Source: Ascidiella aspersa
Lineage: Eukaryota
DNA length: 64,000 bases
Assembly: GCA_963924565.1 (NCBI GenBank)
Contig: OZ004609.1
Span: 27,900,001 to 27,964,000, forward strand
Direction of reading: 5' to 3'
Part shown: positions 1 to 64,000 of the stretch, one piece after another
Numbering within the stretch: position 1 is the stretch's first letter
How the letters are laid out: every line of letters begins with the position of its first letter
The notes under the pieces: model-generated
Told to the model about the DNA's origin: nothing
The model's input: the letters and a program-made list of their open reading frames with translations, nothing else
Database searches by the model: none
Made by a program: the position numbers and the translations under genes

Positions 1-912
1 TTTTGATACCGTTTTAATTTACATTGTAACAATATACTTTTGATTGATATTTTAGTGGTGGTTTTGACAGGTAGCAAATCTAGCTAGAAACCTTCGCCAA
101 ACTATTTGAACTCACTCGTTTGCGTCCTGCCGGGCAGCTGTATGGGGTCAGGGGCCAGGCCCCAGTACACAAGTCGCGGTAGGGCGTAACAATACTATTG
201 TCATGTTATAGGGTTACAAAAACTTTGCATGGCGTAAAAATTGAACTAACCATCTCGGTTATTTCCACCTCGGGCATCGTGTATGTCTTGTTATTTATAT
301 CGTCACAATTTACGCGAGAAAGCTCGTCAATCAGATTTTAAAACGGATGAATATTGTTATTCATCTATATGAAAATTAGTATTTTTTAATATTTTTGGAA
401 AACAGTGCGTGCGCTTTTTTTCGAAGGCACATACAAGGATAACGAATTTTTGCTTAGTAGCTTGCATAACGTTATGAGATATCATATTACAAACAGTTTT
501 GTTCGTTCCGGGGGTGCTATTTGCTACCTCGGGCAATGTGCGATTTCCTGTTGCTTATTAATGCCTTGAAAAATCCCCCCCCCCCCCACACACTAGGCTA
601 CTACACGAATCCCAGTTTGAGAGCCATTGTAAATTATATTTATAAAAAAATGTTATAATCTGTCTGCTTTGGTCAAGGGTTCGATGATTACCACAGGCTA
701 TTAGACTCAACTTGGGCCTATTATTTCGTGTAAATTCCCACGTAATTTATTATAAACCGTATGCAACCTGGCAAAAAATATGCACAGCACAAACGTAAAT
801 TAACATTTAAAAAAATGTTTTATTTAAAACATTTGTTCGCAATACCTTGTTTTAATAACATGTGTTTTCCAATTGTTTTGTTTCTTTTTTATAAGGTTAA
901 CTTTGTTCCCAG

Positions 913-3900
913 GTTTGGGTTCAGGCCGGCAGTCAAGTGCTATACTCGTATGGGATCTGCTTTGCTTCGTTGGTGACTTTCGGCAGCTACAACGACTTTA
1001 ACAGCAATTGCTACAGGTTGGTAATTTAACGTTGCTTCACAACAATACTTAAAAATATAATTCTGTGGTCTCAGACATATGATACCGACCACAATTTATG
1101 TTGGATATCAATACCATCATCACACGTCAGTGTGGTAATTGGATATTCTCTTGTTTTTATCTTATTTGTAAAGAAACATTTGTGTGTTGTGCCCTTATAA
1201 CGTACCTAAATACAGGTCATTGGTTTCATCTGACAAAAAAGCGAAAGAACATGTTTTTGTCCAACAGAACTTGCATGCAGATCCCGATAATCTGCAGCGC
1301 GACCTCAGTCTTTGCTGGATTCTCCGTGTTTGCTGTCGTCGGTCATTTAGCGCATCTGCAGAACACAAACGTCACCGAAGTAACTTCACACGGTGCGCTT
1401 GTAATATGACCCTCATCTCTTTTGTTACAACGTTACTTCTGTAACCCTAAAATAGAGCAAACAACGCCGCTTAAACTCTCATCAGAACAACGCCGCTTAA
1501 ACTCTCATCAGTTGGCATAGTACTTTGTTGTGAAATCGCATTTACACCGGAACATTTAGCCATTATTTCAAGACAGAAATAAAAAATATTCCATGTCAGA
1601 ATAAAGTTATACAATAATATCTCCCTTACAAATATTTCTTTGTCGAGTAAAATATCAGCCATTTCGACGCTATGTTGAAATTAAATGCAATAGAAGTCTT
1701 GGGGCTTTCAGTCCTTCGACAACACACTCTTGTTTACTAGGTCCAGGACTGGCGTTCCAAACTTACCCGACTGCAATTTCTCTGATGCCCTTCCCACAAC
1801 TCTGGGGAATTCTCTTCTTCGCAATGCTCATAATGCTCGGGATTGATTCCCAGGTCGATGGCGTGTATTTACGTTTAGCTAATTCTTTACATTTTAAATA
1901 CGCCTTCTTTAACGCTTTTCTACAGTTATTATGTACAATTTTTTTTAAATAAATTATGTACAATTTTTTAATCTGATGAGGTCAACTGTTATTGCTTATT
2001 GAAAAGATCCGCTGTGTTATTTAACTTTAATTCATACTTTTTAGAATATCGTTTTTGTTCTTAAACACAGTGACTGGTTGTTTGTTTTAAACACTTCGAT
2101 CGTTTTTATTCTTTAATGTTTTAATATTTAATTGGTTTGTTTTTTGTTGCAGTTTACTTGCGTCGAAGCGATCGTTTGCGCAATCAACGACCAGTGGCCG
2201 ATATATTTCAGAACGACCAGAAGAAAGCGAACTTTGACGCTGGCAATTTGCGTCGCGTTGGCCATTGTAGGATTCCCAATGACTTTCGGGGTAAGCCCTA
2301 TGCTGCAAAATATTAGGGATGTTCGATAATATCGCACCAGAACCCGTACCTGGTGCCAAGTGGGAGTATCGATACTTGTCAGACTTGGGTGTGTCCATCC
2401 GATTTCAAATTTTGTAAATATTTTCAGTCATGGTTTTACGATCCAATGGCCCAATAGCTATTCTACTATGAAAGCTAAATTTATAAAACATATAGTAGGT
2501 TAACAATTGGGGGTAACTAATCTTATTATCACGAAAGCAAATTCAGGGCAAAATACTTGACAAAGTACTTAAACGTTTTAACTTCACCCATTTTGTTTAT
2601 TTGAATACCGCAATGTCGTCATTTAGTATCAGATCTGATCGTGATACTTTTTGTTTAAATTATCGGGTATGGAAAACATTACTTATGTGGTTTTGGATTG
2701 TGTTGAGGCGGTGTATCCTAGCATTACAGTTTAGTTTGGTCCATAAATCACAATTATTTCCAGATTTGCTTTACAATATATGCTGCTCATATTTGTCATA
2801 TGGGATAGAAATATGCCAAAACTCTGGTCAATGACCAAAAATATCAGCCCATTGCTCACCTTAAAGGACCGATATAATCTTCATTGTCCAGTTCCTATAT
2901 TATCTCGTTAAAGAGCGGAATCTACTTGTTCGAGCTTTACAACAACTACTCGGTGAGCGGCTTCTCCCTGCTTACTTTGGCGGGACTTCAGACAATCGTG
3001 ATTGGCTACGTGTACGGCACCGAGCGTTTCTATAGCAACGTCAAAGAAATGATCGGCTACCGCCCGTCGCTCTACTTCAAATTCTGTTACAAGTTCGCCA
3101 CCCCCGTTCTCCTTTTGGTGAGAGTTTGACCCATTAACAACCACAGGGTATGAAAACTTAAATGGGGTTGTGGAGGTGGAATGTTAAAGAACAAAAAATA
3201 AAGACGCTTTTGGAGGGAGATTGCGTTTGACTTTGTTTATTGAATTTATAAAACAATTTTAGGCGTGTTTTGCTTAAAATGTTTTAACGTTTGGTTCAAA
3301 TAGTTCAACTTGAATAAAATAAAAACTAACACGTTTATGTTTTTAATTTTTATATTTTAAAAAGTATGTTGCCCTTTCTTGCGATATGATGTCCCGATAA
3401 TAGCCGTATATTGAAATTGGAATATTGTCAGTTCAAGTTTCAACTTTTACTTATGGTGATATATAACTGAGTGTCCAAATAAACCGTCTGCGAACCTACG
3501 AATCAAAGCAAATCAATATTCGCCTTACCCAGAGCATCTTGTGTTTCTACGCGTCGAAATACACGAGAGTTGAGTACGCCGGCCAGCAGTACCCGGACTG
3601 GGCCGACGCGTTCGGATGGTGCACTGCCATGTCGTCGGTCTGCTGGGTTCCAATCTTGTTCGTCTACGCCTTTTACAAAGCGCGTGGCAGTTTCCAACAG
3701 GTATATCTATATATATGTGGTTTTAAATTAAACCAAAAAAATGGGAGTAAATATTTTTTAGTCGTGGATAAGACATGCGGCCCGCCTGATATTTACGTGC
3801 GGCCCACCACTTATTCTCAATTTCAGTAGCCTTTATTTAAAACAATTGTTTAACTATTATTAAAAGGTGTAAAAAGCGCAGTATTGGATATAGACCTAAT

Positions 3901-4498
3901 TTAATATATTCTCTGAGACTATAATGGAGTCTAATGTCGCATTTCAACATCCATCGAACACTTGAGCACGCATCATTGTTAAGCAAGATGTGTGTTTTTG
4001 CGGACCGTTTTAAGGAAATAAATGGTGTCGTACCATGGCATGATACGGCATGTAAACTCAATTTTTCGCGTTTCGCGCGTTTAGAACTTCGCTTTCCCGG
4101 GGTTAATTCTTGCGTATTTGCGCACAAGTTCTATCTGGAAGAGCGGGTGTTTATAAGTAAAGTTGTTTTATGACGTCACGATATGACGTAACTTATAACG
4201 TCACCACTTTAATTTGATGGGATTTGCGGTGCATCGAAATTTTTAAAGTGGCAATGCGGCCCATTCTGCTAAAAGGTTCGACATCCCTGGTTTAGATTAA
4301 CTACATAATTCATCGGAGAATTACTCTTGAAAATTGGTAAACATGACAAACCTTGTGAAATCTTTTATTTAAAAGTATTATTACAGATAGACATTTTGTT
4401 TGCAGAGACTTCGCTATATACTTTTTCCTTTGGACAGCGAGAAGAAAACCATGCAGGCTGCACCAGAGGAAGCGGAGATGTTTATAATCACAAAGTGA
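913..4498 (+). CDS. SLC6 (neurotransmitter:sodium symporter) family transporter, GABA/taurine/creatine-like subgroup, copy 1; 5'-partial (TM6-TM12 and C-terminus)
   Basis: GT-AG exons 913-1016, 1268-1392, 1741-1853, 2153-2290, 2914-3117, 3533-3700, 4406-4498 (TGA) splice in frame: [65 protein letters not shown], ending EAEMFIITK*. Exon sizes (104,125,113,138,204,168,93) are identical to copy 2. Upstream exons lie outside the window. Confidence 0.93.
1460..1511. repeat. 26-bp tandem duplication (AACAACGCCGCTTAAACTCTCATCAG x2)
   Basis: Read directly. Confidence 0.85.
3760..4289. mobile_element. Decayed hAT-like MITE in the last intron of SLC6 copy 1
   Basis: Right end AGGTTCGACATCCCTG with GCGGCCC subterminal motifs at both ends; left TIR eroded, so the left boundary is approximate. 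Confidence 0.55.
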
Positions 4499-4889
4499 TT
4501 TTTGTATTGCGAAATAGGGTTGCTTCCACAATTCGGTCGTTCTTTCTGTGATGACTTGTTTATAATCCTCGTTGTACGAGGCATGATTTGCTTCTGTTGA
4601 AGTATAGGCGCGAACTTTACAACTATAGTTTTTGTATAGTTTTTTTTATAGTTTATGGCAGATATTGGATACGAATTTGTTCATTAGACAAAATATTGTT
4701 TAAGAATATTGCTACTGTCAAAACTTTTGGAAAATAGTTTCAATGTGATTTTATACACTTATTTTCTGTTGTTTGAAAAATGATTTCCTAAAAATAAAGG
4801 TTTGAAACAAATCTTTAAACCAAAGTGCCCCCACAATATGGTTGTCAGCAACTATATCATTTAAACATGGCTTTTAGGTCCATCTAGTT

Positions 4890-5217
4890 CAGTGGTACTC
4901 AACCTTCGTGGCCCATTTACGTTGCAAAATTTTCTGTGGTCCAATGAATTTGAATGGAAGAAAAAAATGTAAAATAGGTTTGGAACAAAACTCAGCAGAA
5001 TATTATTTTTTATTCAACTGTGCATTAGTGAGATACTTGCGGCCGAACAATAAACTTACATTCTTTTTAATTCCTCCCTAGCCATTATTCCTGTAAAAAA
5101 ATATAGTGAAGTGACACAAGTGAAACTAAATCTAGCTTTTTTAAATTGGTCTGTGGCCCACCTCAAATGTTTTAATGGCCCACCAGTGAGCCATGGCCTA
5201 ATGGTTGAGAACCGCTG
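4890..5217. mobile_element. hAT (Charlie-like) MITE
   Basis: Ends CAGTGGTACTCAACC / GGTTGAGAACCGCTG; TSD ATCTAGTT vs ATTTAGTG (6/8); subterminal GGCCCA motifs. Confidence 0.75.
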
Positions 5218-5901
5218 ATTTAGTGGTAGATATATTGTTACAATTCCTGTTTTTTAGTTTTGATATGATCTTAGAAGCGTTACCGCGTGTAGGAAAGCTA
5301 GTTTTCTTCTAACATCTGTTTGTTGATGTTGTTCGTATTAAAAGTAGATATTGATTTTGATGTTGATTCGTATTAAAAGTAGTCAACAAGTGTTAGCTAT
5401 TTGAATGTTTTATTGTAAAATTGCCTTAAATGTTTATTGGTGTTTAAAGATGAATTTATTTTATAACCTCTAGGCCTACTGAATAAAACGGAGACCCTAA
5501 TTTTGCTAAAAAAATAACCGTAAGGCGTGACGATCGCGGACAACAGCTTATACTGCAAAAACGTTATCGATCAGCGTAAAAAGCGAAAAAATGCATTACC
5601 TATATGTTAATTTGTTTTTACTGCTGCTGCCAGGCATTGTATTCATGTACCGACCTTAGATAACCTATATACGGAAAATCTTCCGCAGGGCAATGAACTT
5701 GTAACTGGGCGAAAATAAAATATAGCACCCAAACAATAACGAAAAAAAACAATAGAACACGATTTACAAGACGATGCGAGAAAACAACGTAAAGCCAAAT
5801 ATACTGTTATGGATCCACCACCTGGTTTAATTAGATCCGCCTTTGATTGCAATCAAAAACTTTTTTGTAATACAAGGAGGAAAACACCAGACAAGTAAAG
5901 C

Positions 5902-7722
5902 TAGGCTTGCCATACGTCCCGGTTTAGCCGGGACTGTCCCGGCCGGTTAACCCATTTGTCCCGGATTTTTAATTTAAGATTTACAAACAAAATTTATAAA
6001 ATGTAAAACCTTTTGAGTTAGCCATTTTAGCCTTTCTCAAAACTATGTAATACTGTTGGTAAGGCTGCCAAGCTGCCTTTTTAACATAAATTAATTATTT
6101 TTCAGCGGCTGTTAAGAAATATTTTTCTGGGGGTAAGGTTGCTGGGGCTATAGCTTCTTTTTTGTGTGTGGTGAGTAACTTTTTTTTTGACGTATGACGC
6201 AGTTTGGTGCCGGTATTATTTGCTTGAATATTACGCAAGTCTAAACAAATGCTGTTACAACTTAAAGTTTAACGTTTGTCAGTAATTCTGGATCGATGAA
6301 TGTCGCGGGTTACAGCATTACAAATCAAAATAAAGCCATAACATACTGATTGCCTTAATGGAAATAAGTTTTAATGTTTCCAACTTAAGACTTATATGTT
6401 TAAAAACTTCTTGATGTCTGTTACCGCGCAAAATTTTTTGCAAAATTTCGCATTTCATGCGGCAGTTTTAATAGCAAAGAGTTTTTAGTTTTTAACGAGG
6501 TTTTACTTACGTTGGACGCAATATGATACAGGGATTATGTATCTGCTTAAAGGTTTTACGTTTGTGAGTAGTTTTAAAATTGCTTTTTGGTTACATAGGC
6601 TACTTTATTGCATTGTATAAAAAAACTGCGTAAAGATAGTAATTTAAACACTCAAGACGAAGAATTGAATTTGTTTCTTTAAAAATTCCTTTTTGGCAAC
6701 ATACTTTGTTGCATTGTCTAAAAAAACTTTAATAGCAATTACCTGCGTGGAATAGGTATATATTGCCTTAATTAAAATTAATTACTTTAAAGTTTAAAAA
6801 CTTCTTGAAGTACGCATTTAATGCGGCGGTTTAATTCATAACAATTTTCAGTTTCAAACTAGATTTTACTTACGTTGAACGCAGTATGGTACAGGAATTA
6901 CGTGTTTGCTGAATATCACGCAAAGCGAACCATGGCTGCTATACAACTTAAGGTTTTACGTTAGTGTGTGGTTTCCTATTGATATATGTCACTGGTTTTC
7001 GTTACGTAAAATATGTTTGACGTGCTTAGACGTTGGGTATTTAGTCGTTTCATTTTAAGTAAGCACACATTATTTGCAATTTTAATTTGCGAAGACGAAC
7101 AATTAGATGTTTCACAGTCACGCAGATAAATGCGATAATTTATAACACCCCATCCGACTAAATGCTGCTTTCACACAGGTTAAAGAATGTGACTTCATTT
7201 CAAGCCAGGATACTACCCTATTTGTAACATAACTTTTTAGTAACATGATAAATTACTTTTTTAAATCATCGGCAATAACAAGCGGCTCAAGCAAGTGACG
7301 CAGAGTACAAGTATGTAATAGTTTTAAGAGGCCATCTTGATGGAATCTTACATTTTGTTTAACCTATGCTTGAGAATGATTTGGTCCGGGAATACAAATT
7401 TGTTATGGATATAGCACCTTTGCCAACATACGACCTAATATTGTTGCTGCTTTCACAAGGGCCGCATCCTACTTTAATTATAGAAAGTACTTACCCGACT
7501 TATTCTATACACAATACAGACATTTTCGGTTACGATTTAAATTACTTAGACAAACCACTCTTAATGAGGCCCTAAAAATACCCCCTGACAAAAGATAAAA
7601 CAACCGCAACCCCGTTAAGTTAATTAGCTGCATTAAATTTTTTTGTATTAGGTCAACATTAAGTTTATTTGCAGCTTTTAATATGCGTCCCGGATTTACG
7701 TTTCCAAAAAATGGCAAGCCTA
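5902..7722. mobile_element. Non-autonomous hAT (Tip100-like) element, 1.8 kb, between the two SLC6 genes
   Basis: Perfect 12-bp TIR TAGGCTTGCCAT / ATGGCAAGCCTA; subterminal GTCCCGG repeats at both ends; internal degenerate ~330-bp tandem units; TSD not intact; no transposase ORF. Confidence 0.75.
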
Positions 7723-8824
7723 AAGCCAAAATGCTGTTAAACATCTTTTATAATATTTGACTTATATAAGCAATATTAGCTATTTTTCTAGCATTGGTTT
7801 GCTTTCTACATTGTTTTACACCTTTAGGTTACACTATCCAGTGTCCACATTTATTTTTTGACAAGCAATCAAAGTACGAGTTGTTGTGTGTGAGCTTTAG
7901 AGCTGGTTTAAGCTTGACAAGTCATTGGAAAAAATGCGCTGTTACTTGCATACTTTATGACACTACAGTGCCAAGTATAGATGAGTTCGGTTAGTGCTTA
8001 GTACAGGTAAAATTAATTGCCTACTACAATTAGACTATACTATACGAAAGTAGCACTGACAGCTAACGTCAAATATTGCACATAATGAAAAAAACATGTG
8101 ACGAATTTAACTAACACGAGAGAGAGTGTTTTAAACTTAATGATTTTTAATTTGTTTATTATGCTACATAAAATGAGTCTACCGTACGTTAAAAGCTTAT
8201 GTATTAAAAGCGTGTAAGCAATTCAAGACAAATAGAGGTTCACCCGAAAATTCCGCGATTACTTCGCCCGGCAGGTGAGCCCTAACGTTGAAATGATTAA
8301 TAAATACTGGCTTCTAGTATTAAACAACTTGCAGTGAAGGCGGTGTTTCGTTACCAGATAGATCGAGCGAAGGATAAACAATGTTGTAAAAGACCAAATG
8401 CTGCGGACCTGACTAAAACTATTATGGCTATAAGCAGCAAAAGCATGATAAAGATTGCCTCGAGCTAGGATTTAGTTCGATTTTTTTTAACGGGATGATA
8501 GAGAAGCTATTTGTTTGGTGCAATGCTATTTTAAGTCTAGAAAAAATGAAACCAAGTAAAACCAAGCGCCATCATTGGTTCGCAATGTCCACATCGTACA
8601 GGGAAACGCCAAATGCCAGTTTAAAATGACGAATACAAGGATTAGTTTAAAATGACGAAATACAAGAATTATATAAAAAGTAAGTAATTTAGAGTGTTTT
8701 TTTAGTTTTGCTTGTTAATCGATAGGGTAGGCCGTTTTATTAAGGTAGCATAAAAAAAGAATAAAAAAGTAACTAAACATGGTCGTTTGACGTAACAGTG
8801 AAAATGGCAATTGATTAGTTAGAG

Positions 8825-9234
8825 AAGTGGTCGGCAAACTTTTTTTGTCGCAGCATAAAGTACTCTTTTCAGAGCTTTTGAAGGCCCACTAAAGTAAAGC
8901 CACTACGAAAACAGTGGCGACTTTAAGATATTGTTTTTAAGGTGAAAAATTTCTCGGCGCTTTAATGCCGAAAACAATGCCATGCCACAATGTACCATAA
9001 AACGAAAAATATACGTTGGCAAAAATTAAAGTTCGTCAACTCTTAGGACCACATTTGGTACGTGGGTCTGAACCACACTGAGACAATATAAAAAATTCTT
9101 AGTCACGCGAACTTTTAAAATAAAGTGCGATGAATGTACGGCTTTCATGCGGCCCACAACTACATGATTACACTAAGCTATAGTCAGAAATAACTCGCGG
9201 TCCACTAAAAATGCCCACAGTTCGCCGACCACTG
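8825..9234. mobile_element. hAT-type MITE
   Basis: Ends (A)AGTGGTCGGCAAACT / AGTTCGCCGACCACTG; perfect 8-bp TSD AGTTAGAG (8817-8824, 9235-9242). A decayed inverted copy of related internal sequence follows at ~9290-9480. Confidence 0.85.
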
Positions 9235-9875
9235 AGTTAGAGAGATGAAAAATATTGGGCAAAATCGTCAGTTTGCTAACAAATTAGTGACTGTGGGCCG
9301 CGGCCAAAATGTGGGCCTGTTAACAATTTTAGTGGCCGCGAGCTGTTTATTGTTGTTTCAGTTTTATTGTTGTTGGCTACTGATGATAGCCGTACATTCA
9401 TTGTAATGTAGTCGGTGTGGCTAAGAGTTTCAATTTTTTGCAATACGAATACTAACGGTATAGATTCACGCAAAGTTCCACTAAATTCATTAACTATAAT
9501 ATTTAAGAAGTTTGTGAGTCCACTGGGCGCTAGCCTGCGTTTCTAGAAAAGTTGTAGAAAATTTATTTACATAAAATCAAAATTTTGTAGCTCATTTCCC
9601 TATTTCTGTTTGGGTTGATTGCACCACCTTATGGTTTGTAGAACTCGAGTTGTCGGGCTGTTTTAGAACAAACACTGTAGATAAGTACCAGAAAATAGGC
9701 GGTATTTAACATATTTTACAACAAATGACATTCTAATTTGAGGGCAAATCGATTCATCGTGAATATTTACCCAAATTTTAGTTTCGCAGACAATGCCAAG
9801 TAGCTGAGTAATAATAATAATAATAATACTTAATTTACATTTAATTGATTTCATTCTCTTCATCAACTTTTTGCA

Positions 9876-12800
9876 ATGGAAGAACCTTTTAACGTCGCAA
9901 ATAAAGTCAAAGAACAAGATACCGAAGAAGTTGCTGTTAACAGGTTTGTTATCTTAATAGACAAAGTTAGATATTGGTGAAAATTAACCAAGCAAAATAA
10001 ACATTGTCAAGCACTGAATTTGGTGAGCTTTAAATTTCTTCCAACCACTTGTTAATCAAAGCCTTCTCGCGGTTACCATGCCCATCGGTTACTATGCCCA
10101 TCGCAGAACTTTCAAAACTTAAAACGTGTTTGGATTAACGAAACGCGTTTGGCAAACTCACCGCTTTTGTGTAACACCACCGACACGTATAACTGTGTTC
10201 TTGGAGATATGATTTTCTGTTGGTCTCCGCAGTTATAAGGTCCTTTTGTATCTTGTGTTGCACGCATTAGTAGCTCTACTTTATGACAAGTGATCTGCAA
10301 AACCCAAAATAGTTCAAAGACCGAATGCTATTTCAGGGACAGGTGGACCAACAGACGCGAATCCTTTCTTGTTTTCCTTGGTTTTTCGGTCGGCATCGCA
10401 AACGTTTGGAGATTTTCTTACCTTGCGTTTTCCTATGGAGGCGGTATACTTTTATATAAAATTATATTAGTTTATTTTGCTAGTTTTTTATTCTTCAGGT
10501 AACTTGATAACTTCATACATCTGGTTGTTTGACAAATTAGTTTTGTTTCCAGCATAATACTGTACAGTCTTAACCTTTCTATAAAACAAAATCAACTTTT
10601 CTATAAAACAAAATCAAAGTGTTTTAAGTCAATAAAAAGCGCGGAACATTTAATGGCTTTAAATTTGCTTAAAGCTCTGTAGAGTTTCGATCTAGCAAGT
10701 AAATTATTTAACTTTATGCGCACATACTTCTAAACCAGTGATTCTCAACCGCGGCTCTCAGAGCCGCATGCGGCTCTCAACTGTACATTTTGCGGCTCTC
10801 ACTAACGGAGTGAAAAATTAGTTAGCAGTAGCAGAATTGCAACAAAGGAAGTAAGAGAAACCAAAAGTGAATGAATTTGATCAGCAAGGATCCCGAGTAC
10901 GAAGTACTAATCTTACCGGGTTACTTCCGTCCGGCTCTTTAAAATAATTTTGCGGTTAGTTACGTCACAATATATTTAGTCCTGGTCGACAAGCTATGGC
11001 AATAGGCAAAGCTATGGCAAACATTGTTAATTAGTTAGCCTAGGCTAGCGTAATGTATATTTGTTGTTTTCTTGTTGATATTTTAATGTTTTTTTAATTA
11101 TATTCCTACTGTTGTTTTTATGCGGCTCCTTGCAAACCTTAGGTTTGAAATGCGGCTCTGGCTCTAAAAAAGGTTGAGAATCACTGATCTAAACTCAAAT
11201 TTAAACCGCAATTTCAATTAGTGAAAACATTGAGTAATTTAAGTCATAGTCTAGTCAAAATTAACTAAAATATAGCAAAAACCCAACATATAGCAAACAA
11301 ATTGTTTTATGTAGAAAAATTGAAATACATGCCCCAATTTTATTGAAAAAAGCTCAATAAAAACAGTGACTGTCAAGTCATTTACTTAAGTCATTACAGC
11401 ATTGTTATTTTGACTTTATAAACGGCCTAATTCAAAATTGTCATAATAAAGCAAGACTGGTGAGCGCCCTAAATTGGTAATGAATTGCCCGGAAATGTAA
11501 TTTTAAGGTGCATTTCTAATTCCCTACGTGATCTTCGCCGCCTTTATCGGAATTCCTCTTTATTTTCTGGAGGTGGCGTTGGGCCAGTACACCAACAAGT
11601 CTGTGATTGAAGTGTGGAGCTTGGTGCCAGGGTTTAAGGTACGTCGACTTGATAGACTGAATACGACAGGCAATCAGTTTCTGTCTTGCATAACGCATGA
11701 TTAAAAAGGAAGTTATAGACGTACAATTAAATTAATTGTACGTCTAACTTTCTTTAATATATATATATATATTATTGCTCATTACAGTTTTTTTTTATTT
11801 CTGAGGATTTATGTGTTGAAAAATTTGTTAAAATATGTCAAAATGCACATGATTAAAGACGTGTATGAGACACGCATTTAGATGTTATATATATATATAC
11901 ATATAAATATATATATATATATATTAATACATTTGTTAGGAAATGACGTGCTATTACCTGATTAATCCTTGACCGATTTAATTCTACAATAATCAATCAA
12001 AAACCTTAAGAAATGCAATTCTCTGTATATATTGACCTGATATGGACTATGCATGTTCTGTCTTTCCGCAGAAATCACATTACCCTATTCAGTATCTTGG
12101 TTTAGACGCCATAATGCTTGATTTTATTTTCTCGCAGGGAATCGGTGCCGGAAGTTTCGTGGTGTGCTTTTACGCATCGATGTACTACATCATGGTACTT
12201 GCCTGGTCCGTCCTCTACCTAAGCCACAGCTTTTCGCCTGGCGATTTTTCCTGGAGCACGTGCGGTATGGGCTTTATTTAATTACGTATTGCATGAGCTA
12301 ACTGCGCAAACGTTGGAAAAGCCCGTAGCCAACAGCTAATTAGATGTCGCTAAATACCAACTCGTTTATCCTGAAAGAAAAAAAAATCATATTTATTTAT
12401 TTCGTTTAACCAGCAGGGCTGCGGAGTCGGTTAAAAATAAACCCGAGTCCGACTCCGGCTAACTGTGCGATTCCCGAGTCCTGCTCAGACACTGCAACCT
12501 GTATCGGCCAATTTACGCAAAACTAAATACGGAGGACATTTAGCAATATCAGAAGTTTGGTAGTGACTCGGGACTCGGGTAGTGATAAAGGGTCTTACTT
12601 GGGTCCCTAGTCTGACTTTAGCAAAACAAACCGAACAAGTATATGCCCGGATTTAATGTCTTTAATCATTTCGAATTTATATTTGGTCTAGAAAGCATTC
12701 GTATTTTAATTGTTTGTAACTATGCATATACAGATAATTGGTGGAACACGAACAGTTGCATTCCTTACACGTCACTACGTCCAACTTCCGTCGTCGATGC

Positions 12801-15800
12801 CAACTCAACATTTCTCAACGAATCATCGTATCGCAATCAAGCAGCGATGAAAAACGGATCTTTTGCGGTTACCGAGTTTTGGCAGTAGGAAAACATACGC
12901 GTCTTTATAACATCTTTTACGTATTTTGCGGATTATTGGATGGTTTTGAAAAATTCTGGTGGTAAAATAGATGATACGAATAAATCCAGCATTAAATTTC
13001 AGTCGTTTTCATAATGTTCTTCGATCTACAAATTTATATTCTTACAGAAACTACGTGTTGCGAGCCTCGTCCAGCATAAACGAAATGGGAACTTGTAGCA
13101 ACTGGCCGATGGTGGCCTGTTTCATCATTGCGTGGATACTTGTCTACGGGTGCTGCTTTAAGGGCGCTCAATCCGCCGGAAAGGTTGGCATGTTTCTTAA
13201 CGTACGCTATCGGTAATATTTGATCCTCGTAACGTTTTACCAGGTCGTCTACATCACTGCCACTTTCCCCTACGTCATATTATCAATCCTGACGGTGCGT
13301 GGGTGCACGTTACCGGGTGCTGCAGATGGAATCTACTATTACATGGTTCCGGATGTTGCGAAGCTGGCTGACGCTCAGGTTAGTGTAATCTACTGCTTGT
13401 CGAGAAATTAAAAGTGTAAGCCGTAATAAGTTTGTTAAAGGACAAGACTGCGTTATGCATGCGTGCATAAATTAACTATATAAATGGATGTATCCAACTA
13501 ATAAAGCTCTAGCAAACGTGCCAAAACTTATATTTGGCTTAATAGTTAATCTGCCCTTAGGTTTAATATGGTTTAAAGTATTAGAGTTTTAATTTGCTCT
13601 CAGGTTTGGGTTCAGGCCGGCAGTCAAGTGTTGTATTCGTACGGAGTCTGCTTTGCTGCTTTGGTGACTTTCGGCAGTTACAATGATTTCCACAGTAATT
13701 GTTACAGGTTTGAACTACTTTACCGTCGATGTAGATTTTAAACATTGTCTAAAAGGACAAAAATAAACTGTAGGAGAGAGCTACTCGGGGCTTTTACTAT
13801 CATTATTATTTCTAATGTTACTCGCTAAGCAAGAATAAAAAAAGTTTTATAACATTGCCCATTGTTATTTCTATTTGCACGATGTACCTGACATTAAAAT
13901 AAACCTTACCTGTTGGACGGAGATGGGAGAATCAAATTTTATAGATTCTTGTTCCTATACATATTGTCCTTCAAGTCTTTACTCAATAAGTCAATGTTTC
14001 GCAACCTTTGTTGGTTTGCGTCACCCTACAGAAACTATAAATAGTTGGCGGTGTTTGCTGAGTGGTTAACTGTAACTTATAATAAACGAGATTGAAACAG
14101 CACATTAACTGTTCAACAAGGTAGAAAAAACCTTTTTAATTTTTGGCACTTTTATCGTACACAAAACATGTATAAAGAGGCTTACCAATAGAAAAAAATG
14201 GAATCCTAAAGAATTTAAATATCTCTCCTCACCCTTAAGCATTAAAAATGGCACGCTAGAATGCCGCGACACATCGGTTGATAACCACTGTAATAATGGT
14301 TAGAAACTCAACAAAAATTTACCTTTACACAAAAACTGTTAAGCTTTAATGCTTATTGTGTATTGTTATACAATACTTCGGTATTTAGTTTTCCTTTCCG
14401 GAAATACAATAATATATATTCAGTTTCAATATCTAGCATCATTACTTTAAAATGACCTGTTGTAATTTTTACTCATACAGTATATCAAGTTTAAGCTAAA
14501 TTTATTTAATGGAAGTACTACGCGTTTGTATTGAGTATTGTTTGAGTATTATTGAATATTATTTTCAGGAATTCTCCGTAAAACAAATATTTAAAAACAC
14601 TAAAAATGTTTGAAACGTTTGCCTAAATAATTGTATAGTTGTGTATGTATGTGTGTAGATAGGTTTTGTTATATGTTTATTAGCAAGAAACAAAGCAAAT
14701 TTTGTGGCTTTAGGACTTGCATACAAATCCCAATCATCTGCAGCGCGACCTCGGTCTTTGCTGGATTCTCTGTTTTTGCTGTCGTCGGTCATTTGGCGCA
14801 TCTGCAGAACATAAACGTCACCGACGTCACGTCTCACGGTATGTAAAATACGGTTGAGCCATTTTTATGGAGGTGTTTTGCCAACCAGGGGATAACTGTT
14901 GAATTGTTACACGCCAACTTAAAAGTTTAACTCGCTTACTTTGAATACGTCTGTAACATCCAGTGTTATTAAAAGTTATCTCCGCGGATAACACTAAATA
15001 GTCAATAAACCTTCACCTTTAAGTCCATAAACCTTCACCTTCCATTGTCCCACGGATAGAAGAAGTTTTAAACAAGGTTATTAAACCCAATAAAATTTTA
15101 GTAACTTTTGGCTTTATTTGCACTACGTACCCTTGGCATTCTTAAGGCAAACAATAGTTGCATAGATGTAATACGACCGTTAAACAATTTTCTTTGATGA
15201 GTTTGTTTTAGGTCCGGGACTAGCATTCCAAACTTACCCGACTGCAATTTCGCTGATGCCATTCCCACAACTGTGGGGCATCCTGTTCTTTTTGATGCTC
15301 ATAATGCTCGGGTTGGATTCACAGGTTCGCTTAGCTTTAATATTCTTCCGTATTCCTGAACGCTTTGGCAGTATAAGCACCCTGAGCGTGTCGCTCATAA
15401 ATTTTTCACTCCTTCAAAAAACACTGTGTGATGTGAATAAAATTTACTTACAGGTGACTCTTACGCGACATTTATTTGCAAATTTGTTACATTTATTTTG
15501 CAATTTTGCACAGCCTATACCTAAAACCGTTACGTATAAGAAAGCCACGTAAGTGCTAATTATGTGTACCAAACCTCAAAAAAAAATTGAACAGTTTATT
15601 TACAGGGTCTTATAAACGCTGGCCTGCATATTGCCAATAAAAGAGGTTGTAAAACACTAGTTATGTTAAACCAGAAAAACGGTAGCGTTCAGCACACAAT
15701 TTGACTGCCAATTTGGCAAACGTCTTGTATGTGTTGTCTCTGATAAGCTGAATTATAATCTGTTGTAAAAACGGTTTGTGCAACTATAATTTGTCCACCA

Positions 15801-17843
15801 AAAGTGTTTTCGATTGCCTGGTAATACATGTTTTTCTACTTATCTCGACTGCTAACATCCTGAACGTTGCAGTTCACTTGCGTGGAGGCGATTGTGTGTG
15901 CCATCAACGACCATTGGCCCAAATATTTCAGAACGAACAGAAGGAAGCGAGCTTTGACGCTGGGAATGTGCGTCGCCTTGGCCATTCTGGGATTCCCAAT
16001 GACTTTTGGGGTGAGCACTACATAATGTAAATATAAACGAAGGTCTCATTAAAGTCCCAACAGGAGCGTATATAGCTTACTTCATTTGACCAACTTGGCG
16101 AAGACCCTGAACTAGCAACAACGATAGACGTATTTACAACATTGAAGCGAGGTTATTTGTTGTATGTTGTGTTTCTTTAAATAAAAAATCTACCTAGATA
16201 AATTTTTATTGTCCGAAACGGGGTCCCGGTAAAATATTCTTTAAAATCGATTCTATTTTTTTCACCAGCCTTTATTCTGCTATTTCTCTAATCTAATGTG
16301 TTCAAACTACGTTTCAGTAGAATTTTTATGCACTACATCGAGCGATGATATTGTTTTCATATAGGAGTTACTTGTTAGATGTTCCGTTCTGACGAAAGTT
16401 TGTGAAAATGTCTGTAAAAAAATTGTAATCGTTCCGTTAGGAAAATTATTCTACTTGAACCTTGGGTGCACGACCAAATAACTGAGGTCCTGTTTCCACT
16501 TGATATGTCTGCATTTATATGAAGAATGGAATTTACCTGTTCGAGCTCTACAACAACTACTCGGTAAGCGGCTTCTCTCTGCTTACTCTGGCTGCTCTAG
16601 AGTCGATCGTGATTGGCTACGTGTACGGCACCGAGCGTTTTTGTAGCAACGTCAAAGAAATGATCGGCTACCGTCCGTCGGTCTACTTCAAATACTGCTA
16701 CAAGTTCGCCACACCTCTATTGCTTTTGGTGAGTAAATCGTGCTTGCAAGACCTAATATGTGATTTGTGTAGTGTTTTGAGTTGCTTACAGGGATTTATG
16801 TCAATATAATGCAGGATTTGTAAGTGTGAATTGTAAACATTTTTGTCATATATTTTGAAAAAAATCTTTTGATAGAAAAACAAAATAACGAGGATATGGC
16901 TAGATTTTCTTTTGAAAAACAGAATCTGCCTGAATCCGAATTGTGAAAAACAAACGATTCTGGTTTCACATCAATAATAAAGATTAAACTAAGTACACTG
17001 AAAATCAGTTCGTTTGGATGTTATATGATAAATATATTTCGTTCCCAAAAGCATCGTGTATCTTAATTCGAATGAGCAAATAGCTAAACACTCAGCCATA
17101 TTCTAAATTTTAATGAAACGCATATAACATAAATAATATAAAGATATTGATATGCATTTAGTCGATCGTTTTTTGTAAAGTGTCGCGTTTTTTGCTATAT
17201 GAACACTTTATCAATGGTGAAATTATGTCTAAATTTTCAAGGGCATCTTGTGTTTCTACGCGTTGAAATACACGAGAGTCGAGTACGCCGGCCAGCAGTA
17301 CCCGGACTGGGCCGACGTGTTCGGATGGTGCACTGCCATGTCGTCGGTCTGCTGGGTTCCAATCTTGTTCGTCTACGCCTTTTACAAAGCGCGTGGCAGT
17401 TTTAAACAGGTATATTAAGAATTTTCTGAAAAGAGACGACTGCTTGTAGCTGTTTTAGACGATGGATAATGGTGCTTGCTATGTATGGTAATCTTGTTTT
17501 AAGCGATTTTAAGTAAAGGTGTCCGAATGTACAACCAAAGGTAATAGAGCTGCGCATTGGTTGCCCAATGTAATACATCAACATGCTTTTATCGTTTTGA
17601 TTGGGTATTAAGATATTTTAAAGGAACCACAATAAAATTATTTGAAAACATTTCTATCGCTGGTTTCGCGCTTTTAACATATTTTGATAATTTTAATCGA
17701 TTTTACCCAATAATCACTCGCTCGACCCTTTTTCATATTTTGTTGCTCAGCGACTTCAACAGATACTCTATCCATTGGATCTTAAGGAGCAAAGCAAGCA
17801 AGGTGTACAACAGGAAGCCGAGATGTTTATAATCACAAAGTGA
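9876..17843 (+). CDS. SLC6 family transporter, GABA/taurine/creatine-like subgroup, copy 2; complete, 14 exons, 599 aa
   Basis: Exons 9876-9943, 10337-10443, 11508-11638, 12138-12264, 12734-12884, 13048-13183, 13244-13378, 13604-13707, 14714-14838, 15212-15324, 15873-16010, 16525-16728, 17242-17409, 17751-17843 total 1800 nt and are open. Motifs: [37 protein letters not shown]2 C-X8-C with NxS/T sites, [20 protein letters not shown]10 YSVSG. The first exon (MEEPFNV..) is the least certain. Confidence 0.93.
10736..11186. mobile_element. hAT (Charlie-like) MITE
   Basis: Perfect TIR CAGTGATTCTCAACC / GGTTGAGAATCACTG; TSD TTCTAAAC vs ATCTAAAC (7/8); subterminal GCGGCTC repeats. Confidence 0.88.
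13992..14290. mobile_element. hAT MITE, second copy of the 32500-32769 family
   Basis: Colinear similarity over the full length with 32500-32769 (CACCCTACAGAAA.TATAAATAGTT, CACATTAACTGT.CAACAAGG, GGCAC.CTAGA.TGCCGCG); TSD decayed. Confidence 0.8.
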
Positions 17844-18742
17844 TTACTGATTCTTTTTTAGATCTTTTTTGCTTCAAACACGCACCATTATTAGCAACAT
17901 ATAGCTTGGATTTTATACGACCCTCTTTATTTAAATATTTGGTCCGGTAATTGATCGCCACTTTTACGTTTCCTTACAATATAAGATGCAAAGAGGAGTT
18001 TTATTACAACAACGTCCCGTAAAAAATCCGACACCGTTAACAAATTTGAAAAATGCTTCGATAGGCAAAAAAACGATACTGTTAAAAAATATCTAAAGCG
18101 AAGCCTTTGATGTGTTATAGTATAAAAACGCTTTTGGGAATATTTGGTGCTTTTGTCATTCCTTTGATGTTCCTAGTATATTTATATTCCGCTTGGAGTA
18201 ATGGTTTAGATAGGATGGTATTTATAACGAAGAATTCGGGCAGTGTTGCTGGGTGTTTATCACTCAAAAGAGAATTCCATGTTTGTTTGTTTTCTGATTT
18301 TATTCTCCTGAAAAGACACGCGAGTGTTGGCGAACGCTAAATCAATTGGTTTGCAACAAAATGTGCAAAAAACACGAAAAACGCTATAAACCTCATATAC
18401 TTCGATCTTGTCTAAAGCAAATAAGATATCCAGTTTAAATTATGATCGATGGGGAAACGCAATTGAAAAGCACAGAATGCACATTGTTCTTTATACACTT
18501 ATACAGTATTAGACACAAAAGGCAAAATTGCTGCTTTTAAAACGAGAAAACATTACAAATAAAGTACAGTCTGCAAATTGATATTTAAAAAGGGATCGTG
18601 TCATGAAATATTGCCATACCCGCAAACTGAGTACCAGACTGCCATTTTTACAACTAAATGTCTCATTCAGAGGAGGAACGACCTAAAGTGGTTTCCGATA
18701 GCTTAACCACGGAGCGAAAAAATAATCGATCGTGTTTCCAAT

Positions 18743-21700
18743 TTATCGTACGAGGTGGTGGGGCAGGGTTAGGGTGCAGAGCCGAAGGCCTGCCAGTCCC
18801 CTGGGAAGGTTCCCGACCCGTTCCCATTCGTCCTTTTCGGGCTCGTAGGTCTGGATGACCTTGATACATCGCCTCGCTGACCAGCAGTAGCCTCCCACGA
18901 TGTACACCTTGTTGTCCAGCTGAAACCCAAGCCGCTTGTTTAAAGTCTTATTTATAGCATCAGCTAATTAAGATCTATTGAGCAACAAATTTCCATGACG
19001 AAATCTTTAAAAATGTGACTACTTTGTGATTGTGTGTTCTAAATAACAAAGTTGGCCCCCCAATGACGAATATCTAATAAGGTTAACATCAACAAGTATA
19101 TAGGGCCACTGAAATCGTACAACGACCCTATAATAGAATTCCGTGGCCGGCTATCTTCTGAACTTACCACACATGAGCCAGCTTCGCTCTGTCCCATCGA
19201 GATCGGTGTGACGCTGGTCCACTGGTCGAAGTCGGGACTGTACACTTCAGTTTCCAGCACATCCACTCGCTTGTTGATTCCGGTGTTTCCGCCGATTACG
19301 TAGATCCTATTGAGCGGACAAACATAATTAAATTCGCATCTGTGGTTCACAACGTTTTACAACAGGGTGGTTTTATGCTTGGTGTTCAATTGAAAAGGCA
19401 ATCTAGAAGCTGCACTATTTCCCCATAACTTGCAAACCATGTTGACCATCAGGGGAAAGCGCTTTAGTGTTTAAAGAGGCTGACGGGAGTAGTTAAACTT
19501 CTAAAATGTTGCACTACTGAATTACTAAATTAAACAGGACAGATCCACTTATTCTGAAGAATAAACCAGTATTAAGTAAACGTAATCTATGTAGCTAATA
19601 TTCCTGGGTCGCTACGACTATGGATTCCCGCAAATAAAAACTGCGCAAATATTTTATCGGTGAGCATTTTCTATTTGTTTTTAAAGTCTCAAAACTTACT
19701 GGCAAATACAAAAAAACAAGGGGCTGTACTTTGTGTCCACGCAGAGCGGCGCTTACTTTTCCTTGAGGGTGACCTACAACTATGGATGCCCGCAATTAAA
19801 AACTGCGCAAATATTTTTCTGTGGACATTTACGTCTCTTTTTATTTTTAATGTCCCAAAACATACCGGCAAGTATAAAAACACGTAATTTAGGGCGCTGT
19901 ATGTTTTGCCCACGAAGAGCGGCGCTTACTTTATCTTGCGGTTGACCTGGCTGTGGGATTAAACTTCTAAAATATTGCACTACTAAGTTATTAAATTAAA
20001 CAGGACAGATCCACTTATCTTAAAGAATGAATCAGTATTAAGTAATCGTAGTCGCTGAATATACTTTTACTTACTTTTCCTTGAGGGTGACCTGGCTGTG
20101 CCAGCCCCTTGGTGCTTGCATTGGCGACCTACGTTCCCAGATGTCGTGCTTTGGGTTGTAGCAGAGCATCGCGTCGCTGAAGTGTCCGTCGCTGAATCCG
20201 CCACTCACGTACAGTTTGTCGCGGTGAACCGAGCCGTTGTGATCGCACAAGGCGTTCTGTTGGTTTTAAGTTAATAAGACTGTAATGCTGTGGGTTTTTG
20301 GAGATATACTTTACTGTACTCCATCGAAAGCTGGGTTTCTTTAGGTTTAGATTAGTTTAGAAAAAACGACAGTTGGCCAACCAAAGACCTAATAGGATTG
20401 GTGCGAAACTGGATTTTCCCTGGTGTTTTTACCAGGTTTTGTTACAAATTAACTGTGGCAGTTAAAGTCAGTTTAAATTTATTTAATTGCCTTTCCTATT
20501 TTTAGGAAAACAAAAAAATGCTATGAAACTGTTTGTTTTTTTCAATTTTCTTTTTACTGGTATGCACGTTTAAAAAACCAAAACTATAACACACTTTAAT
20601 GCGCATTTAACAAAAATACACCCGGCTAATTTGCAACACCACAAGCGGAAAACAGTTTAAATCTTACCTGAGTGGAAGCGACGTACTTCCAGCGGTCTTC
20701 CTCCACGCAATAGCACTCTACTGACGACAAGCGGCCGACCGAATTCACACCGCCCACCGCATAGAGGCGGTTGTAAGCCGGGATGGCACTCACGTGGAAA
20801 CCGGCTCGGTGCTCGTTCATGCTGGCTATCTTCATCCACGTGTTGAAACGGGGATCGTACCTGTGCCACGCAAAATTGTTATATAATAAGTTGTCGTTAG
20901 CGTCGTCACGATGTAAGGTAAATTAAAAAAAACTTTTGACGCTTTTTTATTATTTTTCGCCCCAGCGTTGGAAATTTCACTAATTAAAAGAAAATTATAT
21001 CGCTAGTTTTTTTGTCACAATAATTAAAAATGCACCTGTTGATATATTAGGAAGCATTTTATTACCGCAAAGTTTTTAAATACGAAACAGAATAATTCAG
21101 TCACGACATTGGAAAATTTAATACATACTATACGCAAAATTTTAAAACTTTAATTTTCTTATTCATATTTTTTTTTGTAAGTAAAACACAAGAAAAGTGC
21201 AGTTAATGTTTGTTTTGTACAAAACAAAAAGATTATTTAATCCCACTTTTTCGATAATAAACATTTTATTAAACGTCAGCAATAGCGAAATCTATAAACA
21301 GTAAAAAATGTAGTCGTACAGTATTGTAATCAATACTCAAAACGACAGCATCACGCGTCCAATAACTGTACGCACAAATCACAATAATAAAAAAACTTTC
21401 TGCCACAAATGTATATTATCCTTCTGCGACGATGGTCCAACGGCCAAATTTACGGCTTACCTGGTCACGGTCGACACCGAAGTCTTTCCGCGCTCTTCAA
21501 AGTGATTCTGGCCTCCGAGTACGTATAAGAAGTTGTTGAGCACCGCCACGCAATGGGAATGCACGCCGGTGTCCATGCTGGGCAGGAGGGTGTAGGCAGT
21601 CAGCTCACGGTTAAACACTGAAATGTGTGGAAAGCGTTAGGAAAGCGTTGTGTAATGCTTTTAAGTCTAATGGCGGCCGTCCTATTGCATTTCAAATTTG

Positions 21701-24700
21701 TAAATTATCTTAAAATCCTAAAGTATATTTTTGCAAGTGTTATTGGGAAAAAGTTTGTAGTGAATGGTTATTTTTTAACGGTACGGATAAGTGGTACGAA
21801 CGTTGTTGTAAAAAGTAAAACTACTATCTTCTCCAGTTTCTTTTGCTTGCAATTGATCAACTGTAAAAGCGAAAGATTAATTATATAACATTGTGGTTTA
21901 CAAATTTGTAAATTAACTGTCCTCATCTGTTTACTATTAGGCCATTTTGAACTTGTATAAAAGCTATATACGTATTTATAATAAGGCGTTGATTCTCCGT
22001 GTCAAAGTTCATTACGTTCATAGTTAAAGTTCCACAAAGGGGAAGTAGTAGGGACGGCCGATATACTTGACATTTTATTCCGATACCGATATCCGATATT
22101 CTGGACAAAAGTATCGCGAACCAATCTGTTACCAAATGACGTCAGTACTGTGCTCGAACAAGCAAAACTGAAATGATTAAAGGTGTTTTTTGAGATTATA
22201 ACGCCAAAATGTGCTTTACTGTGCAGAAGTTTAGTTACCTAATATTGGTAAACTGCGCGCGTTGGATCGCAAATCACGGACAATATTTTTATATTAAATT
22301 GGTATCGGATCGGCATTGATACCACCCCTATCAAAACATGTACCAATACTACCACTTGGCATCGTGTATCGGCTCCGATTCGATATTATCGGACATCTCT
22401 AGGAAGTAGTCTACCTTTCAACTGATTGGAAACCTCATCAGTGTTGTCGGCACCTCCAAGCACAACCAGCCTGGTGTCGCTTGATCTGATCTTCGTTCTT
22501 GCCGATGGGACGATCGGTTGTGAGTGGGGAAGCATGTGATAACTGCTTGCCTGGAATATCAAAGCATTATTGTAGATGGGGCGTGAAAAATTTCCTTTTG
22601 TTTTATTTATTATATAATTCAAACCTGTAGTATATTGAACCAAAGGGGAATTTTTCTAACGTTTGATTGCAACAGTATAGATATCATTCTGCATTTCTTG
22701 CAATGTTAAACTAGTTTAACTTATATTTTAACAAAAAAACATGCATTTTTCTACTTGTTTTCTGAATTTTGTGGGGTAGAAGAACGCATTCTGTGTGATA
22801 TAAATGCATCCGCATTTCACCATTTCACTACCACTTTTAAGAAAGTTCAGTAAAAGTTCTACAAAGGCTCAGTATCTTTAACCCTACTTAGGCGATAATT
22901 ATGGTTCAAGACAAAAAGTCGACAATAAAGTTAAAAAATATTTACCTCAAGCAGGAGATCGTTGCACTTGGTCCTCATAAAGTCCACCACGTTGACGTGC
23001 ACCATCAGGTCTCTGGGAGGCATCAGAGGAAATCGAATCTTTTCCATCAGTTTTCGAATGAAAGCTTGTCTGCAGTGAAAATACAAAACTAAGTGACGAA
23101 GGCATATTTGCATTACATGCATGTTTAATATATAGAGCTCAACAGAAAACACACGGTCATCAAAAAACGAAAACTGTTCAGTAAAATAGACAACAATAGC
23201 GAAGATTGTACTTGTAAAATATTTTGTTAATGGTGTATTCAGCATCGGGGGCCGCAAGCACATCTTTTGCTCAATTTAAGAGAACAACACGCTTCTTAAG
23301 ACTATTCAAATCTGACGTCACTTTATAAAGTTTTCGCAAAGGTCATTTTTACCACGTACTTTTTGTTGTACGATTAGTGATGTTTTAGCTTTTGACTAAC
23401 GCCAGAGTATGCCTACCTTGAATGATCGTACATAATCCACTTCAAAGTCGCAGCGAAAACATCCAACTCCGACATGACCTTTAAGTCGGGACTGTCCAAC
23501 AGAAAGCTCATATTCTCGAAAGTGAGCTTTTGCAATTGGTTCGACTTGATGAAATCAGGGAACCTAATTAAAAATAAAAAAAAACTCAATTTTTTTGGTA
23601 TTTATTGCTAAAGTTATTTCTAGTAAATTGTTATGGTTCTTCTTCCCACCGAGGACTATATTTGTCAGTAAATTGCGGTCATTTTATATTGAAAGTTTTA
23701 TAGAATTACAAAACAAACTTGTCAGCCCACCTGTCAAGCATGTACTTGTAGGCCTTCTCCTCCAGTTGAGCCATGCTAAAGACTTCGGCAATGTGAATAA
23801 TGTCCACGCACGTGTTGACATCGATGGCCGAAATGAGAAACTCCATGCAGAAGTCAAGGACCGGTTTAATCTGGAACGAGGAAAACAATTAGGATCTCGG
23901 CACGCATGCAGCCGTAACTACGCATTCTAAATTTCGATGAAAATGTTAATAGATGATAAATCTCGGATAATAAGCCCAATGGAGTACCCCATATCGACAG
24001 AAGACGATACGAAATGTTGCTTGAAATTACATACAACATAATAATCAACAGACTGACTTGATTTTAATTTTTACTTTACTGAGCCGCGTTATTTCGAAAA
24101 TTTCGAAAACATCTCTGATAGTTTAAGCAAAACATAAACATAAACAGACCAAAACGAGCATCCTGACTTTGTCTTACTTAATATACCACATAACTAAACA
24201 ATGGTCAATATATTTGTGATAAAATGTTAATATATTTTGCAATAAGTTCCAGGTTATTGGGGCTCCAAGACATGGCTGGCTGGCGCTGTTTAACTAGAAA
24301 CCGAAGACAAATAGATTGTCATAGAGTCGATATGTCCTCCGCATACCTGGGCCTAACAGGCGGTGCTATTTTGCAGTATCGACATTGACCTATTTTATAC
24401 GAAGATATAATATTTTAAGTAAATTAACAAGAAACCCAAATCCAGGCAGCAAGTAAATTGATTCAGGTTCGTTCCGGTTAAAAGCTAAACAGCAAGTCAA
24501 ACTAAATGAGGCCTAAGCAATATCTCCCAATTGGTTTACAAGCCCAGAAACCTCAAAAAACTTGTCTATCGTCCAACAGCATCACTCGCCTGCATGTGCC
24601 TTGCGACGGCCAGGATGTTCTGCACCGACTGCATGTTGACCGGCAGCTTTCCCGTGTACATGAACTCGACAATGTGCTTCAGACCGTCGCTGCTGATTCC

Positions 24701-27294
24701 GCGCAGTTCGATCGACTCCGAGAACCAGGTGTACTTCGCGCCTTCGTTGCGACCGATTTGCGCTGCGGAAAGAAACGCGTTTTACTCGACACCAGTACAT
24801 ATTGAATAGCTATAGAAGTGTTGTTTTCGTCGTTTTGGTGTGCGTTCGTGAATCACCTATGGTTTGACTATCTTCGTTTTGCTTATTTTTAAACAAGCCA
24901 CAAATGTATAGTTGAGTTTGGTGCTTTACATTTCCTTAAGTCGTTTTCTCAAGCGCAAATCAACTTTGGCGGATATAAAGTCTAATAAGTCTTTTAAAAT
25001 ACAATTAGTATTAAAATAAATTACAATTAGTTTAAAGCGCTACTGTTTGGTAAATAAATTTCGATCCAAGTATCCAGTAATTCGAACTGTATTCTATCTG
25101 AAGCTAGCTAACTGTATTTAGAAATTTTACGTAAAAAAACTACATTTTTGGCTGACAAAAAGTAACCACACTCACTGCTAAGATATAGACTTCCTTAAAT
25201 CGTAAACATTTGACTTATATATATATGATATATTCAATGTTCTAGCAATGTGTCATTCTGGCTGTGTTCGATGAATGAAAACTGTTGAACCTTCACGAAT
25301 ATTACTTTTTTTAGTTCACCTACCGTTCTGGTTGTCTTTGGTGAACATCTCCTTAAAGTAGGGACTGCAAGCTGCCAGCAGGGACCTGTGCACTGGGTAA
25401 CGGGTATTTCCCGCAATCAGCGTGACGTCACACAGTAGGTTCTCCGACCTGAGACCATTGAATCCGTCGAGCAGAGCGTTGTTGTATGCGCTCGACGTGT
25501 AAACCGTCTCCGGGTAACCGCCCTTCAGTTGGGAGAAGGAGCTGCAAACATATATGTCAAAAATTATAACGGTATTTCAAATGACAAAGCAGATATTCTA
25601 ACCATTGTGCCATGGAATACTCATGCAAGCTATTAAAGTGGTGTGATCAACTATGTATAACGATTGACTTCAGACAGGTTATTACTGAAATTCTAAGTAA
25701 CGTTGATTATTCTAATTAACATTAATGCAACGTTTTGAAATGACTTTTCTAATGTATTTATTTCAAACAACAGCACACCAGCGCTTGGGTCTTTATTTAA
25801 AGTCTGTATACCACCTATATAGACTAGCTTAAAATAATATGGCTACTTAAACACATTTCAAACATAAAGAGTGGTATTGTCATGAAGTATAGGGCTTACT
25901 GCTAAATCCTTCAGCGTAAATCTTTAAATACAGGGACTGCGTTGAATAATATTGCACATTAGGTTGGGTCGCAAAACACTTTTTTTCAAATCCACCAGCC
26001 TTATATGGATTTTGATAGATAGAAACCTAAAACCGTTATATACAAAGTTTAAGCTCATTTGAACATGTATTGGTGTGAGGAAATTGAGTTGAATTTTTGC
26101 CAAAAATCGCAAAATTGTGTAAAAATGAGATATTTTGGGTTATGTGTAATCTATGTTTTTTAAATGAAATTTGTTTGCTGTGACCTTATACTTGTTTTTT
26201 AAACAGTTATGGAATAACTAAAACAATTTAGAGCTGCAGAGATTGCATTTTAATATATTTTTGCGGTATTTAAATAAATTGAATTTTTGCCAAAAATCGC
26301 AAAATTTTATAAAGAGGCAAAATTTCGGATTGCCTTCAATTTGTAGTTTTCAAGTCAAACCTGAATTTAAATTAATGTTCATGGAAGATAAAGACTCAAA
26401 ATTGCAAAATTTTACCCAGTCAATTGAAAGGGCTATTAGATTTGTTACAGAAGCAAGTCAACCGTTTGTAAATTTAAAAAAAGAAAGGAAATGATTCTTT
26501 TAAAGTTGAACTCCCGAAAACTTCATGCATCATCTGAATCAAAAACAGAATTTTATGTCATTTGCATTTGCAGTGACAGGCAACAACTTTTTTACTGCAT
26601 TTTGACCCTTTCAGCAAAAAATCGATTTTTAATACTGGCGTAATTAATGTTAAAATGGAGTCTCCTGCCGCTATTCCATCTGCAGTGAGTCTTTAGCTTC
26701 CATAAACATTAAAATAAAACTAGAGATTGAAAGCAATCCGAAATTTTGTCTTTTTATAAATTTTTGCGATTTTTGGCAATTTTTATTAATACTGCAAATA
26801 AATATTACAATGCAATCTCTACAGATCTAACTTGCTTCAGTTATTCCATAACTGTCTTAAAAGAAGAATAAGGTCACAGCAAATGAATTTCACTTGTAAA
26901 ATAGGGATTAAACTTAACCTAAAATTTCCTAGTTTTACCCGATTTTGCGATTTTCGGCAAAAATTCAACTCGATTTCCTCACACCAATACATGTTCAAAT
27001 GACCTCAAACTTTGTATATAACGGTTTTAGGGTTCTATCTATCAAAATCCATATAAGGCAAGTGGATTTGAAAAAAAAGTGTTTTCGCGACCCGCCCTAT
27101 TGCACATACTTTGAATCTTAATGCCTGATAAAAGTGGAAACATTCATATTTGGTTACCTTATCGATTAAAATCGTTAGTATTTATTCTACGTGAGAAATG
27201 CCTAGCGTTTACTAACAAACCTATCGGTTGTGGTTGGGAAACTGGACACAGACGAGGAATCGGTGGACGGCTTCACCATCAGTTTTGCCGACAT
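18743..27294 (-). CDS. KLHL9/13: Kelch-like BTB-BACK-Kelch protein, KLHL9/KLHL13 orthologue (CUL3 substrate adaptor), 12 exons, 619 aa
   Basis: Exons (minus) 27294-27221, 25541-25324, 24762-24590, 23870-23731, 23563-23417, 23069-22946, 22550-22415, 21617-21461, 20860-20668, 20256-20075, 19306-19168, 18919-18743 total 1860 nt and are open. BTB LLCDVTL..HRSLLAACSPYF; KIRFPLM..VDFMRT..LLLEASSYHMLPHSQP..RTKIRS and NFLYVLGGQ..GKTSV..RYDPRFNTWM match remembered KLHL9/13 sequence. Confidence 0.92.
19493..20100. repeat. Intronic A-B-B'-A' duplication containing copies of the KLHL exon-10 3' end and donor site
   Basis: A 19493-19590 resembles A' 19959-20050; B 19612-19775 resembles B' 19774-19955; CTTAC plus exon-end sequence at 19752-19775, 19925-19955 and (real) 20070-20100. 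Confidence 0.9.
22049..22401. mobile_element. hAT-type MITE (TAGGGA..CCGAT family)
   Basis: Ends TAGGGACGGCCGATA / TATCGGACATCTCTA; perfect 8-bp TSD GGAAGTAG (22041-22048, 22402-22409); internal CCGAT(A) repeats. Confidence 0.88.
25960..27099. mobile_element. Non-autonomous hAT-like element with very long (~430 bp) inverted arms, in KLHL9/13 intron 1
   Basis: Ends TAGGTTGGGTCGC...GCGACCCGCCCTA; perfect 8-bp TSD TTGCACAT (25952-25959 and 27100-27107); arms ~25960-26397 and ~26687-27099 align as reverse complements; no ORF. Confidence 0.9.
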
Positions 27295-30200
27295 GGTTCG
27301 GTGCAACAACAAAAACTTGGTTAAAAGTAAGCCTGAAAAAATTTGACAAGGTTTTAAGTCTTTGCTGTACAGCACACTGCTCTAGCTTAAAGTTGAAAAA
27401 AAAATCCTAATGTTTCTGATTTGCACGTGGTTTCTCTTGAAAAGCATATTTAGTTACGCCTCTAAAACACATTAGGCTATACACTTTCTTTCCTTTTTGT
27501 CGAACACACTTTACCAGTACCAGCATCTACTGGATAAACGAACAAAAGCGAACCAAGAAAACTGCTTCTTTTTACCGGACGGCGCTGCGATAAACTACAG
27601 TGCTTCTGGCGGTCGTTTGCTTGATATCGCTTCATTCGTCCACGTAAGAAATCGCACAGCAATGCCCCCGGGCTGCGACACCTCGCCCAAACGTCGCGTC
27701 ACCAAACACGTCCTGCCAGTTCGCCAAATGCCGCCGCTGACGTGTGCTCACCGGCGCTTTGTTTAATGTCGCTGCGTGATCAACGGGGCGCCATTTAACT
27801 TGGCGTAAACAGACAACTCTTAAAAGTGTTTATCACCAAGTGTAGGCGATTTAGGAAGGATTCGCAAAATCATACGTCTGCAGCCCTGATTGGTTAGCAA
27901 TTCGCCATAATTTGACCTTGTTATACAGCTTTCCTTACTTTGCTTCGTTACATATCTACCTTTCCATGCAACGCTGACGGTTGGGAAAGATACAATGTTA
28001 GTTCGTAAATACATAGTTGGCATCTGGAAGCATTAATTATTTCGTGAATTGCTGCTTAAATATAGGCGTTTAAATTTAGCTTTTACAAAGGGGTTAACTA
28101 CGTCGGATTAGTAATTATGTGTGATACTCCAACACCTAACTTATGGCACAGTTCGGAATACCTTATAGTCTTAATATCTTATAAGTCGTTATAAAATCGA
28201 AACCCGTCGGAATAAAACCTAAATGGCCAGACTTGGTCCTATACAACTTTTTAACTAATCTTAAATCCCCTGCACCCCTGACTTTATTACTAACTCCCTT
28301 ACTAATATGAAACCTTACCCGATTTATACCCCCTTCACAACCCCTCGTTGCCCTTCCCTAACCTTAAACATGGTCACACAATTCGATGACAAAACAGCGC
28401 CCCCTTAACGGTGCCGTCCAAATTAGGGCGCCCAAACGTCGATACCAAAACGGCCAATGCCAGACAGGTGACCCTCATTTGTCCCATACCCACCGACCTA
28501 CCAGGTTTAGGTCTTCATAAGACGACTTTGCATTTTATTCGAAATATTGCTGGGAATTTAGTTACATTATGTCGTTAGTTTTAATAATATGGTATTAAAG
28601 AATATTATTTTCATTTAAATATTGTTGCTTTGTAGGCCTTATTGTTCCTTATATGTAACTGACTGACCGTTTTTTCAGGTTGGGCGTTTATATAGTAACT
28701 ATATATAGTAACCTGACAACGTCATCCGCATGGTAGAAAAAAGCTCTAATGACCTTTTTAGTAGGTCAGTGAAAACAAGTTGGGAAATCCCAGAGGTGGC
28801 ATATCTCCCAGCTTCTTTGTGTAATATTCGTGTGATAATTAGGTAAAAATGCAGTTAAGGCAGAAATGCTTTTCTACAAATAAATAAAATATCATTGCCC
28901 AATAGAGATTTTATTCGTAGCCTATAGCCGCAACTTTAAGTTTTGCCTTGGAAAATTCTCGCTCGCTATTAGATCATAACGCTGCCTATATATAACGCCC
29001 GTCTCAAACAAAAAGTGGTGCAATGCTGCCAAATAATATTATCAGTACGCGGAAGCGCGAGCTGCGGATTGCGTAGCGCTTGGAAACTGAAAACGGCGAG
29101 AAGAAAAAACAAGTATAGGCGTTTGAACTGTTTCAATTGAACCGTTAAACAAAACAAGGAAGTAACTTGCGATTAATAATTACGCTATTGTTTCTGTAGG
29201 ACAACGCGAGAGCAAGTAGTGGACACCCTGGGTTGTTGAAAATACTGGTAAAATACTGGTAAGTAAAAGAAAAAGTTATAAATAACCATAAAGTATGTTG
29301 TCGTAAGGCGAAACATTTCAGTGATGGTTTGCATGCGAAATTACTTTTCTATCAATCTTATTCTTACATTCGAGAAAGTTTAGGTTATTTGGACAGTTTA
29401 TTGGGACTAAATGTTAAGTTTTCTGTTATACCACTTACAAACCAAACACGAACAAAGCAAAGTTAAGTACAAGATTGAATATTTTAATATTAAAAAAACG
29501 AGGCTTATAACATACTGTGAACATAATACATTAACCTATTGCAGTTACGAAAAAATAAAAGGTTTCCAGAAAAGTGACTTATCGAGTAAAAGCGTACGCA
29601 TATGTTTTATGATAACTGATTAACAAAATCATTTAATGAGCATTCCAAAGGTTTGGCGTGAATTACTGTAAAAAAGAAGTACAGTGCAGTGTTGTTTTCG
29701 TATAATCTGCAATGGGCTATTCGGTCAAGGTTATAGTTTGTAAACTAACCCTTTTGCATACAGTTAGGATTGTTGTAATTGATTCCTAATAGTGAAAATG
29801 AAAATGCTGTAAGATGCCCAAAGAGCTTTTTCGGGTCGTTCACATTTTTTTGCATAAAAACACAAAAAATGTACAAGTAAAATCAAATAAAGCGTTAAAA
29901 CAGTGGCTCGCAAGATTGTCACCGCTTTTTACAAAGTGCGCGGGTGCTCCAGAAAAGGAAGCAGGTCTAGGTATATATACAATCTATTTACAGGGAGGCT
30001 TTACACCGAATTACCAGGACAAGATTTACCCGTCACTGTTCGGTTAACACTTGATAAGGCCTGTCAAACGTATATACGCGTAATAAAGTTAAGGTCCTGT
30101 ATAGCATGAAGGAGCATTTACATCAAAACACGAAAAGGACTACACAGTTTTAACTGCCCGGAAATGACGAAAACAACACTGGTTATTTACACTTAGATTG

Positions 30201-30688
30201 CAAATAAAATAACAGGAGGCAGTTTAGACTGCGCCTCTGTCGACCCGACGCTTTAAGCGCGTTTTTAACTAACAGCTTTATATACAATTTGTAGTTTAGC
30301 CTGAAAACAACGCGCAAAACAATTATCTTCAATTGAAAAGATCTGATTAAAAAACAACGCTCCATATATATTTATAGTACAAAGTAAAAAAAATTACACG
30401 ATTGCTGGTCACTGCAGTGCTAGCATCGTTAAGCTTTACAATTCGTTAAGAATCATTAAAAAATGTACACCTGACATGAAAAAAGTAATCTTAACGAAAA
30501 ACAGGTTTTATAAGCGAAATGCTTTGACGGTTTGTAATTAACCGTAGTTCATAATTTCGTATATAGATATAAAAAGATTGGTAGAAAAACACCGAAAAAC
30601 CATTGGTCGTCTCACACCGAATTAAAAAATGGAAATAGAATGTGCGAGTATGTCTTCGCCTTCAGTTGTATTAACATGACCGATAAGC

Positions 30689-33600
30689 TTAAGTGGTGGT
30701 CATACTACTGGTCACTGCTTGCGTTGCGACGTCGGTGTTGACCATGACACCTTTTGTTGTGGCTCCGGTCGCGGTCGTGTCTGCTGACGTAGTGGTCGCG
30801 GCCATGCTGCTGGCAGCTGTGGAAGAGGGGACGGTGGGCACGGGGACAGTAGAAGAGACAGCCTGGGTCATATTTGTCGCAGGCGTGGCCGTTGGTAGAG
30901 CCGCTGTGGACATCGTGGTTGGACTTGTAGTCGGAGATGTTGTAGGAATCGTTGTGGTTGTGGCTGCTGTGGTCGGAGATGTTGTAGGAATCGTTGTGGT
31001 TGTGGCTGCTGTGGTCGACAATGTTATGGTAGTGCTCGGTGCCTTTGTGGTTGTTGTAGTCGTTGGTGATGATGTTGTAGTTGCCATTGTCGCAACGGTA
31101 CTGGGTGAAGCGGTTGTCATCATTGTTGTCATTGGTGTCATAGGCTCTTTGGTTGTCGATTTGGTCGTCCCAGGTGTACCGCCCGATCGTTCTGGTTCAG
31201 TTTGACCTAGGAGGAGTATTTGTTTAATGTATTTTTTCCTGTGAGCCGCCAATTTTTCGAGTTACCGGATCAGGATTTCAAGTTACCGACATATGAAGGC
31301 ACGGTAGTAAATTCCAGTGAAAAGTAAAGATACGTTGCATGGCTAGCGATTAGGCCAATGATCATGGCTATTAATTTAAAACAACAATAAAAACTTAACA
31401 AAATAGTTTTATTCATTTTGCGCGCCCCATACAACGGTTAAAAATATTGCGACTCTGTGCCCTCATGCGTCCAAATGTTATTGTACAAAACGATTCCTTT
31501 TTAATGTTCAAAACCCAACTCACAAGATCTTTCGTGCATGCAAATTTAGCGACTCAGCCTATAAGTACATAACCCTTAGCCACAAGTAAAAGGCCACTCA
31601 GTTACCTGGCCAACAATTATTTTCTCGCCGTATACATGACCAGCACGATATTTTACCGCCGTCTACCCACCTGACAGGGAAGCAAGCAGGGCAATGATGA
31701 CGATTACCAGTACCACGATGATGGCGGCAATAATTATCTCCAACTTGTACTTTCGGAACCTCCTGCCCCACTTTGATCCGCCACCCCGGGTAGCAACGCT
31801 CCCTGTCATAAAGAAAGCACGGCGTTTTTTTCGCTTTCGGGCCTTGGCACAATTTTTGCACAGTGTCTATACTAGCAATCTTTTGTATTTTTAACAAATG
31901 CGAATGTGCAATAAGATATCATAGGCGGGGCGGGGCCTTTTGACAAACGTCTAGTTTTATATTTGTAATTTCGCTTTTTTTATTACCTTTCGATCAAAGC
32001 GCAAGTTAAGTTATACTGATCATTTAACCTGTCGAAGCCAGAATAAATGCTACATCATCAGTTAAAACGATATTACTTGAAGGAAAATGAAAACGCATTA
32101 TCCAGTTGCAACGGTTTTATTTATTTTTTTGTGACCCTCTCGCTTAGAACCCATACTCGTTATATTACGATTAAGACACTATAGAGTTACTTACTGTTTT
32201 TACAGTTTTAATATCCCAAACTCCCATTCAGAGCGAGTTACCAACGGATAAAAAAAGCGAAAATAGCGAGCACTATAGCGACCATAGAACACAAATTGAT
32301 TGGTAGCACATGCGTTAAGTTTACCTTCGACGTCACCATTTCCGACCAAGGCGTTGCGACTTCCCACGTCAGTCTGTTGCTGCGCTATGGCTAAGAATAA
32401 AACACAAGGTAACATACAGTCTTTTCAAGCATCAACATATATACTGTATATATAAACAATAAAAATATTTTGACTCATCAAAACATGCATTGCCTAGATC
32501 AGTGTTTCGCAACCTTTTTTGGCTTGCGACACCCTACAGAAATTATAAATAGTTCGCAGCACCCTTGCTCGTACTTTTGTAACGTTACAATAAACGATAT
32601 CGAAACAACACATTAACTGTACAACAAGGTTGATAAAACCTTTTTAATTATCGGCACTTTGATCGTACATAAAAAATCACGAAATTTACCAATAGAGCAC
32701 AAATGGGAATCCTTAAGAATTTGAAATATGGCACCCTAGAGTGCCGCGGCATCCCGGTGGAGAACACTGGCCTAGATAGAGCAAAACTAGACACCTCAGA
32801 ATTTAAATCTCTTTGTTTCCCACTCATCCCATAAACTTATTCATACTTAGTCAACCAATAAACTGTAGTGTACATGTTGATGTCACACATTATTATCATG
32901 TTGATGTCACACATTATTATCATGTTAATGTCACACATTATTATCTTTGTGGCTCCTCGATAATGCGTCAACTGTTTACAGGAATTTCAAACGATGATAA
33001 CTATACGTGCTTAATATTCGAAAAGCATGCAGCAATACTACACAGAACTGGTCATATTAACACAATCAAAACGGATAACACTCTAAAGTGAATCAAATTT
33101 ATTAAGATTTAAAAAAATGGGAGAATTTTTTTGAAATATTATCGCCGCAGCCTGAATTAAGATGTCATACTTAACAGTTTTGCATTTTTCAGTCAAACTT
33201 AATCGTCATGATTACATCAATGCGAATCCTCCATTTTTATTTGTGCCCTACTAAATCGGAATACAAAACTGAGTGATACTATAGGAGTGTTTTATTATTT
33301 AGCACTTTTATTGTTGTAAGTTTAATCTATTATAACGGGATTGTGCCATTTCAAATATTTTTTGCTACATTCATATACGTTGTCAATTAGTGGTATGTAA
33401 AAATCCGACAACTTACCTAACGTTTGCTCGGCGTTGCCCGGAGAGTCTTTGTCACCATCATCATCGTCATCATCATCATCGTCATCATCATCATCGTCAT
33501 CATTATCATCTTCATTATCTTCATCCTTGTCCTCCTCGTCTCCTTGCTTACCATCTTCTTCTTGCTTCGCGCCGTCTTCATTCCCTCCCGCGGTCTGCTC

Positions 33601-33825
33601 CGTTTCTTCCTCGGACTCTTCCGAAGAAGTCTCGTTATCCTTCTGCTCTTCTTCCGCGTCTTTGGACGTCCCCACCGCCTCTTCCTGTTCTGCAGGTTCC
33701 TCTTTATCCTCTTCCTTTTGGACCTCTTCCTCTTGCTCTTTGTTGCTGTTGCTCTTCAGTTCATCCAGCTCGATGTCGTTGCTCGCTCCCGGGGCCCCCG
33801 CGTCCGAATCACTGTTGTCCGCCAT
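30689..33825 (-). CDS. Orphan single-pass (probably type II) membrane protein: D/E-rich N-terminal domain, TM helix, Thr-rich mucin-like C-terminal stalk; 4 exons, 374 aa
   Basis: Exons 33825-33417, 32390-32325, 31802-31671, 31206-30689 are joined by three phase-1 GT-AG introns, total 1125 nt, open to TAA. Exon 3 encodes KWGRRFRKYK followed by LEIIIAAIIVVLVIVIIALLASL. No signal peptide and no recognisable globular domain. Confidence 0.85.
32500..32769. mobile_element. hAT (Charlie-like) MITE, same family as 13992-14290
   Basis: Ends CAGTGTTTCGCAACC / GGTGGAGAACACTG; perfect TSD GCCTAGAT (32492-32499, 32770-32777). Confidence 0.88.
32872..32945. repeat. 24-bp tandem repeat x3 (CATGTTGATGTCACACATTATTAT)
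   Basis: Read directly; the third copy has one substitution. Confidence 0.9.
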
Positions 33826-35814
33826 CCGTGAGTAAGTTGTTGTTATAAATGGCTTGCAGCGAGATAAGATTTTACTAAATGAAAACGCATCAAATCGCTG
33901 CTAAAATAAAAAATAAAAATATGCTTATTCTGCTCTCTCAATATACTCTCTGTCTGAGAATAATATGACTTATATACAAAGTGGTCGCCAGTATCGTACA
34001 TCCTATATGGATGGATGGTCTTCTAACATTGGCATTGGATTATTCTTTGGGTGATTAGTTTCTATTTATACCTTTACAGCAATTATCTGTTTAAACATTT
34101 ACAGTAATTTACTTAAATGTATACTGCGTTGGTCAATTGTATAAATCCGGTACGTTGTTTAATTTACCTTACTAAACTTGTAAAAACTCTTAAAAACTGA
34201 CCGTCTTTGCACTCTAGCTAAAGTTTGTCTGTATGGCTGCGAAATACGTAAAAACTATCAATCAGAATCTTTGTGTTGTCGAAACAGACCTAAATGGACA
34301 AAATATGCTGCCGGTAACTTTATAGTGAAACAAGGCATCCGATGAAATGCGGCAGAAACACATCGAAGTATGTATATACCACGCACTGTTGGCGCCCAAC
34401 TTACAAGGAAGGAAGAGGCCTCACTGTAGCGCCCACCTTATGTGATGTTTTGTTGGTGCTAAAAGCTACAACATACAACCAGAGCTAACACTTAAGTAAA
34501 CGACAGTCTGTGTCGAGGCGCAGCGTTAAACAACAACAATATATGGTGCCTCGACGAATCTACAGAACGCAGCGTTTTCACAGAGGTAATTGTACAAACT
34601 GAGTTGGTGACTCTGCCCTTGTATTCTTCATTCGCGTGACGACTGAGGGCGAATGGAGTACAGTGTCTGCTTGTAGGCGCGGCACATAACACGATTTTCC
34701 TTATAGCGAAACTGCGTCTGTACCGGTAGTCTAAACATAACTTAACCAGCGTAAAAATCGCTAAAACGATGCAACATTGAAAGTAAACGCGTCAACCGCG
34801 GATCACCGTTTGAATTGTTTAAAGTCGTTTTTTTATCTTTTAACACCCACTAAATTATGTTACATACTTTATACAAAAATACGAAGCTTTATGATTAGTA
34901 CATTGCTAATACCGCCGCGCAACACACACACGCATTTTCAACAAGTTGCAAATCCTGATTTTGTCGTCTAACCATGTTCGAAAGTGGGTCCCGATCTGTT
35001 CTAAATCAATAAACATGCCTATTGTTCTGCTCAAACTTAAACCAACACTAAGCCTAACTATAGGCAATGTACTCCCACAAGCCTCTCAACTCCGGCAGAC
35101 GGCAACTTCGCAGCGCCCAAAAGAAGACATGCAGCAGTATGCGCAAAGCAAGGCGCGTCTCTGTCTCGCTACTTCCTTGTTGATTTGCCATCTAGCGCTT
35201 TTTGGCGGCCCGGGTCAGTCAGCGCACGACCGGTGACAATGCCCTGGACTTCCACGGCCTGCATAGCGTCGTCTGTGCTCGCGCTGAGTCAGTACACGGC
35301 TCCTTCTGTCGGGGCGCCGGAGCTCGGTGAAAGCGATTGATTGGAGGAAAGTTGCAGCCGATAAGCAAAACTACCTCTTCGACTAGGCGCCGCGCGTTTT
35401 TCTTCCTGTTTTTTGCGATGGGAATTCTGGTTACGCGGTTTCGTTTGTACTTTGACTGACGCGAAGTCTCGCGTTCGAAGTTAGCGAAAGCCTTGCCAAG
35501 CCTATGTGAACGTTTTGCTTCTTGTGTTAACAGTCACCGACACGGTTGTCGCGCCAACCATATGCTTTTATATACATGAAAATATTAGAACAGTGTTCTG
35601 CTGAGGTTTTTACTTTTAAGGTTTCCCTGTTGTAAATGTCTTAGTCAGAGGACCTGTAATCTACGGGGAAACTTGGTCCAAACCGCTATTGTGATTTTTG
35701 GTTGTTTTTTTGCTATTTACACACTTTATGTTTGACAATCATTAAAACCTCAACAAGAAAAACCAAAATTTGAGTTAGAAAATGCAAACGCAGCGTTTTT
35801 AACGTTTAACTTAC

Positions 35815-35872
35815 CTCTTGATCACCATTATAACACTGTAACACATGCACCCTTAAGCATACGGGGTCATGT
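35815..35872 (-). other. Candidate non-coding 5'UTR exon of the acidic-TM-mucin gene
   Basis: Flanked on the minus strand by TTTTTATTTCAG and GAG|GTAAGT; contains only a 5-codon uORF; linkage to the gene is inferred. Confidence 0.35.
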
Positions 35873-36896
35873 CTGAAATAAAAAAGTTTATTTTTAACTG
35901 TGCCCTTTGTTTGGATCCCGGCCCATTCGGTTGCTTATAGAAAAAAGCTTTCGGTGATCTAATTGTTTTGTATTATACTCTGAGCAACCCAGGCATCCCA
36001 CTTCCTCTAGCGTCACTTGAAACTTTTTAAAAAAAACTTTTTGAAGTGGCCATACTATACGCTGCTGCTGTATACTGTTGTCTTCAGCAAACTCTCTTTT
36101 GACCCCTTTCGCTTTAAACGCTGTATGAAGAGATCGGCTCATATATAGATGCGTTTCTGTTGCTTTTCCAGTAAAGCACGATTGATCAGGTCTTGACGGT
36201 TGCCTGCACATAATCGCGATGACTAAACCATCTCCTGAAACATATGTTTGTCACACTTGTGCTACACGGCGTTACTCAGCCTACAAAACAACTGGTTCCA
36301 AATTAGACAAAATTGTTTATATTAGCCTGGTTGCGTTAACAGAGTTTATAGATGGGGGATTGCTAGGATGACTACTGCGCCAAGCATACCATTTCCTTAA
36401 ACTGAAACTAAACAAGGCAAAGGCAATGAGTTATTTAGCTGAGTCCCTACTTGGTAGCCTACTTGCTTACAATTTTTTTTGACCTCACTATCGTAGTAAC
36501 AAGTGGGGCATTTTGTTCTATCACGGTGTTAACTGTTTAAATTAAAACTACGCGGGTTTAATTTTTGAAACGATTTGCATTGCTTCTTCAGTTTTATCTA
36601 TTTCGTTTCGTTTGTTTAGTTACGAATTCCAAACAACGGGAAATCGATTTGTTTATTGTATAGCACCGAATCCTATTTGTTAGTTTTGTGACAGTGTTTA
36701 GACAAAACCTCAAGGTTGGTGAGCTAATGGAGACCAGTTTAGGACATATCGATCATTGTTTCGTGGTGCCTATGACCCTCCAATACAGCAATAATAGAAA
36801 TCACCTATCATGATTAACGCTAACGGCGCTGTGGCTTGCACAAAAATCTAAAACAGCCGGTCGTTCTAATAACTAAGAAATCTGTATAGTCTAGGC

Positions 36897-37876
36897 CAGG
36901 GGTGTCCAACCTTTCAGCTCTTGACGGCCGCATTGACAGTCTTATTTTCCTACGGCCGCAAGTTAAATTTTTTGAGGGATGACTCAAAAATCGTGACGTC
37001 ATAACATAATTAATCTTAAAAAGACGTTTTGTTGTCTAACGAACTCGTGGTAAAATATGGAACCTAAATGCAGATTAATCGCGCGAAGCGCGAAAAAAAA
37101 TGCGTTTATTACGTTTAGATTTGGCAAAACTTTTAATTCAATCGAAATGAGCTTAGGCACATAAAATAATCGCATATAAACACAAGCATTTATGTAAGAA
37201 TTGAATTTTATTTGGAATGCAGCGCAATATGCCATGATATAAATAGCACTTTTGATATTAACGGATTTACTTCAAAGGGACTAAAATACAATAAAGACAG
37301 AGAGAAGAAGTTCGCTCAAAGCGCGAAAAAATAGTGTTTGCATTAAAATTTGTCAACAATAATATTTTTAGGGGGCATGGTCAGGTGTCCTCTCTGGATC
37401 CACCCCTGCTCTAATGCTCTTAGCCAATCTAATGACCAGCAATGGTAGACGAATGTCTAGTTGGCCTATAACATGCCTCAAAGTCCCAAATTCAGCATCT
37501 TTTTTGTATACTGGCATTTGTGTGAAATTTCGTGCAAGTTTTTATTACATTGCCAAAAATTAAAAACAAATTAAAAATATATGCCCAATATTTTTGAATA
37601 CGGTTTCCATTTGTCCGCAACCCACTTGTCAGCCTTCCACTGTTCAACGGTAAAGAAGCGCTGATCTAGTTCAAAAGACAGCCTCAAATCGTAAACGAAC
37701 CGGACGTACAAATATCATTCGCGCGAAGCGCTAAAATTTTACGCACTTGCCTATAGTTAAAATAGTCAAAAAGTATTTGTAATGGACTCGTGACTAGTTT
37801 GTCCTAAGAAGCCGCGGGCTGGATGAATTACATGGCGAGCCGATCCGGTCGGTGGGCCGTAGGTTGCCGACCCCTG
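36897..37876. mobile_element. Non-autonomous hAT-like element, possibly with a nested fragment
   Basis: Ends CAGGGGTGTCCAACCT / AGGTTGCCGACCCCTG; GGCCGC motifs; recurring GCGCGAAGCGC; TSD not conserved. Confidence 0.6.
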
Positions 37877-40499
37877 TCATACACTGCTTTCTTTGTGCAT
37901 TAATCAATCAATGAAATCAAGTTTTTTTAGCGCACATAAGAAATATCTTCCCTGAGAATGTAGCGAAAAAGCTTGATTGTTATTGAAAACATTGCGCCTA
38001 AAAATGGCAACCAAACCTCACATGTAAAAATACCCAATAATAACGCAAAGGTGTGTGATTATTCACTTTGAAACGTAAGATTTAATCGTCACCTATAACT
38101 CTTTTCGTAGCCGCCAACAGCAAAATCATCGCGCTCGCAACAAATAGATCACTATTTGCGCTCGAGTCGGCCAGAAACACCAAATTTCCTATCGAAAGTT
38201 AATCCCAAAGCAACCAAACATCCCGAAAATCAGCATAAAACATCACTAAACTCAAACGTAACAATTCTACTTACGTTTTACTTGCAAACAAATGTTCTCT
38301 TTTTTGGTGCTGAAAATATGGCAGCTTTACTATAGTAAAAAACGAAAATACTTTTGAAGTAAGTGGATTCACATCGGTAATGTAAGTTCAAACAAATGCA
38401 ATTTATTTGAAGCTTAAACCATCATCTGAAATTATTTTTGGTATACTTTGCCTGGTAGCAACAGCATATTTAATCATCGCGAGTTCCTTGTTTTGGAAAG
38501 GTCTAAATAAGCTAATGTCACGCTTCTGTTAGCGCACTGCTGACACTATTTTAAATAAAATTAGTTACAATAAGTTTCACTCAATTAATTCAATTATTAG
38601 CATATCAAGAACAAAACAAAAAACTAAAACGGGAAGCCGTATAGTTTGGTCGCAATACGTCTGAAAGATCCGCTGTCTTTTAGTAAAAATATTGTATTTT
38701 CCTGAGCTTTTACGCAGAACCGTTGCGCTTTTCCAATTTGTTACCTGAAGGATATGTTTTCTTAGAACACAATTGTAATGAAATTACTTAAACGTCAGAT
38801 TTCGGAGGTATTAGGTAACTCCACTGAGGCTCTTTGTCTTTACTATAGCCCCTTAGCACCAAAACCTATGCCCATAAAATATCATCTCCAAAGAGTGCGG
38901 AAGTGTTTTAAGGAGGGGGTGGGTGTAGACAATGAGATAAAACAGAACAAGGTGAATGACTGGAGCTAATTTATCAATATAAGAAAACTTTATAAACACC
39001 AAATTTTAAGCAAATGTGAGTACGGCAATAAGTTTTACCGTGATTTGTATCAGTTTTCCTTTTAAAGTTGCTACTGTATTAAGTTAGAGCAGTGCACTAC
39101 TTTTTGAAAAAGTGTTGCCTTTTTTTTCTGGGTTTTTGCGTTTACCTGTGTTTTATTGCTGATAGTTTTATAGCAATCCTCTGGTAACGGGAGATTCCAT
39201 AAATTTTCGATTTCACCTTTTCGAAATTAAAAAATGTGATCGTCTTTAAAAGTTATATTTTTATATTTTGGCGAAAGGTTGCTTGTTTTTTTATATTGCC
39301 TGACATATAGTTTTATAACTATTAACAAAAAAGAAAATCAATCAATGTATTGTCTTGGTTCGCTATATTTACTGACCTAAAGAGTATTACATAGACATTG
39401 CTTACTTTTAGGTTATGTGACTAAATATACCTTCAAATTATGTATCTATCGATCGTGAAATTCACTTAGTTGCATATCAACAATTGTGTTGCTTTGGTGT
39501 GGTTCTTTTACAAAAATGAACGTTCAAATATGTAAGGCGATTACGTAACACGGCAATAACAAAAATGCGTTTTTTTTTAGTTTCCAACCTTGCTGTTCGA
39601 AAATAGCATTTAAAAGTTGTAAAATAATACAAAAAAATTAACTTAATTTAATAAAAACTGTAATATTAAGTAGCATTGTCGAATCATGTATAGGACAATT
39701 AGTGTAGTAATTGTGAAAATCTGCATTAATTCGCGACTATAGTAAACAGCTTTGACAACATCTGCGCAATGCCTATTTACGCAAGACGTGCTTTTATATG
39801 GCGGAAAATACAGAGTAATTAGTATCACATGCAATACACTTTGTTACTGACAAAAAAAAAGAAATTGCGTTGCACAAATCTGTCAGGGATTTGGAAAATA
39901 TAACTTTTTAAGGCAAAATGTTTTATCCACTACGATCTCAAATATTGCACCTACCAACAATTAGCACTACAGTCACACGTATTACATAGCGGTTAACATG
40001 GGGTTAACCTTCAGGTTTAAACAGGAATGGTTACGGGAGTTTATACTCAATCGCCTATAGGCCTTCAGAAAGACCCACATAAATTAATAAGTCTTGAACG
40101 ATTAGGTTTTTGTAATTACTGCATGATATTATGAAGTAAGGTTGTATGTGATATAAGTGTATGCTTATATACAAGCTTAAAGTTGTTAGTGTGACGAGCT
40201 TATCATGCGCGCAATGGAACGAAACTCGCAGTTGTTAAACAATGCATGCGAACCACTTAGCTGGCCTGAAATTTATACAAAAAACATTAAGTTGAGGTTG
40301 TTCAAGAGAGTTAGCCTACTGCAAAAAGCAGGTTAAGGAGCGTTAAGCAAATACACAGTTTTCCTCTGTGTTAGGCCAGCTCTCGTCTATTACAACAGCG
40401 TCGACCGGACCGCGACAAGGAGGTTTTCGCAAGAGCGGCGCTACGGACCAAGTGCGCGCGCGCCGGCTGCCACAGTCCATAAAAATCGCAGTCACTTGT

Positions 40500-43400
40500 T
40501 CACTTGAGCAGTGAGAGCACGGAGTCGATCTTGTCGCGCGCGGGTGAGGAAATAGCCAGGCGCGCTCGCTCCTCAGCCGAGTGCATGAGGTAGAGCTTCC
40601 AGGCGATCAGATTCATCCAGTCCGATTTCTCGCCTGGCGTCACAGCGTACATGTAGTAGGTGCGGTCGCCGAACGTGAGCCTTCGAAATTAGAAAGGCAT
40701 AAGAAGTCTTGTAAACGACTTGGCGTGGCAGCTTTGAAAGCGGTTGGTGCCTTCGTATTTTTATAAGCACCCCGACGCTTGTTTTTCAAAGGGGCTTCTC
40801 AGATCTCTCGCTTTGTCCAGGGGTTGTGGGATGACATTATTTTTTAAAAGGTTGCGAGGCACTGAATTATTAGGGTGTTATTAAACGAGGTTCAAAATAA
40901 AAAATATATATATAAAACTAGAACAGTAGCGCCCATGACTTTGTTGGTCCCCTTAAACGGGTTGTTATCTACGTAGGATGTATAGCCTAAACTAAATAAA
41001 CACGTTGCACTTAAAGGATATTTTCATTCGAAGGATAATTTTCTTTGTGGAACAAAGAAAAACAAGTAACGCGATAATGCAGCAGCAATCAATGTACCCA
41101 ACTTACCCGAAGCAGTTTGGTTTGGATTGCGAACTGTTTTCGACGATCGAGGTACATTGTCGCAAATCCAACGTCGTTAATGCCTTTTCGTCCTATGCGT
41201 AATAAAATAGAACGAAGTAAATAACAAATTAAACAAAAAATGAACCATAAAAGTTCATACGCAGTATATGCAGCTTATACATACAAGAATGTATCCTGAT
41301 AAAATCAAATATATCGCAACATTGTTTTTGTTATTATTGAAGATATCGAATAAACCTATTTTGAGTTTTAATCAGTTCACATTGCATGCCCCGAGCAACC
41401 GCACTATTTCGGTAGGGTTTAATTGAGTATAAAAGCTAAGGAGACCAAAGAAGTTGTTCAAAAATATAAATTTATGTTTAAAATTTGCAGTAAATGATCG
41501 ACTTGATTAAACCTGTCAATTTCACTCCAATTAACTTTAACTTCATTGGCGTAGCTCAAATTTTGGCCTTCGTCCAAGTGCGATAATCTTTTCGTACAGG
41601 GTTGCGCTCAAAAAATATCATATGAATGATTGATAACATACACCAAAGCCCAAAACAATTTACATTATAGAAACTATAGATCACTTACGATCGGCTCGTC
41701 AAAGTATTTCATTTCGTTGCTTCGTAACGTGAACCATCGGATCTTCCAGCTCTGTAAATAGAGAATATGGTAAAAGTAAAACAACCGAATAAGAGATCGA
41801 CAAAATGAGTACAAGTGCTAGGTGAAGCAAAATATAAGGTGGCGAAAATTAGACCATTGCGGGTTACCAACCTACAGTTACAGCCAACGGTAAACAATAA
41901 ATAAAAATGCACCGATGTGGCAGACACTTCAACGCTGGAGGCACGTAACTAGCTCGTGTATAAACCACAACATCCAAAAGTCAATTTTTTAAAACATTGA
42001 TAAAATTGTTTTGGAGAAGACAAGTTTGCTTTTTAATTCACACTCAGTTCGACTTATTTTCCGCGTTAATAAATCATTGTAGTTCGGCTAAAAAAACAAT
42101 GAAAAGTCAAATTCAACCGCCCGTCAAAGCAATTTGCTTGAAATTATTACGACATAAAATGGCGTACGAACCTTAACGCTTCCGCCCCTCTTGGTGAGAA
42201 AGCCTTCCTTGTTAAGCAGACTGTTCTCCTCCCACTTTTTCTGCATGTCGTCACAGGCCACATAGGCCCTTTGCAACACTTGGGCCCGCTTGGCAGTGTC
42301 AATGGCCATCGTGGCTCCCTGGGCGATTTGAATGGCCGAGAACACGTCGTCGATGTCGGGGTGGTTGGACGGGGTGAACACCGCCAGAATCTGTAGAAAA
42401 TAGCAGTTTGTACCGTAACTCAGTGGTTCTCAACCGGGGTGCCATTTCTAATGTCCAAGGGTGCCGAGAGATATTTGAGAATTTTTAGGACTGATTTTTG
42501 CTCAACTCTTACAACGTTTTGTGTAAGATTAGAGTGGAATAAATTCAACTAAAACTTTCTATACATTGTGTGGAGTTGATTTGTTGCTCCAGCTCCGGTT
42601 ATTGTGACATTCCAGTGATTTACCTAGGGAAAAATCTTGTAGGGGTGCCGCAAGACATAAAAGTATGAGAACCATATGCCGTAACCAGTGGTTTCCAACC
42701 TGTTTTACACGTAGGAGAGCAGCTTTGGGATGATGTGAGGAGTTTAGGAAAAATAACACAAGTAAAATATTATCGGGTCTGCCGTAGGTTATAATATCTT
42801 GTTGTCACATTACTCAGATAATAACGTAAAATCTGCGGCTATTGGGAGTTTTATTTAAACATGTAAACTAAACTGGAATTGTTTTGTCTAAAACCGCCAG
42901 GTGATCCGCGGCCACAACGGTTGAGAATCATTTTAATTCATTATTGTCAGCTGAGGGCTTTGCCGGGAAATTGTAAACAAGCCTTTTGAAAGGAGTTTGC
43001 AACGCTCTCAGCACCAACAGTCGTTATCGTAATCAAGTGTGTGCAATATTAAACACGTTATCGTACGGATATTATCACAGTTTGTAATCATTTATACATA
43101 ATAGGAAAACCTTTTAACGCGACCGCCGACTGTCTATTATCAGATTTAAAATGCATTGCTCCCACGAGCAAATAACGTCCAGCAATGTGTAATATCCGCT
43201 TGAGCAATGCGTAGAGTTTCACAATATTATTGTTAGCATTTTGATTTTAGTTTCAATTCTGCATCTGGTATCTTGATATTCGCTTATGTACTGATTTTAC
43301 ACACTGTCAATCATAGAAGCCCTAAAATAAATAAATTAGAAAAATTAATATTCCGTCGAGTTATTTGGGAAGCAAATTTCACCTACTTCGGCAACATTCT

Positions 43401-46400
43401 AAAATTCAATTTTTTAAATGCCCCCTATCTGTAACGACTTTGGTGTCGTTGAGGAAAAGATATACCAGCCGTTATTTAAATACCAAGCCGTTGATATACC
43501 AACAATTGTTGTTGTTTAGATATACCAACCGTTGTTTGACATTTCCCTTGATTTAAATATTAGGTCGGTGCGCCATTACGAAGTCTATAATTGCCTTTTA
43601 ATAACAATTATTAAACAAGGGTAAAGCGCTTTAGACCGTATCAGTAAAAGGTTGGTTGCACTTTGTCGAGTGAAGTTTTTGTCACGCCCTACATGGTTTT
43701 GACATGTCACTGTAACACTGTCCGCTCTATTCGCTTACAAATTGGTAACTATTTAACCTTAACGCGTTGAAATTAACTAAAACCTTTGGGCTTTTTGTCT
43801 TTTGGATAAGAAACACAGGCAACCGACCCTAGTTCCGGTTGTTCGTCAAAAATGTCGATATAAGGTTTTAAAGTCGACATTTTGCTTTGGCAGATTTGTT
43901 TCGAGGAATATCCATGCGAAGCGGCTTGCTAATCAACCAGCTTTTGTGGTCTATGGAAAATATCGCGAGGGTTCAAGATGCCAACCGAGCTTCGTATAAG
44001 TCAGCAAACTTAGGCGCACAGTTTGAAAGGCGGAAGAGATGTTTCACGTGGGCGGTTTAACGAAATAATATGACTGGAAGGCGGTTGCTGAGTTTTTGTT
44101 TATGCGGAAGTGCAGGTTCGCACAGCGCTCAAAGTCCAGTGACCATACCGACACCGTTGTATGACTGTCAAAGATGAAATCACGTCCGCTAAAATTTGAT
44201 GCTTGATCAATATCGTTGTTTGTCCAAATTTCAAGAAACTTTATCCAAATATACACGCTGGCAATATCTAACTATAGCTCGCGTGTAAACTGGACAGATA
44301 AGACATTAACCCTGCAAATATCCAAAGCTCCAACTTATTGCTTTGGTATTTGTTTTCTTGTTCTTTTCCACTGCACTACTTTAAACAGCAAACTAACATG
44401 CAGTTGCGGGAAACGTAATAAGGTAAATAAATTTCGCACAAATCATTTGTACATCTTTAAATATATGACACAGGCTACCTCGCAAGATCTGAACATTAGA
44501 AGAAACTTTGTTATGCGTAATATTTTCCGAAAAAAACGGAGGTACGATATGGCAAAAGAGCCTGATGCTTTAAAAAAGAAACGAACACATGTCGGAAGAT
44601 TACATTAAGACAAACCAATGTGATTTTGAAAAGGTTATGGTATTTTGCTGAGTACTCGAGTCAGTGATACCACCCAATAAACTTCATATTATACCTTTAA
44701 CAGCACGCCGAGCTTGCAAATGTGGTGTAGCGGCCTGGCGAGCAAAGTACACAGCATCGTGGCCTCGTTTGTCGTAAATCCCACAAGTGGACCTTCCGTC
44801 GCCCATTTCTGGAGAATATAATAGTCGGCGTAATACCGGATCTTGTAGGGACATTGGTCCTCTTGTGAGAACATTAGCCGCGCGCCTGTTTTATAGTTAC
44901 CCTACATCAATGTGTTTTCACAATTTCCAATCTGTTTTAATAAAACTAATTCTACGACATGAACTGTGTCAAACAATTAGCCAAATAGTGTATAAACCAA
45001 ACACTGTTTTTTATTCCGTTTTTATACTTAACTGAACTTCTAAAATAGTTATATTTATACCCATCTTTATTGTTTTACACAAAATTAAAACTCGGTATTT
45101 ATCGTCTTGGCGTAAATGTTTGAAAATGCACAATCGTGGTTAGTCTGACTTATAGCGCAGCTCAGACAGTTGCCGTGCGATAATATGATTTAAATTCCTA
45201 CTTCCCAAATATCAAAATCTTACAGTACTGCAAGGACAGGCATACATCTTTCATGCGACACGTTTGTATTTGCAGTGTATGGATTTGTTATTTCCACGAT
45301 ATGTTTCTTTACCCAAAAAACTTAAAAAAAAATTTAAATGTAACTGTTAAAAAACAAAATTAGACTAAAAAAGTTAAGGAAACATTCCACACGTACCTTA
45401 AGTTTTGCTTTAAGCGTTGTCATATTCAGCAAGTCGGCTGCAACTTGCTCCGATCGAGTGTGGTTGGCGCAGTAGATTTCGTAAGTCCGGAACGAATCTC
45501 GCTGCGACAAAAAATAGTTTTAAGTGGGTTTTACGAAGTTGCTTGGTGGATTTCTACACGCGAAATATGGAAGCAAGCGTTGGTCTAATGAATAATGATA
45601 CGTTAAAAAAAATAAACATGAAGGGAAGACTGCACATAGCGCCAAGCCGACTTGTTCGCCTAAATCTGAGGATGCGGAGTAAAGGTGCCGGACAGGGAAC
45701 TCGACGGAGTCGGACTAGACCTTCGGGATTTAACTAATATTATATAAGACAGCATGCAGTAGTAATTTGAAGCCGACAATACAGCTCATTGTAAATCTTT
45801 AAGTTGGAATAGAATAAGGTGGAAACGAATAGAATAAGGTGGAATAGAATAAGGTGGAAGTCTGAATGGGTATAACGTTCTACTTTTTTCACAACAATTT
45901 TAGTTGTACGTTATTGTTTGACGTACAACGTATTTTGATTCAAATGAAGTATTAAAATACTTCATATCGCGACCGGAAAGCAATAAGTGAATAATCGTGC
46001 ATTAATTTTATTAGAATTCTGCGCGCTGCTAAAACAAACCAACTTAGATTATAAAAATCGTTTCATTGACCGCCCATTGAATGACATTCTGAATGCACTA
46101 TTGTCTGATTAATTCTGCTGCGGTTAGCGGGCGACAAAATTACTGCAATTAATCGACAAAATCGCGGAAAGCGGGTCAGACAGCTCATTGGTCAAACGCG
46201 TCATCACAAAATGCGAATAAACTGGATATGCGTCATTCGTGATGACGTCAGCGTTCCGGTTCTGAGGCAAAAAAACAAAAACAATTGACAGCAATGATCG
46301 CGTGTAGGCCTCTACTGACAAATAGTAATCGTTTTTTTTGTCCATTCTTTGTGTTAGCCTTATCGGTTACCATAACAAGGCTATACCTTTCGTAAGTGCT

Positions 46401-49400
46401 GATTTTGAGGTAACGAATGTTCGACAATTTTAAAATAGTCATCCATTAATCGTCAAAAAGGTATAAGGTCAGTTTCGATCCAATTGGAGTCATATCATAT
46501 TTTTGACAACGAACTTTTTTGATTTACCAACGTTTTTAGGAGTTTAGGTATTTATAAGAAATTACGAAGAGAGGAGCCAATGTACATAAGTAGCATTTTG
46601 GTGAAAAAAATCAATAATCTGCTTTAAACCAATACCAGAAAATATAACAGCATTATAAAAAATAAATAAATATTAAAACATGAACATTTCACAACTCGGC
46701 ATATTTTTTTATTTTCAAATGTTTCTGCAACAACTTATTCAAATCTTTGTAAATGGCCGGGTTTGTTGAATTCTAAATAAAGGAATCCGGTGGCACTATA
46801 CGCAAAGACAAATTGTATTTAATTATCGACAAGCTTTCGTACAACCGTGCTTCATCGAGTCAAAGTATAAATGCGACCAACTTATTTAAAAGGCCATTAT
46901 ATTTGTACTGTAATGACACTATGGTGCTGCCCAAACTATTTGCCGGCTTCTCCACATTTCAACTTACCACTTTCACAAAGACTCCGCCTGCTCGCGATTC
47001 GGCCATTTTCCGGTAATAATCCTCCGTCGTCAGCTGTCCGCCCTCCTGACTTCCCAGGAGCTCCTCCAGGGCGAAGAGGATCTTCTCGTGGAGATCCAGG
47101 ACGTCGACGACGTTACCGAACAGCGCGCGCACGTGACCCTCGTCCACTTCGAACTCGATTTGCTCACAGCACTTGTCCAACTCGTCTTTCATCACCTGCG
47201 TACAAACTCGTCTTTCAACACCTGCGTTCAGGATGAAAAGGCGATTGACCAAAGCTCATCCAACGATTGGTGCAGCACGAAAACAACAGGGTCGCATTTG
47301 GAAGTGAATTGTGAAAAGGAAACACCAAGTTGGACAAATTCTGTATAGCTTTTGATACCTCTTTACATTTGCCTCCTTCCTTTAACAGATAAATAATTAA
47401 AACGAAATTTTTACACTTAAAGTTGCATGACCAGTTGTATTGATATAAGCCGACTTGCACATAATCCTAAAACTATACTTCAAAAATATTTTAGTATAAT
47501 GGACTTGGTTCGTTGACAACAAATGGCAAGACAAGTCAAATAAAGCAGTTGAATCCGGAAAAAAGCAAGGAAAAGTCGTTTCAAATCCTAGCAAATTTTT
47601 TTTCATAAAACCTTATTAGTCCAACTCGTCTTCCTTCACCTGCTTTCGTGGTAAAAAGCCGACTGGGAGTTAAGAGCGTTTGTGTTACTTTTGGAATCTA
47701 TTCCAAGTTGGTTGGTTAAGGACTAACTACAAGCCACTATCACAGGTTTTTGTATTCAATGCCAAAGCTTGAAAATCTAAGAAAATAACAAGAAAGTCGT
47801 TTCAAATTCACTTCAAGTTCAAGTCTACTTCATAAAAAACACATGTTAGTCCAAGTTATGTAAGCTTCATAGCTGGAAACAACACAATAATGCATAACTA
47901 TTGAACTTCAACTATAAAAAACACAATGAACTATAGCCATCATTCGTGAAAACTGTTTTTGTGTGAAAAATAAAATAAAAAGCAACTTGTATTCGCCCAT
48001 GTCGCAAAACGTCACTATACAAAAATGCCATACACACAAAGTTCGACCTTCTTTATTATGCTGGTAACAAACGTTTTATGCAAGCGGTTATTCCATTTAA
48101 TGTCAGATCTTACACCATTTGTTTACCATACATCACTTTTTTTCAAATTTGTCAACATTTCATTTTACCCGTATTAAAACGCCAGACCTTCGTGTGTGTG
48201 TATAACTATGTATATTACCCTTGGTAGGGTGTATTAATAAATGGTTGTGTATGTCTTCTTTGCTTTAGGTAAGAACCAAATTTGTTTGCACTAGCCTTTC
48301 GCTTTTAATGTAGGCTGCCCTTGAATACACCACACGTGACACGCAGTAAATGTTTTGCCCTATGTTCTCAGTTGCTTCTCTTTTAAAAACTGTGCATTCA
48401 AAGCTTTCTCTATAGCCATAGGTTATGCAAATTTGCCCCGCCGTCAACCTTTTACGCTAAATGCCATTATAGAAACGCATTAAGAATCACATATCAGCCG
48501 GGAAATATGTAACATTTGCTCTCACATGCGCTGTTCCCTCTAAGAAATGTTCGTCTTGAACAAATAATTATTTTAGTGAATATGAATGTTTTAAAGTTGA
48601 GAGAGCAAAATCGTAAATCAATTACAAACTCTGCGAATTTGTAGAATTATTTTTCATTAAAGTGTACGAAAAGTACACATTCAATAGTTTGCCCTTGTTT
48701 TAGTTAAATGTTAATTGTTGAATCTTGATAGAGAGAACTTGTAGGTTGTAGGCAAGTGGTAATTTCTACTGCGCTTATCTGGTTGTGCTGCAGTGGGAGC
48801 ACTGTACACACGCCTCCTGAATAGCAGACCTTATACCCAGTCACACGATAGGCGTGCGTGGAAAAAATGTCTCACTCGAGATCGGCGCGCAAATTATTCG
48901 CGTCCCGAAAAACTCCTGCTTTCGCACTAACGTGACTTACGGCACGGATTCGCATTCGATCGCGGAGGACCTGTGACTATGTATGACGTACCAGGGGCCC
49001 ATTTTTCATTTTTTGCTCCAAAAAGGAAACGCGTTGTGGCACAAGTGTACACTCTACGTCACTGCCGGAAAATAAGTTGCAGGGGTAAGCAGTACGTTGG
49101 GTGAGTCAGACACGCCTCTGCTGGTAAACGCACGTGTGCGGAACCGTGGTTCGAATGTACCTTTACCAAACCCTTCCACTTTCCAGGTTATTGCAATTCT
49201 CAGTCACTTTTCACTAATGGTCAAATTGGATCACACATTGACTTGAGCTATTGCGACCCACACTAGTTTTATTACAAATCAACTACAGATTATAGCATTT
49301 GTCTTGAAACTTTTGTTGAAAATACACTTTAGTCAGAGGCAACGTTCTCAAAATTAATTCATCAAAGAAATTGGAACCTCAGTTTGAAATAAAATTTCAT

Positions 49401-49849
49401 ACACAACTTCACAACGGAAATGGCGGCATCCTTTTGTTGAGAAAGATTAAGAAAATTACAAAAGGAGTAGCGTTGTTGACGTAACAAGCCGGAAAGAGGC
49501 CAATATTTATCAAAAAAAAAACACGCCCAAATACGTCCAGTAAAAACTGATCTAAAGAATAGGCTATAACAAGTAATTCAATTCCGTTGAATTTAAAACA
49601 CAACTTCCCTAAACCGGGACATGTTGTTGTATTCCAACCGGTTTCTTATTAGGCAAACCGTAACCCTTCTCAAGAAACACATATACTTACATCAACAACG
49701 TAGTGCAGGACTTTCACATATTCCTTCTCGTGTTGTACGATTTCTTCTATGACCGAGCACCGGATTCGGGCTTGTTTCCCAAGGTCAGCAAAGGTCGTCG
49801 ACAGGACCTCGCACGTGGCAGGGCCAGAACCGTTTTGCATGTTTACCAT
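40500..49849 (-). CDS. DH (RhoGEF-fold, P-Rex-like, degenerate) plus DAPP1/Bam32-type PH domain protein; 8 exons, 384 aa
   Basis: Exons 49849-49691, 47195-46968, 45501-45397, 44808-44695, 42390-42172, 41751-41689, 41192-41107, 40680-40500 total 1155 nt, all GT-AG, open to TGA. DH: RCSVIEEIVQHEKEYVKVL, LFGNV.D.L.LH, FRTYEIYCANH, LL.RPLHHICK..LLK, HPD. PH: KEGFLTKRGGSVKSWKIRWFTL..EMKYF..LDL.QC..NCF.LTF.DRTYYM.A..W..LIAWKL. Confidence 0.9.
42421..42930. mobile_element. Compound hAT MITE (two left ends, one right end)
   Basis: CAGTGGTTCTCAACC at 42421, CAGTGGTTTCCAACC at 42686, GGTTGAGAATCA at ~42919-42930; GGTGCCG subterminal motifs. Confidence 0.6.
45806..45859. repeat. 15-bp tandem repeat x3 (GAATAGAATAAGGTG)
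   Basis: Read directly. Confidence 0.85.
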
Positions 49850-51399
49850 TGACTTAAGTCGCTTATAATTGCCAGGTGTTTGCTAAATTACTAAAAAAAA
49901 CAAAAATCTGGTAAAAGGACTGTCATATTCTTCCATTTGTGAGCGTAAATACAGTCGTACAACTAATACAGCGATTCACAATGTTTATCAGCACTTGTGT
50001 AACTTCCTTGTTTTCTAAAGCTTCTTGTAAAACAGACTAGCTGTCTGTTGTTTACACAAAAACTAGCTATGCCGCCTGTTGTTTAAAGATAAAGGTATTT
50101 GTTAAGATTACTGTTTTAAAGTAACATCCAACAAGGTGATAGCATAATACCGTCTATGTACCAAACTAAACATAAAGTTACAACTTGTGGACGTAATCCG
50201 ATTAAAAGGCAAACCCTAGTGCCGACTCTTAAATTTTGTATTTAGATTATGAAGCAACATGGCTTCGTTTTTTATTACTCTTAGTACTTCCACATAAAAA
50301 CCCTCACTTTTGTTAATGTGCTAAGTATACTGAAAAGCTATATATCTATTTTGCTTAACTCAAAATTTTATAAACATTTCAGTAGTGCAAATCATAGACT
50401 TTACCCTGAAGCTATCTCGCTCGACACTGTTATAATCAATGGCTTATGTAGTACAGACATGATACTGCTAACATGTAACCAACATACTTGCTATTTTTAG
50501 AGATTAGCAATAGCGTTACTGTGTTTGCGTATATTTTGTTTCTAAAACTTGCAGTTTCGCTGTGACGTGTCAAATCATAATTTTTTTAAGGATGACTTCA
50601 CACAACTAAGCGAAATGACACGTTCTAACGATTGACAATTAAGTTGTTATTTATGTTCGTCTGTGTTTAAATTTTTCTTGTGAGAATAGAACAACAAATA
50701 GAAAGCTAAGCTATTGTTTTTTGCAAGTTTGCAATCAATATATAGTCAGCGCCCTTGAATACGATTGTTCCAGCTCTCGTATTTTACATTTTGCTGACAA
50801 CTTATTGGCAAGCAGAGCACTTCTTTGCCAATATACACCGAGGTGCTAAATATTTTTATCATTCCATTATAGAAAACCCCTCTTCAACAGACAATGTACA
50901 TGGCACAAGCACGTTCAGTCAATCACTGACTATCGACTGCTTCTGGCTACGGTTACCCGGTTTTGCTATGCTAATATACCTAATAGTGCCTGTAGGCTAG
51001 TCATGTGTTCGTCATATAGGCTGAAACGATAACATTTCCGCCGCAGAGCGACGGCCGTTGCAACGATTAGTGTTGTTTTCTTTCTAACAGTCATTTGTGC
51101 TATATTTGTAAAAACCAACAATAGAAGTATGGCAACCGCTAATTGTTGAATGAACTCTCGCATTGCTGGTTGCTACGATAAGAGGAATTACGTTATGGTG
51201 AGGCGAACATCATAACAGGTCGATATTAGTTGGCTGATTAGGGCGGGAATTTTAGAGGCGACAGAAACCACTGGTCTTACCTAAAAAAGATAAAATAGCT
51301 AAGCGGGCTTAACAATGTTTATTTTATCCTGGCGGTATATAAATGGTTTCGTTTTAATATTAGTTTAACGGGAAATACCCAACGGTATGCGAAAGGACA

Positions 51400-52030
51400 C
51401 TCCTATACTTCCCCTATTATACAATTAGAAGATAAGGTATTACATTTTTAAAAGGTTGAACATATCCATTTACCCTTTCCACCATCCGTTTTGAGGAATT
51501 TGATTCGCTACCTCCTACCTTTCGTTGTGGTTAGTTTGGCGTTGGTGACACTAAATTTGATTGAAAACACCCGTCACGCCGTAAACCAAAAACTAGGGGT
51601 TTATTTTAGCTGTTGAATTACATGTTAGCGGCCGTTTGCTTCGGTATTCAACTCATGCGTCAGAAAAAAACAATCGGCAGTATTCTGACATATGAGCGCT
51701 TTTGTTTTCATAACCTGTTGACTGTCTCCGTTTAAACAAACGGCTCGCGACCACGCTGCACTATTGTTTAGCTATTTTCCTCGAAGCATAGGCATTTGCC
51801 GCCACCCACTCGCAAAGGTAGTTTCCTGTCTCATGCACAACAGCAGAACAATTGGAGTGAGTAGCGAAACGCGTCAGGTTTTTGTGGGCGAATACACGTT
51901 GCAATCGTGGCGACGCGGCCTTCTTCACGCTTTGTGCTCTATATGGGATTTCGTCATCGATTGAACTATATTTCTGCGCGGTTATCTTAAGGAGAAGCCA
52001 CGAAAGGGATTTAGACATTTTTGCTGGGCA
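51400..52030 (-). pseudogene. Possible highly decayed PIF/Harbinger transposase relic
   Basis: Minus-strand fragments with stops (MSKSLSWLL..YRAQSV, SAVVHET..LCE, EANGR*, *RVFS, VIPYLLI) fall in the order expected for Harbinger transposase motifs. The similarity is weak and judged by eye only. Confidence 0.25.
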
Positions 52031-52731
52031 CATGTCAAGAACCAACCTAAGTTTACATGCAAATCGCCGTTTGAGAGAGATCGCACGGTGTATGGAAATA
52101 CGCCAGATTGTTCTCACCAGAAGTTAAACAGACGGTTAAGGCTACCATTATATGCAACATTCAACACAACATTATACTGTAATAAGTCAAGTCAGGCGCA
52201 TAACTATAACATGATGACTAGTATTCATTTATTTACAGAAATTAGTTAACACGTTATAAAACAACTTGCTTTAGTCGAACATGAACGTTTAAACTTTTTC
52301 GAAGCGAAACTGATTGAATTTCGAAACAATCCTTAAAACACGACCGACGGTCGTTGGTATAGTCTACGTTAAACGAAAAAGTCAAGCGGATCGATACTCT
52401 GGTAAAAAATGATCTTCAGCTGTAAATAAAGCAAACAATAAGTTTTTACATATCAATAGAACGATTTTTATACTTATCAACATGGCAATTAAAAAATGAT
52501 AAATTTGGTCCTAAACAAATGTTTTTGACAAAATTTTGGTCTATTAGCAATACATTAATTTACGCATTTTTAGAGTATCGCACTTTTGTCTTTGCGTCGT
52601 TATAGTCATTTATTTTTGATTTTATATCATACTGACGATCAGTGGAACACAAAATTAAACCAGTTATTTTTTACGTTTTATGCAAGAATTTACATTTTTT
52701 TGCTAAGTCATATCAAGCATTTTAACACTAA

Positions 52732-54642
52732 CAGTGTTATAATGACTTAAGTCAATGACTTGACTCTAATTAGATTTTAGAAAAATACTTGACTTAAGTC
52801 ACTGTTTTTAAATGACTTGACTTGGCTCACGTCTTTTGGGCAAAATTGCTTTACTTGTCTTGAGTGTTTTGGACAAATCACTCGGGTTAAAATAATGTGT
52901 GTTCATTAAGCATGTTTTTTTTTTATAAAATTGGGCTATTTATGCACAATTGAACATAAAACAATTCACTTGCTATATGCTACGTTTTTGTCGTTTTTTT
53001 ATTCGAGTTATTGGTCATGCCTACTTTCATAGTTTATTTCCTAATTTTTATGTCAAGAATGTGACGTGGAATCGTCCTGCTTTAACAATAAGCCCGCTTA
53101 TAGACACCTTTCGCGGGCAGATTAGATTAAGGTTCAATCCGGATTGAAAAGTAATCCGTTCCAGGGTCGTAATTACATGGCGCGAAATTCAAGCCAGCTT
53201 GAGTGTACAAACTGCACTGATATGCATTATTACGTAATATTCCAGTAAACCTCTGACGCACAACCGATTTTTCGGCTTAGGTCCTTACGGTAGCAATCTA
53301 TTGCTGCTTGTTCGTTTTTATAAACCTAAAATTGAAAAAAAAACAAGAATTAGTTGAGTTTGGTCTGCCGCAGTATGTTTTTGACTGTATAGTGCTTCAG
53401 TTTACCTGGCACACAGAATATAAGTGCACGAAAGTTAAGCCTATGTGTGCTGGTCAACGCTATATATACAAGGCAGAGTGGACAAAATAAGGTGATGAGA
53501 TGTACCAAACATGACTAATGAAAACTGTATTTGGCGCTGGCCTAAAATCCTAACACAGCGTTGTGATAATTATTGAAGCAATGTACAATATTTGGGTAAG
53601 GGTGGGCCAAGTATTACTATTTAAACCTACCCAAACCCGCATCCTTTGTGGATTCTAGACCAGCCCCTCTGTCACAAATTAGTATCTAACGAGTGTATGT
53701 AATATTCTTTTCTTATGCGCTAAACTTGTTGTTTTGTTTAGGACTAGCCGTTCGTGTTACGTCATAAAGCCCCAAAAGTGGCATGATGTTTACTGCGTTA
53801 AAGCAGGTCATTCTACATTAAACGATTTCATTCGTCCGCAAAACGAACAGATTAAGCGGCGAACGGATTGAAAACCACTCCTTTTGACCGATTAAGAAAC
53901 GAGAGAACTTAATTCATTCCAACACCAAAACGAGAGAGAATGAATTAACGAATCAGATTCGAATCCAGCTTAAACGTGCATATGAACCAGGGAGTCGAAC
54001 CGGAACCGAACCGGAACTTTATGAACCGGTTTTGGGTCAATTTTATCCCAACCTGAACCGAACATGAACCATTTTTTGTAAAATTTTAAGGAGCCGAACC
54101 GGAACTGAACCGAATATTTGGAAAGAACATGAACTTTAACCGAACCCAAACCTGTAAACAAAAGCGGTTCACTCCAGCATGACGTCACAACCTCTTTTCA
54201 CAGATTTAAGTTACGACATGTTCGAAATTTTTTGACAAAAATTATGTAAAACAACGTTGATATTTTTATTTTTCAGATATTTCAATAATGAGTTGCATTT
54301 TTCAATACGTCACGTAACTTAGATTAAATGACTTACTATCAAAGATAATTCTCTATATACATTTATTGACCCACATTTTATAGATTTAACGCAACTTATA
54401 TGATATCCGAACCGGAACTTTTCGAACCGGTTTTGAAATAACGATGGTAGAACCGGAGCTGAACCGGAACTTTTAAACTGCTCGAAACCGAAACCGGAAC
54501 TGAACCGGATTCCGAAAAACTCCTTGAACCCGAAACGAACCTGAACCGAAAAGGTCAAACGGTTCGACTCCCTGAATTATAAACGGGCTTAATGACTAGA
54601 CTGAGACTTGATTCATTTTAAAATGACATGTTTACAACGCTG
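52732..54642. mobile_element. Older hAT-like element (GACTTGAC family) enclosing younger insertions
   Basis: CAGTGTTATAA..GACTTAAGTC..GACTTGAC at the left; GACTAGAC..GACTTGA..TTACAACGCTG at the right; related inverted fragment at ~11240-11404. Confidence 0.5.
53988..54574. mobile_element. hAT-type MITE with AACCG subterminal arrays
   Basis: Perfect 14-bp TIR CAGGGAGTCGAACC / GGTTCGACTCCCTG; many GAACCG repeats; TSD imperfect. Confidence 0.8.
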
Positions 54643-54660
54643 CATTTTAATCGTGTGAAG

Positions 54661-54850
54661 AAGGGATGTCCGATGCTTGTTATTACATTTACACAATGAT
54701 GGATAAAACTTTGGCAAGATCCAAAACAAACAATGTAGGTAAAATAGAAACGTCAAAGGCATATTTGTAAGGCTATTAGGGCCAAAATCGCTAGCCTCCT
54801 ACCAACAGCATCGGTTATCGGCTCCGATCAGATATTAACGGACCTCCCTA
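54661..54850. mobile_element. Deleted copy of the 22049-22401 MITE family
   Basis: AGGGATGTCCGAT ... TATCGGCTCCGAT..GATATTA.CGGAC.TC.CTA matches the 22370-22401 end; another fragment starts at 2314 (TAGGGATGTTCGATAATATCG). Confidence 0.65.
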
Positions 54851-55553
54851 ACTATGTTTGTACTGAGATGTAGAGAATAATTGGGCCACGACCACATCCA
54901 GGGATAATCCCTAAAGACTCAGGTCGTTTTTTCAGCACAAATAAAGCGACATTGTTCTAGCGTTTATTAGGCTCCGAATATAGTAAGCTAACTGAAACAT
55001 GGCTATATACGTGCTCCAATGGTATCACAAGTTGTCACATGGGTTTGAGTACAAGAAATAAGTGAATTGTGTCCCTTAAATATTTCATGCGTTTCGCAAA
55101 GAAAATTATCGTACTTTCACTCCTGCATTACGCTAAAAGAAGTGCTTGCAAAATAGCAAAAATCAAGGATAAATACCAACCGCTTCAAATAGGCAACTAC
55201 AATGTGAAACAAACCATGCTTCTTTCGTAAAATCCCATGAGGCTTATAAAATAACTTGTTAAAACATAATATTTTTATTTCGCTAGACTCTCCAAACTTA
55301 GTTATGAACTGCTATCTTTTGAAAAGAGCATCTTCGTGTAGTTTAAAGCTGTTAAGTTTAATTTTAGTTCCAAATTAGATTTACAGAAATAATATTAAAC
55401 GCTTAGCTCTCATCGGATTGCGGTGTACAACTTGGTTTTGTAGAATATTCTAGATTTGCTGTTGTTAGCGAAATTTGAAAGATTTCATTACCGGCATAGG
55501 AGTTCGTTGAAATATTTATTTCATAGGTCAACAGCAATTCGAAAACCGACAAG

Positions 55554-58500
55554 ATGGTAATTATAATACTGTGTATTCCATTAGATTGGTAACGTTAAAC
55601 CCATATCTCCAAATAAAATGTTACTCAAATAAGTGCTTTTTAAGCATATAATTATATACTTTAGAAAATTGGTATTATATTTTAATAATGTTTTTTTGCG
55701 ATATAGATGTCATTAAACCCAGTTTCGGTTTACAATCAAGGAGCAGATGAGGAAAGAGCAGAAATTGCAAGAATGGTAAATTGTGTAGTTTGATTTTTTT
55801 ATTAATACAGTTATCCGAAAAGCTATTTAATTACTCAGATCCAGATTTAAAATGTTGGATTTTCCGTAGGTGTTTATGTGACTTAAAATTGTGTGAAGTA
55901 ATGCTAAAATTTAAGCCTCTTTATTGCATTGAATTAGATGAAGCATTTTAAATTTATGCTCATTTGATTGACTTTTTGCAGTGCATTTCACAGTGATTTT
56001 GTGCAAAATACATATATACGGCCTAGATTGAAAAGCAAGGCCGGACACAAAACCCCAGTCGCGCTAACGGTTTTCTGCATAACTTCATTTTATATTAAAA
56101 ATTATTATAACAGCCGCGCATTTTTTAACTGCAGAAATGTCTCTCTAGTTTCCAATCTGGTCTATGGCTGCGGGCAGCTATAAATCCCCCATGCAGGCCT
56201 TACTTTTCAACTGTGCGTGCTTAATAATACTTGAAATGTAGAATGTTTGGTCTAGTAGGTTGTCAAGTACAATAATGTAAATTGCATTGAGTGTCTAAAC
56301 TTTACTTATTTCATGTTACTATTTCACATTTTTGTTATTCTTTCCAGTCCTCATTTGTGGGTGCCATTGCTATCGGCGATCTTGTGAAGAGCACTCTCGG
56401 ACCAAAAGGTCTTGACAAGATCTTGATCAGTCCTGGACAGGGTCAGGGAAGTGAAGCCGGCATCACTGTCACTAATGATGGCGCCACAATTTTAAAAGCA
56501 ATTGGTGTGGACAACCCGGCAGCCAAGGTTCTAGTTGGTAAGCTGATTTGCATGATGTAAATAGCTTGCATGTATAAATAATAAATAAATCTAAGTTTAA
56601 TTTCTTATTATATATCTAATCACAATTACTAGTTAATCAAATAATAAAAAGCTTGTTTTAAAGGTGGCATTGTTTAGTGTACAAACTTTAAAAAAAATAA
56701 TATTCGGTTACTAGTTCTAGTTTATACTTTTGTTACCAAAATCCATTTTGCTTTAAATTTTTTAAATCTTAGATTTGGCCAAAGTTCAAGATGACGAGGT
56801 TGGAGATGGCACTACCTCAGTCACAGTTCTTGCTGCTGAACTTTTAAGGGTTAGCAAATGTTTTGTTGTTGATTTTTCACTTAAAAGTATATATACATTT
56901 CTTTTTGTTTTTTTCTACCTCCTGTTTAGTTAATTTCAAAGAGTTTTTCATCTTAAAACCAACTATTGAATAATTTTTATTTAATTTTGCTAAAAGTTCT
57001 AATTATTCTTTCGGCATTCTTGATCATAAAAGTTCATCATTTTATTTTAAAGGAAGCAGAAAAATTGATCTCACAAAAGTTCCACCCTCAGATTATTGTT
57101 AGAGGCTGGAGACTTGCTGTTAAAGCTGCAAGCGAAGCACTTGATAACGCAGCTGTTGACAATGGGTCAGTCAATCAATTTAAGAATTTCATCTTTTCAG
57201 AAACTCCCCATTTTATAAAGATAAATTGAAAACAATGCTTTTTACATTGAAGTGTGTTTACGATGTTATTCATTTTTTAGCAAAACTGCTTGTGTTGTTT
57301 GTTTAATAGTGTTACATAAATTATTTTTTTATATCAAGTTGTAATTAAACTAACAAATTAAACACTATTAAGCCTCTTATTGTAAATATGTTACTGTTTT
57401 TGTCACTTGAAATTTTTGTTTTTTAGAAACAATGAGGAACTTTTTAGGGAAGATTTAATGAATGTTGCACGTACTACACTTAGTTCAAAACTTCTTACAC
57501 AACATAAAGACTTTTTTTCCAGTATGGCTGTCAATGCCATACTAAGATTAAAAGGCAGTGGAAATTTAGAAGCAATTCAGGTATGTTGTATTTAGGTTTT
57601 ATCAATAAATCATCATTATTTGAGGACTGGTTATCTTATGTTTTTATTTTATGTCAAACATTTAATGATACCAAAGTGAAGAAGTTTTTTTTTATATATT
57701 TATAGGAGAGTGTTTATTACTTTTAAACAAATCTTAATGTTTGAAATTTCTTAAAAAAATGTAAAACAGCAGCAAAAACATCATACTTTTTAAAACCTTG
57801 AAAACTGAGTAACATCACAAATACCATTAAAATGCAGGATTCAAGTTGTTTTGTAGAGCAGTTATATGTGTTGATATATAAAATTATTTGCATATATCTA
57901 AGTTTTATTAATGGTTCAAATTAAAAAAATAATTGCCTAAATAAACAAAATTTACTAATAAAATGTTCCATCTTTGACTCCAAACAGATAATCAAGAAAC
58001 TTGGGGGAACTATGACAGACTCTTACCTGGATGAAGGCTTTTTACTCGACAAAAAGATTGGAATGAACCAACCCAAGCGAATGGAAAATGCAAAGATACT
58101 CATCGCTAATACGTCAATGGACACTGATAAGATTAAGGTAGTTAACTATTACTTTTTTATTTGACTGATCTCTTAAGACATAAAGTATAAAATACGTCGG
58201 TTGATGTTAGTCAACTTGTATGTTTAACTTTGCGAAAACGTCCAACAGTACCTAACACTTGGAATCCAGTTTATACAAAAAAATCCACTTCTAATGGTTT
58301 TTGTCTTAGATCTTTGGGTCAAGGGTCAGGGTTGATGGCACTGCTAAAGTAGCCGAAATCGAACTTGCCGAAAAGGTCAAGATGAAGGAAAAGTGTGAGA
58401 AGATCATTGCTCATGGCATCAATTGCTTCATCAACAGGTATTTTATTAGGATTTAATAATAACCAAGATGTAAGGATAAATTCTTTACATCAGGGCTGGC

Positions 58501-61500
58501 TACACAAAAATAGTTTATTATCTCTGTCTGTCATGTGGAAGGTTGTACAAATTTGTAAAATATAAAGTGTTTTACATAATTGTTTCCTTATAAGTACCTT
58601 TAATCTAAAATGTGCATAAACTTAATGCACCTTTGACTGTTAAAGACAATTTTCAAGAGCAGTTCTTACTGATTGACATGGTTCTAAATATCCAAAAATG
58701 ATGTTTTCAGCTTGTTTTTTTTAACCAGAGTTTTATTAGTGATGAGCAGGTGTGACAGTGTTGTTAGTGGGCTAACTAAACCTATGGTATGTTAGTGGGC
58801 TAACTAAACCTATTGTTCATATTTGTGCCTTTATCGCCGGCCAAAAGTTGCTTGGGCCTTTCAATTCCCGACTCAAATGTCCTGTTTCAGGCAACTGATC
58901 TACAACTACCCGGAGCAGCTATTCGCCGACGCCGGCGTCATGGCGATCGAACACGCCGACTTCGAGGGCGTCGAGCGTCTCTCGCTGGTGCTGGGCGGCG
59001 ACATCTGCTCGACCTTTGACCGCCCCGACCTGGCCAAGCTCGGCCACTGCGACCTCATCGAGGAAATCATGATCGGCGAGGACAAGCTGCTGCGATTCTC
59101 AGGTGCGATCTTGACGCTTTTTGGAAGTTTTTTTTCATGTTTTTTTGCTGCTGCCCGCATTCTGGTGGTAGGATTATACCGAGACTTTGATACGTGTTTT
59201 TAGTTATTTACGCCGTAGAGAAGTTTTAGTCTGCTGATAGCTCGGATTTTTAACAACCCTAAACATGATTTTAATTGTTTTTTTTAATCCTCACTAAAAG
59301 CAATTCTTGAAATGAGGGCTGATTTTAACTGATGTCCCTTATAATTCCTTGTAAGAAGTGCATTTTAATGTGACGAATTTTAAACTATATTCAGTTTGTA
59401 CTTAGAATACCGTTTCGTTTTTTTAGATTTATCTTGAGGTCGGTTAGGCCCAACTACTATCGTAAAGATTTTCAGTTTTTTTTATCAGACGCAATGAGAA
59501 TTTGAGCGCTGGTAGTGCTCTAAAAGTAATGTATGTATTAGCACAGGTGTTCTTAACCTGTTGGGAATGCCGCAAAGGGGTCATTTTACATCGCTAATTT
59601 TAACTGTTAACATAAAAAAGTGGTATCAGTCTATTAAATATTTATTTTTTTGAATGCAAATTGGCGAACCGCTGCTGTATGGCCTCATGCTATTCTATCC
59701 GGCCGCCATGAAACCCTTTTATTATTACTTGGCCGCCAGGTGTCGCACGCGCCGAGGCCTGCACGATCGTGCTCCGCGGCGCGACCAAGCAGATCCTGGA
59801 CGAGGCAGAAAGGTCGCTACACGACGCCCTTTGCGTGCTTCAGCGAACTGTGGCCGAGACGCGCACTGTGCGAGGTGGCGGTTGTTGTGAGGCGCTTATG
59901 GCCAACGCTGTGCATGTGACCGCCATGAAGACGCCGGGCAAGGAGTCTATGGCCATGGAGTCCTTTGGACGCGCTCTTATGCAGGTACTGTAGCCGCTAG
60001 CCTATGAGGGGGGTCCTGTAGCCGCTATAGCCTATGCTATGGGCGTGCGGCGTTGTTTTGTATTACTGTAGTGATTTACCTCTTAAGCCCCCCAAAAGGC
60101 CTTAACTGTTTATAAACCGTTTAAATTTTAAAAGGAGTAGCCACTCGATTATTAATTTTAACTAGTTTAATTCTATATATCTACAGTTCTACACGCATTA
60201 TTGTATTCACGCGTCTTTCCTTTACAATGTTAAGTTAAACTTTGGTCAAAGGTACTATGGGCATTCAAATAGGCTGGTCACTGGTCAGCCTATTTATCCA
60301 ATTATCTAGTTTTTGTTCTATTCAACCAAAAAGAGACAGTTAAGTCTGATCAGCTTGATTTGTGGTAGTTTGGAGTTAAAAACTCGCCGTTCGTTTCTTG
60401 TCTTTGCATAATTAGTTGAATACCCTTAAAAGTTTGGACGGAATCCCGGCGTCTATTCTGCCTAACCGTGAGATTTATTCTCTCAGATCCCGATCACAAT
60501 CGCTGACAACGCCGGTTTCGACAGCGCAGAGTTGGCAGCCCAGCTACGAGCGGCGCACGCCGATGGAAAGATCGACTCTGGTCTCGGTAAGCCGTCGTTT
60601 GGTTGCTTATAACTCGTCTCCCTGTTCAGCAAGTCCTGTGCTGTGCCAGTGGTTCTGTAAATTTTACTATGTGGCGACCTTTGGGAATACAAACCTGGAT
60701 CAAAATATCCCATTTTCTGTAATAACCCGAAACCCCAAAAAATATGACCTGCTGTTAAAATATAATTATGCATGTTTGCATTCTTAAAGGTCGTGTCATA
60801 CTAAAACTAAAAGAACTGCTTTTAAGAATAACCGAAAAAATATGACCCGCTGTTAAATTTAATAAAAATCTCTAGTTGGAATAACATTTTGCACTCAAAA
60901 TCTCATTTCTAGAACAAACTATTGAAAATTCGATGCTATACGTTTATGCCAGGAACCTGATAAAGATAATATATATTTTTATTGTCGTAAAAACCCAAAT
61001 AACACTGATTAGTTTTTGTGGTAGTTGTCTTCAGTTTAAGAACCACTTGAGAAAGCCAAAGGGTTTGTCTTGCCCACAAGTCTCGGTACGTTCTCACGCC
61101 CTGATTAAATTTTTAAAACTTTCTTCGGGAAGTAAAGGTTCACTTTTGTTTAATGAGGCACTTCGCGGGTATACAGACAATGATTTTTTTTAAATTGTAA
61201 ACATTTTGCAGCTTGTCCAAATATTTTAGAACTGTTTTTTTTTTAGTTCGTTGCGTTATGAGAAACGTTGCTCCTAACCCCCCTGGTAAACATTTAACAA
61301 TCTAAAAATAATTATCTGTACCTCGCAAATAGCAATGCACAAAAAGTAACAAACACTAATATTATAGTTGTTGGATGAAGTACTTATATCGAAGCTACAT
61401 CTTGCGTAAAAAAACGCAGAGCGTTTATACATATTTCACGATGCCAAGCTTTGCCGTCAGGGTCCGGATAAGTAGAAAATATTTTGTTACAGTTGTGACA

Positions 61501-62919
61501 TGCAACAATACTGACCTAATTTGTATGCCCTTCGTGTACTTTTTATTAGTTAAATACGTTAGCTTTGAATTGGTATACACGATTGCATATTAAAGCAAAG
61601 ACCGATTGATATTGATTATTGACTGCAAGCGATGGCTCATTTTAAAGAGAATGCCTTGTAGTTTTTTATCGTGAAAAAATTAGCGAGAAATCTCAACAAT
61701 AAGGTGTAAGAATGGCTGAATATTAATCTTCATAAAAAATGAATATTATTGTTTTTACGCTAAAAGTGTGTTTGCTTGAAAGGTGTAAAAAGAATTGTAA
61801 AAAAATCAACTTTGTTTCGTTACAACTTTCGGAGATATTGCTCAAAAGCAATCACGGCGCGCCAAATTCGCCCAGATATTGCAAAGCATTGGTGCCTATT
61901 CCACTGCAGGTTTGATCACCAAAACACGGCTAGGTTATTCGATCAACACGGCTAGGTTTTTCGAATAAACTTTGATCCCACACTCTTGTTTCCACGTGCT
62001 TTGTTTGTTGTGCAGACATGGAGGAGGGTGAGATCGCCTGCATGAAGTCGCTCGGCATTACCGAGTCCTACCAAGTTAAGAGGCAAGTGCTCCTCAGCGC
62101 GTCTGAGGCAGCCGAGATGATTCTCCGCGTGGACAACATCATCAGATCCGCACCAAGGTACGCGCCATTTTTTTTTCAGGGCACGATTTAAAACCCTTGC
62201 CCAACTATACAAAGCGGCGAACGCCTTATTCTGCAATAAATGTTGTAGCATTTTTTATAGTTTTCGCAAAAAAAAACACAAACTTTTCTTAACCTTTAAA
62301 AAAGTTTTTTTTAACAGAACATTTGCTTTTACCTGTCACAATAAATTGGGCCTCGCATTCCGTTGATAAAACACTAGTGTAAACCGACGTTAACTGTAAT
62401 TATTTCTCCAGGTTTATATCTAATTTTGTTGAGGTGTTATTTTGCTTTTTTTCTCACATTAAAAAAAATATATTTTCGCCTAAACAGATTATTTAAATAA
62501 CAGTATATCGACCACACAACTGTAAATCGAGTTTACTTCCGATAATTCAGTTTCTGTTCGACCAACGCTAGCAACATTTTCGCCTTTATTTTATTCATCT
62601 GCCAAATAATGATGCGCCCGAGTCTGGGTGGAAATGAATTAATGCTGGTTGGGCCATCGCCGCACCCTAATTATCTTGGCCTCGGCGCACGGGCGCGACC
62701 TTTCAGCCGAGCAAATCGAAGGAAAACTCCTAATAAATCCGACACGAGGGTCAAACCGGCCGCGCGCCCGCTGCCAAAGACCAAAAGCCAAAAGGCCGCG
62801 TGTTGAGACGTCAAGGAATCGATTTTCAATCAGCGCTAATGGCCGAACTTTGCGCGGAATTTTCGCCCAACACGCGCTGTTTAATTTGCAGACAACGTCG
62901 TCCCGATCATCCCCATTAG
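55554..62919 (+). CDS. CCT2: T-complex protein 1 subunit beta (CCT/TRiC chaperonin), 13 exons, 536 aa
   Basis: Exons 55554-55556 (ATG only), 55707-55775, 56348-56537, 56773-56849, 57053-57165, 57427-57580, 57988-58137, 58310-58437, 58891-59102, 59740-59984, 60487-60586, 62016-62157, 62892-62919 total 1611 nt. Motifs: [99 protein letters not shown]. Exon 2 also begins with ATG, so the start is ambiguous by one residue. Confidence 0.97.
58761..58813. repeat. Short tandem duplication (TGTTAGTGGGCTAACTAAACCTAT x2) in CCT2 intron 8
   Basis: Read directly. Confidence 0.85.
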
Positions 62920-63247
62920 AGACGACCAGCAGCGACAAAGGCCGCGAGTCCATCCGTCAACGGCGACTCCTACTCCCATCAAGCCGCTGATGCGTTTTTC
63001 GCCGATTTTCTCCGGACCATGTCGTTGTCTTCAGCTCGTTTGTTTCCGTCGTCGCCGATCCTGTCGTGTTGTCGTTTTTTCTGTCGAGTTCCCGGTTTCC
63101 AATCTGCTTTGCGAAAAGTGGCTGATGTTTTGCTATGCGGCGACCGGCGCGCGACACACCCATGTAGCGAATGCCTTTGTCACCCACCCCTTTTTGTGTC
63201 GCGTGCCGCAAGCAAACAAACCCTTGCGACGTATTTGTTGAAATTGA

Positions 63248-63253
63248 AATAAA
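63248..63253 (+). terminator. Probable polyadenylation signal of CCT2
   Basis: First AATAAA after the stop (~330 nt downstream), at the end of the GC-rich 3'UTR and followed by TG-rich sequence. Confidence 0.55.
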
Positions 63254-64000
63254 AAAAACTTGTATGCTGGACTTGACGTGTTGTTGCTTTAAACATTTTT
63301 TGCAAATATCAGGCCACTTAAAAAAATGAAAATGATATTCACTGTGTGGTTCACAGGCTTGTCGAAAGGTTAGTAAATTTAACTTTGCAGTTAGCGTGCC
63401 TCTGCTGCTTCTTTTTTTACAGTTCACCGTCGAACAAAATCCCTTTGGTTAATTCTGAACGTCCGAGCTTGCTATTCTGAAATTCAGTATTTTGACTTAA
63501 AACGATTTATTTGAGTCACATTTGTTTATTGTACACCTGTGTAAGTAAAGTTGCAATGAAAACAACATGGTCGCTATACCTGATTCTGGACTAAATCTAG
63601 ACTAAGGTAACAGCGGGCTCCCGGTTAAAAACATTAGTTGAAGTGGACCACAAGGTAAAAATGTTTATCATCACTGATCTCAATAGTCCAGCCTCGCAAT
63701 TCTTGTGATTTTAACGTAAGCAAGAAAGTGAAAATTGCGTGACATTTTTATTAATGGCATCAGAGATGTAAGGTCACGAAACTATAGATATAAAATGTAG
63801 CCGCAATTTTAAAAAGTATATATTTTAACAGCGAAATATTGCCACAAAAACCGGAAAATTTTAAAAGGTCATCAAGGAAAAAGCAAAAGCGTGTGTTAAT
63901 ACTTCATAGTTGGCTATGTTATTTTTGTTTACGCTAGAAACCTTCGTCACATTTTACCAAATACAATTACACCTGAAAACAAATTTCCAACTTTTTAGTC

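Follow-up and report, generated by a model that had tools for sequence, protein, structure and literature searches.

A probable P-Rex/DAPP1 domain chimera encoded by an expressed ascidian gene

The window, by which we mean the whole 64,000-nt stretch of ascidian DNA analysed here, contains a real, spliced and expressed gene whose product combines a P-Rex-like DH domain with a DAPP1-type PH domain. We consider it a chimeric ascidian gene with a DH derived from P-Rex and a PH derived from DAPP1, and put the probability of this reading as a whole, including the manner of joining and the function proposed below, at roughly 0.72. Exon shuffling between two genes of the PI3K pathway would here be documented unusually well, both parents being extant in the genome, and the gene would be a lineage-restricted addition to the tunicate Dbl repertoire; it opens no new class of mechanism and is not a new kind of protein.

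Gene structure

The window gene comprises eight exons on the minus strand (49849-40500, Table 1), and every intron is GT-AG. Its CDS of 1155 nt is open throughout and encodes 384 residues plus a stop codon at 40502-40500, beyond which the transcript is 3′ UTR. An initial annotation of this DNA had proposed precisely such an 8-exon, 384-aa gene, and this model holds, as do the motifs quoted with it, all of which are present in the sequence. Exon 1 begins with the ATG at 49849, preceded by an in-frame stop upstream, and ends in phase 0 at a GTAAGT donor after 49691. The last PH intron, at the end of exon 7, lies in phase 2 within a Gly codon, as it does in a paralogue on contig C2 of the same genome (the C2 paralogue).

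The junction between the two domains had been placed inside exon 5, and the alignments agree: the closing 'WE' of P-Rex aligns to aa 255-256, and the DH-derived part ends at about 42229. This part was placed by alignment with the P-Rex exon of the same genome and with human P-Rex1 via the Ciona orthologue; exon 5 and the P-Rex exon have in common a T-P-x-x-H-P-D-x-D-D-V motif and a W-E at the end. As in the Dbl-family DH-PH module, a DH is present and the PH follows directly C-terminal to it, a few residues past the closing 'WE'. Neither parental architecture is retained, as the initial annotation had noted. The N-terminal 255 residues are DH, where DAPP1/Bam32 has its SH2 domain and a linker with the phosphorylation site Y139; an SH2 and linker were seen only in separate DAPP1 genes. 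With 34 residues left after the PH, the protein also lacks the DEP-DEP-PDZ-PDZ and IP4P-like C-terminal half of P-Rex1 and P-Rex2, and no DEP match was found near the window locus.

Table 1. Coordinates of the window gene and of related genes in the same genome
Feature	Position	Strand	Content
Exon 1	49691..49849	-	aa 1-53; start codon and first DH helix (CR1); Glu = P-Rex1 E56
Exon 2	46968..47195	-	aa 54-129; DH CR2 region; AG/GT, phase 0
Exon 3	45397..45501	-	aa 130-164; 105-nt DH exon, F-x-x-Y-x-x-Y-C motif
Exon 4	44695..44808	-	aa 165-202; DH CR3 region, degenerate
Exon 5 (whole)	42172..42390	-	DH-derived and PH-derived parts continuous in one exon
Exon 5, DH-derived part	42229..42390	-	aa 203-256; last DH helices up to 'WE'
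Exon 5, PH-derived part	42172..42228	-	aa 257-275; linker and strand beta1; Lys = DAPP1 K173
Exon 6	41689..41751	-	aa 276-296; PH beta2-beta3, W-K-I-R-W-F (Arg = DAPP1 R184), K-Y-F (Tyr = Y195)
Exon 7	41107..41192	-	aa 297-324 and two bases; PH strands beta4-beta5
Exon 8, coding part	40500..40680	-	aa 325-384 and stop; PH beta6-beta7, C-terminal helix to W-K-L, 34-aa conserved tail
3′ UTR	39536..40499	-	far end approximate, inferred from X3 contig
Canonical P-Rex	contig C4 ~12.496-12.504 Mb		P-Rex-type DH and PH, then DEP-DEP
Two DAPP1 genes	C7 ~15.95 Mb; C2 ~38.51 Mb		one with SH2 exon seen, one with DAPP1 linker
C2 paralogue	G000:C2:24595729-24602494	-	7 exons, 351 aa

Orthologues in other ascidians

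The same architecture was found in orthologues of 373-385 aa from Ciona intestinalis, C. savignyi (a fragment), Clavelina and Styela. They pass the Pfam RhoGEF cut-off of 27.6 with 65.9 and 90.3 bits and score 62.7 bits with Pfam PH; a motif of the C-terminal tail is kept in the Ciona and Clavelina proteins, and one Ciona protein (P0004) lacks exactly the 21 residues of exon 6. As judged from these predicted proteins, conservation of the window-type gene spans three ascidian orders or more, and the fusion would be at least as old as their common ancestor.

Whole-protein, profile and PH-only word searches returned just ascidian-type proteins and two DAPP1s, and the ESM Atlas yielded generic DH-PH clusters only. 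Because the word searches score few candidates and are length-limited, they support absence of the family outside ascidians only weakly. The initial annotation knew of no described equivalent, and our paper searches likewise found no description of a DH(P-Rex)-PH(DAPP1) chimera, but NCBI already lists predicted orthologue proteins with automatically assigned PREX-like names ("PREX1/2-like"), and names of the kind 'PREX2-like' mask the different architecture.

The DH half resembles P-Rex

External searches used single window exons or orthologue proteins as queries rather than the joined 384-aa model. With the Ciona orthologue, the DH matched the solved structures of P-Rex1 (E 5e-22) and P-Rex2 (9.5e-22) ahead of Asef (5.6e-13) and collybistin (1.4e-10); across orthologue queries, the values were 5e-22 and 1.8e-16 for P-Rex1 and 1.4e-10 to 5e-9 for collybistin. 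The P-Rex1 alignment with the Ciona orthologue stops at 'WEGSNL', the DH/PH border, and Foldseek placed the P-Rex1 DH/PH tandem on top, followed by Asef and collybistin. Pairwise sequence and fold comparison thus both point to P-Rex as the closest relative of the window-type DH. Asef (ARHGEF4) and collybistin (ARHGEF9), which are placed in the same Dbl subfamily as PREX by Fort and Blangy 2017 (PMC5499878), score clearly lower, and in contrast to the window gene they are SH3-DH-PH proteins with the DH-associated PH type. The window protein is also distinct from P-Rex1 and P-Rex2 (PIP3- and G-beta-gamma-dependent Rac exchangers): as in these, a PH of lipid-binding type stands right after the DH, but this PH is not the P-Rex type with the long beta3-beta4 loop.

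The window exons align across the entire DH with the orthologues and P-Rex. Searched singly, they gave faint Pfam matches, to RhoGEF for exons 1 and 2 (12.7 and 15.8 bits; positions 1-20 of the profile for exon 1) and to PH for exon 6 (positions 17-36). Among solved DH domains, exon 2 matched P-Rex1/2 only (E 0.016-0.19); among 1.84 billion representatives it retrieved 12 proteins, both full-length ones of which were compact DH-PH orthologues, and the short matches examined align to exon 2. Exon 2 matches to bacterial cadherin and TPR proteins were rejected, their many short stretches being repeat noise. Exon 4 gave no Pfam RhoGEF match at E<=1 and no solved-structure match at E<=5, and exon 5 found nothing relevant among solved structures. 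For exon 8, the best PH match was DAPP1 (E 0.057), ranking under several stronger unrelated designed propeller proteins. Such exon-wise tests on the window alone are weak, but they point in the same direction as the orthologue results.

Comparison of introns revealed four phase-0 DH intron positions common to the window gene and canonical P-Rex, including both borders of the 105-nt exon. This phase-0-bordered exon is also present in canonical P-Rex (L019 5993-5889) and in the C2 paralogue (L007 9913-9809); the intron after exon 1 has the same position and phase in all three genes, and the phase-0 intron after 'LLLK' at the end of exon 4 corresponds to that after 'LLLR' in P-Rex. Such positions may be a feature of the whole ARHGEF4/9/PREX subfamily and not of P-Rex in particular. 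When the genome was searched with the family profile, no DH exons appeared outside the window gene, its C2 paralogue and canonical P-Rex.

Catalytic residues and predicted function

The residues expected together in a competent RhoGEF (CR1 Glu, alpha6 Asn and CR3 P-x-Q-R-x-x-K-Y) are incomplete in the window protein. CR1 Glu (P-Rex1 E56) is kept in six of the seven window-type sequences compared (the window gene and six orthologues), the window gene among them. The alpha6 Asn, equivalent to P-Rex1 N238, is retained in the C2 paralogue and in P-Rex but replaced by Asp in the window protein and by Asp or Glu in all seven sequences, most of which also have a degenerate CR3 with variable Q/R. In exon 4 it reads P-L-H-H-I-C-K-L-G against P-x-Q-R-x-x-K-Y-P, so that H-H stands for Q-R and L-G for Y-P. 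Within the window-type family, identity amounts to 58-72% for the PH and 30-44% for the DH.

P-Rex1 E56A/N238A is an established GEF-dead mutant, whereas some activity may remain in the single P-Rex2 mutant N212A (PMC4601503); exchange may likewise be preserved in part when Asp or Glu replaces Asn. With alpha6 Asn changed and CR3 degenerate, the window-type protein may be a weak or inactive exchange factor, and its sequence makes a weak, altered or inactive GEF more likely than a strong Rac activator of the P-Rex kind. The initial annotation had inferred a compact PI3K-pathway/Rho-family protein; the compact DH-PH stands, but Rho-family function is uncertain for a DH without the hallmark catalytic residues. 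We propose that the DAPP1-type PH, in which the core 3-phosphoinositide motif is kept, would probably recruit the protein to PI(3,4)P2 or PIP3 membranes, where, with DH fold and CR1 Glu retained, it may act as a lipid-recruited GTPase binder or modulator.

The principal alternative accepts the same chimera but takes it to be fully active, a minimal P-Rex in the form of a compact Rac/Cdc42 GEF switched on by PI3K lipids. Such a protein would be compatible with the retention of CR1 Glu, with the residual activity that a single Asn mutant may leave, with an AlphaFold prediction for the Ciona orthologue in which most of the DH has a pLDDT of ~90, and with a gene that has stayed open across ascidian orders. 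We regard it as rather unlikely in view of the uniform replacement of the alpha6 Asn, the much faster evolution of the DH than of the PH, and a degenerate CR3 whose exon in the window is recognised neither by Pfam nor by any solved DH. By comparison, the CR3 exon of the C2 paralogue reaches 53 bits against Pfam RhoGEF and 42 solved-structure matches.

The window-type gene and the C2 paralogue could, speculatively and with a good deal of doubt, form a natural pair produced by exon shuffling. The C2 type would be an active mini-GEF targeted to PI3K lipids, the window type a conserved pseudo-GEF on the same lipids that damps or redirects Rac signalling without exchange, and the junction intron of the C2 paralogue a fossil of the shuffle. 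As a pseudo-GEF, the window type would resemble the engineered dominant-negative P-Rex1 E56A/N238A in the loss of alpha6 Asn. The gene is in any case a natural experiment, a DH-PH in which a stand-alone lipid-sensor PH replaces the DH-associated PH and the catalytic Asn is lost.

The PH half resembles DAPP1

Orthologue PH domains aligned with human DAPP1 gaplessly over ~100 residues (E 1.5e-23 and 3.2e-22). For the Ciona orthologue, the value of 3.2e-22 for DAPP1 compares with 3.3e-15 for myosin X and 1e-8 for cytohesins, and the word search ranked SH2-PH DAPP1 orthologues nearest outside the family. The claim that a P-Rex-like DH is joined to a DAPP1-type PH is thereby upheld for both halves, P-Rex1 and DAPP1 being the best matches of the respective orthologue halves.

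The Lys, Arg and Tyr matching DAPP1 K173, R184 and Y195 occur in the window PH and do not vary within the family. Membrane recruitment of DAPP1 is lost with R184C, and membrane association of Bam32 with K197E (PMC2193139). In the window PH, the residue matching K197 is Asp and that matching R206 is Thr, so the predicted lipid binding may be altered. The resemblance to DAPP1 extends to intron positions of DAPP1a, one of the two DAPP1 genes of the genome: the phase-0 intron after exon 6 falls in the same alignment column as a DAPP1a intron. The exon 5/6 intron was considered as a possible match to DAPP1b, and this was rejected, the DAPP1b intron being in phase 1 and three codons earlier.

Parent genes, paralogue and origin of the fusion

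A canonical P-Rex gene and two DAPP1 genes lie elsewhere in the same genome, which measures 308.6 Mb. The C2 paralogue is likewise a compact combination of a P-Rex-subfamily DH with a DAPP1-type PH, and it has three DH introns and the phase-2 PH intron in common with the window gene. Unlike the latter, it has canonical CR1 (T-E), CR3 (Q-R-x-x-K-Y-P) and alpha6 Asn, lacks the C-terminal tail and keeps a phase-0 intron at the DH/PH junction, at the site of the DAPP1a intron before the PH; the two DHs are 21% identical. Length-limited word searches found no C2-type orthologue in other species.

We propose that the DH exons came from a duplicate of the P-Rex gene and the PH exons from a gene for the SH2-PH adaptor DAPP1, most likely joined by recombination between two phase-0 introns, which followed the last DH exon of P-Rex and preceded the PH exons of DAPP1, respectively. 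The C2 paralogue would still carry this junction intron together with the canonical DH catalytic motifs, and its loss from the window-type gene would have left the DH/PH border within exon 5. The intron phases fit such a shuffle, intron positions and phases agreeing with P-Rex across the DH and with DAPP1 across the PH. Orthologue matches, intron agreement and the junction intron of the C2 paralogue together support a domain shuffle at the level of ascidians. The initial annotation had described a lineage-specific shuffle; the shuffle is upheld by searches and introns, but it extends beyond this one species, as Ciona, Clavelina and Styela share the fusion.

An AU test did not reject grouping of the C2 paralogue PH with the DAPP1 genes DAPP1a and DAPP1b (p 0.44), and so did not discriminate between a single and a double fusion. 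Had fusion happened twice, a DAPP1 PH would have been gained separately by each of the two chimeric genes, which would accord with this test, with the low identity of their DHs and with their keeping different DAPP1a-type introns. We think this improbable, because the phase-2 intron in the same Gly codon is common to both chimeric genes and present in neither DAPP1 gene, and because the C2 PH exon scores 90.8 bits with the family profile against 44.9 plus 35.8 bits for the best DAPP1 exons. In the best PH tree, a short one of 96 columns, a branch also separates every chimeric PH from the DAPP1 PHs (support 61/97.5), the branch of the genome's own P-Rex PH being too long for a useful outgroup.

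It is very improbable that no shuffle took place and that the gene is an ordinary P-Rex paralogue in which the original PH diverged and acquired the 3-phosphoinositide motif by convergence, although the P-Rex PH binds PIP3 too and the NCBI pipeline names the orthologues PREX-like. The DAPP1 similarity runs gapless across the entire PH, well beyond that motif, and two intron positions with their phases are common to DAPP1a, whereas the P-Rex1 alignment ends at the domain border. The P-Rex PH of the same genome, which matches the P-Rex1 PH at 4e-15, is 24% identical to the window PH, with large insertions.

Transcript evidence

RNA joins exons 2 to 8 as the initial annotation had predicted. A transcript contig (X3; 2162 nt, depth 39.5) joins exons 8 to 3 and runs on to exon 2, with joints at 40679/41106, 41191/41688, 41751/42172, 42390/44695 and 44808/45397, all identical to the predicted junctions, and a loose end at 45502 that represents the 3′ end of exon 2. 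The joint between exons 1 and 2 is predicted from GT-AG, frame and homology. That the locus is mis-assembled or dead, combining exons from two adjacent genes or representing a pseudogene, is hardly credible despite the low depth of a raw RNA run (X4), given one contig with exact joints, an open frame with canonical splice sites, a DH/PH border within one exon and orthologues of the same length in other species. Downstream, record 1 of the X3 contig extends 864 nt past window position 40400 (record positions 1-864), and 40400-40499 is contiguous with it. The exon 5-exon 4 joint is also crossed by two raw RNA reads of run X4.

A P-Rex-like DH domain joined to a DAPP1-type PH domain

The initial annotation described the window gene, on the minus strand, as a P-Rex-like DH domain fused to a DAPP1/Bam32-type PH domain, and its coordinates, exon count and length were found again at the same values, with GT-AG borders and an open frame. 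The eight joined exons make 1155 nt (384 codons plus stop), and all introns are of phase 0 except the last, which is of phase 2. RNA bears out the junctions: a single 2162-nt transcript contig from the same organism (run X3, depth 39.5) covers exon 8 and the 3′ UTR and joins exons 8 to 3 exactly (40679/41106, 41191/41688, 41751/42172, 42390/44695 and 44808/45397), and past 45502 it continues with the sequence that closes exon 2. Two raw RNA reads (run X4) span the joint of exons 5 and 4, and the exon 1-exon 2 joint is predicted from splice signals, frame and homology. A short stretch within intron 4 reached a depth of about 500-1100 in the X3 transcript contigs; most raw RNA reads touching it continue into unlike sequence, and it looks like a short dispersed element present in many abundant transcripts, outside the mRNA of the window gene.

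Coordinates of the window features and of related genes in the same assembly
Feature	Position	Strand	Remarks
Exon 1	49849-49691	minus	GT-AG borders
Exon 2	47195-46968	minus	GT-AG borders
Exon 3	45501-45397	minus	GT-AG borders
Exon 4	44808-44695	minus	GT-AG borders
Exon 5	42390-42172	minus	GT-AG borders
Exon 6	41751-41689	minus	GT-AG borders
Exon 7	41192-41107	minus	GT-AG borders
Exon 8	40680-40500	minus	GT-AG borders
Intron 4 stretch	42421-42561		
Tail after PH	40503-40604		last 34 codons
Open frame	58823-59203	plus	
Canonical P-Rex	C4, about 12495913-12504190 (L018, L019)	minus	
DAPP1-type gene	C7:15951668-15953000 (L011)	plus	SH2 C-terminal exon, linker motif, PH
DAPP1-type gene	C2:38511899-38513945 (L012)	minus	linker and PH only seen
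C2 paralogue	C2:24595729-24602494 (L007, L008)	minus	7 GT-AG exons, 351 aa

When the Ciona and Clavelina orthologues were compared by sequence with all solved structures, the best match was P-Rex1 for the DH and DAPP1 for the PH, in agreement with both original domain assignments. The P-Rex1 alignment ends at P-Rex1 'WEGSNL', the DH/PH border, and the DAPP1 alignment covers about 100 residues of the PH without gaps. Matches of the window exons themselves were weak: P-Rex1/2 were the sole matches of exon 2 among solved DH domains, and DAPP1 was the top PH match of exon 8, ranked under some stronger unrelated matches. Foldseek with the AlphaFold model of the Ciona orthologue (mean pLDDT 77, DH mostly near 90) returned the P-Rex1 DH/PH tandem first, followed by Asef and collybistin. 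The P-Rex/Asef/collybistin ranking of the DH is consistent with published work that places PREX as a branch within the ARHGEF4 subfamily (PMC5499878).

E values of orthologue domains against solved structures
Domain	Structure	Ciona	Clavelina
DH	P-Rex1	5e-22	1.8e-16
DH	P-Rex2	9.5e-22	1.2e-12
DH	Asef	5.6e-13	6e-7
DH	collybistin	1.4e-10	5e-9
DH	Tiam1	4.7e-7	0.0024
PH	DAPP1	3.2e-22	1.5e-23
PH	myosin X	3.3e-15	3e-17
PH	cytohesins/GRP1	1e-8	2e-9
PH	TAPP1	8.7e-8	7e-10

The window protein stands outside the P-Rex family, since its PH is of another type and DEP, PDZ and IP4P domains are missing; lacking an SH2 domain, it does not belong to the DAPP1 family either. It works like the Dbl-family DH-PH modules with the PH exchanged for a stand-alone lipid-sensor PH, and is a new variant, not a new class.

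Orthologues in other ascidians

Searching 1.84 billion representative proteins with exon 2 (E ≤ 0.001) gave 12 proteins, two of them full-length matches of the right kind (compact DH-PH proteins of 357 and 373 aa); the short matches (84-163 aa) that were examined align with exon 2. Multi-stretch matches, to bacterial cadherin and TPR repeat proteins, were set aside as noise. Word searches with the 373-aa orthologue, the family profile and the PH alone gave proteins from Clavelina (373 aa), Ciona intestinalis (378 aa) and Styela clava (384 aa), a Ciona savignyi fragment and three unnamed transcript-derived proteins. Full-length identity of the window protein is 49.5% to the Ciona, 47.7% to the Clavelina and 40.2% to the Styela protein, which marks the genome as that of an ascidian, and the window type (the window gene and its orthologues) is common to three ascidian orders. 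The chimeric gene first noted in the window is upheld by the gene model, the X3 contig and the orthologues. Its supposed lineage specificity holds insofar as the fusion was seen only in ascidians, by searches of limited sensitivity elsewhere, but does not extend to a single species, as Ciona, Clavelina and Styela carry orthologues. Predicted proteins of this type are already in databases under the NCBI pipeline names 'PREX1-like' or 'PREX2(-like)', and a literature search found no paper describing them. P0004, a Ciona database protein, is without exactly the 21 residues of window exon 6, which indicates the same exon borders in Ciona; these residues form PH strands beta2-beta3, including the Arg matching DAPP1 R184, and P0004 represents either a splice isoform with a dead PH or an erroneous prediction.

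Parent genes, introns and probable origin of the fusion

Canonical P-Rex and DAPP1 genes, sought elsewhere in the 308.6-Mb assembly, where the window occupies C3:27900001-27964000, were located on C4 and on C7 and C2, respectively. The P-Rex locus has DH exons that are P-Rex-like in sequence, a first PH exon matching the P-Rex1 PH (E 4e-15) and two DEP matches downstream of the PH; it is worth recording, given that a 2015 review stated P-Rex to be absent from invertebrates (PMC4601503). The two DAPP1-type genes differ in intron positions within the PH, and a Lys corresponding to human K197 is present in neither. In the C7 gene the SH2 C-terminal exon scores 16.5 bits, under the Pfam cut-off of 21 bits, and the last PH exon matches DAPP1 only (E 8e-9). 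A second compact DH-PH gene, the C2 paralogue, carries the canonical catalytic motifs of the DH, and its first PH exon matches DAPP1 (E 5.9e-13); the searches run found no orthologue of it in other species. Only three loci of the whole genome gave DH exons in a search with the family profile, namely the window gene, the P-Rex locus and the C2 paralogue; the other RhoGEF loci, about 30, gave no match.

The window gene and the canonical P-Rex DH have four phase-0 introns in common, lying behind the CR1 exon, ahead of and behind the F-x-x-Y-x-x-Y-C exon, and behind CR3 'LLLK/LLLR'; the first three are also found in the C2 paralogue, and the F-x-x-Y-x-x-Y-C exon measures 105 nt in all three genes. 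The P-Rex DH ends with a phase-0 intron directly behind 'WE'. The junction intron of the C2 paralogue, also of phase 0, lies 3 codons past this position and 2 residues ahead of the PH-opening 'SK-x-GF', in the column and phase of the intron ahead of the PH exon in DAPP1a, one of the genome's two DAPP1 genes. The phase-0 intron behind exon 6 of the window gene likewise has the column and phase of the second PH intron of DAPP1a, so that the intron comparison agrees with both proposed sources. The exon 5/6 intron is private to the window gene; identity with an intron of DAPP1b, the other DAPP1 gene, was ruled out, the latter being of phase 1 and 3 codons earlier.

The domain shuffle proposed at the outset is supported by the relatives of the two halves, the shared introns and the presence of both parent genes, and the window gene is a well-evidenced and tidy case of exon shuffling. 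In the simplest history, recombination between phase-0 introns would have attached the PH exons of DAPP1 downstream of the DH exons of P-Rex, the chimera would then have been duplicated, and each copy would have lost different introns. Loss of the junction intron in the window type would place the DH/PH border within exon 5, where it now lies.

Whether the window type and the C2 paralogue stem from one fusion or two was considered with a PH tree of 96 columns, comprising the chimeric PHs, the genome's two DAPP1 PHs and an annelid DAPP1 PH. One branch (61% ultrafast bootstrap, 97.5% SH-aLRT) parts the chimeric PHs, including that of the C2 paralogue, from the DAPP1 PHs, and the tree is poorly resolved elsewhere. 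Two separate fusions are compatible with the AU test, in which grouping of the C2 paralogue PH with the DAPP1 genes was not rejected (p 0.44), but are less favoured, as both chimeric genes, and neither DAPP1 gene, carry a phase-2 intron in a Gly codon. Since the tree and the AU test resolve poorly, a single fusion is favoured mainly on this shared intron.

Predicted catalytic and lipid-binding properties

The window DH keeps the CR1 Glu matching P-Rex1 E56, which would speak for a strong GEF. However, at the alpha6 position of P-Rex1 N238, where the C2 paralogue and P-Rex have Asn, the window carries Asp and each of the six orthologues compared carries either Asp or Glu; in P-Rex1, the double mutant E56A/N238A serves as the standard GEF-dead and dominant-negative form (PMC4601503). 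CR3 is degenerate, with H-H replacing Q-R and L-G replacing Y-P, and its exon matched nothing in Pfam nor any solved DH domain, against 53 bits for the CR3 exon of the C2 paralogue. The DH is also less conserved among orthologues (30-44% identity) than the PH (58-72%). Judged from these residues, a strong GEF is somewhat less likely than a weak or inactive exchange factor, whose DH would still fold and perhaps still bind a GTPase. The window gene may therefore be a natural pseudo-GEF, of an already familiar mechanism class.

The core 3-phosphoinositide motif of the PH (Lys, Arg and Tyr matching DAPP1 K173, R184 and Y195) is kept in the window and invariant in the family. R184C abolishes membrane recruitment of Bam32, as does K197E, although lipid-binding PH domains as a group do not conserve the K197 position (PMC2193139). 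Recruitment of the window protein by PI3K lipids through its PH is likely but not certain, because the core motif is kept but Asp and Thr replace K197 and R206, both basic in DAPP1.

Behind the PH, a conserved tail carries the motif E-R-A-R-L-A-I/L-S-x-P-A in the window, Ciona and Clavelina, and more loosely in Styela; we take its R-L-A-x-S-x-P to bear a loose likeness to a mode-II 14-3-3 or phospho-serine motif. The plus-strand open frame presumably resembles an exon of a CCT/TCP-1 chaperonin subunit and would belong to a neighbouring gene.
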